From NCBI GenBank assembly GCA_938034555.1, contig CALHLT010000022.1, forward strand, positions 11,372 through 75,371: a stretch of 64,000 bases of DNA, in the 5' to 3' direction. Position numbers and translations under genes: made by a program. Positions within the stretch are counted from its first letter, which is position 1. The number at the start of each line of letters is the position of its first letter. This DNA comes from an uncultured Bacillota bacterium (GTDB lineage Bacteria; Bacillota; Clostridia; Christensenellales; UBA1242). Positions 1 through 64,000 of this stretch are shown here, in pieces. The notes beneath the pieces were generated by a model. The model searched no databases. It was not told where the DNA came from and worked only from the letters and a program-made list of their open reading frames with translations.

Positions 1-264
1 ATTGCAAAAATTAACACTGGAATTTCGCTTTATGAGCATGTAACTAAAAAGTCGCTTGGAATTGAAATTAAGGACGGGTTTTTGAAAGTTAAAAAGAAAT
101 GTGAATTCGATTTCAAACTTGTTGTTTGTATAAACGGAGAATATAAAAATATTTATGTTCGAAACGGGAACGAAAAACAACTTAAAATTGGCGAAACTGT
201 TTTTCTTAACTGCAACCAAATAAACCTTAATTTGCTTTCAAAACCCGCAACACTTTGTGTTTAA
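1..264 (+). CDS. 3' end of an unidentified protein gene entering from the left edge
   Basis: Frame 1 is open from nt 1 to TAA 262-264 (87 codons). The 82..264 track ORF is only its tail. No motif recognised. Confidence 0.35.
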   Translation: MAKINTGISLYEHVTKKSLGIEIKDGFLKVKKKCEFDFKLVVCINGEYKNIYVRNGNEKQLKIGETVFLNCNQINLNLLSKPATLCV

Positions 265-288
265 TTGCTTTTGTTTTTAAGACTTTTA

Positions 289-297
289 TGCTATAAT
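289..297 (+). promoter_or_regulatory. extended -10 element TGcTATAAT of rarA (leaderless geometry)
   Basis: TGcTATAAT at 289-297 and ATG at 306. Only 8 nt (attcttat) lie between, with no SD. Confidence 0.55.
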
Positions 298-305
298 ATT
301 CTTAT

Positions 306-1577
306 ATGATGACAGAAGAAAAACGAATTCCTTTGGCTCAAAGAATGAGACCAAAAACATTTGATGATTTTGTTGGACAAGAACATATTGCAAAAAAAGG
401 TTCTTTTTTCAGGCGCGCAATTGAAGCGGGAACTCTTGGAAGCGCAATTTTTTTTGGACCTCCTGGAACAGGTAAATCAACTTTGGCAAACATAATTGCA
501 AATCAAAATAATGGAATTTTCAAAAAATTAAATGCAGTTTCAAGCGGTGTTGCCGATGTTAAAAAAATTATTGACGAGGCACGAAAAGACAAGAGTTTGT
601 TTTCGCGCCAAACATATTTGCTTCTTGATGAATGCCACCGTTGGAGCAAGGCTCAAAGCGACAGCATTTTGCCAGCAGTTGAGGACGGAACAATTGTTTT
701 TATTGGAACAACAACCGAAAGTCCATATCATTCCATGACGCCCGCAATTGTTTCAAGATGTATGATTTTTGAGTTTAAACCACTTGAAAAGAAAGATATA
801 ATTAAGGCGCTTAAAAGAGCAATTTCAAGCGAAGACGGGCTTGGGAAATTTGATGTTGAAGTTTCAAACGAAGCCCTTGAACATTTCGCGTTCTATTGCG
901 GAGGGGATTTAAGAAACGCGCTTAACGCTTTGGAACTTGCGTTTTTAACAACACCTCCAGATAAAAAAGGAAAAGTTGTTGTTGACCTTTCCGTTGCAGA
1001 AAACTGTATTCAAAAAAAGGCGCTTTCTGTTGATGAAACAAAATTTTACGATATATTAAGTGCATTTTGCAAAAGCATTCGCGGAAGCGATCCCGACGCG
1101 GCCTTGTTCTATGCTTTCCGCCTTATTAAAGCGGGTTGCGATCCTTTGATTATTGCTCGCAGACTTATTGCGCACTGCAGCGAGGACATTGGAATGGCAG
1201 ATTCCAACGCGCTTTTGCTTGCTTTAAGTGCGCTTGATTCATTAAAAAATTTGGGCGTTCCAGAAGGTCTTTTAAATCTTTCCCATGCAATAATTTACGC
1301 TTGCACGGCGGAAAAATCTAACTCGGTTTTAATCGCAATGGAAAAAGCAAGCGAAATGGCAGAAAAATATGCCGACATGGAAGTTCCTTTCCATCTTCGC
1401 AACCATCCTTCAACAAACGACACGAAAAAAATTAAATATAAGTATCCTCATAACTATGGCGGATTTGTTGCTCAACAATATCTTCCAGACGAAATTAAAA
1501 ACGAGCAGTTTTATGTTCCAAAACAAAATGGACGCGAAAAAAATGTTGTTTTAAAAAAATGGGAAAATAAAAAATAA
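306..1577 (+). CDS. rarA: replication-associated recombination protein A (AAA+ ATPase, MgsA/RarA)
   Basis: Walker A GPPGTGKST, Walker B LLLDECHRW, and a C-terminal MgsA-type region IIARRLIAHCSEDIGMAD. Confidence 0.9.
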   Translation: MMTEEKRIPLAQRMRPKTFDDFVGQEHIAKKGSFFRRAIEAGTLGSAIFFGPPGTGKSTLANIIANQNNGIFKKLNAVSSGVADVKKIIDEARKDKSLFSRQTYLLLDECHRWSKAQSDSILPAVEDGTIVFIGTTTESPYHSMTPAIVSRCMIFEFKPLEKKDIIKALKRAISSEDGLGKFDVEVSNEALEHFAFYCGGDLRNALNALELAFLTTPPDKKGKVVVDLSVAENCIQKKALSVDETKFYDILSAFCKSIRGSDPDAALFYAFRLIKAGCDPLIIARRLIAHCSEDIGMADSNALLLALSALDSLKNLGVPEGLLNLSHAIIYACTAEKSNSVLIAMEKASEMAEKYADMEVPFHLRNHPSTNDTKKIKYKYPHNYGGFVAQQYLPDEIKNEQFYVPKQNGREKNVVLKKWENKK

Positions 1578-1607
1578 AAACGCCAAATGGCGTTTTTTTA
1601 ACTCACT

Positions 1608-2302
1608 TTATAAATCCATACCAATATCTTGATAGTTGAAATTTTGTTTTTTTGGAGTTTGCTTTCTGCAAGAACAAGGAGTGATAATTCTAAATGATGA
1701 AATACCTTTTGTTTCTGGGTGTTTCTTTTCAAAGTTTTGAACTGTTTCGTAGATTAATTCTTTGTTTTTAAAATCTTCGTCAAAAGTGAAAATGTTTGTT
1801 CCCGCGAAAATGCTTTCTGAAAAAATTCGAGCGTCGTGGTCGTGATTTTTATTGTGGTTTCCAACGAAAGGAAATTCAGTTTTAGGGTATTCATGTCCGT
1901 CGTGAACTTTTGTTCTAACAATTGGGGTTAAAAGGTCTTTTGTAAGTTCGTCGATTAACATTTGTTCTTTTTCCGTGAATGCAACATGTTCAACGCAAAA
2001 GTTATGGAAGAATTCGTTTGGACCGTTTTTTGAAAATTTAATGCGTGTGTCAAAAATTTCAGAAAGAACAGTTGGAGTTATAACAAATCGCAATTCGCCG
2101 CGATAGGCTTGTTTAAGTTTCCTTAAAAGCGAGGCAAGTTTCTTTTAGATTGACCATTTGGATATAACATATTAATGTTTATTTTTTGGACATCAATTCC
2201 AAATTTTTTTTGAACTTCATCAATTTTCTTAACTAACCCTAACACCGAGCAAAGCGCGTTGTTATCAATTGCAAGGCGAACGGGATTTTTCTTTTTTTCC
2301 AT
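1608..2302 (-). pseudogene. PIN-domain protein gene interrupted by a 1-nt frameshift (or assembly error)
   Basis: A 59-aa ORF 2123..2302 (MEKKKNPVRLAIDNNAL...) carries the first PIN Asp. The track ORF 1608..2093 carries the remaining PIN acidic motifs (ITPTVLSEI, DHDARIFSES, TFDEDF). The two frames join if one A is added to the A4 run at 2143-2146. Confidence 0.55.
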
Positions 2303-2308
2303 ATTAAT

Positions 2309-2337
2309 ATTCTATTCGAAAACTCCTTTTTTGTCAA
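2309..2337 (-). promoter_or_regulatory. sigma-A type promoter of the PIN gene, leaderless geometry
   Basis: Minus strand reads TTGACA (2337-2332), a 17-nt spacer, TAGAAT (2314-2309), 6 nt, then ATG at 2302. Confidence 0.6.
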
Positions 2338-2369
2338 GACTAAAAAAAATAACTGCAAAATTTTTGCAG

Positions 2370-3095
2370 CTAAATTTTTGGCTGAAACCCTTCAAAAATT
2401 ATGTTGTCGCAATATTTAACAACTTTCATATATTCTTCTTGTGAGCGAACTGTCCAGGCAAGAAGGGGAAGATTTTTACATTTTCTAACATATCTGTTTG
2501 GTAAGTTTTGCGCTTGATATGCAATGAAGTCTGGGTGGGTTACGTTGTTAAGAAGCATTTTCTTTAACGCAATTTTTTTGAAAAATCCAAGTTTTTCGTT
2601 TTTAAGAAAAGACGAAAGTTGCCCGCGAATTATGCTTGGGGCATTGTCTTTAAACCATTTTAAAACAAATGGATTAAAACTCATAATTGCAAATTCGCCG
2701 TTATAGTTTCTTAAAATTTCCAAAACTTGGCTTTCAAGTTTCCCAGGTTTTTCGGTGTTCTTAATCTCAATTATAATTGGTGTTCGCCCTGCAATTAAGT
2801 TAAGAGCCTCTTCAAAAGTTGGAATTGTTTCTTTTGTTCCGTTAAGAAAACACGCAGAAAGATCTTCTTTTAAAAGATATTTAACATAGCCGTCTTGCCC
2901 AGTTAGGCGCGAAAGACTGCTGTCGTGGAAAACAACAACTGTTCCGTCGGCAATTTGTTGAACATCAAGTTCAATAACATATCCGTTTTCAATTGCTTTT
3001 TCAAAAGCAGAAAGAGAATTTTCGGCAGATTGTTCATCGTGCAAACCGCGGTGGGCAACATATTTTTCAACAAGCCATGATTTAAAAAGTTCCAT
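2370..3095 (-). CDS. glycerophosphodiester phosphodiesterase (GDPD family)
   Basis: [23 protein letters not shown] and [13 protein letters not shown] are typical GlpQ/UgpQ-type motifs. A hairpin plus T-run follows the stop. Confidence 0.85.
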
Positions 3096-3184
3096 GATTT
3101 TTTTTGTTTCCTTTTATGTATATCTTAATCATAACACAAAAATTTATAACTCGAAAACTATTTTGCAAAAGATTGGAAAAAAAC

Positions 3185-3213
3185 TTGGCGAAAAATTGCG
3201 TTTATTTTATAAT
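3185..3213 (+). promoter_or_regulatory. lepA promoter, leaderless geometry
   Basis: TTGGCG (3185-3190), 17 nt, TATAAT (3208-3213), 9 nt, then ATG 3223. No SD. Confidence 0.6.
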
Positions 3214-3222
3214 ATAGCCAAT

Positions 3223-5031
3223 ATGAACGACAGAATGAGCAAAATTCGCAACTTTTCAATTGTTGCACATATCGACCACGGGAAAAGCACCCTTGCCGAC
3301 AGACTTTTGGAGGAAACAAAAACTGTTGCTAAGCGCGACATGGAAAACCAACTTCTCGACAGTATGGATTTGGAGCGCGAAAGAGGAATAACAATTAAAT
3401 TAACTCCAACGAGAATGAAATATGTTAAAGACGGGGTTGAGTATACTTTAAATTTAATCGACACGCCAGGGCACGTTGACTTCACCTATGAAGTTTCGCG
3501 CTCTCTTGCCGCATGCGAAGGAGCAATTTTGATTGTTGACGCTGCGCAAGGAGTTGAGGCGCAAACGCTTGCAAATTGCTATCTTGCGCTTGATAATAAC
3601 CTTGAAATTTTGCCTGTTATTAACAAAATTGACCTTCCAAGCGCCGATGTTCCAAGAACAAGAAAGGAAATTGAAGATGTAATTGGGCTTGACGCAGAAA
3701 ATGCACCTGCAATTTCCGCAAAAGAAGGAACAAACATAAAAGATGTTCTCGACATGATTGTTTCCCAAGTTCCGCCGCCAAAAGGGGACGAAAATGCGCC
3801 GCTTAAAGCGCTTATTTTCGACAGTGTTTATGACAATTTTAAAGGCGCAATTTGCATTGTTCGAATTATGGACGGAAGCGTTAAAATTGGAACAAAAATT
3901 CAAATGATGGAAACAAAAAAGGTTTTTGAAGTAACCGAAGTTGGCGTTTTCACTCCTCATATGCAACAAACCGAAGTTTTGCAAGCCGGAGATGTTGGAT
4001 ATATAACCGCAAGCATTAAAAATGTTTCGGAAACAAAGGTTGGCGACACAATAACCGATTTTGAAAACCCAGCGTCTCAGGCTCTTCCAGGCTATAAATC
4101 TGTCCAACCAGTTGTTTTCAGCGGGATTTTCCTTGTTGATGGTTCAAGATATGGCGACCTTAAAGACGCGCTTGAAAAACTTAAACTTAACGATGCGTCC
4201 TTAACATTCACGCCCGAAAATTCAATGGCTCTTGGATTTGGCTTTAGATGTGGCTTCCTTGGGCTTTTGCACATGGAAATTATAACCGAACGCCTTGAAC
4301 GCGAATTTAATTTGGATTTAATAACAACAGCGCCTGGCGTTGCCTATCATGTTTATAAAACAAACGGCGATATGGTTTCAGTTTCAAATCCTTCGCTTCT
4401 TCCAAAGCCAACCGACATTGAAAGAATTGAAGAACCAATGGTTAAACTCCATATTTTCACGCCGCCAGAATATGTTGGCTCGATAATGGATTTGTGCCAA
4501 GATAAACGTGGGGTTTTCCAAGACATGCAATACATTGAAAAAACGCGTGTTAGAATGGAATATAAAATGCCTCTTAACGAAATGATATACGACTTTTTCG
4601 ACGGGCTTAAATCAAGAACGCGCGGCTATGCAAGTTTAGATTATGAACTTCTTGGGTTTGAACCAAGCGACCTTGTTAAACTTGACATAATGCTTAACGG
4701 CGAAGTTTGCGATGCTCTTAGTTTAATTGTCCATAAAGATAAGGCATATGCAAGAGGAAGAGCAATTGCCGAAAAACTTAAAGAGGTAATCCCACGTCAA
4801 CTTTTTGAAATTCCAATTCAAGCATCAATTGGGAACAAGGTTATTGCGCGCGAAACAGTTAAGGCAATGAGAAAAGATGTTTTGGCAAAATGCTATGGCG
4901 GAGATATTTCTCGAAAGCGTAAACTCCTTGAAAAACAAAAAGCAGGAAAGAAAAAGATGCGCCAAATTGGCTCGGTTGAACTTCCTTCCGAAGCATTCAT
5001 GAGCATATTAAAACTTGACGATAATAAATAA
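3223..5031 (+). CDS. lepA: translation elongation factor 4 (LepA)
   Basis: [20 protein letters not shown] (G1), DTPGHVDF (G3), NKID (G4), and a LepA-specific C-terminal region. The start was moved from track 3094 to ATG 3223 because the promoter lies inside the 3094 extension. Confidence 0.95.
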
Positions 5032-6182
5032 TGGAAAAAGAACTTTCAATTTATGTGCATATTCCTTTTTGCAATAGTAAATGTTACTATTGCAATTTTT
5101 GCTCAAGAAAAGAAACTTTAACAACTCAAAATCGGTTTTTTAAAGCAATTGAAAACGAAATTAAAGCAAAAAGCAAAAATTTTTCAAGTTTTGTTGTTAA
5201 AACAATCTATTTTGGCGGCGGAACGCCTTCCGTGCCTTCCGAAAAACAAATTGCAAATCTCCTTAAATTAATTAAAAAAAGTTTTAAAATTTCGAAAGAT
5301 TGCGAGATAACAATTGAAGCAAATCCAAATTCGCTTTCGCTTCAAAAACTTGTTGCCTATAAAAAAGCGGGCTTTAACCGCCTTTCAATTGGAGTTCAAA
5401 CATTCAACAAAAAGTCTTTGCTTTATGTTGGACGTCTTCAAACAAAAGAGCAGGCAAAAGAATATAGAAGGAAAGTTATTTCTTGTCTAAACGATGCAAA
5501 ACGTGTTGGTTTCCAAAACATTAGCGCAGATTTCATTTTAGGGCTTCCATATCAAAAAACATTGGAAATTCCTCAATTTTTAAAGCAACTTTCGCCATAT
5601 GTAACGCATTTTTCGTGTTATATGCTTCAAGTTGAAAATGGAACTAAACTATATTCAATGCTTGATGGAAAAGGAAACGAAAACTTGATTTTAGATCAAT
5701 ATAAAAGAGCAGTTAAAACTCTTAAAAGACTTCATTTCCGTAGATATGAAATTTCAAATTTTGCGCGCCAAAACTTTGAAAGCAAACATAACAAAGTGTA
5801 TTGGCAAAGAAAAAACTATGTTGGGTTTGGCCCAAGCGCAAGTTCGTTTTCTTTTGAAGAAAGAACAACAAACACAAATAACTTAAATGAATATATTAAC
5901 TTTTGGGAAAATGAAAATCCAAATTTAATAAATGAACCAATAGCAAAAGAAAAGCTTTCAAAAGAACAGCAGGCAGAAGAAGTTATTTTTCTCTCTCTTC
6001 GAACAGCAAAAGGGCTTAATTTAACTGAATTTAACCAAAAATTTTATGATTTTAACGAAAAAAACGCAAAAACTCTTGAAAAATTAACGAATTTAGGTCT
6101 AATTGAATTTGAAAATGAATTTTTAAAGTTAACTGATAAAGGTGTTTTGCTTGAAAATTCAATTATTGTTGAATTAATTTAA
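5031..6182 (+). CDS. hemW: radical SAM HemN-like protein (heme chaperone HemW family)
   Basis: CxxxCxxC motif (CNSKCYYCNFC) and conserved lepA-hemW synteny. The start overlaps the lepA stop (TAATG). Confidence 0.85.
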   Translation: MEKELSIYVHIPFCNSKCYYCNFCSRKETLTTQNRFFKAIENEIKAKSKNFSSFVVKTIYFGGGTPSVPSEKQIANLLKLIKKSFKISKDCEITIEANPNSLSLQKLVAYKKAGFNRLSIGVQTFNKKSLLYVGRLQTKEQAKEYRRKVISCLNDAKRVGFQNISADFILGLPYQKTLEIPQFLKQLSPYVTHFSCYMLQVENGTKLYSMLDGKGNENLILDQYKRAVKTLKRLHFRRYEISNFARQNFESKHNKVYWQRKNYVGFGPSASSFSFEERTTNTNNLNEYINFWENENPNLINEPIAKEKLSKEQQAEEVIFLSLRTAKGLNLTEFNQKFYDFNEKNAKTLEKLTNLGLIEFENEFLKLTDKGVLLENSIIVELI

Positions 6183-6223
6183 AAAAACAGTCTAAAAATA
6201 GACTGTTTTTTAATTACATGAAT

Positions 6224-7597
6224 TTATCCTTCAACAATTTTTCTGATATGTGATTCAAGTTGGTCAATTGGTAAACGGATTTGTTCCATGGTGTCGCGGT
6301 CGCGAACGGTAACTGTTCCGTTTTCAAGTGTGTCATAGTCGATTGTTATGCAAAGAGGAGTTCCAATTTGGTCTTGACGGCGATAGCGTTTTCCAATTGA
6401 ACCTGTTTCGTCGTAGGCAACGCGGAAATGTTTTGAAAGGGTTGCATAAACTTCGTGCGCTTTTTCTGCAAGGTCTTTCTTAACGAGTGGGAGAATTGCG
6501 GCTTTGAAAGGAGCAATTTTTGGAGAAAGATGCATAATTTCGCGTTCTTCGCCGTCTGGAAGTTTTTCTGTTTCATAACTGTCGCAAATTACGGCAAGAA
6601 TTGCACGGTCGAGCCCATATGAATTTTCAATTATGTATGGAATGAATTTTTCGTTTGTAACAGGGTCGAGATATTGCATTGTTTTTCCGCTGTATTCTTG
6701 GTGGCGTGTTAGGTCATAGTTTGTTCTGTTGTGGATTCCGTTAACTTCGTCCCAGCCAAATGGGAATTCATAATAAACGTCGCACGCTGCTTTTGCATAG
6801 AATGCAAGTTTGTCGTGGTCGTGGAATTTAAGTTTGCTTTCTGGAATTCCAAGGCTCATGAAAAATTCTTTTGAAGCGCGTTTAAATTCTTCATAATATT
6901 TTTCGTCTTGTCCTTGGTGGCAGAAAAATTGATATTCCATTTGCTCAAATTCAATTTGACGGAATGTGAAGTTTCCTGGGGTGATTTCGTTTCTGAAAGC
7001 CTTTCCAATTTGCCCAATTCCAAAAGGAACTTTTGCGCGCATTGTTCTTTGAACATTAAGGAAGTTAACATATTCACCTTGCGCTGTTTCAGGGCGAAGA
7101 TAGATGTCTTGTTGGCTTTCTTTTGTTACGCCGCGGTGGGTTTGGAAAAGAAGATTGAATTCACGAATTGGTGTGAAATTGCTTTTTTTGCAAAGAGGGC
7201 ATGGAACTTTGTTTTCAGCAATGTATGTGTTCATCTCTTCGCGAGTCATTTTGTCTGGGTTAACTTCTTTGTTTGAAAAATCGCTAATTAAGTTATCTGC
7301 TCTAAAACGGGCTTTACATTCTTTGCAATCAACAAGTGGGTCGGAAAAAGAAGCAACGTGTCCGCTTGCTTCCCAAACGCGTGGGTTCATTAAAATTGCA
7401 GCGTCAATTCCATATGAATTTTCGCGCCCTTGAACAAATTTTTCCCACCAAACTTTTTTGATGTTGTTTTTAAGTTCAACTCCAAGAGGGCCATAGTCCC
7501 AAGAGTTTGCCAAACCTCCATAAATTTCGCTTCCTGGGAAAATATATCCCGTGTTTTTGCAGTGTGCAACAATTTTGTCCATAGTTTTATCTGCCAT
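6224..7597 (-). CDS. glyQS: glycine--tRNA ligase, single-chain class II type
   Basis: N-terminus IFPGSEIYGGLANSWDYGPLG, class II core and an anticodon-binding C-terminus. AAGGAG precedes the ATG. Confidence 0.95.
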   Translation of the reverse strand: MADKTMDKIVAHCKNTGYIFPGSEIYGGLANSWDYGPLGVELKNNIKKVWWEKFVQGRENSYGIDAAILMNPRVWEASGHVASFSDPLVDCKECKARFRADNLISDFSNKEVNPDKMTREEMNTYIAENKVPCPLCKKSNFTPIREFNLLFQTHRGVTKESQQDIYLRPETAQGEYVNFLNVQRTMRAKVPFGIGQIGKAFRNEITPGNFTFRQIEFEQMEYQFFCHQGQDEKYYEEFKRASKEFFMSLGIPESKLKFHDHDKLAFYAKAACDVYYEFPFGWDEVNGIHNRTNYDLTRHQEYSGKTMQYLDPVTNEKFIPYIIENSYGLDRAILAVICDSYETEKLPDGEEREIMHLSPKIAPFKAAILPLVKKDLAEKAHEVYATLSKHFRVAYDETGSIGKRYRRQDQIGTPLCITIDYDTLENGTVTVRDRDTMEQIRLPIDQLESHIRKIVEG

Positions 7598-7621
7598 AAT
7601 TTTCTCCTTATTTTCTGGGCA

Positions 7622-7650
7622 ATTATACCATTGTTGAATTTCAATGTCAA
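7622..7650 (-). promoter_or_regulatory. consensus sigma-A promoter of glyQS
   Basis: Minus strand reads TTGACA, 17 nt, TATAAT, then a short leader with AAGGAG. There is no room for a T-box leader. Confidence 0.7.
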
Positions 7651-7658
7651 ACCAAAGA

Positions 7659-7687
7659 TTAACATTTTTTGAAATATATAAATAAAT
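7659..7687 (+). promoter_or_regulatory. promoter of the GlmU-C-like gene, leaderless geometry
   Basis: TTAACA (7659-7664), 17 nt, ATAAAT (7682-7687), 6 nt, then ATG 7694. There is no G in the 20 nt before the ATG. Confidence 0.5.
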
Positions 7688-7693
7688 ATTTAT

Positions 7694-8272
7694 ATGAAAA
7701 ATATAAGCAAAGAAAGTTTAATTTCGCCTCTGGCAAAAATTGATAAAAGAGCAACGCTTGTTGGAAACTGCATTGTTGAAGACGGCGCTGTTATTTTTGG
7801 CGAGTGCTACCTTGAAAACGCAATAATTCGCAAAAACGCTAATATAAAATCAAGTTATATTTCCGACAGCGAAATTGGGCAGGAAACAACAGTTGGGCCT
7901 TTTGCAAACATTAAAGCAAACTCAAAAATTTCAAACAATTGCAGAATTGGAAATTTTGTTGAAATCAAAAATTCAACCCTTGGAAGTTGGACAAAAGCCG
8001 CACATCTCGTTTACATTGGCGACGCGGAAGTTGGGGAAAGAGTTAACATTGGATGCGGCGTTGTTTTTGCAAATTACGACGGAAAAAATAAACACAGATG
8101 TAAAGTTGGAAACGACGTTTTCATTGGCTGCAACTGCAACTTAATTGCACCGCGCAAAATTGGAAACAACTGTTTTATTGCGGCTGGAACAACGCTTACG
8201 CAAGATCTTCCAAACGGCTCGTTTTCAATTGGACGGCAAAAAGATAAGTTTGTTGAAAATAAGAAAAAATAA
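7694..8272 (+). CDS. left-handed beta-helix acetyltransferase equivalent to the C-terminal domain of GlmU
   Basis: Hexapeptide repeats, and AHLVYIGDAEVGERVNIGCGVVFANYDGKNKHRCKVGNDVFIGCNCNLIAP closely matches the remembered GlmU acetyltransferase domain. No N-terminal uridyltransferase domain is present. Confidence 0.7.
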   Translation: MKNISKESLISPLAKIDKRATLVGNCIVEDGAVIFGECYLENAIIRKNANIKSSYISDSEIGQETTVGPFANIKANSKISNNCRIGNFVEIKNSTLGSWTKAAHLVYIGDAEVGERVNIGCGVVFANYDGKNKHRCKVGNDVFIGCNCNLIAPRKIGNNCFIAAGTTLTQDLPNGSFSIGRQKDKFVENKKK

Positions 8273-8333
8273 AGAAAAAAACAGCAATTTTTGCTGTTTT
8301 TTCTTAATAATTTTTGGGGTGACGCCAAAAAAA

Positions 8334-8798
8334 TTATAAATAGGTTTTAAGCGATTCAATGTTGTTTTCTTCAAGTTTTTGAAGCTTTGCAAGAAGATTT
8401 AAAATTTCTTCGTCGGCTCCTGCGTGGTCGCCTTGGTCTTTAATGCAAGTTAAAACGCCCATAAATGTTCCAATTAAAAGCATTTCGGCAACATGGGTTG
8501 TTGATTTATCGGAAATTGTTGACATTTTAATTGAACTCCAAAGCCTGATTTTTTCAAACATATTGTTGTCTTTAATGTCGATGTCATCGCTTTTTGCAAT
8601 CATTTCGCATTCTTCCGAAATGATGTTATATTCGCTTTCTTGCTTCGCAATTTCGCTTGCAAGCGCGTCGCATTTAACACTTGGCAAAATGTTATCGAAC
8701 GATTGAAGAGCAGTTTGAACATTTTGATAGATTGAGGTTAAAAGAAGGGCATTGTTTTCCTTTTGTTTGCACTCATTAGTTTTTTCTTTTTCTTCCAT
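8334..8798 (-). CDS. hypothetical acidic helical protein
   Basis: Long open frame. ATG 8798 is preceded by GAAGGAG, although the spacing is long; ATG 8840 is an alternative start. No family recognised. Confidence 0.5.
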   Translation of the reverse strand: MEEKEKTNECKQKENNALLLTSIYQNVQTALQSFDNILPSVKCDALASEIAKQESEYNIISEECEMIAKSDDIDIKDNNMFEKIRLWSSIKMSTISDKSTTHVAEMLLIGTFMGVLTCIKDQGDHAGADEEILNLLAKLQKLEENNIESLKTYL

Positions 8799-8870
8799 TT
8801 TTTTTGTTTTCTCCTTCGAAATTAGTATTTGCGCACGCATAAAAAATTATTCGTTGCACACCATAAAAAT

Positions 8871-9563
8871 ATGAGAACTTCAACAAAAATTTGGCTTATT
8901 TTAACGGTTATTTCAAACGTCGCCCTTCTATACTTTTTCCGCCCTATGCTCGACACAATTAAATATGGAGCAGCGGGGCTGTATTTCGAGTTTACATGGG
9001 AAAGTTATGTTGGACTTGCAATGTTTGTTCTTGCAAACGTTGCCGGAACAATTGTTTTTGTCCGCTTCATTCGCGTCCAGCCGCTTAATCGCCAAATTTT
9101 CTTTTCAACAATCCCTCCAACTTCAACTTTTGTTTTTCTTATGCTTTTCTTCTTCACAATAACAATGCGCGAGCAAACCGACATCGTAACTGCCGTTCGT
9201 GTTGGGCTTGGAATTGGCGACCCAACAACGCGCTATATTTGGATGATTGTTATTGTTGCTGTTTATGTTCTTTTCCTATATTTAACCTACAGCGGGCTTT
9301 CAAAGCCAGTTAGAAAAATTGAAAAAGTTGTTGAAAAACTTAGAAACGGGAAAACAAAAACTCCAATTAAAGTTGGAAACAGCAAACAATTTCAAGAAAT
9401 TGAATCCGACTTAAATCAAATTAACGAAAACTATAAAGAGCAGGAGAGAATTCTTCAAAAACTTATGCCAGAGCATAACGAAATTTCAATTCAAAACAAA
9501 CAAATTGTTGAAAAAATTGACCCCACTTCTTCAAAAATTCAAAAAACACACAAAACGAAATAA
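8871..9563 (+). CDS. multi-pass membrane protein with a HAMP-like cytoplasmic segment
   Basis: Four to five hydrophobic helices are followed by the amphipathic segment LSKPVRKIEKVVEKLRNG...FQEIESDLNQINENYKEQE. No output domain. Start uncertain (ATG 8871 or TTG 8829). Confidence 0.45.
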   Translation: MRTSTKIWLILTVISNVALLYFFRPMLDTIKYGAAGLYFEFTWESYVGLAMFVLANVAGTIVFVRFIRVQPLNRQIFFSTIPPTSTFVFLMLFFFTITMREQTDIVTAVRVGLGIGDPTTRYIWMIVIVAVYVLFLYLTYSGLSKPVRKIEKVVEKLRNGKTKTPIKVGNSKQFQEIESDLNQINENYKEQERILQKLMPEHNEISIQNKQIVEKIDPTSSKIQKTHKTK

Positions 9564-9597
9564 CATTTTGTGTATTTTTATTTTTATTTTTATTTTT
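9548..9597 (+). terminator. intrinsic terminator with an (ATTTTT)x4 tail
   Basis: An 8-bp stem ACACAAAA / TTTTGTGT (9548-9555, 9566-9573) has the stop codon in its loop, followed by four ATTTTT units at 9574-9597. Confidence 0.6.
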
Positions 9598-9937
9598 CTT
9601 CTGCAATGCAAATTGCTGTTGCAATTGTCTTAGAGTGGGAAATTGAAAGGTCAATCGACTTAAATTTTTCATTAAAATTTTCAAGATATTTTTCGCTCAA
9701 TTCAACCTTTGGTCTTCCTGTTTCATCGTGGGAAATTGTTATGTTATGAGGAGAAAATTGCTTCTCACAAAGCGCTTTAAAAACCGCTTCTTTTGCGCAA
9801 AAAAGCCCTGCAATTCTCTCAGTTGGGTTTTCAAATTTGCTAACATATTCAATTTCGCTTTCGTTTAAAAAACTTTTAAGGAATTTTTCGTCTGTTTTAA
9901 CACGGCTTGTTTCTAAAACATCAATTCCAACTTTCAT
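9590..9937 (-). CDS. acpS: holo-[acyl-carrier-protein] synthase
   Basis: MKVGIDVLETSR start and a C-terminal ...LSISHSKTIATAICIAE. AAGGAG lies 6 nt before ATG 9937. Confidence 0.8.
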   Translation of the reverse strand: MKVGIDVLETSRVKTDEKFLKSFLNESEIEYVSKFENPTERIAGLFCAKEAVFKALCEKQFSPHNITISHDETGRPKVELSEKYLENFNEKFKSIDLSISHSKTIATAICIAEEK

Positions 9938-10556
9938 CTTCTTCTCCTTCATTTAACATATCATAAATCAAATTTTTAACAACAGGGTTAATTTCTTCAA
10001 GAGAAAAACCTTTTGAAAAAAGATGAGCAGAAAGTTTTTGCGCGGTTTTTTTGTCTTTTGGTTTCCCTTTGATAAATTTTTCTGCAAGGGCAGTTAAATC
10101 GTCGCTTTTAAATTGATATTCTTCCAAAACCTTGTTAATTATTTCTTGCGAAACACCTTTACTTTTAAGTTCAAACTCTAAAAGGCGTTTTCCTTTCTTA
10201 AAGGAATAGGATTTAACATATAAACTTGCGAAGGCTTCGTCGTCGATATAGTTATATTCTTCAAGCTTTTCAAGGCAGTAGGCAACGGTTTTTGAAGTGT
10301 AGCCTTTTCCATAAAGATAGTCTTTAATTTGTTTTTTTGTTTTTGGAACGGAAAGAAGTTTAAGACAGCGGTCGAACGCAACAAGTTTTTCGTTTTCGGC
10401 TTGCGCGCTTTCAATTTTTTCTTTCGAAATATGCTCGCCAACTTTTAAGTTGTTTTTAACAATTGTTTCCGCGTTAAGTTTGCAAAAAAAACTTCCGTCA
10501 AGGAAAATTGAATATGTGTCTTTCCCGTGCTTAATTAAATTTGTTATCTCGCTCAT
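9921..10556 (-). CDS. recX: recombination regulator RecX
   Basis: Repeated three-helix modules, including KQIKDYLYGKGYTSKTVAYCLEKLEEYNYIDDEAFA. TGaTATACT ends 7 nt before the ATG. Confidence 0.8.
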   Translation of the reverse strand: MSEITNLIKHGKDTYSIFLDGSFFCKLNAETIVKNNLKVGEHISKEKIESAQAENEKLVAFDRCLKLLSVPKTKKQIKDYLYGKGYTSKTVAYCLEKLEEYNYIDDEAFASLYVKSYSFKKGKRLLEFELKSKGVSQEIINKVLEEYQFKSDDLTALAEKFIKGKPKDKKTAQKLSAHLFSKGFSLEEINPVVKNLIYDMLNEGEEDESWN

Positions 10557-10639
10557 AATTTTAAGTATATCACACCTTTTTGATTGACAAAAATTTTTTT
10601 TTAATTTAATCTTTAAATTACTTAAACATAAGGAGAAAT

Positions 10640-11905
10640 ATGAGAGAAGTTAAAGTAACTCGCGAAAATTTGTTTGAGCACCTTAAAGAAAGAGGATTTG
10701 TTTATCAAACAACAAACGAGGAAGAAGTTAAAAAACTTTGCAATGGGGAGCCAATAACTCTTTATTCCGGTTATGACCCAACGGCGGACAGTTTGCATAT
10801 TGGACATTTTTTCTCGCTTTTGATGCTTCGAAAATTCCAACAAGCAGGGCACAGAGTTATTGTTCTTCTTGGTGGGGCAACAGCTATGATTGGAGACCCA
10901 AGCGGAAGAAACGACATGAGAAATATGGTTTCAAAAGATTTTGTTACCAACAACTATGAGAAAATTCGCGCAACAATTGGGAAAGCGGTTGACCTAGAGG
11001 GAGAAAACAAAGCGATTATTGTTAACAACGCAGAATGGATGCGCGGCTATGACTATGTTGATTTCATGCGTGATGTTGGAACGCACTTTAATGTTGCGCA
11101 TATGCTTGCTTCGGAATCTTGCCAAAGCAGAATGAAAGCGGGCGGGCTAACATTCTTTGAAATGGGATATATGCTCATTCAAGCATACGACTTTGTATAT
11201 CTTAACAGACATTATGATTGCAGATTGCAAATTGGCGGAAGCGATCAATGGGGAAACATTGTTGCAGGAACGGAACTTGGAAGAAAACTTAACTTTCTTG
11301 CAGGGAATGACGACCCACACACTTTCCAAGCCTTAACAAGCCCACTTTTAACCGACCATAACGGAAAGAAAATGGGAAAAACATCAAAAGGCGCGCTTTG
11401 GATTTCAAAGGACAAAACTTCAACATATGAATTCTATCAATATTTCCTTAACGTTGACGATAAAGACGTTGTTAAACTTTTAAAATTGTTCACGAACTAT
11501 TATGTTGAAGACATTGAAGAACTTGCTTCAAAAGACATTCGCGCTGCAAAACAACTTATGGCATACGAAATAACAAAACTGATTCACGGCGAAAAAGATG
11601 CAAACGAAGCAGTTGAAGCCTCAAAAGCGCTTTTTGGCGGCGGGGCAGACCTTTCAAACGCACCAACAGTTGAAGTTTCCAAACAAGAACTTGAAAACGG
11701 AATTCGCGTTTTGGAAGTTGCTCTTCGCGCTTCGCTTGTTCCAAGTTTTTCGGAAGGGCGCCGTCTTGTTGTGCAAGGTGCGATTGTTTTGAACGACGAA
11801 AAAATAACAAATCCAAACGAACTTCTTAAAGCCGAAAACTTTGCCCAAGGTTATGCAATTTTGAAAAAAGGCAAGAAAAATCTTGTTAAAATTGATTTGG
11901 TTTAG
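10640..11905 (+). CDS. tyrS: tyrosine--tRNA ligase
   Basis: HIGH motif (SLHIGH), KMSKS-type KMGKT, and a C-terminal S4 domain. AAGGAG is present upstream. Confidence 0.95.
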   Translation: MREVKVTRENLFEHLKERGFVYQTTNEEEVKKLCNGEPITLYSGYDPTADSLHIGHFFSLLMLRKFQQAGHRVIVLLGGATAMIGDPSGRNDMRNMVSKDFVTNNYEKIRATIGKAVDLEGENKAIIVNNAEWMRGYDYVDFMRDVGTHFNVAHMLASESCQSRMKAGGLTFFEMGYMLIQAYDFVYLNRHYDCRLQIGGSDQWGNIVAGTELGRKLNFLAGNDDPHTFQALTSPLLTDHNGKKMGKTSKGALWISKDKTSTYEFYQYFLNVDDKDVVKLLKLFTNYYVEDIEELASKDIRAAKQLMAYEITKLIHGEKDANEAVEASKALFGGGADLSNAPTVEVSKQELENGIRVLEVALRASLVPSFSEGRRLVVQGAIVLNDEKITNPNELLKAENFAQGYAILKKGKKNLVKIDLV

Positions 11906-11912
11906 ATAAAAA

Positions 11913-12275
11913 ATGGCACTTGTTGAAATTAAAAAATCAAAATTTATAAGTTTATGCTTCGAAGTTAAAAGCGCGGAAGATGTTTCAAAAATTTTGGAAA
12001 ACATCAAAAAAGAAAACAAAAAAGCAACCCATGTTTGCTATGCCTATCGAATTGTTGGGGCGGAGTTTTTGGAAAAAGCATTCGACGACGGCGAACCTTC
12101 GGGAACGGCTGGAAAACCAATTTTGAATGTCATTCAAAAACAAAATCTTTCAAATGTTTTAATTGTTGTTGTTCGATTTTTTGGCGGAATTAAACTTGGC
12201 GCTGGTGGGCTTTTAAGGGCATATTCGAAAGCCGCAAGCGAGGCAGTTAAAGAATTTTTGGAAAAGCAAAATTAA
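11913..12275 (+). CDS. IMPACT/YigZ family protein, N-terminal domain only
   Basis: UPF0029 signature HVCYAY...DDGEPSGTAGKPIL...VVRFFGGIKLG. Confidence 0.75.
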   Translation: MALVEIKKSKFISLCFEVKSAEDVSKILENIKKENKKATHVCYAYRIVGAEFLEKAFDDGEPSGTAGKPILNVIQKQNLSNVLIVVVRFFGGIKLGAGGLLRAYSKAASEAVKEFLEKQN

Positions 12276-12429
12276 TTTTTTGCTTTTCCTTTTTTATGGT
12301 TAATTTAACTAACTTTAACTTAAAAAATTTTTTGGCAAAAAACAAATTGTTTTTTAGCAAATTATAATCTTTTCCAAAGTAAATTTGCTTTAAAAATTAA
12401 AAAAATCATGCATTTTTGCATGATTTTTC

Positions 12430-14694
12430 TTAAATATACCAACTTTTTTGAGAAATTTGAGTTGTTTTTGCCTCTTTTCCAAGGAAATGGACAATGTTTG
12501 AATTGTCGCTTGAAACTTCTTCGTTTGTTGAAAAATTTTTAATTTTTGAAACAAGGAAAAATTTGGATTCTTTGTCGCTTTGAGGAAGAGTGTAGGTAAC
12601 TTTTCCGTTTTGCCCGCCAAAGGTTTTAACAAGTTTATTTTCGTCGTTTTCAATTCGGTAGAGTTCATAGGTTATATGGCTTTGCGCATCGAATTCAAAA
12701 ACGTAATTTCCGTTTACAATTTTTCCGTTTAAAGTTGCTGGTTCAACTTTAAGGAAGTTTGTTGATTTTTCTTTTGGAAGGTTAAATCTTGAAAACACTT
12801 CGGTAAGTTTATAGCGCGAAGGCGTGAAATCGTTTGCGGTTTGAACAATGTTGTTGTTTTCATATTCAAGCGCGTCAATTTCAACTTCTGTAATGCTTGA
12901 CGGAACTCTAAAATCTTTTGGCGTTTCGGTTTTGTAAATTGCTTTGAAATAGTTTTTAATCATGTTGGTTGGGGCTTTCCCGCCGGTTAAATAACCAATG
13001 TTATTTCCTGTTAAATCGCCAACCCAAGTTGCAACTGTGTCTTTTGTTGTTAGTGCAACCGAGAATGCATCGGAGTTTGTTGCGCCAACGCCAACCGTTC
13101 CGCTTTTTCCAGCAATTTGGAAAGGAAGGGAGGCAAGTCGTTTTGATGTTCCTTTTTTTGCCGAGGTTTCCATCATCGAAACCATAAGATAGTTTGAGTC
13201 TTCGCGGAAAACTTCGTCGGGAACAAACTTTGCTTCATAAATTGTTTTTCCGTTTTCGTCTTCAATTTTTTTAATGAATTTTGCGCCATAAAATTTTCCG
13301 TTGTTAGCAAAAGTCGTGTATGCTGCGGCAAGAGTTTTAATGTTTGTTCCATATGTCATTCCGCCAAGCGCAAGGGCATAGCCGTTGTCGTTTTCGTCAA
13401 ACTTAATTCCAAGACGCGTTGCATATCTTTTTGCTTTTGGAATTCCAACGTATGAAAGAATTTTAACTGCTGGAATGTTGCTTGAAAGGCTTAGGGCTTC
13501 GCGGGTGCTTAAGTGTCCGCGAAAAGTTTTTTCAAAGTTTTGTGGTTTGTATCCGTTGATGTTAATTTCCTCGTCCAAAATTTTTGTTGCGGGAGATACA
13601 ATGTTTTCGTTAAGCGCTGGGGCATAAACAAGAAGAGGCTTGATTGTTGAGCCCGGTTGACGTTTCGTTTTTAAAACATTATAGGCGCTTTTCCCATAGA
13701 ACGCTTCAATTCCGTGGGTTAAGTTGTTAATTGAAATTCCTGCTTGGTCGAAACCAAGTTCTTCGGCGTCGATTGCGGCTTTAAGCGCGTCTTGTTTTTC
13801 TTTCGAGAAGAAAGTGTGAATTTTATATTTTCCAATTGCAATTTGTTTTGCTGGCATCTTCAAAATTTCTTCGGCTTCCATAATTGCGCCTTGGGAATAG
13901 GTGTTTTGCCCGCGGTCGAATGTTTCGTTGATTTTAAGAACAAGGTCGGTTTCGCGCGCTTTTTGAGCAACTTCTTGTGAAATTTTTCCGTCTTTTTCCA
14001 TTTCCGAAAGAACAAGGTTTCTTCGTTTAAGGCAGCGTTCTTTATGCTGGATTGGGTCGAAAAGCCCTGGGGATTTTATAAGCGCGGCAAGCGTTGCGCC
14101 TTCTTCAAGAGTAAGTTCGCTTGCACTTTTTGAAAAATAGAATTGGGAAGCATTTTCAATTCCATAAATGTTGTTTCCATAGTAAATTACATTAAGATAG
14201 TTTTCAAGAATTTCGTCTTTTGAAAGTTCTTTTTCCATTTCAAGCGCAAGCGAAATTTCTTTAATTTTTCGTGAATATGTTTTTTCGCTTGAAAGGTGGG
14301 TGTTTTTAATAAGTTGTTGGGAAATTGTTGATGCGCCTTGCGACGCTTTTCCCTTTGAAATATTGTTTAAAATTGCCTTAACAATTCGCTTTGGGTTAAT
14401 TCCGTTATGAGAATAAAATGTTTTGTCTTCAATTGAAATAAACGCGTCAACTGTTTCTTTTGGAATTTTTGAAAGACTTATGTATTGGCTGTTAAAAAGG
14501 CTTTTGTCGGAAAGAAGATTTCCGTCGTCTCCATAAACTTCAATTTTCATGTTGGCGTTAATAAGTTTGTTTTGGTCGAATGTTTCGCTTCTTGAAATTG
14601 AAAAGAAAATTGATGCAAAAACGCTTGCAACAATAAACAAAAGTGCAAAAACGCTTGCAACAACAATTAAACTAATTTTCTTTGCCTTCTTCAC
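12430..14694 (-). CDS. class A penicillin-binding protein (glycosyltransferase + transpeptidase)
   Basis: N-terminal TM helix, GT51 motif EDKTFYSHNGI, and transpeptidase motifs STIKP, SSN and KSGT. It has an extra C-terminal domain and a GTG start. Confidence 0.9.
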   Translation of the reverse strand: MKKAKKISLIVVASVFALLFIVASVFASIFFSISRSETFDQNKLINANMKIEVYGDDGNLLSDKSLFNSQYISLSKIPKETVDAFISIEDKTFYSHNGINPKRIVKAILNNISKGKASQGASTISQQLIKNTHLSSEKTYSRKIKEISLALEMEKELSKDEILENYLNVIYYGNNIYGIENASQFYFSKSASELTLEEGATLAALIKSPGLFDPIQHKERCLKRRNLVLSEMEKDGKISQEVAQKARETDLVLKINETFDRGQNTYSQGAIMEAEEILKMPAKQIAIGKYKIHTFFSKEKQDALKAAIDAEELGFDQAGISINNLTHGIEAFYGKSAYNVLKTKRQPGSTIKPLLVYAPALNENIVSPATKILDEEININGYKPQNFEKTFRGHLSTREALSLSSNIPAVKILSYVGIPKAKRYATRLGIKFDENDNGYALALGGMTYGTNIKTLAAAYTTFANNGKFYGAKFIKKIEDENGKTIYEAKFVPDEVFREDSNYLMVSMMETSAKKGTSKRLASLPFQIAGKSGTVGVGATNSDAFSVALTTKDTVATWVGDLTGNNIGYLTGGKAPTNMIKNYFKAIYKTETPKDFRVPSSITEVEIDALEYENNNIVQTANDFTPSRYKLTEVFSRFNLPKEKSTNFLKVEPATLNGKIVNGNYVFEFDAQSHITYELYRIENDENKLVKTFGGQNGKVTYTLPQSDKESKFFLVSKIKNFSTNEEVSSDNSNIVHFLGKEAKTTQISQKSWYI

Positions 14695-14823
14695 AAAAAA
14701 TATTATTTGTCATTATCAAAAATATATTATGAATGTTGAAAGTTTGTTAAATTTTTGGAAAATAAAGTTTCAAAAAAAGTTTTTGTTTCTTGAAACTTTG
14801 TGATATATTGTTTTGGAATTGAT

Positions 14824-15960
14824 ATGGAAGAAACATACACACAAAACGAAAAAGCATTAATTTTTTTAAGTTTGTTCGACATTGTTCCTCAAAAGGAAAT
14901 TGAACTTCTTTCTCTTTTTGAAAGCCCAAGCGCGCTTTTGGAAAACTTTTTTGAAAGAGAAAATGAAATTAACGCGCTCTTTTCAAAAGGAATGAGAAAC
15001 GGCTCGAAAGCAGCCGACGGGAAAACACATAAAACAGTTGAGCAAATGAAAGACGCCCTTAACGAAAACTTGCTTTCGTCATACATAAAAAATTTAAACA
15101 GTAAAAACATTTTTGTTTTAACGCCATACAGCGAAAACTATCCTAAAAAACTTTTGGAACTTGATTTTCCGCCTCAAACGCTTTTTTGCATTGGCGATGT
15201 TTCGCTTCTTGGGACAGATTGCATTGGTGTTGTTGGAACAAGAACTCCAACGCCATATGGAAAGATTGTAACCGAAAAATTTACGCGAGGGCTTTGCGAA
15301 AATAATTTCACAATTGTTAGCGGGCTTGCTGCTGGGGTTGACACAATTGCCCATAGAACCGCGCTTGACAACAGCGGAAAAACAATTGCGGTTCTTGGCG
15401 GCGGCTTTGAACATATTTTCCCTTCGTTCAACATTGAACTTGCAAAAAGAATTTCAAACGAAGGACTTTTGATAAGTGAATATCGCCCAAGTTTTGTTCC
15501 TGCGCAATACACTTTCCCTCTTCGAAACCGCATTATTGCCGGGCTTTCGCTTGGAATTTTAATAACCGAAGCGGGCGAGAGAAGTGGCGCGCTCCACACC
15601 AAAGAGTTTGCTCTTGAACTTGGCCGCGAAGTTTTTGCCGTTCCAGGGAACATAAACAGCCTTATGAGCAAAGGAACAAACAGGCTTATTCGAAGCGCGC
15701 AAGGCGCTTGTGTTTTAGACTTTGAAGATATTGTTTGCGTTTTTCGTCAAAACATTGTAAAATCTTCAACTGTTAATATTTCGCAACTTAGTTTTGACGA
15801 CCAAAAAATTGTTTCCTTGCTTGAAAAAGGCGAAAAGACAATTGAAGAGTTAACAGAAAAAACTGGCTTCCCAATTCAAAAACTTAACGCACTTTTAACA
15901 ATGCTTGAAATTAAAGGGCTTGTTAAACAGTTGCCGGGAAACACATATGTTTTAATTTAA
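14824..15960 (+). CDS. dprA: DNA processing protein DprA (Smf)
   Basis: DprA Rossmann core GVVGTRTPTPYGK...SGLAAGVD...VPGNINS and a C-terminal wHTH. The start is set at ATG 14824. Confidence 0.9.
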   Translation: MEETYTQNEKALIFLSLFDIVPQKEIELLSLFESPSALLENFFERENEINALFSKGMRNGSKAADGKTHKTVEQMKDALNENLLSSYIKNLNSKNIFVLTPYSENYPKKLLELDFPPQTLFCIGDVSLLGTDCIGVVGTRTPTPYGKIVTEKFTRGLCENNFTIVSGLAAGVDTIAHRTALDNSGKTIAVLGGGFEHIFPSFNIELAKRISNEGLLISEYRPSFVPAQYTFPLRNRIIAGLSLGILITEAGERSGALHTKEFALELGREVFAVPGNINSLMSKGTNRLIRSAQGACVLDFEDIVCVFRQNIVKSSTVNISQLSFDDQKIVSLLEKGEKTIEELTEKTGFPIQKLNALLTMLEIKGLVKQLPGNTYVLI

Positions 15961-15978
15961 AAATATAGGAGAATGAGA

Positions 15979-17994
15979 ATGAAATTAGTTATCATCGAAG
16001 GACCAGGTAAAAGAGAAACATTAAAAAAATATTTAGGACAAGGCTATGAAGTTTTTGCAACAAAGGGGCATGTTCGCGACCTTCCTGCAAAAGATTTTGG
16101 CGTTGACCTTCGAACAATTGTTCCAAAATATGAAATTATGGAAGACAAAGTTGACCTTATTGCCGAACTTAAAAAGAAAGCAAAAAAGGCAGACGAAGTT
16201 TTAATCGCAACCGACCCGGATAGGGAAGGGGAAGCAATTGCTTGGCATATTGCCTACATTTTGGGAATTGACCCAGAAACAAAATGCAGAATTGAGTTTA
16301 ACGAAATTTCGAAAAAAGCAGTTACCGAAGCGTTAACAAAGCCAAGAGCAATTAACATGGACCTTGTTAATGCTCAACAAACAAGAAGAATTTTGGACAG
16401 AATTGTTGGCTATAAACTTTCGCCAATAATTTGCAAAAGAATCAAACCAAAACTTAGCGCAGGACGTGTTCAATCTGTTGCTTTAAAACTTGTTTGCGAC
16501 CGTGAAAAGGAAATTAATGCTTTCGTTCCAGAAGAATATTGGAACATATCTGCCGACCTTGAAAACAAGGAAAAAGCAAAGTTTAAAGCGGCTTTAAACA
16601 CAATTGATGGCAAAAAAGCAAAAGTTTCAAACGAAGAAGAAGCAAACAAAATTAAACAAGACCTTTCTGGCGCATCATATGTTGTTGCAAACATTAAGAA
16701 AACTCAAACAAAATCGCATGCGCCAGCACCTTTCACAACAAGCACCATGCAACAAGATGCGCTTAATAAACTTGGAATGAATCTTAAAAAGACGTCGCTT
16801 TGCGCGCAACAACTTTATGAAGGTGTTGAGATTGAAGGCGAAGGAAAAGTTGCTCTTATAACATACATCAGAACAGATAGCACGCGTGTTTCGCCAGACG
16901 CACAAGCATTAACTCTTGCCTACATTGCAAAACAATATGGCGATAAATATGTCCCTTCAAAACCTAACATCTATAAAACGAAAGAAACAGCGCAAGACGC
17001 CCACGAAGCAATTCGTCCAATTTCAATTGAAAGAACTCCTGCAAGCGTTATGAGTTCGCTTTCGCCAGATAACTTTAAACTTTATAAACTTATTTACGAA
17101 CGTTTCCTTGCAAGCCAAATGAGCGATGCGCTTTATAACAATGTTAACGTTGATATTTCCGCAAATAACTATGGATTTAAAGCAGTTGGGAAAACTGTTG
17201 AATTCTTAGGTTACACGGCAGTTTATAAAAACTACGTTGAAAAAGAAGACGACCCTTCAAAAATTCCACCTCTTTCTGTTGGTGAAACGCTTGGACTTGT
17301 TAAATTCAACATGGAACAAAAGTTCACAAAGCCACCTGCACGCTACACAGAAGCAAGTTTGGTTAAGGAAATGGAAGAAAAGGGAATTGGTCGACCTGCA
17401 ACATATGCAATGACAATAACAACCCTTGCAACACGTTCCTACACGGCGCTTGACGGGAAATATCTCTATCCAACAGAACTTGGAAAAGTTGTTGACGAAT
17501 ACTTAGCAAAAAATTTCCATCAAGTTATTAATGTTAAATTCACAGCGGATATGGAAACGCGTCTTGACGAAATTGCTGAACAAGGAAAAGATTGGCAAGC
17601 GGTTGCAAGCAGTTTTTGGAACAGTTTCTCTGGTCTTTTAACAAAAGCCGGCGCAAACTATGACAAAATTAAAGTTGCACCAGAAAAAACCGATATTGTT
17701 TGCGATAAATGCGGCGCACCAATGGTAATTCGTGAAGGAAGATATGGAAAATTCCTTGGATGCAGCGCCTATCCAAAATGCAATAATATTATGAAACTTA
17801 ATGCTCAAGCATCGCAAAGTGAAGAAAAGCCAAAATATGAACCAAAAGTTATTGGGAAATGCCCAGAATGCCACGACGGAGATATAACAGTTCGAAGAAG
17901 TAAGGCAGGAAGAATGTATTATGCATGCAATAAATGTAAGTTCTATTCATTCGTTAACCCAATGAAAAATAAAACAGAAGAAACAGCAAACTAA
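15979..17994 (+). CDS. topA: DNA topoisomerase I
   Basis: Toprim motifs (LVIIEGPGK, DPDREGE), YIRTDS active-site region, and C-terminal Cys4 zinc ribbons. AGGAG lies 7 nt before ATG 15979. Confidence 0.95.
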   Translation: MKLVIIEGPGKRETLKKYLGQGYEVFATKGHVRDLPAKDFGVDLRTIVPKYEIMEDKVDLIAELKKKAKKADEVLIATDPDREGEAIAWHIAYILGIDPETKCRIEFNEISKKAVTEALTKPRAINMDLVNAQQTRRILDRIVGYKLSPIICKRIKPKLSAGRVQSVALKLVCDREKEINAFVPEEYWNISADLENKEKAKFKAALNTIDGKKAKVSNEEEANKIKQDLSGASYVVANIKKTQTKSHAPAPFTTSTMQQDALNKLGMNLKKTSLCAQQLYEGVEIEGEGKVALITYIRTDSTRVSPDAQALTLAYIAKQYGDKYVPSKPNIYKTKETAQDAHEAIRPISIERTPASVMSSLSPDNFKLYKLIYERFLASQMSDALYNNVNVDISANNYGFKAVGKTVEFLGYTAVYKNYVEKEDDPSKIPPLSVGETLGLVKFNMEQKFTKPPARYTEASLVKEMEEKGIGRPATYAMTITTLATRSYTALDGKYLYPTELGKVVDEYLAKNFHQVINVKFTADMETRLDEIAEQGKDWQAVASSFWNSFSGLLTKAGANYDKIKVAPEKTDIVCDKCGAPMVIREGRYGKFLGCSAYPKCNNIMKLNAQASQSEEKPKYEPKVIGKCPECHDGDITVRRSKAGRMYYACNKCKFYSFVNPMKNKTEETAN

Positions 17995-18125
17995 AACTTG
18001 CTGTTTTTTTATGTTATAAACATTAAATTAGGCAATCATTATTTCAAGATGAAAAGCAAAAAGATTTGGAATTTCATTTTGATAAATTGCTTTTAAGATA
18101 TATAATACAAGAAATGGAGGATTAA

Positions 18126-18659
18126 ATGGAACTTAGAGGAACAACAATATGTGCTGTTAGAAAAAACGGCAAAACTGCAATTGCGGGAGATGGACAAGTT
18201 ACAATGCAAAACAGTGTTATCTTTAAAGACAATGCAGTTAAGGTTAGAAGAATTTATAACGGAAAAGTTGTTATTGGCTTTGCTGGAAGCGTTGCCGATG
18301 CGTTCAGTCTTTGCGAACGCTTTGAAGAAATGCTTAACAAATATTCCGGAAACTTAATGAGAAGCGCGGTTGAACTTGCGCAACTTTGGCGCGGAGATAA
18401 GGTTCTTAGAAAACTTGAAGCAATGATGATTGTTGCAAATGAAGAACAAATGTTAATTCTTTCGGGAATGGGCGATGTTATTGAACCTTCCGACGGCGTT
18501 TGCGCAATTGGCTCGGGTGGAAACTATGCCTTGGCGGCGGCAAAAGCGTTAATTGAAAACACAAAACTTAGCGCAAAAGAAATTGCAAAAAAATCGCTTG
18601 AAATTGCCGGACAAATTTGCGTATTCACAAATGACCACTTAACAATTGAGGAAATTTAA
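18126..18659 (+). CDS. hslV: ATP-dependent protease subunit HslV
   Basis: N-terminal GTTICAV threonine protease start and GSGG motif. It is adjacent to hslU. Confidence 0.95.
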
Positions 18660-18669
18660 GGAGAGGAAA

Positions 18670-19980
18670 ATGAATTTAACACCAAAACAAATTGTTGACG
18701 AATTAAATCAATATATAATTGGGCAAGACGAAGCGAAAAAAGCGGTTGCTGTTGCCCTTAGAAACAGATATCGTCGAAGCAAACTTTCAAAAGAAATGCG
18801 CGACGAAATAACACCAAAAAACATTATTATGAAAGGCCCAACAGGGGTTGGAAAAACAGAAATTGCAAGACGCCTTGCAAAACTTGTTAAAGCGCCTTTC
18901 ATTAAAATTGAAGCAACAAAATACACCGAAGTTGGCTATGTTGGGCGCGATGTTGAAAGCATGGTTCGCGACCTTGTTGAAACATCGGTTCGAATGGTTA
19001 AAGACGAAAAACAACACGAAGTTGAAAAGAAAGCAAAAGTTACTGTTGATAAAATTTTGCTTGACGCAATTTACAAATCGGAATTTGCAAAAAATCCAAA
19101 TTCAAATGCCGACGAACTTAAGGAAAAACTTAAAGTTCTTTATGACGAAGGAAAACTTGACGAACAAACCGTTGAAATTGAAGTTCAAGATGTTCCAAAA
19201 CCTCTCGACTTAACAAGCGGAGTTGCCGAAATTAACCTTGGAAGCATGCTTGGCGGAATTTTCCCACAAAGAAAAAAGCGCCGCAAACTTAGTGTTTTGG
19301 AAGCACGCGAACTTTTAACAAACGAAGAATGCGACAAGATGATTGATATGGACAGTGTTAACAGCGAGGCAATTAAACGCGCGGAAGAAGAGGGAATAAT
19401 TTTCATCGACGAAATTGATAAAGTTATTGGAAAAGCCGCAACTTCAAACGGGCCAGATGTTTCGCGCGAAGGCGTTCAACGCGATATTTTGCCAATTGTT
19501 GAAGGCTCAACTGTTGCAACGAAATATGGAAATGTTAAAACAGATTTCATTTTGTTTATTGCTTCTGGCGCATTCCATGTTTCAAAAATTGAGGACATGA
19601 TTCCAGAACTTCAAGGACGTTTCCCAATTAAAGTTGAACTTAAAAACTTAACAAAAGACGATTTCTATAAAATTTTAACCGAAACAAAAACTTCTGTAAC
19701 AACGCAATATGCCGAACTTTTAAAGATTGATAACATCGACCTTGATTTCACCGATGATGCACTTAAAGAAATTGCCGAAATTGCCGAAGAAGAAAACGAA
19801 ACAAACGAAAACATTGGCGCGCGCCGTCTACACTCCATAATTGAAAAAGTTTTGGAAGACATTTCGTTTAATGCAACAGGCGAAAATCCTCTTGTTAAAG
19901 TTGTTATCGACAAAAACTATGTTCAAAATGCTTTTGGCGAAGACAGAAAAAAATATGACCTTAAAAAGTATGTTTTATAA
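18670..19980 (+). CDS. hslU: ATP-dependent protease ATPase subunit HslU
   Basis: LTPKQIVDELNQYIIGQ, Walker A GPTGVGKTE, and Walker B IIFIDEIDK. GGAGAGG lies upstream. Confidence 0.95.
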   Translation: MNLTPKQIVDELNQYIIGQDEAKKAVAVALRNRYRRSKLSKEMRDEITPKNIIMKGPTGVGKTEIARRLAKLVKAPFIKIEATKYTEVGYVGRDVESMVRDLVETSVRMVKDEKQHEVEKKAKVTVDKILLDAIYKSEFAKNPNSNADELKEKLKVLYDEGKLDEQTVEIEVQDVPKPLDLTSGVAEINLGSMLGGIFPQRKKRRKLSVLEARELLTNEECDKMIDMDSVNSEAIKRAEEEGIIFIDEIDKVIGKAATSNGPDVSREGVQRDILPIVEGSTVATKYGNVKTDFILFIASGAFHVSKIEDMIPELQGRFPIKVELKNLTKDDFYKILTETKTSVTTQYAELLKIDNIDLDFTDDALKEIAEIAEEENETNENIGARRLHSIIEKVLEDISFNATGENPLVKVVIDKNYVQNAFGEDRKKYDLKKYVL

Positions 19981-20663
19981 TGGAAAGATTTAAACGAACC
20001 GAAATTATGTTTGGAAAAGAAAACATGGACAAATTATATAATGCCCATGTTCTTGTTATTGGCGTTGGGGGAGTTGGCGGCTATGTTTGCGAAATGCTTG
20101 CAAGAAGCGGCGTTGGCGCGCTTACAATTGTTGATTTTGATGTTGTTTCGCTTTCAAACATAAATCGCCAAATCATTGCGCTTTCTTCAACTGTTGGTCT
20201 TCCAAAAGTTGAGGTTATGGAAAAGAGAATTAAAGAAATCAACCCTAATTGCGTCGTAACGTCAAAATTGCTTAAAGTAAATAAAGAAACAATTGGCGAA
20301 GTTTTTGATTCAAAATTTAACTATGTTGTTGACGCAATCGACAACTTGGAAGGAAAAGTTGAGTTAATTAAAGCTGCAAAAGAGCGAAATATTCCAATAA
20401 TTTCCGCAATGGGCGCGGGAAATAGAATTCAAATTCCTGTTTTTAGAATTTGCGATGTTTATAAAACATACAACGACGGGCTTGCAAGAAAATTTAGGAA
20501 AATGCTTCGAGAACAGTGCATTGAAAGCCTTGATGTTTGTTTTTGCGATGAAAAGTCAATTCCAAATCCAAATGAAAAAGTTGTTGGTTCAACGGCATAT
20601 TCGCCTTCAATGTGTGGAAGCACAATTTCTGCGTTTGTTGTTTTAAAACTTATAAATGAATGA
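19980..20663 (+). CDS. tcdA: tRNA threonylcarbamoyladenosine dehydratase (ThiF-family, TcdA/CsdL-like)
   Basis: The ThiF fold VIGVGGVGGY...NINRQ resembles the remembered E. coli TcdA. The start overlaps the hslU stop (TAATG). Confidence 0.8.
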   Translation: MERFKRTEIMFGKENMDKLYNAHVLVIGVGGVGGYVCEMLARSGVGALTIVDFDVVSLSNINRQIIALSSTVGLPKVEVMEKRIKEINPNCVVTSKLLKVNKETIGEVFDSKFNYVVDAIDNLEGKVELIKAAKERNIPIISAMGAGNRIQIPVFRICDVYKTYNDGLARKFRKMLREQCIESLDVCFCDEKSIPNPNEKVVGSTAYSPSMCGSTISAFVVLKLINE

Positions 20664-20707
20664 AATTTATTTGTTAAAGAAAAGGTTTAGTGGTAAAATA
20701 AAATTGT

Positions 20708-21085
20708 ATGAAAAAGAAAAAACAAAAACCAATTTTTGAAAATTGCATTGTTTTGGAAGCGGGAGAAAAATCTGCCTTAATTCAAGCGGGCGAAAACAAA
20801 ATTGTTGCAAGAACTCCCAAAAAACTTGAAAAAGGCGAAAGAGTTTTGCTTTTTAAAGCGGCAACTTTTCCAAAAACGCTTGAAATATTTTTATATTTAA
20901 TTCCGCTATATTTCTTTGCACTATCGTTTGGGTTTGGGTTCTTTTTCAAAAACAGTTTAACGCACTATTTGGTAACCCTTGGCGCAAGTTTGCTTGGAAT
21001 TTTAGTTTTGCTTGTTTTGCGCTTCACAATTGGGAAAATGCCAGAAAATAAGTTTATTGCGATTAAAGATGGAGGGAAAAAATGA
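20708..21085 (+). CDS. small membrane protein, possibly RseC/MucC-like
   Basis: An N-terminal soluble beta-rich segment is followed by two or three TM helices. It overlaps the trxA start. TGgTAAAAT ends 8 nt before the ATG. Confidence 0.4.
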   Translation: MKKKKQKPIFENCIVLEAGEKSALIQAGENKIVARTPKKLEKGERVLLFKAATFPKTLEIFLYLIPLYFFALSFGFGFFFKNSLTHYLVTLGASLLGILVLLVLRFTIGKMPENKFIAIKDGGKK

Positions 21086-21396
21086 AAATTGTTCAAAAAG
21101 ATGAATTTGAAAAAATAATTAACGAAAGCAAACCAACAATTGTTGATTTCTTTGCAACATGGTGCGGGCCATGTAAAATGCTTTCCCCAATTTTAGAAAA
21201 AGTTGAAGAGGATTCAAAAGGCGAGTTTAACATTGTTAAAATTGACGTTGATGAAAGTTATGATGTTGCAAAAAAATATGGAATTATGAGCGTTCCAACA
21301 ATGATAATCTTCAAAGACGGAGATGAACAAGAAAAAATTGTTGGATTGCGTCAAAAAAATCAAATTGAAGATGCAGTTAGAAATTACATAGACTAA
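21082..21396 (+). CDS. trxA: thioredoxin
   Basis: WCGPCK active site in a 104-aa protein. Confidence 0.9.
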   Translation: MKIVQKDEFEKIINESKPTIVDFFATWCGPCKMLSPILEKVEEDSKGEFNIVKIDVDESYDVAKKYGIMSVPTMIIFKDGDEQEKIVGLRQKNQIEDAVRNYID

Positions 21397-21475
21397 GAAA
21401 TCATTTATCAAAATAAAACAAAACAAGCAAAAAATTTGCTTGTTTTTTAAATTATATAAGTATATAATAAATCGT

Positions 21476-22186
21476 ATGATTTTTGTGATTCTTGGAATTT
21501 TTGTTGTTTTTTTGGCTGTTGCGCTTGGAATTGCAACCTATGCAAATGCGCAACTTCAAGACACTTTTGAAAAATATAATCATGTTCCTTGCAACAAAAA
21601 AATAACAGGAGGGCAATTTGCTCTTCACATAACAAACACGCTTTTCGAAAGCCGAATTCAAGTTGGGCGAACGAAAGGTTATTTAAACGATGGATACAGT
21701 TCAAAATCGAAAATGGTTGTCCTTTCAGAAGCAACTTGCGATGTTGCAAGCGTTGCTGCGCTGACGGTTGTTGCTCATGAATTTGGACACGCAAGCCAAG
21801 ATTTAACAAACTCGAAAAAACTAAGACTTAATAAATCGCTAACTCGAACAATCAAAGTTCTTGGCTATTTTATGTTCCCGCTTGCAGTTCTTGGAATTTT
21901 CTTTTTGCTTGTTTTCCCAGAAATCCTTGCAATTGGCTTTGCGTTCTTGGGCGCATCAATTTTAATTTTCCTTTTGGCGGTTGCGTTAAAACTTTCGTGC
22001 GTGCCGCTTGAAAAAGATGCTTCAAAACGTGGTCTTAAAATAATTGAAAAAACGCAGGCTCTCGACGACGACGAACTTGAAATGGCAAAAGACCTTTTGC
22101 ATGCGGCGTTTTTAACATATGTTGGCGATTTCTTGCGCTCAATTTTATGGTGGACATTCCTAACAAGAAAAACAAAAATGTTTTAA
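21476..22186 (+). CDS. membrane zinc metallopeptidase (YugP / Zn_peptidase_2 type)
   Basis: HEFGHA motif flanked by TM helices. TATAAT ends 7 nt before ATG 21476, and the track start 21440 lies inside the promoter. Confidence 0.75.
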   Translation: MIFVILGIFVVFLAVALGIATYANAQLQDTFEKYNHVPCNKKITGGQFALHITNTLFESRIQVGRTKGYLNDGYSSKSKMVVLSEATCDVASVAALTVVAHEFGHASQDLTNSKKLRLNKSLTRTIKVLGYFMFPLAVLGIFFLLVFPEILAIGFAFLGASILIFLLAVALKLSCVPLEKDASKRGLKIIEKTQALDDDELEMAKDLLHAAFLTYVGDFLRSILWWTFLTRKTKMF

Positions 22187-22213
22187 AAATATATAAACAA
22201 AAAGAGGAAAAAT

Positions 22214-24019
22214 ATGAAAATCACAGGAAAAGAATTAAGAGAAAAATGGTTGAATTTCTATAAAAGCAAAGGACATCAAGACATTGGCGCTGTTTCGCTT
22301 ATTGGCGACGGAGAAACTGGCGTTATGTTTAATGTTGCGGGAATGCAACCTCTCATGCCATATCTTCTTGGAAAAAAACAACATGAAAAAGGGAAACGCC
22401 TTTGCAACGTTCAAGGCTGCGTTCGAACAAACGACATTGAATGCATTGGTGACGAAACTCATTTTTCTTTCTTTGAAATGATGGGAAATTGGAGCATTGG
22501 CGACTATTTCAAGAAAGAAAAAACTGCTTGGACTTTCGAACTTTTAACAAAAGAATTTGGTCTTGATAAGGACAAAATTTGCGCAACAGTTTTTGCGGGC
22601 GACCACGGTGTTCCAAAAGACATGGAAACTGCAAAATACTTGGAAGAAGTTGGCGTTCGAAAGGAAAACATATTTTTCCTTAAAGATAACTGGTGGAACT
22701 TGGAAGGAACTGTTGGAACTCCATGCGGGCCAGATAACGAATGGTTCTATCCAAAACACGATAAAAAATGCTGCGACACATGCGACATTAACTGCGAGTG
22801 CGGAAGATATGTTGAAATTGGAAACGATGTTTTCATGCAATATGAGCAACTTGAAGGCGGGAAATATCGCGAACTTGCGCAAAAGAATGTTGACACAGGT
22901 TTTGGATTTGAGCGCAACCTTGCCTTTTTAAATGGCGTTACAGACTGCTATTTAACCGACCTTTTCACACGCGCAATTGAAACAATTGAAAAGGCTTGCG
23001 GCGTTAAATATGGCGAAAACGAACAAACAACACGTGCAATAAGAATTGTTTGCGACCATGTTCGAACAACTGTTATGCTTATTGGCGACGAAAAAGGAAT
23101 TGTTCCAAGCAATGTTGGGGCTGGTTATGTCCTTCGCCGCTTAATGAGAAGAGCAATTCGCTATGTTAAACAACTTGGTGGCTCTGTTTCGCTTATGGAA
23201 GATGTTGCAAAGGTTTACATCGACGAAGTTTATAACGAAGCATATCCAAACTTAAAACTTAAACGCGAATTTATTTTGCAAGAAATTGAGAAGGAATCGA
23301 ACAAATTTGAAAAAACTCTTGAGCAAGGAATTAAGGAGTTTGATAAACTTATTTCAAATTTAACAAAGTTTGCGCCAGATGTTAAACAAATTGCTGGGAA
23401 CAAGGCTTTCCGCCTTTTCGACACGTTTGGTTTCCCTCTTGAACTCACAACTGAACTTGCAAAAGAACATGGGTTCACGGTTGACGAAGAAGGCTTTAAA
23501 AAATCATTTGAAGAACACCAAGAAAAAAGCCGTGTAAGCGTTGGAACTTTCAAAGGCGGGCTTTCCGATTCGTCCGAACAAAACGCACGCCTCCACACCG
23601 CAACACACCTTCTTTTGGCAGCGCTTAACAAGGTTCTTGGCGAGGGAATTCACCAATGCGGCTCGAACATAATCCCAGAGCGTTTGCGTTTCGATTTCAA
23701 TTTTGACAGAAAATTAACACCAGAAGAAATTACGGCTCTTGAAAACGAAGTTAACAGCCACATTAAAGAGGCAATTCCTGTTGTTTGCGAGGAAATGCCA
23801 ATTGAAAAAGCGCGCGAAAGCGGAGCAACTGGAATATTCGAAAATAAGTATGGCGAAATTGTTAAGGTCTACACAATTGGAACTGTAAGCAAGGAAATGT
23901 GCGGAGGCCCACACGCTAAAAACACAAGCGAACTTGGACATTTTAAAATTGTTAAAGAAGAGAGCAGCAGCGCCGGCGTTCGAAGAATTAAGGCAGTTAT
24001 TGAGCCAGAAAATAAATAG
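22214..24019 (+). CDS. alaS: alanine--tRNA ligase, short form lacking the C-Ala domain
   Basis: N-terminus LREKWLNFYKSKGH, class II core (VDTGFGFER), and editing-domain motifs HTATHLL and CGGPH. It ends at 601 aa. SD AGAGGA is present. Confidence 0.85.
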   Translation: MKITGKELREKWLNFYKSKGHQDIGAVSLIGDGETGVMFNVAGMQPLMPYLLGKKQHEKGKRLCNVQGCVRTNDIECIGDETHFSFFEMMGNWSIGDYFKKEKTAWTFELLTKEFGLDKDKICATVFAGDHGVPKDMETAKYLEEVGVRKENIFFLKDNWWNLEGTVGTPCGPDNEWFYPKHDKKCCDTCDINCECGRYVEIGNDVFMQYEQLEGGKYRELAQKNVDTGFGFERNLAFLNGVTDCYLTDLFTRAIETIEKACGVKYGENEQTTRAIRIVCDHVRTTVMLIGDEKGIVPSNVGAGYVLRRLMRRAIRYVKQLGGSVSLMEDVAKVYIDEVYNEAYPNLKLKREFILQEIEKESNKFEKTLEQGIKEFDKLISNLTKFAPDVKQIAGNKAFRLFDTFGFPLELTTELAKEHGFTVDEEGFKKSFEEHQEKSRVSVGTFKGGLSDSSEQNARLHTATHLLLAALNKVLGEGIHQCGSNIIPERLRFDFNFDRKLTPEEITALENEVNSHIKEAIPVVCEEMPIEKARESGATGIFENKYGEIVKVYTIGTVSKEMCGGPHAKNTSELGHFKIVKEESSSAGVRRIKAVIEPENK

Positions 24020-24087
24020 CCATTATGTTTTAAATATAAAAAAGCCGCAGTTTTTTGCGGCTTTTTATAAAAAAAAGACTTATATAA

Positions 24088-24270
24088 CTAAGCCTTTTTT
24101 TGTGTTTTAATACATTTTGTGCAAGCTCTAACAGTTTTTTCTTTTCCATCAACTTCTACTGTTGTTTGTTGAAGGTTAAGATCCCAAGTTCTGTTTGATT
24201 TTCTATTGCTATGGCTAACATTTTTGCCAGTCATTTTTCCTCTTCCACAAATTTCACAAACTTTGCTCAT
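24088..24270 (-). CDS. rpmB: 50S ribosomal protein L28
   Basis: MSKVCEICGRGKMTGKNVSHSNRKSNRTW. GGAGGA lies upstream. Confidence 0.95.
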   Translation of the reverse strand: MSKVCEICGRGKMTGKNVSHSNRKSNRTWDLNLQQTTVEVDGKEKTVRACTKCIKTQKKA

Positions 24271-24534
24271 AGGTTTCCTCCACTTAATTTTCTTAAACTA
24301 ACTGCGTAAGTTTAACATATAAAAAAGAAAAATGCAAGCAAAATTTGCTTTTAAGTTAAATAATTTTCTTCTCAATATGTTTTTATGGCTTTAGAAAAAA
24401 TTTTTTTGGATATATTTAGTTTATACAATTAAAGTTATATATGTAAATTTGCTTGAAAATTGTTGCATAAAATGAAATATTGGTGTATAGTAATTATCGT
24501 AAGATAGTGCGCTTACTTAAGGATTTTATTATAA

Positions 24535-24885
24535 ATGACGGTTGACACAAAAAACTATTATGGAAGAATAACAATTTCAGACGAAAGTATAGCAATCGTT
24601 GCAGGATATGCAGCGCTTGATTGCTATGGCGTTGTTGACCTTGTTGCTAATTCATTAAAAGACAACTTCACAGAACTTTTTAAGAAACAACCATATTCAA
24701 AAGGTGTCAAAATTTCTAATGTTGATAACAGAATTTTTATCGACATATTTTGCATTCTTAAATATGGCGTTTCGGTTAGTGCTGTTGCAGAAAGTTTGAA
24801 AAGCGCTGTCAAATATAGTGTTGAAAATTTCACGGGCATGATTGTTGACACAGTTAATGTTCATGTCGTTGGTGTCCGTGTTTAG
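24535..24885 (+). CDS. Asp23/Gls24 family envelope stress protein
   Basis: ISDESIAIVAGYAALDCYGVVDL is a typical Asp23 sequence, and the gene sits in the conserved rpmB/asp23/yloV neighbourhood. Confidence 0.85.
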   Translation: MTVDTKNYYGRITISDESIAIVAGYAALDCYGVVDLVANSLKDNFTELFKKQPYSKGVKISNVDNRIFIDIFCILKYGVSVSAVAESLKSAVKYSVENFTGMIVDTVNVHVVGVRV

Positions 24886-24905
24886 TTTATAGGTGGAAAA
24901 AATAT

Positions 24906-26540
24906 ATGCAAAAAACAATTAATGGATCGATTTTTAGAAAAATGATTATCGCAGGCGCAAGCTTGCTTGAACAAAATAAAAAACTTGTTGACGCTTTAAA
25001 CGTCTTCCCAGTTCCAGATGGCGACACGGGAACTAACATGTTTTTAACAATTAAAAATGCAACAACAGAAGTTAACAATTGCATTAATAACAGCATGGAT
25101 TCTCTTTGCGAAGCTTATGCAAAAGGTGCGCTTCGCGGGGCAAGAGGAAACAGTGGTGTTATAACTTCGCAAATTTTGAAAGGGTTAACATCTGTTCTTT
25201 CTCAAAAGCAAGAGGCAACAACAAAGGACTTTGCAAAAGCAATTCAAGAAGGCGCAAATGTTGCTTATAAAGCCGTAACAAAGCCAAAAGAAGGAACAAT
25301 TTTAACTGTTATTCGAACAATGGCAGAAGCCGCTTTGGACGCTGCAAAGAAGCATCCAGATTTTGAGGAATTTTTTGAAATTGTTCTTGATAAGGGCGAA
25401 GAAATCCTTCAAAAAACCCCAGAGATGCTTCCTGTTTTGAAAAAAGCAGGCGTTGTTGATGCTGGCGGCCGCGGGCTTATTGTTCTTTTCACGGGTTATT
25501 ATAAAGCTCTTTGCGGCGATGAAACCCTAACATTTAACTTTGACGACGCAAAACCTGTTCAATCTGTTGACGATGTTATTGCGGATATTAACAATCTTGC
25601 AGAAATTGAATTTGGATATTGCACAGAGTTTATGATTATTCATATGCTTAAAAAAACAACCGAGGCAGACATCGATAAACTCCGCGAAAAACTTATGGAA
25701 ATTGGCGATTCTGTTCTTTGCATTGGCGATTTAAGTCTTGTTAAAGTTCATGTCCACACAAACAACCCAAACCGCGCTCTTGGCTATGCTCTTGAACTTG
25801 GCGAAATTTGGAACATTAAAATTGAAAACATGCGCGAGCAAAACCGTGAACTTAAAAAGAACATGAAAAAAGTTGAAGAACTTAAACCAATGGGAATGGT
25901 TGCTGTTGCTCCTGGCGACGGGCTTGCAAACTTGTTCACAGATTTAACTGTTGACCAAATTATTGCAGGCGGGCAAACAATGAACCCAAGCGCAGCCGAT
26001 ATTGCAAATGCGGCAGCAAAAGTTCAAGCGGAAAATGTTTTTGTTTTCCCAAATAATAAGAACATTATTTTAGCAGCCGAACAGGCAAAAGGATTAACCG
26101 ACCGCAAGCTTCACGTTGTTCCAACGCGCAATGTTCCAGAGGGAATTGCGGCATCTCTTGCTTTCAACCCAGAAGCAAGCGCGGAAGAAAACTTGGAAGC
26201 AATGACAACAGCGATTGAGTGCGTTAAATCAGGTTCTGTAACATATGCAGTTCGTGCAACACACGTTGACGGTTTCGACCTTTCTGTTGGCGAAATTATT
26301 GGTCTTGACGACAAAGCAATTTTGGCAAAAGGCTCTGATGTTCAAAAAACAACCGAAGAATTGGTTGAAAAACTTTTAACCGAGGACAGTGTTAATATAA
26401 CACTTTTCTATGGCGAAGATATCAACGAAGATGATGCCGAAAAATTGCGCGCATCTTTGGAAGAAAAATATCCAGAGTGCGAAGTTACGGCAATTTACGG
26501 GGGGCAACCAGTTTACTACTATATAATTTCCGTTGAATAG
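24906..26540 (+). CDS. DAK2 domain-containing protein (YloV-like)
   Basis: DAK2 motif PDGDTGTNM with a YloV-type C-terminal half. SD GGTGGA is present. Confidence 0.85.
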   Translation: MQKTINGSIFRKMIIAGASLLEQNKKLVDALNVFPVPDGDTGTNMFLTIKNATTEVNNCINNSMDSLCEAYAKGALRGARGNSGVITSQILKGLTSVLSQKQEATTKDFAKAIQEGANVAYKAVTKPKEGTILTVIRTMAEAALDAAKKHPDFEEFFEIVLDKGEEILQKTPEMLPVLKKAGVVDAGGRGLIVLFTGYYKALCGDETLTFNFDDAKPVQSVDDVIADINNLAEIEFGYCTEFMIIHMLKKTTEADIDKLREKLMEIGDSVLCIGDLSLVKVHVHTNNPNRALGYALELGEIWNIKIENMREQNRELKKNMKKVEELKPMGMVAVAPGDGLANLFTDLTVDQIIAGGQTMNPSAADIANAAAKVQAENVFVFPNNKNIILAAEQAKGLTDRKLHVVPTRNVPEGIAASLAFNPEASAEENLEAMTTAIECVKSGSVTYAVRATHVDGFDLSVGEIIGLDDKAILAKGSDVQKTTEELVEKLLTEDSVNITLFYGEDINEDDAEKLRASLEEKYPECEVTAIYGGQPVYYYIISVE

Positions 26541-26549
26541 GAGGAGAGT

Positions 26550-27056
26550 ATGTCTTATCCAGATTCAGTTTGGTCAATCAACGATGCATTTTCAGCAATT
26601 GCAAATAATGATGTTGCTCGGCTTAAAAAGTCAATTAGAGAAGGTCAAATCGACATCAATCAAGAAAATGAGTTTGGTGAAACTCTTCTTGGAACTGCAA
26701 TTTGGCTTAAAAACTTTGAAGCAGTTAAGTTTCTTTGTTCTCTTAAAGAAATTAACGTTAACAAAAAAACAACTTTCTATTTAGGGGAGGACGCCAGCGA
26801 GCCTTATGTTGAAGTTTCTCCGCTTGAACTTGCGGCGTGTATTTTGCCAAAAATTTGTTATAAGTCAAATGCTTTTTTAGATTTAAAAACAAAACAGATG
26901 TGCGCAGAACTTGTTAAAAGAAATGCAAAAATGCCACTTGAAAAATATAAGAAAGACGGCCGATATTTCGATTGTTTAAGAGATTTGCGCGAGGTTGTTA
27001 ATTCGGTTAAAACAACTAAAAACAAAAATGTAAATTCAAAAACTTTTGAAGCTTAA
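26550..27056 (+). CDS. ankyrin-repeat-like protein
   Basis: NEFGETLLGTAIWLKNFEAVKFLCSLKEINVN resembles an ANK repeat. A strong SD GGAGGAG precedes it, and it is co-oriented directly after yloV. Confidence 0.45.
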   Translation: MSYPDSVWSINDAFSAIANNDVARLKKSIREGQIDINQENEFGETLLGTAIWLKNFEAVKFLCSLKEINVNKKTTFYLGEDASEPYVEVSPLELAACILPKICYKSNAFLDLKTKQMCAELVKRNAKMPLEKYKKDGRYFDCLRDLREVVNSVKTTKNKNVNSKTFEA

Positions 27057-27113
27057 AAAATAAAAAACAGTCTTGATTTTAAGACTGTTTTTTTTGTTTA
27101 TTTTAACTAAATT

Positions 27114-28310
27114 TTATTGATGTTCTTTATCGTCTTTCAAAAGCTCTTTAATAACTTCCTCAATCTTGTCCATTGCTTCGTCAAGCTGCTCTTTTGTGTG
27201 GGTTGCTGTGAATGAAGTTCTTAAAATGCTTTGTCCAACAGGAACAGCAGGGGAAATAACTGGGTTAACATAAACTCCTTTTTCCATAAGCATTTTGCAA
27301 GCTTTAAATGAGTTCTCATCGGTGTATGTCCAAATTGCAACAATTGGGGCATTTCCTGGGATGAACTTAACGCCGCGTTTTGTTAATCCTTCGCGGAAAT
27401 AGTTTCCGTTTTCTTCCAAGCGTTTAACTCTTTCTGGTTCGCGTTTCAAAATTTCAAGCGATTTTCTTGCGCATGCAACACTTGCTGGGGTTATGCTTGC
27501 GCTGAAAATGAAAGGGCGGGAATTGTGGCGAATATAGTTTGCAACGCGTTCGGAACATGCGCAGTAGCCGCCAAGAGATGCAAGCGATTTGCTGAATGTT
27601 CCCATAATGATGTCAACTTCGTTTTCAAGGTTATAGTAGGATGCAGTTCCGCGTCCGCCTTCGCCAATAACGCCAAGACCATGGGCGTCGTCAACCATAA
27701 CTCTTGCGCCATATTTTCTTGCAAGTTTAACAATCTCTGGAAGTTTGCAAATTTCGCCGCTCATTGAGAAAACGCCGTCGGTCACAATCAAAATTCCCTT
27801 GTCTTCGCCAACAGAGGCAAGTTGACGTTCAAGGTCTTCCATATCGTTGTGTTCATATCTTAAAAGACGGGCATAGGAAAGTTTGCAGCCGTCGTAGATG
27901 CTTGCGTGGTTTTCCTTGTCGGAAATGATAACGTCGTTTCTTCCTGCAATGCAGCTTATAATTCCAAGGTTGCTTTGGAAACCTGTTGAGAAAGTTACGC
28001 AAGCTTCTTTATGTAAAAATTCGGCAAGTTCTTTTTCAAGCATAACATGGGAATCGAGAGTTCCGTTAAGAAATCTTGAACCGGAGCAGCCGCTTCCATA
28101 TTTTTCAAGCGCTTCAACGCCTGCTTTAATAACTTCTTTGTTTGATGTTAAACCAAGATAGTTGTTTGAACCAATCATAATTGTTCTTTTCCCTTCCATT
28201 TGAACAACGGTGTCTTGTCCGCTTGTAAGCTGATGGAAATATGGGTATAAATCAATTGCTTTAAGGTCTTCAATTCGAGTGTAGTCCTCACATTTTTTAA
28301 ATAAATCCAT
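27114..28310 (-). CDS. PLP-dependent alpha-oxoamine synthase, serine palmitoyltransferase-like
   Basis: NNYLGL, GSGCSGSRFLNGT, ENHASIYDGC, and the PLP lysine in GTFSKSLASLGGY. The GSR-LNGT and FSKS forms resemble the remembered SPT more than Kbl or BioF. Confidence 0.8.
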   Translation of the reverse strand: MDLFKKCEDYTRIEDLKAIDLYPYFHQLTSGQDTVVQMEGKRTIMIGSNNYLGLTSNKEVIKAGVEALEKYGSGCSGSRFLNGTLDSHVMLEKELAEFLHKEACVTFSTGFQSNLGIISCIAGRNDVIISDKENHASIYDGCKLSYARLLRYEHNDMEDLERQLASVGEDKGILIVTDGVFSMSGEICKLPEIVKLARKYGARVMVDDAHGLGVIGEGGRGTASYYNLENEVDIIMGTFSKSLASLGGYCACSERVANYIRHNSRPFIFSASITPASVACARKSLEILKREPERVKRLEENGNYFREGLTKRGVKFIPGNAPIVAIWTYTDENSFKACKMLMEKGVYVNPVISPAVPVGQSILRTSFTATHTKEQLDEAMDKIEEVIKELLKDDKEHQ

Positions 28311-28365
28311 TTGTTTCTCCTTTAATTTGTAATTTTTATTATACTCCCATATTTTTCATTTCGCA

Positions 28366-28393
28366 AACAAATAATCGAACAAATTTATTTGTT
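28366..28393. promoter_or_regulatory. perfect 9-bp inverted repeat overlapping the pgk -35 box
   Basis: AACAAATAA (28366-28374), 10 nt, TTATTTGTT (28385-28393). The pgk promoter reads TTGTTA (28389-28394), 17 nt, TGaTAAAAT (28409-28417). Confidence 0.45.
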
Positions 28394-28441
28394 AATTTTC
28401 AAGTTAAATGATAAAATAAATTTAAGTTTAGGGGGAAAATT

Positions 28442-29626
28442 ATGAAAAGAATGCTAACAGATATCAATATGAAAGGAAAGACTGTTCTTTTAAGAGCAGA
28501 TTTTAATGTTCCACTTGATGAATTTGGAAATATCACAGATGACACACGAATTTATGAGGAACTTCCAACAATTCGTTATATTTTAAAACAAGGAGCAAAA
28601 CTTATAATTTGTTCGCATCTTGGGCGACCAAAAGGCGAGTTTAATCAAACATATTCAATGTTTCCTGTTGCGCAACAACTTATTAAATACTTAATTAATA
28701 AAGTTCATTTCGCAGTTGACGTTGTTGGGCCTGATGCAATTCAAAAAGCAAAAGAACTTAAAGAAGGCGAAGTTTTGGTTCTTGAAAACTTGCGTTTCCA
28801 TAAAGAAGAAGAGGCAAACGACCTTTATTTTGCAAAAAAACTTGCAAGCATGGCAGATATTTATATTGACGACGCATTTGGAACAATTCACCGCAAACAT
28901 GCGTCAATCCACCGTGTTGCAAAACTCCTTCCAAACAATGGAATGGGTTTCTTAATGGGAAAAGAAATTAACACAATTGAAAAAGCAATGCAAAATCCAG
29001 ACCGTCCGTTTATTGCAATTTTAGGGGGCGCAAAGGTTGCCGATAAAATTGGCGTTGTTGAAAACTTAATGGAAAAAGCAGATTGTGTTTTAATTGGCGG
29101 GGCAATGTCGTTCACATTTCTTAAAGCAGAGGGTGTTAATGTTGGAACGTCAATTGTTGACGAGAAGAGCCTTGAACTTGCAAAAGGAATTTTAGACAAG
29201 GCAAAAGCGGAAGGAAAACAAATTATTCTTCCAGTTGATGTTGCCGTAAGCACAAATTACAGCCCAAATTCAAAAGCAAGATTCTGCAAAATTGAAAGCA
29301 TCCCAGAAAACTATATGGGGCTCGACATTGGGCCAAGAACAATCAAACTTTTTAAACAAAAAATTAAAGAAGCAAAAACAATCATTTGGAACGGGCCAAT
29401 GGGAGTTTTTGAGTTTCCAGAGTTTGCTGCTGGAACCTATCAAGTTGCAAAAGCAATTTCAAAAAACAAAGGTTTAACAATTGTTGGCGGAGGCGACACG
29501 GTTGCTGCTGTTAAACTTTATAAACTCTCGAAAAAGATATCTCATATTTCAACCGGAGGCGGGGCAACGCTTGCTCTTCTAGAAGGAGCAGAACTTCCAG
29601 GATATGATGCTTTAACCGATGTTTAA
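28442..29626 (+). CDS. pgk: phosphoglycerate kinase
   Basis: RADFNVPL N-terminus, STGGGA near the C-terminus, and typical length. Confidence 0.95.
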   Translation: MKRMLTDINMKGKTVLLRADFNVPLDEFGNITDDTRIYEELPTIRYILKQGAKLIICSHLGRPKGEFNQTYSMFPVAQQLIKYLINKVHFAVDVVGPDAIQKAKELKEGEVLVLENLRFHKEEEANDLYFAKKLASMADIYIDDAFGTIHRKHASIHRVAKLLPNNGMGFLMGKEINTIEKAMQNPDRPFIAILGGAKVADKIGVVENLMEKADCVLIGGAMSFTFLKAEGVNVGTSIVDEKSLELAKGILDKAKAEGKQIILPVDVAVSTNYSPNSKARFCKIESIPENYMGLDIGPRTIKLFKQKIKEAKTIIWNGPMGVFEFPEFAAGTYQVAKAISKNKGLTIVGGGDTVAAVKLYKLSKKISHISTGGGATLALLEGAELPGYDALTDV

Positions 29627-29646
29627 ATAAAAGCGAGGGCGAAAAA

Positions 29647-30387
29647 ATGAAAGACCTTATCATCTCAAATTTTAAAATGTTCAAAACAAATTTTGAAACG
29701 CTTGAATATATTTCGGCGCTTAACAAACTTTTGCCAAAACAACTTCCATGCAAAATTGGAATTTGCTTGCCATACACATCGCTTTATCTTGGCGAAAATT
29801 TCGACGAAAGAATTGTTCTTGGCGCGCAAAATATGCATGAAGACGAATGCGGAAATTTCACGGGCGAAATTTCGGTTAACATGCTTAAAGATTTTAATGT
29901 TAAGTTTGTTTTGCTTGGCCACAGCGAACGAAGAAAACTTTATGGCGAAACAAATTCAAGAATTAACAAGAAAATTAAAACTGCGCTTCGACATGGAATG
30001 AAAGTTGTTCTTTGCGTTGGCGAAACGCGGGCGCAACGCAACGCAAAAATGACGCAAAGTGTTTTAACAAAGCAAATTGAAGAAGCGCTCGTTGGAATTT
30101 ATGAAAACGAACTTAGCAGCATAATAATTGCTTATGAACCTGTTTGGGCGGTTGGAACGGGAATTGTTGCGCCAATAACTGATATAACAAACGCATCAAA
30201 AACAATTCGAAAAATAATTGCTTCGCACTATTCGAATTCTGCGGCAGAAAATCAACAAATCATTTATGGCGGAAGCCTAACATCCCAAACTTCAAAACAA
30301 GTTTTTAAAAACAAAGAAATTTGCGGCGCTCTTGTTGGCGGGGCTAGTTTAGACCCAAAAGAGTTTGTTAAAATCATAACCGGCTAA
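29647..30387 (+). CDS. tpiA: triosephosphate isomerase
   Basis: GHSERR and AYEPVWAVGTG motifs. It follows pgk. Confidence 0.95.
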   Translation: MKDLIISNFKMFKTNFETLEYISALNKLLPKQLPCKIGICLPYTSLYLGENFDERIVLGAQNMHEDECGNFTGEISVNMLKDFNVKFVLLGHSERRKLYGETNSRINKKIKTALRHGMKVVLCVGETRAQRNAKMTQSVLTKQIEEALVGIYENELSSIIIAYEPVWAVGTGIVAPITDITNASKTIRKIIASHYSNSAAENQQIIYGGSLTSQTSKQVFKNKEICGALVGGASLDPKEFVKIITG

Positions 30388-30434
30388 TTTTGTTTGCATT
30401 TTGTGTTTTTTATGATACAATATGCAAAGGAATT

Positions 30435-30510
30435 GGGCAGTTAACTCAGTTGGTAGAGTGTTTCTTTGACGTGGAAAAAGTCAGGAGTTCGAGTCTCTTA
30501 CTGCCCACCA
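30435..30510 (+). tRNA. tRNA-Val (anticodon GAC), CCA encoded
   Basis: A hand-folded cloverleaf: acceptor GGGCAGT/ACTGCCC, D stem ACTC/GAGT, anticodon loop TTGACGT, T arm AGGAG-TTCGAGT-CTCTT. Confidence 0.9.
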
Positions 30511-30518
30511 TATAAACA

Positions 30519-30548
30519 AAAAAGTCTTTTTAATAAGACTTTTTTTTT
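30519..30548 (+). terminator. intrinsic terminator after tRNA-Val
   Basis: AAAAGTCTT / AAGACTTTT stem followed by a T8 run. Confidence 0.8.
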
Positions 30549-30566
30549 AGCATTTTAATCAAAAAA

Positions 30567-31271
30567 TTAATTTGGAATTAAGTTCATCATTTCGTCAAGA
30601 GAATCGGAATATAAATAGGTTGATGGAATTTTTCCAATTATAATATTTTCGCAAATTAAAACTTGGGTTGAAGTTTCAACAGTTTGGTTTGCGGTTGGCA
30701 AAACAACATTAATTTTAGACTTAATTGTAACATAAATTCTGTGGTTTGTTTGGTTAATTCCGGCGTTAGTGAATTCGCTTTTAAACGAACTTGAAATCGA
30801 GCCAATTGGAATCATTTTAATATTAACGCTTGGCCCGCGCCCAACAAGAATTGGCATGCCGCTGAATGTTCCAATTGGAATGTCAAGCCCTTGCTGACCA
30901 ATTTGTTCAAGGTTTGAGGTTGCAAGGCGGGTTAGTTTTCGTGTTAAAAGGTTAATTTGAATTGAGTTTGCTTGAATCATTGCAACATCGCCATCGTTGT
31001 TTTTCGAAATTGTTATAAGGTCGTTATAGATGTCTCCTTGGTTAACAATCTCATAAATTGCGCCGCCAACAGCTTTTGTTGCAAGGCTTCGAACTTTCGA
31101 TTCGCTCATGGAAATAACAACTGGGTTAACAACATAGTTTAGGTATAAGATTATGCCAATAATTAAAAGCAAAAAAACGACAACAACAATTGTTGCCTTT
31201 TGTTTAAATGACGATTTTTTCTTTGAATTTTCTCGGTTTAAATAGCTTAAACGCCTTGAAAAAATTTTCAC
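30567..31271 (-). CDS. yunB: sporulation protein YunB-like
   Basis: N-terminal TM helix, and a C-terminal region (GLDIPIGTFSGMPILVGRGPSVNIKMIPIGS...AGINQTNHRIYV) that resembles the remembered YunB family. Confidence 0.55.
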   Translation of the reverse strand: MKIFSRRLSYLNRENSKKKSSFKQKATIVVVVFLLLIIGIILYLNYVVNPVVISMSESKVRSLATKAVGGAIYEIVNQGDIYNDLITISKNNDGDVAMIQANSIQINLLTRKLTRLATSNLEQIGQQGLDIPIGTFSGMPILVGRGPSVNIKMIPIGSISSSFKSEFTNAGINQTNHRIYVTIKSKINVVLPTANQTVETSTQVLICENIIIGKIPSTYLYSDSLDEMMNLIPN

Positions 31272-31468
31272 ATTTATTTATATGCGAAGCATATTTTAAA
31301 GTTTCCTTAAATACTTTATATTATCAATAACTCCCAAATAAAGAGTTTGAAAGTGGCTTTTGCAGCAACTTGTGTTAATTTACAAATCCGTTAGCAATAA
31401 CAAAGTTGCCTCAAAAAACTAATTTAATTAAATTTTAGCAGTTTATATTTTATATAAAAAAAGGCAAT

Positions 31469-33523
31469 TCACTTTGCCTTTTTATCTTTTTTTGAATTAA
31501 ATTTGAGCGCTCGAAGCGAGTTTAAAATTGCAACAAGCGTCACGCCAACATCGGCAATAACCGCGCTTAACATTCCTGTAACTCCAAATGCGCCAAGAGA
31601 GAGAAAAACAATTTTAATTAATGCGGAAAGCCCAATGTTTTCCCAAACAATTTTTTTCGTGTTTCTTGAAATTTTAATTGCCTCAACAATCTTTTCTGGA
31701 TTGTCGTTTGCAAGAACAATGTCCGAAGCCTCAATGCTTGCGTCGTTTCCCTTAATTCCCATGCTAAATCCAACATCGGCAAGGGTTAGGGAAGGGGCGT
31801 CGTTAAGCCCGTCGCCAACATATCCAATTTTACTTTTTTCATTTTGCTTATAGTTTTCAATCCACTTAAATTTGTCTTCTGGCAAAAGGTTTGAAAGAGC
31901 CTCGCTTGTTCCAACTTCTTCTGCAACTTTGTCAACAATAATTTTGTTGTCGCCCGAAAGCATGACGGTTCGAATTCCCATTGCGTTAAGTTCTTGAATT
32001 GCGCTAATTGAACTTTCTTTAATTTCATCTTCCAAAATTATTTCGCCAATTTTGGTTTCATTTTCAAAAAGTTCAACAGTTGTTTCGCTAAGATTTTCGC
32101 TTTGTCTTCCAACAAAATATTTGTTTTCGTGAAGTTCAAACGAAATTCCTTTCCCAGAAATTTCTTTGAAATTTGAAACTTCTTCCAATTCTTCGCTTAT
32201 TTCGTTAGTGATTGCTTTTGCAATTGGATGGAGCGAATGTTTTTCGCCTTGCGCACAAAGTTTTAAAATGTCGTTTTCGCTTTTTGTTTCGTCAAGTGAA
32301 ACAATTTTTTTAATTTTGAATTCGCCTGTTGTTATTGTTCCTGTTTTATCAAAAGCAATTGTTTTAAGATTTGCCGCGGCGTCAAGATAGTTCGAACCTT
32401 TAATTAAAATTCCTTTTTTCGATGCGTTCCCAAGCCCAGAGAAATAGGCAAGTGGAACAGAAATTGCAAACGCGCAAGGGCAGGAAACAACAAGGAAAAT
32501 AAGCCCGCGATAGATTGCTGTGTTAATGTCTTTTGTAACAGCCCAAACAATTCCCCAAACCAAAACAGCAAGAGCAATAACGCCAAGGGTATACCACTTT
32601 GTCATTTTTGAAATAACAGTTTCGGTTTTTGCCTTCTTTTCGCTTGCGTTTTCAATCATGTCCATAATTTTTTGCGCAGTGCTGTTCTCAAGTTTGCTTG
32701 TTGCTTTAATTGTTAAAATTCCATCAAGAACAATCGACCCCGAAAGAATTTCGTCGCCTTCCTTAAAGAATTTTGGAAGGCTTTCGCCGGTTAAACTTTG
32801 AACATCAAGGTTTGAATTACCGCTTACAACAATTCCGTCAAGAGCAACTCTTTCCCCAGGTTTAACAAGGAACAAATCGCCCATTTCAATTTCGGAAGGG
32901 TTAACAATTTCTTCATTTTCCCCAACAAGTTTTCTAACAATTTCTGGTTTTAAATTTGTAAGTTTTTCAATTGATTTTCTCGATTTTTCAAGCGCAAGAT
33001 TTTCCAAAATTTTTCCAATTGAATAGAGCGCAATAACCATAAGCGCGTCCATATATTCACCAACGGCAGCCGCTCCAATAACCGAAATTGTAACAAGCAT
33101 ATTTTCATTAATTGTTTTCTTAAATATAAGCCAAAACGCCTTATAGTAGGTTTTATAGCCCATAAGAAGAGCGCTTAAAACAAACAAAATCCAAAACGCA
33201 TAAACCGGAAGACCTTTAACAAAAAGGGCAACGCAGCCAAGAGCAATTCCAACAAGAAGAAGGGAAAGATCTATGAAAAATGTTTTTCCAAAAATCTTGT
33301 GAGTTTCGTTTTTAACAAGAATTTTTGCATCTGGCTCAATTTTTTTAGCAATGTTAATTGCATCTTGAACCGCAAGGTTAACATCGTCCGCTTCAATTTC
33401 AAGAGTGGATTTCAAAAAGTCGATTTTCGCGATTTTAACACTTCCAAGTTCGGCAATTTTTGCTTCAAGAGTTTTGGCGCAGTTAGGGCAATCTAAACCC
33501 TTAATTTTAAATTTCTTCTTCAT
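31469..33523 (-). CDS. heavy-metal (Cd/Zn/Co-type) translocating P1B-type ATPase
   Basis: HMA domain CPNC, CPC in the TM region (SCPCAF), DKTGT, and GDGLNDAP. Confidence 0.9.
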   Translation of the reverse strand: MKKKFKIKGLDCPNCAKTLEAKIAELGSVKIAKIDFLKSTLEIEADDVNLAVQDAINIAKKIEPDAKILVKNETHKIFGKTFFIDLSLLLVGIALGCVALFVKGLPVYAFWILFVLSALLMGYKTYYKAFWLIFKKTINENMLVTISVIGAAAVGEYMDALMVIALYSIGKILENLALEKSRKSIEKLTNLKPEIVRKLVGENEEIVNPSEIEMGDLFLVKPGERVALDGIVVSGNSNLDVQSLTGESLPKFFKEGDEILSGSIVLDGILTIKATSKLENSTAQKIMDMIENASEKKAKTETVISKMTKWYTLGVIALAVLVWGIVWAVTKDINTAIYRGLIFLVVSCPCAFAISVPLAYFSGLGNASKKGILIKGSNYLDAAANLKTIAFDKTGTITTGEFKIKKIVSLDETKSENDILKLCAQGEKHSLHPIAKAITNEISEELEEVSNFKEISGKGISFELHENKYFVGRQSENLSETTVELFENETKIGEIILEDEIKESSISAIQELNAMGIRTVMLSGDNKIIVDKVAEEVGTSEALSNLLPEDKFKWIENYKQNEKSKIGYVGDGLNDAPSLTLADVGFSMGIKGNDASIEASDIVLANDNPEKIVEAIKISRNTKKIVWENIGLSALIKIVFLSLGAFGVTGMLSAVIADVGVTLVAILNSLRALKFNSKKDKKAK

Positions 33524-33884
33524 TTTCTCCCTCTAAAACATGTTCCAAACTTATGTCGAAAACCTCTTTAACATGATCGTCGGCAAGGGTGTACCAAATT
33601 TCTTTTCCCTTTCTTTTTGCCTTAATTAAGTTCATTTCGCGAAGGTTTTTAAGTTGGTGGGAAACGGCCGATTTTGTCATGTTTAAAATAACAGAAATGT
33701 CACAAACGCAAAGTTCGTTTTTCTCCAAAAGATTGATAATTTTAATTCGTGTGCTGTCGGAAAGTGCCTTATAAAAATCGGAAATAAGCAAAAGCGTTTC
33801 CTCGTCCAAAATTTTTTCTCGTGCGCTTTTAACCGCATCTTCATGAATTACTTCGCAGTCGCAATATAATTCGTTTTTTCCCAT
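33507..33884 (-). CDS. ArsR/SmtB (CadC-like) metal-responsive repressor
   Basis: ELCVCD metal-site motif and wHTH SAVSHQLKNLREMNLI. It overlaps the ATPase start. Confidence 0.85.
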   Translation of the reverse strand: MGKNELYCDCEVIHEDAVKSAREKILDEETLLLISDFYKALSDSTRIKIINLLEKNELCVCDISVILNMTKSAVSHQLKNLREMNLIKAKRKGKEIWYTLADDHVKEVFDISLEHVLEGENEEEI

Positions 33885-33916
33885 GTTTTTTGTTTCCTTT
33901 TAAATTTTTCGCTTTT

Positions 33917-33946
33917 ATTATAGTTGAATGCGCGTTCAACTGTCAA
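33917..33946 (-). promoter_or_regulatory. consensus promoter with an embedded ArsR-type palindromic operator
   Basis: Minus strand reads TTGACA (33946-33941), an 18-nt spacer, then TATAAT (33922-33917). The spacer is the perfect palindrome GTTGAA-CGCGCA-TTCAAC (33923-33940), of TGAA-N6-TTCA type. Confidence 0.7.
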
Positions 33947-34061
33947 GCGTTTTTTAAATAATATTCAAAAAAATTTTGATTTGTTAAAAATATTTTGGAG
34001 GAGAGAAATTTCCTCTTGATTTTTTGTGAGTATGCTGTATAATTATTTTAAGGAGAAATAT

Positions 34062-34694
34062 ATGAATTTTATTGGATTTAAAAGCGCAAAATCGCCAAGC
34101 ATTATTTTAGATTGCCGTGATATTGTTGGCGGAGATGAGCTTGTTCAAGGAATTCCAGGGGAAAAACATGCTTTTTCAAATTTTGTTTTCACATTTCCTT
34201 TGGAACTTTTTATTAATGAGGGGCAAGCAAAAACATTTGAAAACGCAAGAGAAAACTTTTTAAACGGAAATGTTCCAATGTTTTCGGCATATTTAAGTCA
34301 AATGGAAAAACTTGCAAATTCATCAAACGAATTTATTCACTCAAAATTTGTAAGACAAACTATTAACCGCTCAATGAATAACACAGGTGTTAGATTCATT
34401 TGCGCAAAGGAAAATCAAAACTGTATTTTAGTTGGCGAACAACTTTGGAATGAAAGCCTTCAATTTATTAAAATTGAACTTAACGATGTTCCTTTCAGCG
34501 TTGGAAATGAAGAAAGAAAAGTTGTTTCAGTTTCGTTTGACGGGCTTATGCCAGCCGATCATGCGCGCAAATATATGCGAAGCGAAAGTGACGAACTTGC
34601 AAACACAAAAATTTGCGTTAATTTTGGCAACGGGAAAAGAGCGTCAAAAGATTTTGGACGCGCAAAATTCGAAGATAACACGCTTGAAAAATAA
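34062..34694 (+). CDS. hypothetical protein (210 aa), no recognisable family
   Basis: TTGATT-16-TATAAT promoter (34016-34043) with AAGGAG 7 nt before ATG 34062. The track start 34026 lies inside the promoter. Confidence 0.6.
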   Translation: MNFIGFKSAKSPSIILDCRDIVGGDELVQGIPGEKHAFSNFVFTFPLELFINEGQAKTFENARENFLNGNVPMFSAYLSQMEKLANSSNEFIHSKFVRQTINRSMNNTGVRFICAKENQNCILVGEQLWNESLQFIKIELNDVPFSVGNEERKVVSVSFDGLMPADHARKYMRSESDELANTKICVNFGNGKRASKDFGRAKFEDNTLEK

Positions 34695-34766
34695 TTTAAA
34701 TTATTTTGAAAAGGACTCTTGACTTTAATAATTTTTGTGATAAATTATCGCACACAAGGAGGAATT

Positions 34767-34982
34767 ATGTTAGGTAATTCAATCGACCAATTTGCCATGA
34801 TGGGCGGGGACTTAAGAGACACAACAATTCGAAGCATGGACTATTGCATAACAGAACTTCAATATGAAATTCCATCAAAAGAATTCCAAAGAGGCTATGC
34901 AATGTTTAATAAAAGCGAAAACGATAGCTTGCGCGTTCCTCATAAACATTCGTACACACAAGACGACGATTTCTCGTTATAG
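34767..34982 (+). CDS. hypothetical small protein (71 aa)
   Basis: Own promoter-like TTGACT...TGaTAAATT, with AAGGAGG before ATG 34767 and a terminator directly after. Confidence 0.55.
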   Translation: MLGNSIDQFAMMGGDLRDTTIRSMDYCITELQYEIPSKEFQRGYAMFNKSENDSLRVPHKHSYTQDDDFSL

Positions 34983-34987
34983 AAAAG

Positions 34988-35022
34988 AAAAAACTCTCAT
35001 TCCCCCTTCCGAGAGTTTTTTT
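34988..35022 (+). terminator. intrinsic terminator
   Basis: AAAACTCTC / GAGAGTTTT stem with a 12-nt loop and a T-run. Confidence 0.75.
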
Positions 35023-35033
35023 GATTTATGGGG

Positions 35034-35061
35034 TTGACAATTTTTTTGCATTTGCTATAAT
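35034..35061 (+). promoter_or_regulatory. near-consensus sigma-A promoter heading a ~180-nt leader
   Basis: TTGACA (35034-35039), 16 nt, TATAAT (35056-35061). The next SD-preceded gene starts at 35245. Confidence 0.6.
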
Positions 35062-35244
35062 AACAATAGAATCCCTTTCGACCATTCCGGATTTGTTTAA
35101 CATGGGAAAATTTATTAAAAATTCTTCTTATGAATGGCAATATTTAACAAACAATATTAAATTGGCTGTGTTAATTATTGTTATTAAAAGGAGGATTTAT
35201 TTTTTTATCTTACAGCTGAAAAAATAAATTTAAGGAGAAAATTT

Positions 35245-35793
35245 ATGAAAGTGCTTATAGCAACAAAAAACCCAGGAAAAATTCAAGGAGCAAAAAGAGC
35301 GTTTGAAAATTTCTTCGAAAACGTTGAAATTGAAGGAATTTCCGCCCCTTCCGATGTTCCAGAGCAACCTCTTAACGAGGAAATTTATCAAGGGGCAAGA
35401 AACAGAGTTAACAACCTTATTGCTCTTGCAAAGGAAAGGGGAGTTAAAGCGGACTACTTTGTTTCAATTGAATCGGGAATAACAAACAAACTTGGAAAAT
35501 GGATGATAACAAACATTGCCGTTGTTAAGGACAAACATGGCTATGAAAGCGTTGGAACAAGCGCAAGTTTCCCAGTTCCAAACAAATATGTTAACGACAT
35601 CATCGAAAACACCCTTGCAACCGTTATGGACAACATTTTTAACGAAACAGATTTAAGAAGTTCAACAGGCGGAGTTGGTCTTTTAACCCACGAAAAAATA
35701 ACAAGAATTGACCTTAACACCCAGGCTTTCACAATGGCTTTAACTCAATTCGTAAACAAAAATTCTTGGCGCGACAGCGATATGCAAATGTAA
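35245..35793 (+). CDS. inosine/xanthosine triphosphatase (YjjX / DUF84 NTPase family)
   Basis: MKVLIATKNPGKIQGAKRAF N-terminus and the length typical of YjjX-type NTPases. AAGGAG is present. Confidence 0.75.
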   Translation: MKVLIATKNPGKIQGAKRAFENFFENVEIEGISAPSDVPEQPLNEEIYQGARNRVNNLIALAKERGVKADYFVSIESGITNKLGKWMITNIAVVKDKHGYESVGTSASFPVPNKYVNDIIENTLATVMDNIFNETDLRSSTGGVGLLTHEKITRIDLNTQAFTMALTQFVNKNSWRDSDMQM

Positions 35794-35999
35794 ACCTAAA
35801 TCTTGAATTTAATTGTTAAATTTTAAACTTTAAATTAAAAATTTTAATAAAAGAACATTATCAAAAAAGAGATAGTGTTCTTTTTTTAATTTATTTCATT
35901 GTCATGATGAAAAGATATCAAAAGTCAGCCGTTGGACTGTTAACACAACTTATTGAATTCTTATATAATGTTTAATAGACATTATTTTTTAGAGATTTT

Positions 36000-36656
<657 letters not shown>

Positions 36657-36919
36657 CCGCAAGCACAAACACAAGCGGAACAATAGCGCTGATTTTAAAC
36701 AAAAATGATGAGGTAACTCTTGTTCCAAGCATTGGCGGTCAGAGGACATTGCTTGCTTCGGGCGCGCCAAGCGCGGTTTTAACTCTTATGATGATTTCAT
36801 ATTAAAAAATATTAAAAACATCTTCAAAATTTGGAGGTGTTTTTTATTAGATGTATATTAAAAGTTAAGGATCTTTTAATATGTTTTTATTCAAAACAAA
36901 TGTATTTAAAAATAGGGTA

Positions 36920-36948
36920 TTGACACGGCAACTGCTATGATTTATAAT
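36920..36948 (+). promoter_or_regulatory. perfect consensus sigma-A promoter
   Basis: TTGACA, 17 nt, TATAAT, followed by GGAGG and ATG 36976. Confidence 0.7.
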
Positions 36949-36975
36949 ATAGTTAGTTTTTGGAGGACTAATAAT

Positions 36976-37593
36976 ATGAATTTAAAAGAACTTGATGAAA
37001 AATATGAAAAGAAATATGACGAAATGCACGAAAAATTGGATGACGAAATTGATGCGCTTAACTATGATTTTTACTACAACAAATATAAGACAAAGTATTC
37101 AAATCCAAAATATTCAACTAAATCTTTGAAGAGAAAGCAAAAACAAGCAGATTTTGCAACCGATGTTTATGAAGATGTTGCCGACAGAGCAGATATGGCT
37201 CTTGATAAATATTGCACATTTGGCGGAACAGTTGGAATTAAAGCTCTTCATGGCTTTTTAGCACTTGCTGGCGCAGCATTGATTACACTTGGAGCATTAA
37301 CAATTGCAAACAACAACCAACTTGCCGACACATTTATTCAACCATGGCAAAATCTTTTCCCAGAAATGTCGAAACAACAAATTGGAAATGAATTTGGCGG
37401 AAACCTTGTTGCTGTTGGTGGAATTGTTGGAATTGCTTCAAATTACTACACTAAGAAAGGATTGTCTGCGGTGTATACACATTATCAAATTAAAGCAGAT
37501 AAAAAGACTGCAAAATCTGACGCAATATATGATGTTATTGCGGAAAGAGAAGGAAGACCTTTACTCAATTCTAATCCAACCCAAGATATGTAA
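36976..37593 (+). CDS. hypothetical membrane protein
   Basis: A charged N-terminal half is followed by two Gly/Ala-rich hydrophobic helices. SD GGAGG is present. No family recognised. Confidence 0.55.
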   Translation: MNLKELDEKYEKKYDEMHEKLDDEIDALNYDFYYNKYKTKYSNPKYSTKSLKRKQKQADFATDVYEDVADRADMALDKYCTFGGTVGIKALHGFLALAGAALITLGALTIANNNQLADTFIQPWQNLFPEMSKQQIGNEFGGNLVAVGGIVGIASNYYTKKGLSAVYTHYQIKADKKTAKSDAIYDVIAEREGRPLLNSNPTQDM

Positions 37594-37603
37594 TTTTTAA
37601 ATT

Positions 37604-37637
37604 AAAAAACTCTCAAAATTTTTGAGAGTTTTTTTTG
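37604..37637. terminator. bidirectional intrinsic terminator
   Basis: CTCTCAAA / TTTGAGAG stem flanked by an A-run and a T-run, sitting between convergent genes. Confidence 0.8.
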
Positions 37638-37653
37638 TTGCTTTTTAAATTTT

Positions 37654-39657
37654 TTAAACAAGATAGAATGTGCAAAAAGAAAGTTTTTTTCGTTTAAGCG
37701 AAAAGGTTTTTCCGTTTTGCATAACATATTTGAACCCGTCCGCATATGGGCATGCGCTACATTTTGCACCAAGATGCTCTTTCATTGGGCAGTGTTTAAG
37801 CGTCATAAAAGGAACTTCAACTTTTGTTGAAAGATTGTTCTCGGCGGAAAGAACTGGAATATTAAGAAGATTTGCGCTAACGCTGTTATAGATGTTAAGC
37901 TCGCCGCCCGCAACAAGATTTGTTTTAAGCAAAAGCGCGTATAAATTTGTTGCAATTGCTCCAACTTTTGTTTTTGAAATTATTTCTTCCAAAAGAATAA
38001 TATCTTTTTCTGTTGCAAAATTTGGAAGCAAAAGAAACGCATTTTTATTTTCTTTGTCGCATTTTTCCTTAAATTTATTTATTTCATTAATTGAATATAC
38101 TTCTGGCGAAAAAATTATATTTTTTTCATTAAAATTATTTGAAATATTATCAATTATTTGAAAATTATTAAATTTTTTAATGTTTTTATTAATTTTTAAT
38201 TCAATTTCTTGAATTTTTTTATGATTTATTTCCGTTAATTTTTCAATTAATTTTTCATAAACATTTCTTCTGAAATCATTAAGTTGTTTTTTTGTTAAAA
38301 AAGCATTATCTGTTTCAAAGTTAATTTGTGGAATAAAAAACTCATTTTTTGAAAAACAATTTTCAATTTCGTTTTTTGAAAGTGGTTGGTTTTGTGCTTT
38401 AAGGCAAACTTCACCTTCAAGTTCAAAGTTTATATTTTTGTAATTTACTTTTGCTTTAATTGGCATGCCTTCGTTTGCTTTAATTGAAAGAGGAACATCA
38501 AGTTTGCGAATTTTTGAAACGGTTTGCGTTTCTTTTTCATAATCGGAAATAAGCCTTACTTCAAGCCCAGTTTCAACTTTTTGGGTTGTTGTTGCGTGGT
38601 AGAGCAAAGGGGAAATTTCTTGAAGGTCGAAAAGCGAAATTGTTGAAAATTCAGTTCCATCTTTAAAGAGTTTAATAACAGATTTTTTGCTTATTTTTTC
38701 AGTTGACGAAAAAGTAAATTCATTGAAATTTTTTCCATATTTAACATTCTTAATTTTTCCAACAAAAATTCCAATATGATTATTAAATTTGGAAATTATG
38801 TTTGAGTTGCCGTTAAAGTATCCTTCGGTGAAATCTCGATTAAACGCAAGAAGTAAACTTTTTTCATCAAAATTTTTCCCGTCAAGTGCGTTTCGATAGG
38901 CAGCAGTTGCCGCAGCAACATAGAAAGGTCTTCTTGCGCGCCCCTCAATTTTAATTGAGCAAACGCCAGCGTCTTCCAATTCTTTAAGCCTTCCAAGCAT
39001 GTTGAAATCTTTTGCAGAAAGAAGAAAGCCAGTTTTAAGTTTTTTGTTGTCTTTCATAAGCGAAAATGGAAGGCGGCAAAGTTGTTTGCATTTTCCTCTG
39101 TTCCCGCTTGCTCCAAGAAGCTTGGAACTTAAATAGCAGTTTCCAGAAAAACAAACGCAAAGCGCGCCATGAGCAAAATATTCAATTTCAATGTCTAAAT
39201 TGTCTTTAATTCTTTTGATTTCGGAAAGAGGAGTTTCGCGAGCAAGAACAACCCTTTTAAAACCAATTTCCTTTGCAACTTTTGCGCCTTCAAGGTTATG
39301 AATTCCCATTTGAGTGCTCGCGTGCATTTCAATTTCCGGAAAGAATTTATGAACCAAACTTGCAAGACCAATGTCTTGAATGATAAACGCGTCAACGCCA
39401 AGATTATATGCCTCAACAATTAAATTAAGCGCGCTTTGAAGTTCGTCGTCGGAAAAGAGAATGTTAACTGTTAAATGAACTTTAACACCGTAAATATGGG
39501 CAAAATCGGTTGCCTGCTTCAAACTTTCAAGGTTAAAACCTTCAATGTTTCGCGCGTTAAAATCTTTAACGCCAAGATAAACTTCGTCGGCGCCATAGTA
39601 AACTGCCATTTTCAAACTTTCAAAATCTCCCGCAGGGGAAAGTAGTTTCATTTTCAT
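37654..39657 (-). CDS. peptidase U32 family protein (long form)
   Basis: LLSPAGDFESLKMAVYYGADEVYLG N-terminus and the U32 signature region EYFAHGALCVCFSGNCYLS. TGgTAGAAT ends 6 nt before the ATG. Confidence 0.85.
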   Translation of the reverse strand: MKMKLLSPAGDFESLKMAVYYGADEVYLGVKDFNARNIEGFNLESLKQATDFAHIYGVKVHLTVNILFSDDELQSALNLIVEAYNLGVDAFIIQDIGLASLVHKFFPEIEMHASTQMGIHNLEGAKVAKEIGFKRVVLARETPLSEIKRIKDNLDIEIEYFAHGALCVCFSGNCYLSSKLLGASGNRGKCKQLCRLPFSLMKDNKKLKTGFLLSAKDFNMLGRLKELEDAGVCSIKIEGRARRPFYVAAATAAYRNALDGKNFDEKSLLLAFNRDFTEGYFNGNSNIISKFNNHIGIFVGKIKNVKYGKNFNEFTFSSTEKISKKSVIKLFKDGTEFSTISLFDLQEISPLLYHATTTQKVETGLEVRLISDYEKETQTVSKIRKLDVPLSIKANEGMPIKAKVNYKNINFELEGEVCLKAQNQPLSKNEIENCFSKNEFFIPQINFETDNAFLTKKQLNDFRRNVYEKLIEKLTEINHKKIQEIELKINKNIKKFNNFQIIDNISNNFNEKNIIFSPEVYSINEINKFKEKCDKENKNAFLLLPNFATEKDIILLEEIISKTKVGAIATNLYALLLKTNLVAGGELNIYNSVSANLLNIPVLSAENNLSTKVEVPFMTLKHCPMKEHLGAKCSACPYADGFKYVMQNGKTFSLKRKKLSFCTFYLV

Positions 39658-39753
39658 ATGTTCATTCTACCACATATTTTTAAACTTTGTTTCTCTTTTT
39701 TATAAATAAAAAAACCAGCGTTTTTGCTGGCTTTTTCTAAAATTAAGTTTTAT

Positions 39754-40398
39754 TTAGTTAACTGCCGTAAGTTCAATTGTTGTTCCGTCAGTAGTTAAAC
39801 TTATTTTTGAACTGCTTATTGTTTCAATTTCGCCTGTAACTGTTGATTGGTCTGGGTTATTAAATACTAAACTAATAAAAAGCTTGCCGTTTTTATAGTG
39901 TTTTGTGAAAGTTGAAACAGTTGCATATTGTTCCCATTCTTCGTCATTTTTTGGAGCAGTTGTTAAACCCTGAACAAAATACATTTTTGATTCTTGCTCG
40001 TCAAACTTAACCCAACATGCAGGGCTAATAGTATCTGAGTAGTAAATTTTTGATAAGTCAAATCCTTTGTTAACGGTGTAGCCAACTGTTGTTGTTTTTC
40101 CGTTATATGTAACAATCATTGCATAAGAGCCAACTTTTTCGGTTGAGAAGTTTGAAATCATTTCCTTTGTTATTTGAATATGTGTTGTTTTTCCGTTTAA
40201 AACATATTCCAAAACCCCGCCTGTTATTTCAAGTTTTTCGCCAACAACATATTCGGTTTTAATCATGTCGCTTCTAACAACAATTTGTGCGTTATCGTCG
40301 TTTCCGCTTCCGCATCCAGCAAGAACACCAGCAAAAAGTGTTAGCATAAGCGCAAAAGCAATAATAATTGAAAATTTTAATTTTTTTGTCATTTTCAC
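39754..40398 (-). CDS. lipoprotein with a bacterial Ig-like module
   Basis: Signal peptide with lipobox LAGC, and the module ...FSTEKVGSYAMIVTYNGKTTTVGYTV, which is shared with the 886-aa lipoprotein. SD AAGGAGGTG is present. Confidence 0.7.
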   Translation of the reverse strand: MKMTKKLKFSIIIAFALMLTLFAGVLAGCGSGNDDNAQIVVRSDMIKTEYVVGEKLEITGGVLEYVLNGKTTHIQITKEMISNFSTEKVGSYAMIVTYNGKTTTVGYTVNKGFDLSKIYYSDTISPACWVKFDEQESKMYFVQGLTTAPKNDEEWEQYATVSTFTKHYKNGKLFISLVFNNPDQSTVTGEIETISSSKISLTTDGTTIELTAVN

Positions 40399-40611
40399 CT
40401 CCTTAAATCTATTTCCAAAATTTATTATACAAAAATTTTATATAAAAGTAAAATTTTTTTAAAAAATTTAAAAACGAATTAAAAGCTTGCCGTTTTTTAT
40501 TAAAATTTTTGATATTATTCTTGTTTAATCTCAATTTTTAATTAGTTTAAAATGTGTTAGTTAATTTAAATTGAAAAAATTAAATCAATATGGACAAAAA
40601 CTTAAAAATTT

Positions 40612-40640
40612 TTGACAAGATTGAAAATTTGTTGTAACAT
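40612..40640 (+). promoter_or_regulatory. promoter of tRNA-Arg
   Basis: TTGACA, 17 nt, TAACAT, ending 17 nt before the tRNA 5' end. Confidence 0.6.
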
Positions 40641-40657
40641 ATTTCTGTTGTTTGTAT

Positions 40658-40734
40658 GCACCACTAGCTCAGTTGGATAGAGCACTGGTCTTCGGAACCA
40701 GGTGTCGGGGGTTCGAATCCCTCGTGGTGCACCA
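40658..40734 (+). tRNA. tRNA-Arg (anticodon TCG), CCA encoded
   Basis: Acceptor GCACCAC/GTGGTGC, anticodon stem CTGGT/ACCAG with loop CTTCGGA, and T arm GGGGG-TTCGAAT-CCCTC. Confidence 0.9.
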
Positions 40735-41065
40735 ACTGTGCTGTAAAAAGTTTTAATAAAAAATGGGTGACAATGCTAAAAAATTAAACATTTATGAGAG
40801 AAAGAGTTAATATCACAAACATTTCTTTAAAGCGGTTAATTAGTTGCTTGCTCGCATATTTTAAAAAATTTTAAAAACGCAAGAAGGCATTGTTTTTCTT
40901 TTGAAATGCCGTTTTGAAAAACCTTGGTAAAAGGGTTTTTTATTATAAAAAACTTGTTTTTAAGTAATAAATCAATATTGAAAAAAATTTATATTTTTTC
41001 GTTTTCCATTTCCAATTTTTGTTTTAGTGTGTTATAATCAATTCAAGTTGTTTATAAGGAGAAAT

Positions 41066-42085
41066 ATGAAAGACAAGATTTTAGAAATTAGAGAAAGCAT
41101 TAAAGAAGAAATTAAAAACATTAAAAACTTGGAAATTCTTAATGCATTCAAAGTTAAATACAGCGGGAAAAGCGGTCTTTTAACAGAACTTATGAGAGGA
41201 ATGAGAGATGTTCCAAAAGAGGAGCGTCCTGTTCTTGGCTCGCTTATAAACGAAGTTAGAGAATTTGTTGAAACAAAAATTCAAGAAATTGAAAAAAGAC
41301 TTCAAGAAAATGCTTTAAACGAAAAGTTGAGCAGCGAAAAAATTGACATAACAGAGCCATCAAAAAACAGCGAAACAGGGTGTTTCCATCCTCTTCAAAG
41401 AACTTTTAACAAACTTATTGATGCGTGCGTTGAAATGGGTTTTGAAGTTGTTACAGGCCCAGAAGTTGAACTTGACCACTATAACTTTGAAATGTTGAAT
41501 ATGCCAAAAGACCACCCAGCACGCGATATGCAAGACACATTCTATATAACAGACGACATTGTTCTTAGAACGCACACTTCGCCTGTTCAAGCGCGCGTTA
41601 TGGAAAAACGCCAACCACCAATTAAAATCATAAGCCCAGGGCGAACCTATCGCGTTGATAATGACGCAACCCATTCGCCTGTTTTCCATCAAATTGAAGG
41701 GCTTGTTGTTGACAAAAACATAAGTTTGCTCGACCTTAAACAAATGCTTACAAAACTTTTGCAACTTTTGTTTGGAAAAGACACGAAAGTTCGTTTCCGT
41801 CCTTCCTATTTCCCATTCACAGAACCAAGCGTTGAAGTTGACGTTTCTTGTCCAAACTGCGGGGGAGATGGCTGCTATATGTGCAAAAAAACGGGCTGGA
41901 TGGAACTTATGGGCGCTGGAATGGTTAACCCAAAAGTTTTGGAAGGTTGCGGAATAGATTCAAAAGTCTATTCAGGTTTTGCCTTTGGACAGGGCATTGA
42001 CCGTTTAACAATGGTTATGGACAAAATTCCAGATATGAGAATGCTTTTTGAAAACGACATAAGATTTTTAAATCAAGTTAAGTAA
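41066..42085 (+). CDS. pheS: phenylalanine--tRNA ligase alpha subunit
   Basis: FRPSYFPFTEPS and GAGMVNP class II motifs. An extended -10 TGtTATAAT and AAGGAG lie directly upstream of ATG 41066. Confidence 0.95.
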   Translation: MKDKILEIRESIKEEIKNIKNLEILNAFKVKYSGKSGLLTELMRGMRDVPKEERPVLGSLINEVREFVETKIQEIEKRLQENALNEKLSSEKIDITEPSKNSETGCFHPLQRTFNKLIDACVEMGFEVVTGPEVELDHYNFEMLNMPKDHPARDMQDTFYITDDIVLRTHTSPVQARVMEKRQPPIKIISPGRTYRVDNDATHSPVFHQIEGLVVDKNISLLDLKQMLTKLLQLLFGKDTKVRFRPSYFPFTEPSVEVDVSCPNCGGDGCYMCKKTGWMELMGAGMVNPKVLEGCGIDSKVYSGFAFGQGIDRLTMVMDKIPDMRMLFENDIRFLNQVK

Positions 42086-42096
42086 GAGGAAAAAAT

Positions 42097-44535
42097 ATGA
42101 AAATTTCGATAAATTGGTTAAACGATTTCGTTAAGTTAGACGAAATTGAAAAAATTGAAAAAACAAAAACAAAATTCGAACTTGCCGAAAAAATTGCGGA
42201 CAAATTAACCGGCGTTGGATTTGAAGTTGAAGAAATTGAACAAACCGACAGATTTTTAAATCGTGTTGTTGTTGGCTTAATTGAAAAAATTGAAAAACAT
42301 AAAGACGCCGAAAGACTTTTTGTTTGCCAAGTTAACATTGGCGAAAGAAATGTTCAAATCATAACTTCCGCAACAAACGTTTTTGAAGGTGCGCTTGTTC
42401 CTGTTTCTCTTGACGGGGCAGACCTTGCAAACGGAATTAAAATTAAAAACTCTAAAATTCGCGGCGAACTTTCGGAAGGAATGTTTTGCAGCGGCGAAGA
42501 GCTTGGAATAACCGATGGGCTTTATGACGGGGCAAGCATAAACGGAATTTTAATTTTTAAAGATAATTTTGTTCCTGGAACTCCAGTTGCAAAGGCTCTT
42601 TGCCTCAACGACGTTGTTCTTGATGTTTCAATAACAGCAAACCGCCCAGACGCAATGAGCGTTGTTGGAATTGCAAGAGAACTTAATGCAATCTATCGTT
42701 TGGAAATGAAGGAGCAAGACCTTTCGTTCAAAACAACAAACGAAAAAGTTGAAAATTTTGTTTCTGTTGAAAACAAAGCCTTCGACCTTTGTCCAAGATA
42801 TATGGCAAGCGCTGTTTCAAATGTTAAAATTGAAAAAAGTCCGCTTGAAATTCGCGCAAGACTTTTTGCAGTTGGGGTTCACCCAATTTGCAATATTGTT
42901 GATATAACAAACTATGTTCTTTTCGAATATGGCCAGCCAATGCACGCTTTCGACGCAAACAACATTGGAGGGAAGAAAATTGTTGTTCGCAGAGCAAATA
43001 ACGGCGAAAAAATTGCTGTTTTAAACGGAAACACATATGACCTTTCGCAAAATAACCTTGTTATTGCCGACGAAAAAGAGCCAATGGTTATTGCCGGAGT
43101 TATTGGAGGAACAGACTCTTGCATAAATGAGAACACAAAAACCGTTATTTTTGAAGCAGCAAGTTTTGAGCGTTCACAAGTTCGAAAAACATCACGTTCA
43201 TTTGGAATTAGAACCGATTCAAGCGCGCGCTTTGAAAAGGGAATTGACCTTTTAAGCCAAGAACTTGGAATGAAAAGAGCGCTTAATTTAATTTGCAAGT
43301 TTAATTGCGGCGACATTGCAAACGGAATTATCGACGAAAAACAAGAAGAAGTTAAAAACATTGAAGTTGTTGTTTCAAAGAAAAGAATTGACGGAATTTT
43401 GGGAATTGAAGTTAAAACAGAGGACATTGTTTCAATTTTAAAAAGTCTTGGAATTTCGTGCGAAACAAATGGCGACGCTCTTAAATTAAGTGTTCCACCA
43501 TACCGTTTCGACATTGAAACCGACGCTGATGTTGCCGAAGAAGTTATAAGAATGTATGGCTACGATGTTTATGACAATGCCAAAAAACCTTTCTTTGAAG
43601 GTGCAAGCGTTATGGAAGGGAAATTCGACCCAATTTTGGCTATGCAACGCGAAATTAAGCGAATTTTAATTATGCGTGGATACTATGAAATTAACAGTTA
43701 TTCCCTTGTTCCAACAAATGCACACTTGAAACTTCTTTTAAACGACATGGAAAATGAAGTTATTAAAGTAAGCAATCCGCTTAGCGACGAACTTGGCGTT
43801 TTAAGAATTTCAATGGCGCATAGTTTATTTTCAAATATTGCATACAACTTTAAACGTAATAACAAAGATTTCAGAATTTTTGAAAGCGGAAGAACCTACC
43901 ACGCAAAAGGACAACCAATAACCGAACTCCCTGTTGAAAAAAATATGATTGCGTTTGCATCAATTGCCGAATCCGACGATTTCTTTACTCTTAAAGGTGT
44001 TGTTGAAAACATTTTGGAAAAATATGATTTCAAACTTGCTCTTGACTATTCAAAAGCACCTTTCTTACACCCTGGAATAAGCGCAGATGTTATCGACGCA
44101 GAAACTGGAAAACTTATTGCGCGCTTTGGAAAAATTAACCCAAAAGTTGCCCAAGAATATGAAATTCCAGAAAGAACATTCTATGGCGAAGTTTATTGCG
44201 ACAATTTAAACGAACTTAAAGTTAAAACTTTTGCAGTTAAACGCATTTCAAAATTCCCAATTGTTGAAAGAGATTTGGCTCTTGTTGTTGATGAAAACAT
44301 AACAGTTGGACAAATTGAAGAAATAATTAAACAATGTTGCGGGAAAAACTATAATGATGTTAAACTTTTCGATATCTATCGCAACAAATCACAACTTGGA
44401 AACAAAAAGAGTTTAGCGTTCCGAATTAAACTTTTATCGGACGAAAAAACCCTTTCCGAAGAAGATATTAACAAGGTTATTGATAAAATTCTTCGAAGAA
44501 CAGGCGAATTGTTTGGAGCAACACTTAGAGTATGA
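42097..44535 (+). CDS. pheT: phenylalanine--tRNA ligase beta subunit
   Basis: 812 aa with an N-terminal tRNA-binding OB domain plus B3/4, B5 and C-terminal FDX-ACB-like regions. It follows pheS. Confidence 0.95.
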   Translation: MKISINWLNDFVKLDEIEKIEKTKTKFELAEKIADKLTGVGFEVEEIEQTDRFLNRVVVGLIEKIEKHKDAERLFVCQVNIGERNVQIITSATNVFEGALVPVSLDGADLANGIKIKNSKIRGELSEGMFCSGEELGITDGLYDGASINGILIFKDNFVPGTPVAKALCLNDVVLDVSITANRPDAMSVVGIARELNAIYRLEMKEQDLSFKTTNEKVENFVSVENKAFDLCPRYMASAVSNVKIEKSPLEIRARLFAVGVHPICNIVDITNYVLFEYGQPMHAFDANNIGGKKIVVRRANNGEKIAVLNGNTYDLSQNNLVIADEKEPMVIAGVIGGTDSCINENTKTVIFEAASFERSQVRKTSRSFGIRTDSSARFEKGIDLLSQELGMKRALNLICKFNCGDIANGIIDEKQEEVKNIEVVVSKKRIDGILGIEVKTEDIVSILKSLGISCETNGDALKLSVPPYRFDIETDADVAEEVIRMYGYDVYDNAKKPFFEGASVMEGKFDPILAMQREIKRILIMRGYYEINSYSLVPTNAHLKLLLNDMENEVIKVSNPLSDELGVLRISMAHSLFSNIAYNFKRNNKDFRIFESGRTYHAKGQPITELPVEKNMIAFASIAESDDFFTLKGVVENILEKYDFKLALDYSKAPFLHPGISADVIDAETGKLIARFGKINPKVAQEYEIPERTFYGEVYCDNLNELKVKTFAVKRISKFPIVERDLALVVDENITVGQIEEIIKQCCGKNYNDVKLFDIYRNKSQLGNKKSLAFRIKLLSDEKTLSEEDINKVIDKILRRTGELFGATLRV

Positions 44536-45659
44536 TTTTTTTAGACAATGCAAGCACAACCCGTCTTTGCAGCGAGGCAAAAAGTGAGATTGAAAAATCT
44601 CACGATTTGTTTTATAATCCATCGGCTGTTTATGGGAAAAGCCTTGAAATAAGAAAAAAACTTGACGAGGCAAAACAAAACATTTGCCGCGCTCTTGGCG
44701 TTTCATACAATAACAATTTAATTATAACAGGAAGCGCAACCGAGGCGAACAACCTTGCAATTTTTGGAAGCATTAAAAAAACAGATTCCCAACTTGTTTT
44801 TGGCGCGGGGGAGCATCCTTCTGTTTATAATTGCGCCCTTGAACTTAAAGCAAGAGGATTTAATGTTGTTTTCGCTCCGCTTGCAAAAACTGGGGAAGTT
44901 GATTTGGAAATTCTTTCAAAAATTTTGGAAAAACCAACCGCTTTTGTTTCAATTATGACCGTTAGTAACGAAACTGGCGCAATAAATAACATTCAAAAAA
45001 TTTCAAAACTCATTCGAAGAACAAATCCAAACGCAATTTTCCATAGCGACGGAGTTCAAGCCTTTGGAAAAATTCCAACAAATGTTTTAAACATGGATGT
45101 CGATTTGTTCTCAATAAGCGCCCATAAAATTGGCGGCCCAAAAGGAATTGGCGCGCTTTATGTTAAGAATATTAAAAAACTTAAACCAATAATCTTTGGC
45201 GGTGGCCAAGAATTTGGACTTCGAAGCGGAACCGAAAACACGATGTTTACCCTTGCTTTTGGAGAAATTGCAAAAAGCCTTAAAATTAAGGAAAATTTTG
45301 ATAAAATAAACGAAATAAGAAATTACGTTAGAAACTTTTTTGAAGGCAAAGACGGCGTTGAAATTAATTCGCCAAAAGATGCAAGCCCATATGTTTTAAG
45401 CCTATCCTTTTGCGGCGTTCGTGGCGAAACCCTTGTTCATGTTTTGGAAGGTGAAAACATAATTCTTGGAACAGGAAGCGCATGTTCAAGCAAAAAAGGC
45501 GCGCTTAATCGAACTTTGGAAGAAATGGACAAAACAAAAGAAGAAAATGAGGGCGCTGTTCGAATTTCATTTTCAAAGGAAACAACGCTTGACGAAGTTA
45601 AACAAGCATGCGACATAATTTATAATTCATACTTAAAACTCAAAGAAAAACTAAAATAA
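44532..45659 (+). CDS. cysteine desulfurase (class V aminotransferase, NifS/IscS-like)
   Basis: PLP lysine in SAHKIGGPKG and catalytic Cys in GSACSS. It is paired with thiI, as in many Firmicutes. Confidence 0.85.
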   Translation: MIFLDNASTTRLCSEAKSEIEKSHDLFYNPSAVYGKSLEIRKKLDEAKQNICRALGVSYNNNLIITGSATEANNLAIFGSIKKTDSQLVFGAGEHPSVYNCALELKARGFNVVFAPLAKTGEVDLEILSKILEKPTAFVSIMTVSNETGAINNIQKISKLIRRTNPNAIFHSDGVQAFGKIPTNVLNMDVDLFSISAHKIGGPKGIGALYVKNIKKLKPIIFGGGQEFGLRSGTENTMFTLAFGEIAKSLKIKENFDKINEIRNYVRNFFEGKDGVEINSPKDASPYVLSLSFCGVRGETLVHVLEGENIILGTGSACSSKKGALNRTLEEMDKTKEENEGAVRISFSKETTLDEVKQACDIIYNSYLKLKEKLK

Positions 45660-45671
45660 AAAGGAAATAAA

Positions 45672-46856
45672 ATGGAAAAAGTTTTGCTTCTTAGATATGG
45701 TGAAATTCACCTTAAAGGGAAAAACCGCGGTTTTTTTGATAACCAACTTATAAAAAACATCTTGCAAACGGCAAACAAAATTGACGAAAACGCAAAAATT
45801 AAGAAAGTTGGCGGAAGATATTTGCTTTGCAATTTCAGCGAAGAAAATTTACTTGCGCTTTCAACCGAAGTTTCAAAGGTTTTTGGGCTTGTTTCGCTTT
45901 CAATTGCAACGGCTGTTTCTTCAAGTCAAGAAAAAATTGAAAACTGCATTGAAAAACTTTTGGAAGAAGATGAATTTGGTCTTGAAAATGCGCAAACATT
46001 TAAAGTTGATGTTAAACGCGCGGATAAAAGATTCCCGGTTCAGTCCATGGAATATGAACGCCAGCTTGGCGGAATTGTTTTAAATAAATTTCCACACTTA
46101 AAAGTTAACTTAACAACTCCAGAAAAAACAATTTATGTTGACATTCGTGAAAACGGCGAAACATTTATTTTCTCAAATAAAATCAAATGCGCCGGCGGAA
46201 TCCCAGTTGGAACAAGCGGGAAAGGTCTTGTTATGCTTTCGGGCGGAATTGATAGTCCAGTTGCCGCATACATGATGGCAAAACGCGGAATGAGCCTTTC
46301 TGCTGTCCATTTCCATTCTTTCCCATACACAAGTCAACTTGCAAAAGAAAAGGTTATTTCTCTTGCGCGCCTTCTTGTTCCATACACAGGAAATTTCAAT
46401 CTTTATGTTGTTTCTTTCACGAAAATTCAAGAAGAGATTCATAAAAATTGCAAAGAAGGCTATATGATCACAATCATGCGACGAATTATGATGAGAATTT
46501 GCGAAAAACTTTCAAAAAAATTCGGATTTCAAGCCGTTATAACAGGCGAAAACTTGGGACAAGTTGCTTCCCAAACCGTTGAAAGCATGACCTCAACCGA
46601 AAGCGTTTTAAGTCCATTTTTGCCAGTCTTCCGTCCTCTTGTTGCGTTCGATAAGATTGATATTATTGAAATTGCAAAACAAATTGGAACATACGAAACT
46701 TCAATTTTGCCATATGAAGACTGCTGCACGGTTTTTTTGCCAAAAAATCCTTTAATTAAGCCAAGAATTGAGAGCGTTGAAAGAGAGGAAAGTCGCTTAA
46801 ACATCGATGAACTTGTTGACCAAGCAATTGAGAACATGGAAGTAATTAAAATTTAG
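45672..46856 (+). CDS. thiI: tRNA 4-thiouridine synthase ThiI
   Basis: THUMP N-terminal half and PP-loop SGGIDSPVA. Confidence 0.9.
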   Translation: MEKVLLLRYGEIHLKGKNRGFFDNQLIKNILQTANKIDENAKIKKVGGRYLLCNFSEENLLALSTEVSKVFGLVSLSIATAVSSSQEKIENCIEKLLEEDEFGLENAQTFKVDVKRADKRFPVQSMEYERQLGGIVLNKFPHLKVNLTTPEKTIYVDIRENGETFIFSNKIKCAGGIPVGTSGKGLVMLSGGIDSPVAAYMMAKRGMSLSAVHFHSFPYTSQLAKEKVISLARLLVPYTGNFNLYVVSFTKIQEEIHKNCKEGYMITIMRRIMMRICEKLSKKFGFQAVITGENLGQVASQTVESMTSTESVLSPFLPVFRPLVAFDKIDIIEIAKQIGTYETSILPYEDCCTVFLPKNPLIKPRIESVEREESRLNIDELVDQAIENMEVIKI

Positions 46857-46859
46857 GCA

Positions 46860-46888
46860 TTGACACTTAACACATTTAAGACTATAAT
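46860..46888 (+). promoter_or_regulatory. perfect consensus sigma-A promoter
   Basis: TTGACA, 17 nt, TATAAT, then GGAGG and ATG 46912. Confidence 0.7.
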
Positions 46889-46911
46889 GAATTTACATAT
46901 GGAGGATAAAC

Positions 46912-47376
46912 ATGATTAAACGCGAAGATTATAATGTTATGAACTCAAAAAAACCTGAAAAATCGCCTATAATTGAAAAAGCATTTATCAATAAAAATAA
47001 TGATTTAGTTTTAGTTAACGAGGGAAAGGGGGTTTACATTCCAACTTCAATGAGCACATTTAAAAAATCGCTTGACGGGCTTGATTCAAAGTTTTTCACA
47101 GAGGAATTTTCCGATGCAATTCGCGATTTTGCTTTAAAGAAAGTTTTAAAAAATGATTCAAGTTTCATTGCAAAAACAAGCAAAACAGATTTGGAAGCAT
47201 CCGAAAAAACTTATGAACTTGTTAAAAAATCGGTTGAAATTGATGCTCTTATAATAAATAAACAACAAGAAAGAGAAACAAAACTTAATCAAAAAGCAAT
47301 CAACACTTTTGTTAATGCATTCAACAGCATGTCGAAAACAACTTCAAAACAAAGCGATAACATTGAAACAAAGTAA
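46912..47376 (+). CDS. hypothetical protein (154 aa)
   Basis: It has a consensus promoter, an SD, and a terminator (AAACGGC..GCCGTTT at about 47389-47410). No family recognised. Confidence 0.55.
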   Translation: MIKREDYNVMNSKKPEKSPIIEKAFINKNNDLVLVNEGKGVYIPTSMSTFKKSLDGLDSKFFTEEFSDAIRDFALKKVLKNDSSFIAKTSKTDLEASEKTYELVKKSVEIDALIINKQQERETKLNQKAINTFVNAFNSMSKTTSKQSDNIETK

Positions 47377-47592
47377 TTTAAAACGGCAAATAAGCCGTTT
47401 TTTTATTTTATCTGTCAAAATTCTTAAATATAAATATAAAAAAAGTTTGCAAATTTAGAAAAATAGGTTACAATTAAATTGTAAGTTTAATTAAAAGCTA
47501 ATTAAATTTAGCTTACTATATATCATTTTTAATATAATTCGGCCAAATTTGGGCTTTTAGTTAGATTTAAAATTTATTTTTGGAGAAGAAAT

Positions 47593-49176
47593 ATGACAAT
47601 AGTATTATTGGGTGTTTCTTCATTAGCCGCAAGCCTTATTGGAGTTGGTTGTGGAATTGCTGGAATTGCGATTGGCATTTTCGCGGCTTATTTCCTTCTT
47701 TCAAGAAAAATTGGAAAAACAAAAACTAAGGCAGCAAAGATAATTGAAGAAGCCTATGCAGAAGCAAAAACTGCAAAAAAAGAAGCGATCTTAGAAGCAA
47801 AAGAAGAAGTTCATAAACTTCGTGTCGACTTCGACAAAGAAGTTAAAGATCGCCGCGTTGAAATTCAACGCTCGGAAGACAGACTTTCCCAAAGAGAGGA
47901 GTTTGTTGAGAAAAAAGAACTTTCGCTCGACAAAAAACAAGAACAAATTGAAGAGATGAAAGACAAACTTCAACAACGCGAAAACGAAGTTGAAAAACTT
48001 AAAGAAGACGAAAACAAAGTTCTTGAATCGATGAGAGCAGAACTTGAAAAAGTTGCTCGAATGACAAAAGAAGAAGCAAAACAATCTTTAATTAACTCAA
48101 TGGTTGACCAAGCAAAAATTGACGCCGCAAGAGAAGTTAAGGAAATTGAAGAAGAGGCAAAAGCCGACGGGCAAAAGAAAGCACAAAACATAATTGCTTC
48201 GGCAATTCAACGCTGCGCAACCGATATGGTTAGCGAAATAACCGTAACTTCCGTTGCTCTTCCAAACGACGAACTTAAAGGAAGAATCATTGGCCGCGAA
48301 GGAAGAAACATTCGTGCGCTTGAAGCCGCAACTGGCGTTGACCTTATTGTTGACGACACGCCAGAAACAATAACAGTTTCTTGTTTCGACCCTGTTCGCC
48401 GCGAAGTTGCAAGAGTTGCGCTTGAAAAACTTATTTTGGACGGAAGAATCCACCCAACAAGAATTGAAGAACTTGTTGCAAAAGCACAAAAAGACATTGA
48501 TCAAAAAATTAAGGAAGCAGGCGAAAACGCTGCTAATGACGCGGGAATTTATAATTTACATCCAGAACTTATCAAAATTCTTGGCCGCCTTAAATATAGA
48601 ACAAGTTATGGTCAAAACTGCTTAAAACACAGCCTTGAAACATCATATATTGCTGGTCTTTTGGCAGCAGAACTTGGGGCAGACGAAAAAATTGCTCGCC
48701 GCGGAGGCTTGCTCCACGACATTGGAAAAGCGCTTGACCACGAAATGGAAGGAACACACGTTACAATTGGTGTTGACCTTGCTAAAAAATATAAGGAAAG
48801 CCCAGCAGTTGTCCACTGCATTGAAGCGCACCACTTTAACGTTGAATTCCAAAGCGTTGAGGCGGTTCTTGTTCAAGTTGCCGATGCAATTTCAAGTTCT
48901 CGTCCAGGCGCACGCCGCGAAACAATTGAAGCATATGTTAAACGTCTTGAAAAACTTGAAGAAATTGCAAATTCGTTTAAGGGCGTTGACAAATCATATG
49001 CGGTTCAAGCGGGACGCGAAGTTAGAATTATCGTTAAACCAGAAGAAATTTCCGACGATATGGCAGTTTTTATGGCGAAAGATATTGCAAAGAAAATTGA
49101 AGACGAAATGGAATATCCAGGACAAATTAAAGTTAATGTCATTCGCGAAAGCAGATTCACAGAAACTGCAAAATAA
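47593..49176 (+). CDS. rny: ribonuclease Y
   Basis: N-terminal TM helix, coiled coil, KH domain ([15 protein letters not shown]), and HD domain (LLHDIGK). Confidence 0.95.
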
Positions 49177-49247
49177 CAATTTAAAAAGAGCAAAAACTTG
49201 CTCTTTTTTTTGTTGCGATACGCGGCAAAAAATGATAAAATATATTT

Positions 49248-49718
49248 ATGAAAAATGTCGATTTATACACTGATGGAGCATGCAGCGGGAACCCAGGCGT
49301 TGGCGGTTGGGCAGCTGTTTTAATTTACAAAGGAAAACAAAAAGAATTTTCTGGAGGCGAAAGAGAAACAACCAATAATCGAATGGAACTTACTGCGGTG
49401 ATTCGCGGGCTTGAAGCGCTTAAAGAAAAATGCAATGTAACAATTTACAGCGATTCCGCCTATGTTGTTAATGCAGTTAATAACGATTGGATAACAAATT
49501 GGCAACTTAACGGCTGGAAGAACTCTGCGAAAGACAATGTTTCAAACCAAGACCTTTGGGAAAAACTTCTAGACCTTCTTACTTTCCACCCTTCTGTTTT
49601 TGTTAAAGTTAAGGGGCATTCAACAAACGAGCTTAATAATCTTTGTGATAAACTTGCAGTTGCGGAGGTTCAAAAAATTAAAGCACAGGACGAAAAATCT
49701 TCAATTAGTAATAACTAG
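49248..49718 (+). CDS. rnhA: ribonuclease HI
   Basis: LYTDGACSGNPGVGGWAAVL and TNNRMEL motifs. TGaTAAAAT ends 6 nt before the ATG. Confidence 0.9.
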   Translation: MKNVDLYTDGACSGNPGVGGWAAVLIYKGKQKEFSGGERETTNNRMELTAVIRGLEALKEKCNVTIYSDSAYVVNAVNNDWITNWQLNGWKNSAKDNVSNQDLWEKLLDLLTFHPSVFVKVKGHSTNELNNLCDKLAVAEVQKIKAQDEKSSISNN

Positions 49719-49838
49719 AAAAAAAATTTATAAAAGTTAAAAAGAGCAGTCCGCTCTTTTTTTGTGCTTATTCCCTAAGATATAAAAAAACATTATCAAA
49801 TCCGATAATGTTTTTTAATTGCCTTTTAAAAAGAGAGT

Positions 49839-51452
49839 TTATTTATACTTAACAAGTCTTTTTACTTTTCTAACAACTTGTTCAATAAGCATATTGATGA
49901 ATGGGAAAACAACAATATGAAGGGAAAGAACAATTGGATAGATAAGAAGAGGGAAGTATTTAAGAGTTGTGTTGGCGCGGAACCCAATAATTAAGTTGAT
50001 TCCAATTACAACCAGCATTATTGCAGCGCCGGCAAGAACAAAAAGCCATGGCGAAGGGTTTTCTTTTTTCATTTGAATTATGTTTCTTGCTTTAGATTTA
50101 TAATAAAGGTAGGCATAAAGCCCAACAGCAACAAGCGAAAGGCAAGGAATAATGATGTAAATAACTTTGCCAATTGAATCTGCTTTAACGCCGAAATAGA
50201 AGGCAAAAGCAAAAATTAAACTTAAAAGACAGAACAAACTTCCGCGAATAAGGCGAGTTAAGGCTGGATTAACATATTGCGAAGCATTTTTGTCTTTCCC
50301 ACGATATTGCGAAAATCCAATTCCTTTCGATCCATAATATGTTTCAAGGCTTGAATAACTGTTGAAAATTTTTGAATCGCTTTTTTCGCGAATATATGTG
50401 TTTTCAACTTTGTCAAATTCTTCGCGCTTTGGTTTTGGTTGTTGTTTTGGAGTTGGAACAGAAGGACGAGAAGGCATTTCAAGTTCTTTTTGCTTGCGTT
50501 TTTGCGCTTCAAATTCATCAATTTTATGTTGAATTTTTGCCATAGATTTTTCGTGGTCGAATGGTTTAACCATCAAATCCGAAATTTTTTCTTGATACAT
50601 TTCTTTTTCTTTTCGGTCGGTTCTTGTTTCTTTTTCCTTGATTTTTGAATTTAAATATGAAGTGTTGCGTTGTTCAATGTTAAGAGTTGCCGGTTCAAAT
50701 TTTTCAAATTTTGGGAAAGAGTAGTCTTCCAAAGTTTCAGTTATAAACTTTCCGTCGTCTGCCGCCATGTCAACTTCGTTAAACAAATCATATTGTTCTT
50801 GGCTAACATCTTTTTCTTCTTGCGCTTTATCTTCAAGCACAGGGGCTTTTTCTTGTTCAACCTTTTCTTCCTCTTGTTTTGCAAGGTTAAAGATGTTTTC
50901 TTGCGCTGCAATTCGAATTGGCTCGCTTTCAACTTCAATTTCTTTTGTTTCTTCTGGAACAATTGAAACAGGTTTTGCGCTGTTCAAAACAATCCCGCTC
51001 TCATTTGGCGCGCGATATTCTTCTGTTGCCTTCAAATTAAATGAATTTTCAAAAGCCTCTGGCTCTGGTTTAATTTCTTCTTGCTTTTCAAACTCTGGTT
51101 TAGCTTCTTCAAAAGCGCTTGTTTCTTTTTGCTCTTCAACTATTTGAGCAGTTTGGTTTGAAACGCCATAGTATGAAAAATCAACTGTGTTTTCTTCCAA
51201 AAATTTTCTTCCGTCGTTTGTTAAGCAATAGTAGTGCCTTTTTCCGCCAATTGCGCTGTCTTTCCAATATGACGAAACAAGTTTTTGAACTTCCATTCTT
51301 TTCAAACTGCTATATAAAGAAGGTTGTTTAATTTCAATTCCTGTTTTTGCTTTAATTTCTTCAATGATTTCATAGCCATATTTATCGCCCGAAACCAAGC
51401 AGGAAAGTATTGTTGGGTTAAGTTGCCCGCGTGGGAATTCATTTATGTCCAT
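49839..51452 (-). CDS. membrane-tethered PadR-family transcriptional regulator
   Basis: An N-terminal PadR wHTH (GDKYGYEIIEEIKAKTGIEIKQPSLYSSLKRMEVQKLVSSYW...RHYYCLTNDGRKFL) is followed by a ~280-aa E/K/Q-rich linker and a C-terminal block of about 4-5 TM helices. SD GAGG precedes ATG 51452. Confidence 0.75.
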   Translation of the reverse strand: MDINEFPRGQLNPTILSCLVSGDKYGYEIIEEIKAKTGIEIKQPSLYSSLKRMEVQKLVSSYWKDSAIGGKRHYYCLTNDGRKFLEENTVDFSYYGVSNQTAQIVEEQKETSAFEEAKPEFEKQEEIKPEPEAFENSFNLKATEEYRAPNESGIVLNSAKPVSIVPEETKEIEVESEPIRIAAQENIFNLAKQEEEKVEQEKAPVLEDKAQEEKDVSQEQYDLFNEVDMAADDGKFITETLEDYSFPKFEKFEPATLNIEQRNTSYLNSKIKEKETRTDRKEKEMYQEKISDLMVKPFDHEKSMAKIQHKIDEFEAQKRKQKELEMPSRPSVPTPKQQPKPKREEFDKVENTYIREKSDSKIFNSYSSLETYYGSKGIGFSQYRGKDKNASQYVNPALTRLIRGSLFCLLSLIFAFAFYFGVKADSIGKVIYIIIPCLSLVAVGLYAYLYYKSKARNIIQMKKENPSPWLFVLAGAAIMLVVIGINLIIGFRANTTLKYFPLLIYPIVLSLHIVVFPFINMLIEQVVRKVKRLVKYK

Positions 51453-51467
51453 ATATATACCTCGAAA

Positions 51468-51498
51468 ATTATATAACAAAATATAACAAAAATGTCAA
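51468..51498 (-). promoter_or_regulatory. promoter of the PadR-like gene
   Basis: Minus strand reads TTGACA (51498-51493), 17 nt, then TATATAAT (51475-51468). Confidence 0.6.
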
Positions 51499-51509
51499 CA
51501 AAATTGCAG

Positions 51510-51541
51510 GTGCTATGCATTTTAACTTGTGTGGTATGCAT
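51510..51541. repeat. two 11-bp direct repeats containing ATGCAT palindromes, spaced 21 bp apart
   Basis: GTGCTATGCAT (51510-51520) and GTGGTATGCAT (51531-51541) match at 10 of 11 positions. Confidence 0.6.
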
Positions 51542-51546
51542 AAATA

Positions 51547-51565
51547 ACACCACAATATATGGTGT
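51547..51565. promoter_or_regulatory. inverted repeat ACACCA-N7-TGGTGT, candidate operator
   Basis: Perfect 6-bp arms at 51547-51552 and 51560-51565. A TTGCAA-17-TATATG promoter-like element follows at 51571-51599. Confidence 0.4.
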
Positions 51566-51792
51566 AATTTTTGCAAAAACTTAAAAATCATAGTATATGA
51601 GCCCAAATTGACTTTTAAAGCACGATTTGAAAGTAACGTTTTAAATTTGAAAGATAAAATTAAAAATGGTTTATTAGGCGGAATTAAATCAAAAAAGTTT
51701 GAAGTTTAATTTAAAAATTAAAAATAACAAATGCGTTCATTTATTTTGTTAATTTGTGCAAACTAATGTATAATGTTCGAAAAAGGTGGAAA

Positions 51793-54315
51793 ATGTCGCA
51801 TTTTGTATATTATGTTGTTGCCTTTGTTTGTGCAGCCGGGTTAATTTGCGCCGGTCTTCTTTTAAACAAAAAAAGCGAAAAAGCATATAAAATCTTTTTG
51901 ATTGTTGCTTCTTCTCTTGTTGCGGCAGTTTTTGCCGTTCGATATATGTATGGGGCAGACGCAATTGAGAACATGCTTGCTCTTGAGGGAACGCCTTTTG
52001 CAACGAAAGCGGAAAATTTCTTTGCAGTTTTCCTTGTTTGGTTTAGTTACAGTTCGGCTCTTTTGCTTTCACTTTATGGATTTTTCAAAGTTAAATTTTT
52101 AGACAACTTTATTAAATTTTTTGCATTACCAGTAAGTTTGCTTAGTTTATGCTTCATGAAATATCATTTCACGGCAATAATTGGCGAAAACGCAATAAAT
52201 GAATATAGCGTTCGTGGGTTTATTTTTGCCGCGGAAATTGGTCTTGTTTTTGGTTTTTCTCTTCTTGTTTTGATTTTGAAAACAAATTGGAAAAATGTTT
52301 GGGAAAAACTTTGCAAGGGTTGGGCAAATTTCGTTTCCCTTTTCAAAAAGGAAACATGGAAATTAAAGAAAGAAAAAAGAGCAGAGAAAAAGGCACAAAA
52401 AGCGCTTAAAAAAGAGGAAAAGAAGGCGCTTCGCGCAAACGCTAAAAAGAGAACTTTTGTTCAAGTTTGGAACTTAGTTTGGGAAAAAATTAAATGGTTT
52501 TTCTCGAAATATTGGTTCCCAATTTTTGCCGTTATAATTATTCTTTTCAGTCTTATGCCAGCCTACACCTTCCAAGGACTTTTTGGGTTTATCCATCAAA
52601 CGGCTCTTGCAAAAAGTTTTGAGTTGCCACACAGAATTATCTTATACATTGGAATTATTCTTCCTTTCATTATTCATTTTTCGCTTAGAAAAGAAGAATT
52701 TAGCGAAAGAAAATTCTATCTTCTTTTCATTTGCCTTGGAACGCTCATAACATTCTCTCTCCACCATAAGTTCCAATCGTTTTTAGACCCAGTTAATTGG
52801 CCATTGCACCTTTGCAACACGGCAATGTATATCATGCCAATTGTTTTAATCTTCAAAATGAAGAGATTTTTCTATTTCACGTATTTTATCAACGTTGTTG
52901 GCGCATTTTTTGCGATGTTTATGCCAAACTACAGCGAATCGCTTAATATGTTTTCAACGCGAATTTTAATTTTCTACACCAATCACTATATCGCATTCTT
53001 TATGCCAATTTTGTTTGTTTCGCTTGGAATGTTTAATAAGCCAAAATTTAAACAATTTGTTTATTCAATGCTTGGATTCTTGGGATATTTCATTCTTGTT
53101 CTTGTTTTAAACGCGATGTTCACGGGACTTCACGAAGTTGGGCTTGCGAGCGCGGCAACCGATTTCTTCTTCATTAACAGCGATTTTATTGCCGACAAAC
53201 TTGGAGAATGGTGCGTTCGGCTTATGGATATTAAGTGGGTTATTCCGGTTGGCCGAATTAAAATGACGTTCTATCCCGTCTATCAAACAATTTTCTTTAT
53301 TGTTTACATTGGAATTGGCTTTGCAATGTGGTTCATCTATGAACAAGCCTACGACATTGCAAGGAATTTTGAAGATATGAGACAGCGCAAAAAAGCAATT
53401 AAACTTGAAAGATTGGCGCTTGAAGCAAAAGTTGGGGGAAGGAGTTTAAAAGAACCTATGGAAAAAGAAAACGAAAACAAATTGATTTTAAGAAATTTCT
53501 CGAAAAAATATGGAACAAGCAATGTTTATGCTGTTAAGGACGCAAATTTGGAAGTTCATGGCGGCGAAATTTTTGGGTTCCTTGGGCCAAACGGCGCGGG
53601 AAAATCAACAATCATTAAAACTGTTGTTGGAATTCAACCAATAACAAGCGGGGAAATTGTTGTTTGCGGCTATGATGTCAAAAATCAGTCGGTTGAAGCA
53701 AAAAAACAAATTGGATTTGTTCCAGACCACTATGCCCTATATGAAAAATTAACTGGAAGAGAGTATATCAACTACATTGCCGATTTATATGAAGTTTCGT
53801 TGGAAGACAGAAACAAGAGAATTGACGAATATGTTAAACGTTTCGAACTTGAAACGGCTTTCGACAATCAAATGAAAACCTATTCCCACGGAATGAAACA
53901 AAAAATTGCAATCATGTCCGCTCTTGTTCACGACCCAAAAGTTTGGATTTTGGACGAACCTTTAACTGGACTTGACCCAAACAGCATTTTCCAAGTTAAA
54001 GAATGCATGAAAGAACACGCAAGAAAAGGAAACATTGTTTTCTTCTCAAGCCATATTATCGATGTTGTTGAAAGAATTTGCGACAGAATTGCGATAATTA
54101 AAAAAGGAACAATTTTAACCTGCAAATCGGTTAAAGAAATTGAAGAGAGCGGTGTTTCGCTTGAACAATTCTATATGGACACAATCGAACAACATGTTGA
54201 TGTTCAAGTTGACGAGCCAAAGCCAGAAGATGCTTTGGGAGAAGACGAGAACAAAAAAGAAAGAAAATTTAGAAGAAGAGATAAAAAGTCGAAAAAAGGT
54301 GAGTTAAAAGCTTAG
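51793..54315 (+). CDS. fusion protein: polytopic membrane region with a YwaF/TMEM164-like domain plus an ABC transporter ATP-binding domain
   Basis: N-terminal TM helices, a K/E-rich linker, a TM domain with the WPLHLCN motif (TIGR02206/TMEM164-like, as recalled), then Walker A GPNGAGKST, signature-like YSHGMKQK, and Walker B WILDEPLTGLD. SD AAAGGTGGA precedes ATG 51793. Confidence 0.8.
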   Translation: MSHFVYYVVAFVCAAGLICAGLLLNKKSEKAYKIFLIVASSLVAAVFAVRYMYGADAIENMLALEGTPFATKAENFFAVFLVWFSYSSALLLSLYGFFKVKFLDNFIKFFALPVSLLSLCFMKYHFTAIIGENAINEYSVRGFIFAAEIGLVFGFSLLVLILKTNWKNVWEKLCKGWANFVSLFKKETWKLKKEKRAEKKAQKALKKEEKKALRANAKKRTFVQVWNLVWEKIKWFFSKYWFPIFAVIIILFSLMPAYTFQGLFGFIHQTALAKSFELPHRIILYIGIILPFIIHFSLRKEEFSERKFYLLFICLGTLITFSLHHKFQSFLDPVNWPLHLCNTAMYIMPIVLIFKMKRFFYFTYFINVVGAFFAMFMPNYSESLNMFSTRILIFYTNHYIAFFMPILFVSLGMFNKPKFKQFVYSMLGFLGYFILVLVLNAMFTGLHEVGLASAATDFFFINSDFIADKLGEWCVRLMDIKWVIPVGRIKMTFYPVYQTIFFIVYIGIGFAMWFIYEQAYDIARNFEDMRQRKKAIKLERLALEAKVGGRSLKEPMEKENENKLILRNFSKKYGTSNVYAVKDANLEVHGGEIFGFLGPNGAGKSTIIKTVVGIQPITSGEIVVCGYDVKNQSVEAKKQIGFVPDHYALYEKLTGREYINYIADLYEVSLEDRNKRIDEYVKRFELETAFDNQMKTYSHGMKQKIAIMSALVHDPKVWILDEPLTGLDPNSIFQVKECMKEHARKGNIVFFSSHIIDVVERICDRIAIIKKGTILTCKSVKEIEESGVSLEQFYMDTIEQHVDVQVDEPKPEDALGEDENKKERKFRRRDKKSKKGELKA

Positions 54316-54320
54316 GAAAA

Positions 54321-56048
54321 ATGAAATTCAAAGAAAAGAAACAAAAGGAAGTTAGCCAAGTTAAGGCAAAGAAAACGCCTTCAAAAGCCCAAAGATATGT
54401 TAAATCGCTTTGGACTCTTGTTATGCTTCAACTTAAAGATAAAATTGATTTTTCTTTCCTTAAAAGCACCCGAAAAACAATTTTTAAGATCATATATTCA
54501 ATTTTATGGTTTGCTGGCTTAACTGCAATAATCTATTTAATGTTCTCGCTTGTTGTTAAGTTTGGGCTTTTTTCGTTCCTTCAAACTTTCAATTTCCGCG
54601 CGCTGTTAATTCTAATGACCGTTTTGTTTATTTTGTCGTTCTTTTCGTGTTTATTCAACGTAACTCGAACACTGTATTTTTCGAAAGATAATCAAGTTTT
54701 AATGACGATGCCGGCTTCAAACGGAACAATTTTCTCATCTAAACTTATTGTTTGCTTTATCTATGAACTAATAAAGAATGTGACATATATTCTTCCTTTC
54801 TTCATTGCTTATGGGCTTGTTATGAAACTTTCGTTTTTCTTCTTCCTTTGGAGCATTCTTTCGCTTATTTTCATAACTGTTATAATTGTTGCATTAAGCG
54901 GACTTCTTTCAATTCCGGCAATGGGAATAACAATTCTTCTTAAACGAAATAAAATTCTTGAATTTATTGTTGTTGGACTTGTTGTTGGAGGAATAACAAC
55001 CGCTGTTGTTTTCACAATTGGTCTTCTTCCAACCGACCTTGACCTCGTTCGAGATTGGGGAAAAATTTATTGGTCAATTCAAAATTTCCTTGCACGTTTT
55101 GCCCAAATTTTCTTTATTTTCGATTATTTCCTTCAACTTCTAACCGGAATGGTCTATAACGGAACGGCTTTTTCGCCTTTTAACACGCAAAATGCAATAA
55201 CATTTGGAATTTGCGTTGGAATTGTTCTTGTTTCAATTGGTCTTATTGTTGTCCTTTCAAAACCACTTTTCTTAAAAATGGTTAGCACGCCTTTTGAATA
55301 TAAGAAAAACGAAAAGAAAAAACCACGCAAAAATCGCAAATTTGCGGCTCTTCCTTCTTCAACAATTCAACATATGAAGCGCGAACTTAGAACCCCAAGC
55401 ATAATTTACAGCATTGCAATTGTTGCGCTTCTTACTCCAATTGCAATTTTCCTTCAAAACAAGATTATTGCCGCAATGGACACTCGAATTCTTGGAAACT
55501 ATATGGGAATTGCCTTCAACATTTTAATTATTTTGCTTATGATGCTTGCTTCAAATGTTACTTTGGCAAGTGTTTACAGCAGCGAAGGAAATTCTGCCTA
55601 TCTCAACAAAATTGTTCCCGTTGCGTTTGGAATTCCGTTAACAGGAAAACTCCTAACAAATGCGTTTATTTGTATAGTTTCAATTATTGTTTCAACTGTT
55701 TTAATTGATGTTTTTGCGCATATTGGAGCCGTTGCAACAATTCTTCTTTCAATTTCGCTTATATTAGTTTATCTTGCACATCTTTATTGGAGCGCAGAAC
55801 TTGATATTATGAATCCGCAAAATAGGCTCTATCAAACAACAGGGAAGCAACAAAAAAATCCAAACGAAATTAAGAGCACACTAATTGCGTTTTTAACCTC
55901 TGCAATTTTTGCTTTCATAAGTTTCTTCCTTATGAGCGAAAATATTCAAATTGTTTTTGTTAAACTTTTGTTAATTTCTTTTGCATTCTGCGCAGCAAGA
56001 ATATATTTGTTCTATACAAGAGTTAATTTATATTACAAGGAAAAATAG
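54321..56048 (+). CDS. polytopic membrane protein, putative ABC exporter permease
   Basis: It has 10 or more hydrophobic helices and starts 5 nt after the ABC fusion gene. Confidence 0.6.
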   Translation: MKFKEKKQKEVSQVKAKKTPSKAQRYVKSLWTLVMLQLKDKIDFSFLKSTRKTIFKIIYSILWFAGLTAIIYLMFSLVVKFGLFSFLQTFNFRALLILMTVLFILSFFSCLFNVTRTLYFSKDNQVLMTMPASNGTIFSSKLIVCFIYELIKNVTYILPFFIAYGLVMKLSFFFFLWSILSLIFITVIIVALSGLLSIPAMGITILLKRNKILEFIVVGLVVGGITTAVVFTIGLLPTDLDLVRDWGKIYWSIQNFLARFAQIFFIFDYFLQLLTGMVYNGTAFSPFNTQNAITFGICVGIVLVSIGLIVVLSKPLFLKMVSTPFEYKKNEKKKPRKNRKFAALPSSTIQHMKRELRTPSIIYSIAIVALLTPIAIFLQNKIIAAMDTRILGNYMGIAFNILIILLMMLASNVTLASVYSSEGNSAYLNKIVPVAFGIPLTGKLLTNAFICIVSIIVSTVLIDVFAHIGAVATILLSISLILVYLAHLYWSAELDIMNPQNRLYQTTGKQQKNPNEIKSTLIAFLTSAIFAFISFFLMSENIQIVFVKLLLISFAFCAARIYLFYTRVNLYYKEK

Positions 56049-56053
56049 GAAAA

Positions 56054-56572
56054 ATGAAAAAGTCGACAATTCTTCTAATATTCTTAATATATTTAGCATC
56101 AATCGTTGTGATTGGATTTTTTGGTATGAAAATTAAAGTTTATGATGAAATCAAATATGTTAAAAACATTGAAATGAGCGTTGAAGCTGAAAATGAAAAT
56201 ATGTTTACATTTATCGACGAGGGGGTTGACGCAGCAACAGGAAACAGAGCATATAAACTTGTTATTAACTTTGATAACTACTTAATTGGCTCGTTCACGC
56301 GCAAAAACGGAATAACAGAAGATAGAAAATATATCCCTTTAACTTTAATTCCTTATGTAACCTATGACACGGGCGATGTTGCAAACTCCGAAGAGGAAAG
56401 TATTAAATATAGCATTTCAAACGAGGTTTTTGTTGACAAAGAATATGTTTCGCTTTCCGAAAGGGGTCAGCTTTTGTGCTTCAAAACAGGAATTGCATTC
56501 ATAATTTATGTTGACCCTGCCTCGAAAGGCGGAAACGGAACGGGGGCAATCATTTCAGTTTATGTAAACTAA
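56054..56572 (+). CDS. membrane-anchored hypothetical protein
   Basis: A single N-terminal TM helix and a beta-rich ectodomain. It starts 5 nt after the permease, and a terminator follows. Confidence 0.5.
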   Translation: MKKSTILLIFLIYLASIVVIGFFGMKIKVYDEIKYVKNIEMSVEAENENMFTFIDEGVDAATGNRAYKLVINFDNYLIGSFTRKNGITEDRKYIPLTLIPYVTYDTGDVANSEEESIKYSISNEVFVDKEYVSLSERGQLLCFKTGIAFIIYVDPASKGGNGTGAIISVYVN

Positions 56573-56689
56573 AAATTTTGGCAATCGCCAAAATTTTTTT
56601 GTTGTTAAATCGCTTTGAGAAAAAAATTATTTATGTATAATAAATAATATTGAATTTATTTCAAAAGATAAAACAAAGGAGAAATTCAA

Positions 56690-59350
56690 ATGAAAAACAA
56701 AAAAATTGTTGTGTTCTTGCTTTCATTTCTTGCTTGCATTTGCGTTGGCGTTTTTTGCGTGTCTTGCGGAAAACCAACAGTTAAAGAAATAAGCATTAAT
56801 GCAGATTCTGTTCAAACAGAAATTTTGTATAACAGCGAATTTAACTATGACGACATTGAAGTAATTGCAAAACTTTCGGACGGAACAGAGCAAGTTCTTA
56901 GCCATGAGGAATGCGAATTTTCGAAAATTGACACAACTGTTTTAGGAAAACAAACTTTAACAGTAACCTATGGTCTTTACGAAGCAAAAATTGAAATAAC
57001 CGTTTATGAAAAACTCGAAAGAATTAGTGTTCAATATGTTAATCCTGCCGATGCAACAACAGGTTATGTTCTTCAAGGCGAAACTCTTGACCTTTCAAAG
57101 TTCAAAGTTGTTGCTTTCTATAGCAAAAACCAAGTTACATTAAAAAATTCCGAAGTAACTTTCAGCACTATTGACACCTCAACACTTGGCGAAAAAACTT
57201 TGGAAGTTTCCTATAACGGAAAATCAACTTCTGTTAAAGTTCATGTTATTGAATCTTGGGCAGATGTTATCGGCTTGGAAATTGAATCAATTTCAATTGT
57301 TCCTTCTTCCGTTGCAACTTCTGTCTATCAAAACGAAACTTATAATGTTTCAAACTTGCAAATTGTTGTTACATACAAAAACGGCTTAACAGCAACTCTT
57401 AACTATTCCGACCATTTGGAAGGGGAGGACAAAATTTCCGTTTCAACAATTGACACAACAAAAGTTGGAAAACAAAACTTAGTTGCAACATTTAAAGAGT
57501 TTTCTTCGCCTGCAATTGAGGTTGAAGTTAAAAAAACATACACAGTTATGGGATTTAGCGACCCAGCATTCGTAACGCTTTATAACGCAAATAAAGCTAA
57601 CGCAAATGAGTTTAACAAAACTGGTTCAACAGGCAAAAAAGGTTTTAGCGTTACAAACAACGAATATCTTGTTGGCGACGACAATGCGTTCATTTTCTCG
57701 CCAATTATGCAAGTTAGAACAAAAGACGGCGAATACAAAAATTTTGCTGAATATAAGGCAATTATTTCAGTTTATCTTTGCACAAACGAGATAACAGGAA
57801 CCTATGAACTTTTGGAAGGTGAAAACCTTGCAAGTTATGTTGAAGTTGACGAAATTAAACACACCTTTAAATTCACAGAAAAAGGTCTTACAAAACGCTT
57901 TAAAATAACTATTCTTCCATATGGTTTAACATCTTCGGAAGCTGCTGAAATTGAAGCAAAGTCCTTTGAATTTAGAGTTGTTGACGGCTGGAACGCATAT
58001 TCAGCAAAGGACATCTCTCTTATTGATAACGCAAACGTTAACAATAAATGGGGCGAACTTAAATCGGCAGAAGAAATTGAAATAAGCAAAAATATTAAAA
58101 GAATTATTCTTCACACTAACATAACAATTTCCGATAGTGATATTCCTTCTGTCCATTTCTTAACAAATCCAAGCGACATTCCTGCCGAGGCTGGTTCAGA
58201 AGATTATAACAGAGCATTTGGCTCGCTTATTGACTCAACAAAAGATGGAATTGGATATATCTATCAAAGAAATCTTAAAAACGGCGAAGAATTTACAATT
58301 GAAGGCAACTATTTCACTCTTTCCGCTCAAAATCTTAGTTTAATTGTAACTCAAGAGGTTGATGGAGTTTTAAAGATTTTTAAAAAGGATGAAGCATTAA
58401 CTGTCCACACAACACTTTTTGCTTTCTGTGGCGACAGATCAAACCCAGAGGGCGAGAGTGCAAATTGTAATTTGAACAACATTTCTCTTTATGGAAACAC
58501 AAAAAAATCTGAAGATGCAACACTTTCAGGCGGAGTTATGTTTGTTAAATCTTGGGGACTTAATTTCACAGCATATAACAACCTTTCACAATGCTGGTTC
58601 ATTAGTTATATGTTTGAAGGATCTTCCGAATATGACGACAAAATGGTAAACACATTTAACCATGTTAACGCATTCGATGCATATAACACACTTCTTTATG
58701 TTTGGGGCACAAGAGATGTAAGAATCCAAAACTCAACATTTATTGGCGCTGGCGGCCCAGTTATGATTTGCGACCACGTTAGCAACAATCAAACAACAGG
58801 CGAAGGCGGATATATAACAAATGTTAAAACAACAAATTCAATTCTTGAATCTTATGTTGCAGGAACAGAAGGTTGGTTCAACACCTATCAAGGTTCTGGG
58901 GCAATAGTTCAAGGGATTAAAGCAATGAACGCGCTTGTAACTCCTTATGGAAACACACTTTGCGATAAATCTGGTCAAAAAATCAACCTTATTGCAGTTT
59001 ATAAATCTGGTTCGCAAGAAGGCTTAACACAAAGCAAAATCCGCGGATCATTTACCGATACAGATGAAAAATATACAAATGGTTTAGACCTTTCAAATAG
59101 TGGAATTGAAGCAACTAAAAATCAAATTATTGCTCAACTTGCAGCATCTGGTAAGAGTCCAGAGCAAATTGCTAAAACTTTGGAACAAATGGCAATTTTG
59201 CAAACATTCAATGGTGCAGTTGGTGTTCCAGGAACAGACGGTTGGCTTAGCGCTCCAGATTCCGCAACTTTTGCAGCAGCAGAAGGCTATATGAATATAT
59301 ATTTATTCAACGGAATGGCTGCAGTTCTTGGACTTGAAAAAGTTGCATAA
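56690..59350 (+). CDS. large lipoprotein with three Ig-like repeats and a ~550-aa C-terminal domain
   Basis: Lipobox VSCG. Three repeats end in TVLGKQTLTVTYGLYEAKIEITV, STLGEKTLEVSYNGKSTSVKVHV and TKVGKQNLVATFKEFSSPAIEVEV. SD AAGGAG is present. Confidence 0.7.
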   Translation: MKNKKIVVFLLSFLACICVGVFCVSCGKPTVKEISINADSVQTEILYNSEFNYDDIEVIAKLSDGTEQVLSHEECEFSKIDTTVLGKQTLTVTYGLYEAKIEITVYEKLERISVQYVNPADATTGYVLQGETLDLSKFKVVAFYSKNQVTLKNSEVTFSTIDTSTLGEKTLEVSYNGKSTSVKVHVIESWADVIGLEIESISIVPSSVATSVYQNETYNVSNLQIVVTYKNGLTATLNYSDHLEGEDKISVSTIDTTKVGKQNLVATFKEFSSPAIEVEVKKTYTVMGFSDPAFVTLYNANKANANEFNKTGSTGKKGFSVTNNEYLVGDDNAFIFSPIMQVRTKDGEYKNFAEYKAIISVYLCTNEITGTYELLEGENLASYVEVDEIKHTFKFTEKGLTKRFKITILPYGLTSSEAAEIEAKSFEFRVVDGWNAYSAKDISLIDNANVNNKWGELKSAEEIEISKNIKRIILHTNITISDSDIPSVHFLTNPSDIPAEAGSEDYNRAFGSLIDSTKDGIGYIYQRNLKNGEEFTIEGNYFTLSAQNLSLIVTQEVDGVLKIFKKDEALTVHTTLFAFCGDRSNPEGESANCNLNNISLYGNTKKSEDATLSGGVMFVKSWGLNFTAYNNLSQCWFISYMFEGSSEYDDKMVNTFNHVNAFDAYNTLLYVWGTRDVRIQNSTFIGAGGPVMICDHVSNNQTTGEGGYITNVKTTNSILESYVAGTEGWFNTYQGSGAIVQGIKAMNALVTPYGNTLCDKSGQKINLIAVYKSGSQEGLTQSKIRGSFTDTDEKYTNGLDLSNSGIEATKNQIIAQLAASGKSPEQIAKTLEQMAILQTFNGAVGVPGTDGWLSAPDSATFAAAEGYMNIYLFNGMAAVLGLEKVA

Positions 59351-59498
59351 ACAAAATTTAATATAATAAAAAAGGCTCAATAATTTTTGGGTCTTTTTTT
59401 ATTTTAAAATTTTTGGAGTATGAAAAAAAATTAAATGTTAAAAATCAACTTGAAAAACAAAAAAAAGTTTTTTAAAAAATTTAAAAGGGGAATTAAAA

Positions 59499-60194
59499 AT
59501 GAAAAAACTAATTAAAAAAGGAATCGTTTTTGCTCTTGCATTATTTATTCTTGCGCCTGTTTCAATTTTGTTTGCTGCTTGCGGCGAAACAATTTCAAAA
59601 GTTTCAACCTTCGACGAACTTGTTCAAGCGCTTGGCGGAACAAGCGATATTGTTCAACTTACAAATGACATTGATGTCACAAGCGAAATTTTTGTTAATC
59701 GAAAAGTAACACTCGATTTAAACGGAAAAACTCTTTCAAATTCAAAAGATCTCTGGAACCTTAAAACAAATCAATTTTCGCTTATAGGTTCGGGAAAAAA
59801 CGGCGATTTAACAATAACTGGAAACGGAAGAATTGTTGCAAAAAAAGACGACTGCTATGGCGTTGACGCTCGCGATGGGGGAAAACTTGTTATTGAAAAC
59901 ACGGAAATTATTGGAAACGTAACTGCGGTCTATTCCTATGAAGGCGATGTTGAAATTCGAAGCGGAACATTCTCAATCGAGCAACTTAGCGAGAATTTTG
60001 GGCATAAACTTTTAATCAATTTATACGACCAAAACCGCGACGCCGGCAAAACGACCTTAAAGGTTTATGGCGGAACTTATGTTGGATTCGACCCAGCAAA
60101 CCCAATGGAAAACGGCTATAAACTTCTTCCAGAAGGTTACACTTCAACATTAGTTGACGAAGCAACAAACACTTATAAAGTTACAATGTCTTAA
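59499..60194 (+). CDS. lipoprotein, possibly beta-helix fold
   Basis: Lipobox FAAC and repetitive G/N-rich strands (ITGNGRIVAKKDDCYGVDARDGGKLVIENTEIIGNVTAVYSYEGDVEIRSG). Confidence 0.6.
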   Translation: MKKLIKKGIVFALALFILAPVSILFAACGETISKVSTFDELVQALGGTSDIVQLTNDIDVTSEIFVNRKVTLDLNGKTLSNSKDLWNLKTNQFSLIGSGKNGDLTITGNGRIVAKKDDCYGVDARDGGKLVIENTEIIGNVTAVYSYEGDVEIRSGTFSIEQLSENFGHKLLINLYDQNRDAGKTTLKVYGGTYVGFDPANPMENGYKLLPEGYTSTLVDEATNTYKVTMS

Positions 60195-60208
60195 AAATTA
60201 AAAAATTG

Positions 60209-60237
60209 CACATTTCAAATCGAAATGTGTTTTTTTT
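60209..60237 (+). terminator. intrinsic terminator of the lipoprotein gene
   Basis: CACATTTC / GAAATGTG stem followed by a T8 run. Confidence 0.8.
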
Positions 60238-60247
60238 AAAAAAAGTG

Positions 60248-60276
60248 TTGACAAATGATTTTTTTTGGCATATATT
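60248..60276 (+). promoter_or_regulatory. promoter of the asnA leader transcript
   Basis: TTGACA (60248-60253), 17 nt, TATATT (60271-60276). Confidence 0.65.
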
Positions 60277-60303
60277 AATTTTAGACAAACAAAAGGAGAA
60301 ACT

Positions 60304-60387
60304 ATGTTTCAATTATTAATCAATAACAATAATAATTCAAACAGCGCACAAAATTGTGGGTTTCTTTTTGTTGTTGATTTAATTTAA
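60304..60387 (+). CDS. 27-codon Asn-rich leader peptide (MFQLLINNNNNSNSAQNCGFLFVVDLI)
   Basis: AGGAG (60294-60298) lies 5 nt before the ATG. Seven of the 27 codons are Asn, including five in a row (60322-60336). It lies between the promoter and an intrinsic terminator upstream of asnA. Confidence 0.5.
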   Translation: MFQLLINNNNNSNSAQNCGFLFVVDLI

Positions 60388-60415
60388 AAAAACAAATTAA
60401 ATAATTAGATAAATT

Positions 60416-60449
60416 AACACCTTTGGAACCCCCCGAAAGGTGTTTTTTT
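60416..60449 (+). terminator. intrinsic terminator (attenuator) in the asnA leader
   Basis: AACACCTTT(GG) / (CC)gAAAGGTGTT stem with a C-rich loop, followed by a T-run. Confidence 0.75.
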
Positions 60450-60475
60450 AATTTCAAAAAAAGGAGTAATGCAAA

Positions 60476-60538
60476 ATGAAAAAACAAGCAAATGCCGTAG
60501 CGGGCGATGGAAATAATATTTTGCATTTAAGGATTTAA
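60476..60538 (+). CDS. second mini-ORF (MKKQANAVAGDGNNILHLRI)
   Basis: AGGAG (60462-60466) lies 9 nt before the ATG. The ORF has an Asn-Asn pair at 60512-60517, and its 3' end lies inside the 5' arm of the following hairpin. Confidence 0.3.
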   Translation: MKKQANAVAGDGNNILHLRI

Positions 60539-60565
60539 TTAAAAAATAAATTTGTCCTTAAATGC
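60523..60565 (+). promoter_or_regulatory. 11-bp hairpin whose 5' arm mimics the asnA RBS region
   Basis: GCATTTAAGGA (60523-60533) pairs with TCCTTAAATGC (60555-60565). The 3' arm is also complementary to ATTTAAGGA (60612-60620), which overlaps the asnA SD. Confidence 0.5.
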
Positions 60566-60628
60566 GTTAAAAAATAATTAAAAAATATAAAAAACAAAAA
60601 TAAAAAAACAAATTTAAGGAGAAATTTT

Positions 60629-61624
60629 ATGAAATTTATTAAAGAAAAATATGCTTATTTAAGCATGGCAGACAAACAAAAATATATTAAAATAATTAAA
60701 GACAAATTTGAAAGAGAACTTGCAAAACAACTTGATTTAATTCGTGTTTCGGCTCCACTTCTTGTAACGCAAGAATCTGGGCTTCAAGACGATTTAAGCG
60801 GCGTTGAAAGAAAAGTTTCGTTCGACATTTTGAAAGACGGAAAAGAACTTGAAATTGTTCAATCGCTTGCAAAATGGAAGCGCTATGCGCTTAAAAAATA
60901 TGGAATTCCAACCCACAAAGGAATCTACACCGATATGACAGCAATTCGTCGCGACGAAAAACTTGACGAAATCCATTCTGTTTATGTTGACCAGTGGGAT
61001 TGGGAAAAAGTTATTGAGCGCGAAGATCGAACTGTTCAATATCTTAAACAAACTGTTAAAAAAATTGTTAAAGCAATTATTGCAACAGAAAAATATCTTA
61101 AAAAAGACGGGCTTGAACTTGCGCATCTTTCCGATAAGGTGTATTTCATAACAAGCCAAAAACTTTTGGATTTATATCCAACTTTAACACCAAAGCAACG
61201 CGAATATGAAATTGTTAAGAAATATAAAACAGTTTTCATAATGCAAATTGGCGACGATTTATCCGATGGTTTCCCACACGACCTTCGCGCGCCAGATTAT
61301 GACGATTGGAAATTAGACGGCGATTTAATGTTCTATCATGAAGTTTTGGATATGGCGCTTGAAATTTCAAGCATGGGAATTCGCGTTGATAAAGAAAGTT
61401 TGCTTTCCCAACTTAAAAAATCGAAAAAAGAAGAAAGACTTGCGCTTGACTATCATAAATCAATCCTCGACGAATCCCTTCCTTTAACAATTGGGGGAGG
61501 GATTGGACAAAGTCGACTTTGCCAACTTCTTCTTAGAAGAGCGCATATTGGCGAAGTTCAAGCGTCCTATTGGGACAAAGAAACCCTTGAAGATTGCAAA
61601 AAGAAAGAAATTGAATTGCTTTAA
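60629..61624 (+). CDS. asnA: aspartate--ammonia ligase (asparagine synthetase A)
   Basis: 331 aa, AsnA-type class II-like fold (...LIRVSAPLLV..., DWEKVI, GGGIGQSRL). AAGGAG lies 7 nt before the ATG. Confidence 0.9.
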   Translation: MKFIKEKYAYLSMADKQKYIKIIKDKFERELAKQLDLIRVSAPLLVTQESGLQDDLSGVERKVSFDILKDGKELEIVQSLAKWKRYALKKYGIPTHKGIYTDMTAIRRDEKLDEIHSVYVDQWDWEKVIEREDRTVQYLKQTVKKIVKAIIATEKYLKKDGLELAHLSDKVYFITSQKLLDLYPTLTPKQREYEIVKKYKTVFIMQIGDDLSDGFPHDLRAPDYDDWKLDGDLMFYHEVLDMALEISSMGIRVDKESLLSQLKKSKKEERLALDYHKSILDESLPLTIGGGIGQSRLCQLLLRRAHIGEVQASYWDKETLEDCKKKEIELL

Positions 61625-61634
61625 TTAAAAGTGT

Positions 61635-61663
61635 TTGACAAATTGATTCAAATTTAGTAATAT
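61635..61663 (+). promoter_or_regulatory. promoter of the metK leader
   Basis: TTGACA, 17 nt, TAATAT. Confidence 0.65.
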
Positions 61664-61667
61664 AAAA

Positions 61668-61797
61668 ACATCCATAAAGAGTGTGCGAGGGACAGCCCCG
61701 TTGACCACACAGCAACCTGCAAATTGCAAGGTGCTAATGGCTGACCGATGGGGAAAAATCAATATCAAAAATCCTGTCGGAAACGATGGGATTTTTT
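61668..61797 (+). promoter_or_regulatory. SAM-I (S-box) riboswitch with a terminator expression platform
   Basis: Conserved S-box elements are present: AAGAG, GAGGGA, AGCCCCGTTGA, GCAACC, and GGTGCTAA. The terminator at 61767-61797 is AAAAATCCTGTC / GATGGGATTTTT. The 3' P1 strand GATGGGG can alternatively pair with TCCTGTC. Confidence 0.85.
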
Positions 61798-61839
61798 AAT
61801 CCCTTTATGGAAATATAAAAAAATAAGGGAAATAAAAAA

Positions 61840-62967
61840 ATGAAAAAAACAAAAGAAAAAGATGCTTCAAAAGAAGCAAAACATATGCGCCAAATTATAA
61901 CAAGCGAAAGCGTTAACATTGGTCATCCCGACAAAACTTGCGACTATATTGCCGATTCTTTCCTTGACGCGGCTCTTTCTCAAGACCCAAATTCGCAAAT
62001 GGCAGTTGAATGCGCAATTAAAGATAACAAATTGTTTATTTATGGAGAAGCAACAACAAAAGCAAAAATTAACTACAATTCAATTGCAAAATCAATTCTT
62101 AAGGAAGTTGGATATAAAAATAAATTCAAAATAATTAAGGAAATAAGCGAGCAAAGTCCAGACATAAATCAAGCAGTTGTTCGCGAAGAACTATGCGCAA
62201 ACGACCAAGGCATTGTTTATGGATATGCAACAAATGAAACAAAAGAATTTATGCCTTTGCCAATTTTAGTTGCTCATAAAATTATGAAAAAATATGAGGA
62301 ATTTCGAAAAAAGCGAAGTGATTTTTTCGCCGACGCAAAAAGCCAAGTTTCGGTTGAATATGAAGGGAACACGCCAAGAAAAATAACAACCGTTCTTGTT
62401 TCCGTTTCCCACGCCAAATCGCTTACATTAAACGAAATTCAAACCATAATTCAAGAAAATGTTTTAAACGAAGTTATGAAGGAATATAAAACCCTTGCAA
62501 AAAAGACGAATTACATTATTAATCCAAGCGGAAAGTTCACAATTTGGGGCGCGCAAGGTGATTCCGGATGTGTTGGGCGCAAAATTGTTGTTGACACCTA
62601 TGGCGGCGTTGGGCGCGTTGGAGGGGGATGTTTTTCAAGCAAAAACGCAACAAAAGTTGATCGTTCGGGCGCATATTATGCGCGTTATGTTGCAAAAAAC
62701 ATTGTTGCCCACGGCTTTGCAGACAAATGTGAAATTCAAGTTGCCTATGGAATTGGACTTTCAAAACCAATTGCAATTAACATTGAAACTTTTAACACAG
62801 AAAAAAAACCGCTTAAACAAATTTATAAGTATGTTGAAGAAAACTTCGATTTCAGCCTTTCAAATATAATTATCGAGCTTGATTTACTTAAACCAATTTA
62901 CAAGCAAACAGCCTGCTATGGACATTTTGGAAGGCAAGAATTCACATGGGAAAAAAATAAACCATAA
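61840..62967 (+). CDS. metK: S-adenosylmethionine synthetase
   Basis: TSESVNIGHPDK and the typical MetK core. The start may instead be ATG 61885, which would remove a 15-aa K/E-rich extension. Confidence 0.95.
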   Translation: MKKTKEKDASKEAKHMRQIITSESVNIGHPDKTCDYIADSFLDAALSQDPNSQMAVECAIKDNKLFIYGEATTKAKINYNSIAKSILKEVGYKNKFKIIKEISEQSPDINQAVVREELCANDQGIVYGYATNETKEFMPLPILVAHKIMKKYEEFRKKRSDFFADAKSQVSVEYEGNTPRKITTVLVSVSHAKSLTLNEIQTIIQENVLNEVMKEYKTLAKKTNYIINPSGKFTIWGAQGDSGCVGRKIVVDTYGGVGRVGGGCFSSKNATKVDRSGAYYARYVAKNIVAHGFADKCEIQVAYGIGLSKPIAINIETFNTEKKPLKQIYKYVEENFDFSLSNIIIELDLLKPIYKQTACYGHFGRQEFTWEKNKP

Positions 62968-63021
62968 ATAAATTTGTTATTTCCGTTTGTTGTTTTTTAG
63001 AAAAAAGTATATAATTTTTTT

Positions 63022-63594
63022 ATGGAAAAAAAGTTCAAACTTGTTAAAATAACTAAAGATAATGTAAATTTAGCAACCGAATTTCAGCTGAGCATTTTCC
63101 CAGGGGAATGCGCATATGGAAGTTACATGTATTCAATTAAAAGGGACAGCGACTACTTTACATACTACTTGGCATATGATAACGAAAACTTGATTGGCAT
63201 AACGGGCATATATTCGTTCGAAAAAGTTGAGGAAACAAACTCGTTATGGCTTGGGTGGTTTGGAGTTTCTCCAATCTATCGGGGAAAAGGCTATGGGAAA
63301 GCCTTGTTAGAGCAAACAATTGACATGGTTAAAGAATATGCAAAAAAAGACCCAAGAATTAAATATTTTAGACTTTACACGTCGTCAAGGGATAACCCAG
63401 TTGCATGCAAAATGTATCGAGAAGTAATGGACTATGAAGAAAAATATGAATGTGACGGCGATTTTAACTATGACGGAACTTGCCTGATTTTCACTAAATG
63501 CCTTTATAAAGATTGCAAAAACCCTCTTTGGAACAACCGTTTTTTAAATCTAAGCAGCGTAACAGAAATGGAAAAAATTGAACCACAAAAATAA
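63022..63594 (+). CDS. GNAT family N-acetyltransferase
   Basis: Acetyl-CoA motif YRGKGYGKALLE. TTGTTG-17-TATAAT ends 6 nt before the ATG. Confidence 0.8.
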   Translation: MEKKFKLVKITKDNVNLATEFQLSIFPGECAYGSYMYSIKRDSDYFTYYLAYDNENLIGITGIYSFEKVEETNSLWLGWFGVSPIYRGKGYGKALLEQTIDMVKEYAKKDPRIKYFRLYTSSRDNPVACKMYREVMDYEEKYECDGDFNYDGTCLIFTKCLYKDCKNPLWNNRFLNLSSVTEMEKIEPQK

Positions 63595-63636
63595 CTTACA
63601 ACAAAAAAAGTCTTCAAAACGAAGAATTTTTTATTT

Positions 63637-63724
63637 TGGCGGAGGCTTAGAGATTCGAACTCTAGGAAGCTTTCACTTCGCCGGTTTTCAAGACCGGTGC
63701 TTTAGACCACTCAGCCAAACCTCC
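63637..63724 (-). tRNA. tRNA-Ser (anticodon TGA), long variable arm, CCA encoded
   Basis: The reverse complement folds as acceptor GGAGGTT/AGCCTCC, anticodon stem CCGGT/ACCGG with loop CTTGAAA, variable arm GCGAAGTGAAAGCTTCC, and T loop TTCGAAT. Confidence 0.9.
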
Positions 63725-63877
63725 ACATTTTTATTTATACTTTGTCAATTTTTTATAAGAGTTAGCTAATCGACTTTGTTATATTAGCATATTTGTTTTC
63801 CTTTTGCAACTGTTTTTTAGAAATTTTAATTTAATATTTTTGAAAAAGTTTGTGTGTTAAAAAGATGTAAAAAAAAT

Positions 63878-64000
63878 ATGACAAACTTGAAAAATGTTGG
63901 AGCATTTATAAAAAAATGCTGCAATGTTTTTGTTTTTGGAGAGTCAACTGAGGCAACAGAACAAACCTGCTTGCAAGGCGAAAGAAAGCTAACAGAGGCA
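63878..64000 (+). CDS. possible 5' end of a gene running off the right edge
   Basis: ATG 63878 opens a frame that is stop-free to the window end (41 codons, MTNLKNVGAFIKKCC...). No SD and no family recognised. Confidence 0.25.
   Translation, partial: MTNLKNVGAFIKKCCNVFVFGESTEATEQTCLQGERKLTEA

Follow-up and report, generated by a model that had tools for sequence, protein, structure and literature searches.

Architecture of the region upstream of asnA

The locus raises the question of how an uncultured gut bacterium of the Clostridia controls asnA, the gene for asparagine synthetase A, through the sequences that separate this gene from the preceding one. The analyzed DNA (the window) comprises 64,000 nt and originates from a genome with a G+C content of 35%. 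Judged from its sequence, asnA is likely to be controlled by a ribosome-mediated, Asn-responsive transcription attenuator of the four-region design, probably followed by a stage of translational control. The following elements delimit the transcription unit:

59499-60194, + strand: upstream lipoprotein gene, preceding the asnA leader
60208-60237, + strand: intrinsic terminator of the upstream lipoprotein gene (from a terminator scan and the sequence)
60248-60276, + strand: sigma-70-type promoter TTGACA-17-TATATT, matching at 11/12 positions; proposed driver of the leader and asnA
60629-61624, + strand: asnA, encoding aspartate-ammonia ligase (asparagine synthetase A); proposed regulated gene

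Since the upstream lipoprotein gene ends in its own terminator, the asnA leader constitutes a separate transcription unit. The homologs of the asnA gene are assigned to Pfam PF03590 and annotated as 'aspartate--ammonia ligase'. Downstream of the promoter lies a short ORF (ORF1) with the following features:

60294-60298, + strand: Shine-Dalgarno site AGGAG of ORF1, 5 nt before the ATG
60304-60387, + strand: leader ORF1, MFQLLINNNNNSNSAQNCGFLFVVDLI; 27 codons, 7 of them Asn; stop codon at 60385-60387
60322-60336, + strand: run of five Asn codons (AAT AAC AAT AAT AAT), the proposed stall site

The two remaining Asn codons of ORF1 are located at 60340-60342 and 60352-60354. The 64-kb window contains a single run of five Asn codons, compared with 0.01 expected from shuffled sequences. 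ORF1 is followed by a terminator:

60416-60449, + strand: intrinsic terminator T1 (stem-loop 60416-60444, U run 60443-60449); its 3' arm, 60433-60444, is designated region 4

The T1 hairpin, AACACCUUUGG/AACCCC/CCgAAAGGUGUU, begins 28 nt 3' of the ORF1 stop codon and has a predicted energy of -11.8 to -14.9 kcal/mol (z = -4.8).

The preliminary description of this DNA had listed (i) a terminator of the upstream lipoprotein gene, (ii) a TTGACA-17-TATATT promoter, (iii) a 27-codon ORF after a well-placed AGGAG, with seven Asn codons, five of them consecutive, (iv) a strong terminator 28 nt after the stop codon of this ORF and (v) asnA as the gene beyond it. Our analysis confirmed each of these elements at the positions listed above, the terminator of the lipoprotein gene lying at approximately 60208-60237, and provided the exact coordinates of ORF1 (60304-60387).

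Occurrence of the leader in related genomes

The conservation of an Asn-rich mini-ORF and a terminator in orthologous asnA upstream regions, which the preliminary description had proposed to look for, was indeed observed: asnA is preceded by this layout in another 38 species-level genomes, all belonging to a single uncultured gut Clostridia clade. All of the leader-bearing organisms are uncultured and represented by metagenome-assembled genomes, whose AsnA proteins share 68-99% identity. Because many of the sequences come from one close subfamily, the counts presented here and below overstate the number of independent events, and the truly independent compensatory changes amount to a handful. 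The distribution of the leader is patchy, as approximately 10 genomes of the clade lack it, and an Asn-run leader ORF was found in none of 25 outgroup asnA loci (0/25). The asnA loci of the clade were collected with a clade-specific N-terminal fragment of AsnA; a search of genome contigs with the full AsnA protein is dominated by universal AsnA motifs and yielded at least three clade members among the matches listed.

A promoter matching at 10/12 positions or more is located upstream of ORF1, at the same position, in 36/39 related leaders, and a promoter of this quality between the terminator and asnA was detected in only 2/39 leaders in the same scan. Essentially every relative has a Shine-Dalgarno-like site ahead of ORF1, and in the 39 examined leaders the start codon that goes with it is in frame with the Asn run. 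The runs comprise 3-9 consecutive Asn codons (3-10 Asn codons per leader) and differ only by AAU/AAC exchanges, while the flanking codons vary. Part of the ORF1 peptide (MFR[LV]IN...GFIFVVE) is retained in the largest subfamily. Its C-terminal 'GFIFVV' stretch is conserved as a nucleotide sequence and not as a peptide; one relative (L254) uses a different reading frame for it, and at least 8 loci have the ORF1 stop codon ahead of it.

T1 was found automatically in 35/38 leaders, and in three more the first hairpin was placed by hand; locus L222 was added to the leader set after this automatic detection. All of the pairs of the consensus T1 stem vary (10/10), and 8 of them still pair through two-sided changes. 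Many of the relatives' leaders contain a second terminator.

Mutually exclusive terminator and antiterminator structures

Pairings competing with the terminator involve three further regions, which together with region 4 form the predicted switch:

60343-60350, + strand: region 1, the 5' strand of the 1:2 hairpin; pairs with 60355-60362 and begins 7 nt past the Asn run
60355-60381, + strand: region 2, the 5' strand of the antiterminator; GGGUUUC (60358-60364) contributes to the outer helix and UGUUGAUUUA (60372-60381) to the inner helix
60410-60431, + strand: region 3, comprising the terminator loop and 5' arm together with the 5' flank; alternative partner of region 2 or region 4

The 1:2 hairpin (-6.7 kcal/mol in the window) ties up a part of GGGUUUC. 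It is also present in the RNAalifold consensus, with UA-to-CG exchanges and, at one pair, two-sided changes in 7 sequences. The antiterminator of the window consists of two helices (60358-60364 with 60425-60431, and 60372-60381 with 60410-60419), with a predicted energy of -16.1 kcal/mol; the comparison of terminator and antiterminator energies advised in the preliminary description thus gives -11.8 to -14.9 versus -16.1 kcal/mol. The antiterminator takes up the entire 5' arm and loop of the terminator, and the two pairings are mutually exclusive.

The pairing of GGGTTTC with GGAACCC, claimed in the preliminary description to be the antiterminator, was thus confirmed (60358-60364 with 60425-60431), but it proved to be only the outer helix, i.e. 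half of the complete structure. Neither the inner helix nor the small hairpin sequestering GGGUUUC was mentioned there.

In 35/39 leaders, GGGUUUC (or a variant of it) and the apical loop of the terminator can be joined by an uninterrupted helix of 7 or more pairs; hardly any other 7-mer of the leader has this ability. Compensatory variants of the outer helix include GGGUUCC:GGAAUCC (L209), GGAUUAU:GUAAUCC (L222), GGGUUA:UAACUC (L218; 6 bp) and UAGUGGUC:GGUCACUA (L239 and L240). The involvement of the loop in the outer helix accounts for the conservation of the terminator loop. The mean energy of the region 2:3 duplex is -14.9 kcal/mol, versus -6.8 kcal/mol in dinucleotide shuffles; the duplex is significant (p<0.05) in 36/39 leaders, and its two-helix shape is conserved. 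On a structure-blind MAFFT alignment, 87.8% of the antiterminator cells pair, compared with 35-53% when the partner strand is slid. Seven pairs have changed on both sides, and none of 500 shuffles (0/500) reached the observed covariation score. A part of the complementarity, (AAY)n versus (RUU)n and the A-rich UTR versus the U-rich region 2, is of low complexity and could easily arise in a genome with 35% GC.

GGGUUUC is retained as RNA even in those relatives where ORF1 ends just ahead of it, and in these short forms it lies within the reach of the terminating ribosome. The position of the stop codon relative to region 2 fits the geometry of an attenuator in both the long and the short forms, the coverage by ribosomes at the stall site and stop codon being estimated from standard footprint sizes. 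The preliminary description had assumed that a ribosome reading on would cover GGGUUUC; this holds for the short-ORF relatives, but in the long form present in the window the strand of the inner helix would be covered instead.

When a ribosome was simulated as a mask during folding, the pairing of the terminator 5' arm with upstream sequences was 0.55 for a stalled ribosome, 0.38 for no ribosome and 0.33 for a ribosome at the stop codon. The stalled value exceeded that without a ribosome in 35/38 leaders, a trend in the direction predicted for an attenuator, this equilibrium effect (0.38 to 0.55) being modest. In the window itself hardly any effect was seen (0.34 to 0.36), since pairing of the 5' UTR with region 2 is allowed in the model.

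We also used the region 2 sequence to scan 185,579 species genomes. Wherever it was accompanied by 4 or more consecutive Asn codons, asnA was located 260-470 nt downstream, or the stretch of DNA ended first; the combination of region 2 and an Asn run was not found upstream of any other gene in these genomes. The only remaining match bearing a run (L301; 3 codons) was rejected as a member of the regulon, since it is a chance match within an ORF encoding a membrane protein.

Proposed transcription attenuation of asnA

The anatomy of the leader, its conservation and covariation, its linkage to asnA only, and the lack of a comparable internal promoter in the relatives jointly support a ribosome-mediated attenuator. 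This is the reading given in the preliminary description, and it now draws on the window and 38 related genomes. From these features we infer ribosome stalling, its kinetics and the response to Asn. In the first stage, transcription would start from the promoter at 60248-60276 and a ribosome would translate ORF1. If Asn-tRNA(Asn) is scarce, the ribosome is expected to stall on the Asn run (60322-60336) with its footprint over region 1 (60343-60350), which would leave region 2 free. Region 2 could then pair with region 3 (60410-60431) while the latter leaves the polymerase; the resulting antiterminator would prevent formation of the terminator hairpin and the polymerase would continue into asnA. 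If Asn is plentiful, the ribosome would reach the stop codon (60385-60387) and cover the inner-helix strand of region 2 or, in the short-ORF relatives, GGGUUUC itself; in an untranslated leader, region 2 would be held by region 1. In both of these situations regions 3 and 4 would form the terminator and the transcript would end at approximately 60449.

Other explanations were weighed against this model. The good Shine-Dalgarno site of ORF1, the partial conservation of MFR[LV]IN...GFIFVVE in the largest subfamily, and the resemblance of promoter, ORF and terminator to a complete gene would all be expected if ORF1 were an independent gene for a small, Asn-rich hydrophobic peptide, with a constitutive terminator, a separately transcribed asnA and nothing being sensed. 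The promoters of the relatives (2/39 between the terminator and asnA versus 36/39 upstream) speak against separate transcription, and the 'GFIFVV' stretch, kept as nucleotides, read in another frame in L254 and preceded by a stop codon in at least 8 loci, speaks against a conserved peptide. A plain terminator needs neither a conserved loop nor covariation of this loop with region 2, both of which are observed, and the unit was never found apart from asnA. A free-standing small-protein gene was therefore rejected on the evidence of promoter, frame and linkage, and we consider it extremely unlikely. Another idea is that the attenuator is operated by translating ribosomes and monitors overall translational capacity, in the way of pyrBI, ermC and Rho-coupling devices, the Asn codons being simply frequent, AT-rich ones. 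AAU and AAC are cheap codons in a genome with 35% GC, and translation of ORF1 would alter the fold, since region 2 is able to pair with the 5' UTR and the Shine-Dalgarno site. This idea is nevertheless very unlikely, given that the 64-kb window has no second run of at least five Asn codons (0.01 expected), that 38 relatives retain runs of 3-9 Asn codons despite varying flanking codons, that the product of the asnA reaction is asparagine and the element is found only there, and that the second mini-ORF (ORF2, see below) is likewise rich in Asn codons.

It is also conceivable, although quite unlikely, that the helices are real and the switch is operated by a ligand, a protein or a tRNA, in the manner of a riboswitch or T-box, with the Asn run acting mainly as a structural strand. 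Regions 2 and 3 are conserved as RNA, the GUUGUUG of region 2 can base-pair with the (AAY)n run (as in the minimum-energy fold of L220), and an almost invariant GC hairpin located downstream could be a protein operator; furthermore, T-boxes are common in Firmicutes and one outgroup asnA (L277) is preceded by one. Against this, the searches of Rfam gave no match, not even a weak one to the T-box, and a known aptamer or T-box would require more and longer conserved paired elements than are present. In the 39 examined leaders the run shares its frame with a start codon that has a Shine-Dalgarno site, the run changes only between AAU and AAC, and the placement of the stop codon relative to region 2 corresponds to attenuator geometry in long and short forms.

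A second mini-ORF and putative translational control

The 180 nt between the terminator and asnA, which carry ORF2 and an anti-Shine-Dalgarno structure, were absent from the preliminary description. The predicted elements are:

60463-60466, + strand: Shine-Dalgarno site GGAG of ORF2, 9 nt ahead of the ATG
60476-60538, + strand: ORF2, MKKQANAVAGDGNNILHLRI; motif NAVAG[ED], followed by Asn codons at 60512-60517
60494-60505, + strand: GC hairpin GCCGUAGCGGGC inside ORF2, directly after the first Asn codon (60491-60493); almost invariant
60523-60533, + strand: element A (GCAUUUAAGGA), located at the 3' end of ORF2 and mimicking the Shine-Dalgarno site of asnA; 11 bp with A'
60555-60565, + strand: element A' (UCCUUAAAUGC), with complementarity to A and to the asnA Shine-Dalgarno region (anti-Shine-Dalgarno sequence)
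60612-60621, + strand: asnA Shine-Dalgarno region (AUUUAAGGAG), with predicted sequestration by A' over 9 bp

ORF2 is present in the window and 35 other loci, and in the relatives it is preceded by strong Shine-Dalgarno sites of the AAGGAGG type. In two relatives (L249 and L250) ORF2 overlaps the start of asnA instead. The A:A' helix is paired in 88% of the cells, with 6 pairs changed on both sides, and 0/500 shuffles reached its covariation score. A' pairs with the asnA Shine-Dalgarno region in 89.9% of the cells, compared with 27-65% when the partner is slid; this pairing appears in the RNAalifold consensus and also in the minimum-energy fold of the window. ORF2 crosses A and, in most relatives, terminates within the A:A' loop. 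These features fit an arrangement of alternative helices in which one helix sequesters the asnA Shine-Dalgarno site and the ORF overlaps one of the strands. A:A' was rejected as a candidate second terminator, as no U tract follows it.

We infer that ORF2 exerts a second, translational stage of control over asnA, the direction of which is less certain than that of the first. In the read-through transcript, A:A' (60523-60533 with 60555-60565) would form first, leaving the asnA Shine-Dalgarno site free. A ribosome finishing ORF2 would unzip A:A', whereupon A' would take up the asnA Shine-Dalgarno region (60612-60621), its more stable partner, and translation would be turned off. A ribosome stalled at the Asn codons of ORF2, upstream of A, would leave A:A' intact and asnA translatable. 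Ribosome masks applied to 21 loci gave mean unpaired probabilities of the asnA Shine-Dalgarno site of 0.37, 0.41, 0.36 and 0.39 in four conditions, with no consistent trend; such masks describe equilibrium folding, and the model of the second stage depends on folding kinetics. The masks are therefore uninformative for this stage and its direction is derived only from kinetic order.

The almost invariant GC hairpin has no role in the model of the second stage. In divergent relatives the stem of this hairpin is kept and the peptide is altered (GCUUUGGCAAGC, GCCCAGUCGGGC, GCCUUAGCAGGC). No nearby sequence was complementary to the hairpin beyond chance. A scan for the ORF2 motif AAYGCCGTAGCGGGCGA returned abundant chance matches in GC-rich genomes, with two true loci among the matches listed.

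The element AAY-GCCGUAGCGGGC-GA encodes N-A-V-A-G-E/D; its hairpin displays compensatory changes, and the variation of the peptide is mostly synonymous. It seems to be constrained both as RNA and as peptide, and could thus represent a new kind of sensor. A tentative and rather doubtful extension is that the leader is a two-sensor device, responding to tRNA charging at one stage and to a different signal, via the ORF2 element, at the other. TnaC and SpeFL are known to arrest ribosomes in response to their ligands. Similarly, the nascent ORF2 peptide or its mRNA element might arrest the ribosome on free asparagine or aspartate; alternatively, the GC hairpin might serve as an operator for an RNA-binding regulator. 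Either option would be coupled to the switch formed by the Shine-Dalgarno mimic and anti-Shine-Dalgarno sequence, and to a pseudoknot-like B:B' pairing.

Relationship to known regulatory leaders

A comparison of the window with Rfam 15 gave no match at the gathering score. The weak matches (His_leader, 16.7 bits versus a gathering score of 49; Phe_leader, 16.5 versus 55) are explained by the terminator, which drives these scores. No T-box was found in the window, even at E values of up to 10. A T-box scan of 20 loci (11 from the leaderless part of the clade and 9 from the outgroup) was positive only for L277 (Mycoplasmatota). T-boxes and the known Rfam leader families were therefore rejected as candidates, nothing relevant being obtained at gathering or permissive thresholds. 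The statement of the preliminary description that no Asn leader-peptide attenuator has been described agrees with Rfam 15 and with a full-text literature search, neither of which yielded such an attenuator.

Leader-peptide attenuation is a textbook mechanism, found mostly in Proteobacteria and Actinobacteria. To our knowledge, the range of amino acids sensed in this way is narrow (Trp, His, Leu, Thr, Phe, Ile/Val and a few cases of Cys and Pro). With the classical attenuators of Proteobacteria (trpL, hisL, leuL, thrL, pheL and ilvL; Rfam His_, Leu_, Thr_, Trp_ and Phe_leader), the asnA leader shares (i) an ORF preceded by a Shine-Dalgarno site and containing a run of codons for the end product, (ii) four regions with 1:2, 2:3 (antiterminator) and 3:4 (terminator) pairings, and (iii) a proposed stall site just upstream of region 1 and a stop codon at which a ribosome would mask region 2. 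Unlike them, it has Asn as its amino acid and asnA as its gene, and it occurs in uncultured Clostridia; it lacks sequence similarity to the Rfam leaders (17 bits at best versus a gathering score of 49), the outer helix of its antiterminator uses the terminator loop, a second terminator is often added, and nearly all of the leaders contain a second mini-ORF.

If the proposed mechanism is correct, an asparagine-specific attenuator of asnA adds a new specificity to this class, and ribosome-based sensing occupies the typical place of the Firmicutes T-box in a clade of uncultured gut Clostridia. The leader would combine, in a compact multi-layer design, a transcriptional attenuator, a relayed second terminator in many relatives and the control of the asnA ribosome-binding site by the Asn-rich ORF2, and it might be used as a naturally occurring reporter to follow Asn limitation in anaerobes of the gut. 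With at least 39 members, a covarying terminator and antiterminator and an unusual, conserved terminator loop, the available sequences are sufficient to define a new RNA family; this would allow 'hypothetical small ORFs' to be annotated correctly.

Asn T-box leaders are located upstream of asnA and asnS in Firmicutes. They share with the leader described here the gene, presumably the signal (charging of tRNA-Asn) and the terminator/antiterminator output. The asnA leader differs in having neither a specifier loop nor a T-box sequence, and its proposed sensor is the translating ribosome, in contrast to the direct binding of tRNA; upstream of the same gene, a different type of sensor would here take the place of the T-box.

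Peptide leaders of the same general architecture have been described in Firmicutes: a His leader upstream of the hisS paralogue/hisZ in bacilli (Naville and Gautheret 2010, PMC2965389) and a Leu/Ile-rich ilv-leu leader peptide in Staphylococcus aureus and Listeria (PMC5794164, PMC5864092). They show that ribosome-mediated attenuation coexists with T-boxes in this phylum; the leaders concern other amino acids, genes and lineages, with neither asparagine nor Clostridia among them, and the parts of these reports consulted mention no additional mini-ORF in tandem that is combined with a Shine-Dalgarno mimic and its anti-Shine-Dalgarno sequence.

The putative second stage resembles the translational attenuation of ermC and cat, in which translation of a leader ORF selects between two helices, one of which hides a downstream Shine-Dalgarno site. 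Unlike in these systems, the proposed signal is the Asn codons and not an antibiotic-dependent arrest peptide, the switch is modeled with three elements (the Shine-Dalgarno mimic, the anti-Shine-Dalgarno sequence and the Shine-Dalgarno site), and completed translation, rather than stalling, would be the off-signal. Two short ORFs in series, as found in the asnA leader, are also present in the mgtCBR leader of Salmonella (mgtM and mgtP; PMC3641672).

Organization of the asnA leader

The asnA gene of the window, whose homologs carry Pfam domain PF03590 and are named aspartate--ammonia ligase, is preceded by a leader with the following features (source of the prediction in brackets).

~60208-60237, +, terminator of the upstream lipoprotein gene at 59499-60194 (terminator scan)
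60248-60276, +, near-consensus promoter TTGACA-17-TATATT (promoter scan)
60294-98, +, Shine-Dalgarno sequence AGGAG of ORF1 (sequence)
60304-60387, +, ORF1, 27 codons, MFQLLINNNNNSNSAQNCGFLFVVDLI (ORF list)
60416-60444, +, stem-loop of the intrinsic terminator, U run to 60449 (terminator scan and folding)
60629, +, start of asnA (ORF list; homologs with PF03590)

The sequence and the ORF list bear out the preliminary description, which had placed a promoter, an AGGAG sequence, an Asn-rich 27-codon ORF and a terminator in front of asnA, and a separate terminator behind the lipoprotein gene. Seven of the 27 codons of ORF1 specify Asn, five of them consecutively (60322-60336). Such a five-codon run occurs once in the 64-kb window, the number expected from dinucleotide shuffles being 0.01. 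The terminator (-11.8 to -14.9 kcal/mol, z = -4.8) begins 28 nt past the ORF1 stop codon. The leader gave no Rfam match at gathering scores, nor a relevant one at E values up to 10; the terminator accounts for the weak scores of His_leader and Phe_leader (approximately 17 bits vs. thresholds of 49-55). Further upstream, two successive genes of the + strand (56690-59350 and 59499-60194) encode lipoprotein-type signal peptides (...LSFLACICVGVFCVSCGK and ...LFILAPVSILFAACGE, respectively); the product of the former comprises 886 aa and contains repeated domains.

Related loci

An initial protein search with AsnA was dominated by universal AsnA motifs; among the matches listed, two of the three closest loci contained the same mini-ORF. 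A search with a clade-specific AsnA fragment yielded 80 species-representative loci. Approximately 55 of these represent a clade of uncultured gut Clostridia (AsnA 66-99% identical), with labels including UMGS687 (the species of the window), 'Christensenella sp. UBA1242', Ca. Caccopulliclostridium and Ca. Onthoplasma, and 25 are outgroups (AsnA at most 60% identical). A mini-ORF of the kind that the preliminary description had suggested looking for was found in 38 clade loci, where asnA is preceded by a Shine-Dalgarno sequence and an ATG-initiated ORF with 3-9 consecutive Asn codons (typically MFRLINNNNNNNLNAYNMGFIFVVEKI). The only difference within the Asn run across relatives is the exchange of AAU and AAC. 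Approximately 10 clade loci lack the leader, asnA being located directly behind another gene in some and having a plain promoter in others. No Asn-run leader ORF precedes asnA in the 25 outgroup loci; two candidates were rejected, as both lie within long ORFs. A T-box was detected in a single locus among those scanned, the outgroup L277 from a Mycoplasmatota MAG (1660-1902, 109.5 bits), immediately upstream of asnA, so that one lineage would control this gene by a T-box and the other by a leader peptide. A reduced leader is present in L222, with three Asn codons only in ORF1 (MKRLINNANEILL), no second mini-ORF and only 22 nt between the terminator and asnA.

Terminator and antiterminator

Automatic detection recovered the terminator in 35 of the 38 leaders; three further first hairpins were placed manually, and L222 was added afterwards. 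It forms the RNAalifold consensus, in which all 10 stem pairs vary and 8 stay paired through two-sided changes. Its loop is conserved (GAAAYYC; GGAACCC in the window), which is unusual for a terminator. A G-rich element located behind the Asn run (UGGGUUUCA) is complementary to this loop and the top of the stem next to it, over 7-10 contiguous pairs, in 35 of 39 leaders; it is almost the sole leader 7-mer able to pair at this site. The complementarity of GGGTTTC to GGAACCC, pointed out in the preliminary description, corresponds to a predicted pairing (60358-64 with 60425-31) that covaries in relatives: matched changes occur on both strands in L209 (GGGUUCC:GGAAUCC), L222 (GGAUUAU:GUAAUCC) and L218 (GGGUUA:UAACUC, 6 bp), and the divergent L239 and L240 have a wholly different pair at the same positions (UAGUGGUC:GGUCACUA). 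A second helix joins the 3' portion of this upstream element, which reads UGUUGA in most leaders, to UCAACA at the base of the terminator and its 5' flank; this helix also covaries (e.g. CGUCGUU:AACGGC in L222). Jointly, the two helices span the entire 5' arm and loop of the terminator.

The mean energy of the antiterminator duplex is -14.9 kcal/mol, vs. -6.8 for dinucleotide shuffles, with p<0.05 for 36 of the 39 leaders. Its shape (outer helix, internal loop, inner helix) is retained. In a structure-blind MAFFT alignment, 87.8% of the antiterminator cells pair, vs. 35-53% with the partner slid; seven pairs are changed on both sides, and none of 500 shuffles attained the covariation score. 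The antiterminator of the window (60358-64 with 60425-31 and 60372-81 with 60410-19) has, as a hairpin, an energy of -16.1 kcal/mol and is at least as stable as the terminator. RNAalifold also predicted a small hairpin between ACGCAU, the codons right behind the Asn run, and AUGGGU, the 5' half of the G-rich element, with UA-to-CG exchanges (in the window 60343-50 with 60355-62, -6.7 kcal/mol). These elements correspond to regions 1, 2, 3 and 4 of a classical attenuator, i.e. a 1:2 hairpin, a 2:3 antiterminator and a 3:4 terminator.

Many relatives (e.g. L205, L207, L208, L209, L213, L223, L225, L241, L244 and L245) contain a second terminator, located between the first one and the second mini-ORF described below and similar to the first in its 5' arm; the window has one terminator only. 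Of 15 cases, 12 show complementarity between the 3' arm of the first terminator and the 5' arm of the second (-8 to -14 kcal/mol, z about -2 to -4), which suggests a six-region relay, where one antitermination event may disarm both. In L241 and L245 the first hairpin lacks a U tract, and the second is the sole true terminator.

Proposed mechanism of attenuation

In 36 of 39 leaders, ORF1 is preceded, at a distance of approximately 50 nt, by a promoter that agrees with the consensus at 10 or more of 12 positions; only 2 of 39 have one of this quality between the terminator and asnA, a stretch two to three times as long. Scanning of 185,579 species genomes with the conserved region-2 sequence GGGTTTC(N)TTTTTGTTGTTG gave 72 matches. 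Wherever at least four Asn codons lie upstream of the match, asnA follows 260-470 nt downstream or the retrieved stretch stops earlier. Only one other match, L301, has an Asn run at all (3 codons); it was rejected as a chance match within a membrane-protein ORF, and the remainder as chance matches in unrelated taxa. Judging from these sequence comparisons, the leader and asnA are one transcription unit, and the element is linked to asnA alone.

The geometry was inferred from standard ribosome footprints, assumed to extend from the A-site codon by approximately 15 nt upstream and 12 nt downstream. While awaiting Asn-tRNA on the run, a ribosome would cover region 1 and leave the G-rich element exposed, and region 2 would thus be free to capture nascent region 3. 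In long forms of ORF1, to which that of the window belongs, the inner-helix strand would be masked once a ribosome has reached the stop codon; in short forms, the terminating ribosome would mask the G-rich element. ORF1 stops just before this element in at least eight relatives (L219, L229, L244, L249, L251, L252, L239/240 and L222). Conservation of the 'GFIFVV' tail is thus at the RNA rather than the peptide level; in L254 the corresponding nucleotides are read in a different frame. When truncated transcripts were folded at equilibrium with ribosome-masked positions, the terminator 5' arm paired upstream with a probability of 0.55 if a ribosome was stalled, vs. 0.38 in the absence of a ribosome and 0.33 if it stood at the stop codon; in 35 of 38 leaders, stalling gave a higher value than the ribosome-free fold. 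The predicted ensemble moves in the expected direction, and we count this as weak support because the shift is modest overall and almost nil in the window itself.

The promoter, frame and linkage data contradict the reading of ORF1 as a free-standing gene for a small protein. A switch operated at this stage by a factor acting in trans is unlikely, given that the Asn run is in frame with an ATG behind a Shine-Dalgarno sequence, and given the placement of the stop codon and the lack of an aptamer-sized conserved structure. It is also unlikely that the leader senses translation in general rather than Asn, since the Asn runs are unique and conserved and the link to asnA is exclusive. The conserved Asn run, the covarying terminator and antiterminator, the 1:2 hairpin and the asnA-only linkage make it probable that the leader is a ribosome-mediated Asn attenuator of asnA, as had been proposed.

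A second mini-ORF

The preliminary description did not mention a second mini-ORF (ORF2) or the elements of a putative translational stage.

60476-60538, +, ORF2, MKKQANAVAGDGNNILHLRI, between the terminator and asnA, with a strong Shine-Dalgarno sequence upstream
60494-60505, +, GC hairpin GCCGUAGCGGGC, almost invariant, coinciding with the ORF2 motif
60523-33, +, A, mimic of the asnA Shine-Dalgarno sequence at the 3' end of ORF2 (alignment)
60555-65, +, A', anti-Shine-Dalgarno element (alignment)
60612-21, +, asnA Shine-Dalgarno site (alignment)

Thirty-five other loci contain ORF2, with the pattern M[KRE]Kx-N-A-V-A-G-[ED] and then codons for Asp and Asn. The GC hairpin, set in an otherwise AT-rich leader, encodes A-V-A-G and is located approximately 15 nt past the start codon, directly behind the first Asn codon. 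The third-position C of its GCC and GGC codons hardly varies, against the AT-rich codon usage. Divergent relatives retain the four-pair stem with an altered peptide (GCUUUGGCAAGC, ALAS; GCCCAGUCGGGC, AQSG; GCCUUAGCAGGC) and the other changes are mostly synonymous, so the sequence seems to be constrained both as RNA and as peptide. No complementary partner was found nearby, and a trans factor could act at this hairpin.

A and A' are paired in 88% of cells, and two-sided changes affect six of the pairs (0 of 500 shuffles attained the score). A' also pairs with the asnA Shine-Dalgarno site (89.9% of cells), a pairing likewise predicted by the RNAalifold consensus and by the minimum-energy fold of the window. 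Covariation moderately supports a further pairing of B' (downstream of A') with B, an element of the loop where the ORF2 stop codon lies in most relatives. The local hairpin A:A' would form first, leaving asnA translatable; full translation of ORF2 would unzip it, and A' would capture the asnA Shine-Dalgarno site. A ribosome stalled on the Asn codons of ORF2, just upstream of A, would keep asnA on. We propose this direction, in which completion of ORF2 turns asnA off, only tentatively and with somewhat more doubt than belief, because equilibrium mask folding revealed no consistent trend and ORF2 overlaps the asnA start in two relatives. In the latter (L249 and L250), ORF2 is long and very rich in Asn and Asp (e.g. 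MKKQTNAVAGDNDNDNNNDNNKNNTQNNII...), the overlap is 4 nt, and both the Shine-Dalgarno mimic and the anti-Shine-Dalgarno hairpin are absent, which suggests a different solution, possibly translational coupling. In the minimum-energy folds of the window and its sister genome L201, the surroundings of the ORF2 start (UAAUGCAAAAUG, 60468-60478) pair with UAUUUUGCAUU (60517-60527) inside ORF2, which could hide the start; this pairing is absent from other subfamilies.

Comparison with known attenuators

The asnA leader shares its working principle with the trp, his, leu, thr and phe leaders, and all of the structural features tested for were found. It matches none of the curated Rfam families, and full-text searches of the literature found no asparagine leader-peptide attenuator, consistent with the preliminary description, whose author knew of none. 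The consulted portion of the broad attenuator survey of Naville and Gautheret (PMC2965389) does not mention asparagine or asnA; it does report His leader peptides in bacilli. For the synthesis of branched-chain amino acids, a leucine-rich attenuator peptide was later reported from S. aureus (PMC5794164), and a related study deals with their control in Listeria (PMC5864092). Leader peptides as such are thus no novelty in Firmicutes; the new points here are the amino acid, gene and lineage, the pairing of the antiterminator with the terminator loop, and a second mini-ORF in tandem. The principle is textbook; the family itself is undescribed, clean and open to direct testing, and its putative second stage includes the almost invariant GC hairpin.

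Just past asnA, a SAM-I riboswitch (RF00162, 54.9 bits vs. gathering score 44.4) is located at 61669-61754 (+), by a promoter-like site (61635-61663) and upstream of an ORF (61840-62967) that we presume, from its N-terminal sequence, to be metK. Two adjacent amino-acid-related genes would then have different leader mechanisms.

Follow-up and report, generated by a model that had tools for sequence, protein, structure and literature searches.

The window analysed here is a 64,000-nt stretch of contig CALHLT010000022.1 from an uncultured Bacillota bacterium of the Clostridia, and the regulated gene discussed below is asnA, encoding aspartate-ammonia ligase (60629..61624; TIGR00669 above cut-off), which follows a leader with two short open reading frames on the same plus strand. 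The leader begins at a sigma-70/SigA-type promoter (60248..60276), whose −35 and −10 boxes match 11 of 12 consensus positions around a 17-nt spacer, and a TTGACA-type box is visible at the matching place in relatives of this leader. Next comes ORF1 (60304..60387; 27 aa), whose run of Asn codons is the sensor of a first, transcriptional attenuator, and then the intrinsic terminator of that attenuator (60416..60449), recognized by sequence and fold as a 9-bp stem with a U-run. The second frame, ORF2 (60476..60538; 20 aa), has a Shine-Dalgarno (SD) sequence at 60461..60466, with an SD-like sequence standing before ORF2 in nearly all relatives, and reads as Met, two to six variable codons, the core NAVAG[E/D] (60491..60508) and an Asp/Asn-rich tail. 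The core contains a 4-bp mini-hairpin with a 6-nt loop (60493-60506), and the Asn-Asn pair of the tail (60512..60517) is the proposed stall site that would keep the following segment free.

Downstream segments provide for alternative pairing. Segment A (60523..60533) duplicates the asnA SD region as a decoy beneath the last ORF2 codons; segment B (60548..60565) consists of an anti-SD (60555-60565) and a 5' extension (60548-60553); and segment C (60612..60627) holds the asnA SD (60616-60621) with its spacer, predicted to be sequestered by B in the off state. Segment D (60468..60477), formed by the spacer and start of ORF2, pairs with 60518-60527 (helix D:A') and competes with A:B. A preliminary description of this DNA had located ORF2, its SD and the Asn-Asn pair, and had proposed perfect pairings of 11 bp for A:B and 9 bp for B:C, all of which our analysis confirmed. 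A:B has 11 Watson-Crick pairs (60523-60533 with 60555-60565), or 13 counting flanking G-U, and the B:C core (B with 60612-60620) continues beyond one G-G mismatch into six more pairs (60548-60553 with 60622-60627). This extension, which the earlier account had missed, brings B:C to about 15 bp and covers the asnA SD and most of the spacer. The same account had held that the A:B hairpin is not a terminator, and we likewise rejected a second transcription attenuator there, as the hairpin is followed by no U-run on either strand and is absent from the terminator scan.

Rfam covariance models gave no match in the leader up to an E value of 10. A repeat or mobile element was rejected because the leader is single-copy in the genome and only AT-rich and RBS-like fragments match elsewhere. 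One such stretch, 32 nt at about 35219-35250 before an unrelated gene, is 94% identical to the asnA RBS region and probably reflects a shared strong-RBS pattern. Among alternative frames, a 15-aa ORF from 60469 has an SD spacing of 2 nt, and a 68-aa minus-strand ORF (60320-60526) was rejected as without support. Beyond asnA, an ordinary SAM-I riboswitch (RF00162, 54.9 bits; 61669-61754, plus strand) lies ahead of metK (61840-62967).

ORF2 is a conserved element largely confined to one family of gut Clostridia. Combining a search for the NAVAG codon pattern with a search for asnA genes, we found it at 38 loci, 37 in 14 genera of this family and one on a metagenome contig, the named relatives being uncultured gut Clostridia MAGs (e.g., UMGS2070). 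The gene asnA itself is present in 55 of 401 family genomes, and the NAVAG[E/D] codon pattern occurred in 27 of 301 family genomes, the control scoring 1, and most matches were ORF2. At all 38 loci an ATG lies in frame with the motif, offset from it by 9, 12, 15, 18 or 21 nt, and ORF2 combines its own RBS with a frame conserved across these five spacings upstream of the regulated gene. Searched genomes contain one copy of the element, rarely two. At order level outside the family, 30 inspected pattern matches lay mostly within long frames, unlike leader ORFs; a set of 158 asnA leaders, nearly all of them from other families, contained no NAVAG-like ORF; and the motif was not found in viral contigs.

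The genes behind this leader are asnA, asnS (L250, L251) and, in L249, a non-discriminating aspS followed by gatA, which ties the leader to asparagine supply. In G260 a full two-ORF Asn leader also precedes a 261-aa protein without NCBIfam match (L252:2388-3173, minus strand), a candidate for either an Asn-related gene or a captured leader. A poly-Asn ORF1 lies upstream of ORF2 at 35 of 35 loci with sufficient flank, which is consistent with the two-layer design, transcriptional and translational, already suggested for the window. More distant asnA genes of the family (L009, L020, L240, L244-L246) have other Asn-rich leader ORFs without NAVAG, so that ORF2 has a narrower distribution than the first attenuator. 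By eye, L004, L005, L048, L051 and L052 show a second terminator after the first, between ORF1 and ORF2; in L051 the 5' arm of this second terminator complements the 3' arm of its predecessor, such that one antiterminator might disable both.

The pairing potential of A, B and C exceeds that of shuffled sequence in the window and, for the anti-SD, in half of the ORF2 loci. Helix energies in the window are −15.0 kcal/mol for A:B, −11.6 for B:C and −5.7 for D:A', and A:B and B:C each reach p ~0.01 against shuffles. Across the 38 ORF2 loci, the anti-SD is significant (p ≤ 0.05 against shuffles) in 19 and both A:B and B:C in 13, while the asnA leaders without the motif yield a significant anti-SD in 4 of 21, two of those four carrying a derived ORF2. 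Inspection finds mutually exclusive A/B/C helices, one of them sequestering the downstream SD, at about 21 of the 38 loci, and about 17 are without them. In a MAFFT alignment of 18 switch loci, 92% of B:C cells and 83% of A:B cells are paired, compared with 27-68% in slid registers, and RNAalifold returns B:C and the mini-hairpin from this alignment unprompted. Three A:B pairs have changed on both sides and only one in B:C, where the SD is fixed and therefore limits such change. Covariation is nevertheless modest, the observed score being reached by 16-57 of 500 shuffles, in a set of loci that are kin and were chosen for their pairing. The conservation and covariation by which the preliminary description proposed to check A, B and C are thus present in part, as compensatory changes in A:B and as segments kept at about 21 loci, and together the alignment and covariation support the A:B and B:C structures, short of proof.

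Are these features regulatory at all, or are they a product of chance or a decaying remnant, such as an RBS duplication or the truncated start of a gene? A chance origin is favored by the AT-richness of the region, by the abundance of SD-like words in the genome and by the 27 of its 509 SD-led long frames that have an equally strong anti-SD match, though only 5 of them also have an equally strong decoy. Conservation and the pattern search point the other way: ORF2 is kept across 14 genera in which AsnA is ~68-79% identical (among loci outside the closest pair) and the surrounding spacers are poorly alignable, and the motif recurs, with the same leader, before different Asn genes. On this comparative evidence the chance reading appears largely refuted, and we consider it extremely improbable. 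The computational analysis establishes the parts of the switch, their conservation, their pairing potential and their geometry.

In the absence of ribosomes, the switch of the window is predicted to fold into its off state. At equilibrium 98% of the ribosome-free RNA would form B:C, a default that holds in the window's lineage because segment D competes with A:B. The preliminary description had equated A:B formation with a free asnA RBS; the fold model agrees, with the qualification that ribosome-free RNA here rests in B:C, owing to segment D. Segment D is significant only in L001, L002, L040 and L229, with one compensatory change, and was on that ground rejected as a universal fourth arm. Several loci carry a further helix, L:E, between the loop of A:B and a segment 3' of B, whose sequences are very different yet complementary between lineages. 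It is significant in 8 of 21 loci (L042, L048, L051, L052, L053, L060, L228 and L005) and weak in the window (p 0.09); with A:B it would make an H-type pseudoknot in the on state.

The positions of the Asn codons and the stop codon of ORF2 relative to A suggest the direction of the response. The distance from the last tail Asn codon to the core of A downstream is 7-23 nt, mostly 13-16, in 19 of 20 switch loci, which puts cognate codons at the switching position, and the ORF2 stop also falls within −10 to +17 nt of that core in 19 of 20 loci; L005 keeps A/B/C but has no tail Asn. With this geometry a ribosome stalled at Asn leaves A free and a terminating one sits on it. We folded the window with ribosomes modelled at successive positions, varying the 3' edge of the footprint (+11, +13, +15). 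At edge +11, P(A:B) was 0.68-0.99 when the first or the second tail Asn codon occupied the A site; with the first tail Asn there, it was 0.98 at edge +13 and only 0.32 at +15. Once the A site reached Ile15 or beyond, P(A:B) fell to ≤0.03, in line with the earlier proposal that a ribosome at the end of ORF2 would melt A:B and release B. That proposal had left the direction open, since a stall at the Asn pair would partly cover A; in our model the core of A stays free and asnA would be on. We therefore infer that asnA is on under Asn shortage and off under plenty.

The resulting mechanism may be outlined as follows. When Asn is plentiful, ribosomes would run through ORF2 and occupy A at the last codons and stop, A:B would be melted, and B would pair with the asnA SD and spacer and block asnA initiation; in the window's lineage, D:A' would also hold ribosome-free RNA off. 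When Asn-tRNA is short, a ribosome waiting at the Asn codons would mask the partner of D and leave the core of A free, and A:B could then form and open the asnA RBS. Translation of ORF2, stalling at Asn and switching in vivo are what we infer from this arrangement, and NAVAG is the probable point at which the ribosome is slowed or trapped within ORF2. Overall, ORF2 with A/B/C is probably, though far from certainly, a ribosome-dependent translational attenuator that senses Asn-tRNA in tandem behind the poly-Asn transcription attenuator. Judged by its sequence, the switch combines three features typical of leader-peptide attenuators of translation: a conserved short ORF with its own RBS, cognate codons at the switching position, and mutually exclusive helices, one of which hides the downstream SD.

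Several observations qualify how such an attenuator would work. Beside the Asn run of ORF1, the two Asn codons of ORF2 make a poor sensor. In the window model the on state is also favored by an initiating ribosome (P about 0.85), and many relatives have A:B as the stronger helix; repression must therefore hinge on the flux of ribosomes and on kinetics. At equilibrium, no clear switch emerges from the ribosome walk in many relatives. Asn occupies 51 of 145 tail codons (35%) in switch loci, 20 of 42 (48%) in long or overlapping ORF2s and 9 of 39 (23%) in the rest, and the Asn-rich tail is thus kept mainly where ORF2 can reach the RBS.

The A/B/C arrangement is only one of several outputs within the family, and the decoy/anti-SD/SD model proposed for the window appears to hold at about 21 of the 38 loci with an in-frame ORF2. 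Several ORF2s end on or near the RBS. In L041, L237 and L252, a long ORF2 rich in Asn has a 4-nt overlap with the downstream start codon, which could mean RBS occlusion or translational coupling, for which opposite directions are predicted. In L007 and L008, a derived ORF2 lies about 120 nt upstream of asnA with the anti-SD beneath its last Asn-containing codons, and the loop letters of the mini-hairpin are kept in another frame, inside a weak alternative stem. Direct masking of the anti-SD would give the same direction of response in these two.

NAVAG is the invariant part of ORF2. The preliminary description had pointed to the Asn-Asn pair; this pair is retained here as the proposed stall site, but the invariant core is NAVAG[E/D], whose Asn is present at 38 of 38 loci, and about ten short ORF2s without a visible route to the RBS still keep it. 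The mini-hairpin begins in the third base of this invariant Asn codon, and its stem is paired in 148 of 148 cells, with one compensatory change and two kinds of one-sided change. Substitutions were counted on an AsnA tree of 33 loci that is poorly resolved, which makes the counts approximate. The Ala and Gly codons that form the stem changed once and never, respectively, at their third positions; for 27 Ala/Gly/Val codons that are invariant in asnA, the figure is 7-17. In the loop, first and second codon positions show 0-2 changes and third positions 6-7, as in coding sequence. Conserved residues with free synonymous sites, as expected of an arrest peptide of the TnaC/SpeFL/ErmCL type, are thus found in the loop codons, and the stem codons are fixed at the nucleotide level. 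This pattern indicates that the 18 nt of NAVAG[E/D] are constrained both as peptide and as 4-bp hairpin. They may amplify a stall or act as an arrest device, stabilize the 5' end against RNase J or bind a protein.

Such double constraint raises the question of whether the NAVAG core itself is the trigger, as an arrest peptide or a peptide-plus-hairpin device, with A/B/C as just one readout. The ribosome might stall on a free metabolite (Asn, Asp or ammonium), or a stall at the single invariant Asn might be amplified, for example by the mini-hairpin folding in a vacant A site. Besides the invariance of the core, the fixed third positions of its stem and the pairing of all stem cells, this reading draws on the uncommonness of the NAVAG codons in the window's genome and on the ribosome walk, in which a stall with the NAVAG Asn in the A site models as on (0.75-0.78); stalls within A-V-A-G, however, model as off. 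Known arrest motifs mostly work close to the C terminus of a longer chain within the tunnel, whereas this motif starts only 3-7 codons after Met, and the retention of the loop letters out of frame in L007 and L008 also speaks against this reading. Docking of stem-loops in the ribosomal A site has been reported (PMC7282821), but the published examples stimulate frameshifting and are not 4-bp hairpins. We regard NAVAG as the trigger as unlikely. Rather unlikely, too, in our estimate, is a device dual-coded as peptide and 4-bp hairpin that traps ribosomes at low Asn or Asn-tRNA, with outputs that differ by lineage: the decoy-SD switch, pseudoknotted or not, direct occlusion of the RBS and possibly mRNA protection.

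The short, uncoupled ORF2s that retain SD and NAVAG would be explained if ORF2 acted mainly on mRNA stability, a loaded or paused ribosome just 3' of the terminator protecting asnA transcripts that read through it against RNase J, a 5' exonuclease, with A/B/C as a secondary addition. RNase J is encoded in the window's genome, and initiating ribosomes block RNase J1 on the B. subtilis hbs mRNA (PMC5737220). We find this explanation improbable, as it requires a processed 5' end and leaves both the decoy/anti-SD geometry and the need for a specific sequence unaccounted for. The mini-hairpin might instead be the site of an RNA-binding regulator or a transcription pause or loading signal, the reading frame being incidental. 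By eye it resembles the ops element, it is conserved at the nucleotide level with a compensatory stem change, and the out-of-frame loop letters of L007 and L008 would fit. Nonetheless, the frame is held across five spacings, the loop shows a coding pattern, and copies are few, one per searched genome and rarely two. The genome of the window (95% complete) has a single NusG-family gene, with no RfaH/LoaP-like paralogue found, and neither Rho nor Rae1 (PF05991), a nuclease that depends on the ribosome, was found in it. For want of these partners, an ops/RfaH-type site, a Rho-based reading and a Rae1 cleavage ORF of the B. subtilis S1025/bmrX type were rejected, and we hold a protein or pause site to be highly improbable. 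The tandem attenuator thus remains our preferred reading of ORF2.

Characterized systems offer partial parallels for this attenuator. In the rtpA (anti-TRAP) leader of the B. subtilis at operon, the SD becomes accessible when the ribosome stalls and is blocked by a ribosome that has reached the leader stop. As proposed for our leader, a Firmicute there senses one uncharged tRNA through transcription and translation in tandem, and ribosome stalling controls translation of the next gene. The at operon combines T-box antitermination with leader-peptide control of translation (Chen & Yanofsky 2003, 2004, refs 21-22 in PMC10327191). The differences are that the amino acid is Asn here and Trp there, that the first layer here is a leader-peptide attenuator and there a T-box, that the leader here would act at a distance via a decoy SD and an anti-SD, although some relatives' leaders end at the RBS, and that the NAVAG hairpin is extra. 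The mycobacterial poly-cysteine leaderless sORFs (Ms5788A) likewise relieve SD sequestration of a biosynthesis gene by a stall at cognate codons when the amino acid is short, for which two consecutive codons can suffice (bioRxiv 10.1101/834739). There the stalled ribosome covers the anti-SD, an arrangement that L007 and L008 may resemble, whereas in the window the decoy must stay free to capture the anti-SD; moreover, ORF2 is SD-led and stands as a second attenuator behind another.

The alternation of D:A' plus B:C with A:B in the window matches the four-segment layout of ermC/ermCL (and cat). In ermC the default 1:2 and 3:4 helices hide the SD and a stall gives 2:3. The trigger there is an antibiotic-dependent arrest peptide, and segment D here is limited to a few lineages. 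Salmonella mgtCBR resembles our leader in having two short ORFs, mgtM and mgtP, one of which senses charged tRNA by cognate codons (PMC3641672), but both act on transcription and sense different signals, and genes and sequences are unrelated. The actinobacterial LEU element before leuA also combines a predicted leader ORF with SD-sequestering and pseudoknot alternatives, except that its codon run pairs directly with the SD; codon mutations reportedly had no effect on regulation (PMC1262725), a result that calls for caution about Asn-codon sensing here. No sequence shared with rtpA, Ms5788A or ermC was found, nor was any description of an Asn leader peptide or of the NAVAG motif in a literature search whose coverage excluded most subscription journals.

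On the sequence evidence, the asnA leader carries a real, conserved second regulatory layer with one odd component, NAVAG. Asparagine genes in Firmicutes are usually under T-box RNA control. The window's genome encodes AsnRS, and no T-box match was found anywhere in this 95% complete Clostridia genome; its own asnS has no leader and directly follows aspS. The family appears to use a two-tier ribosome sensor for asparagine in place of the T-box, and tandem transcription and translation sensing of one tRNA has few characterized precedents, B. subtilis rtpA among them. The 38 natural variants present one sensor ORF wired to several outputs in a compact module, and NAVAG, constrained as peptide and as RNA, offers a specific candidate for a ribosome-stalling element of a new kind.
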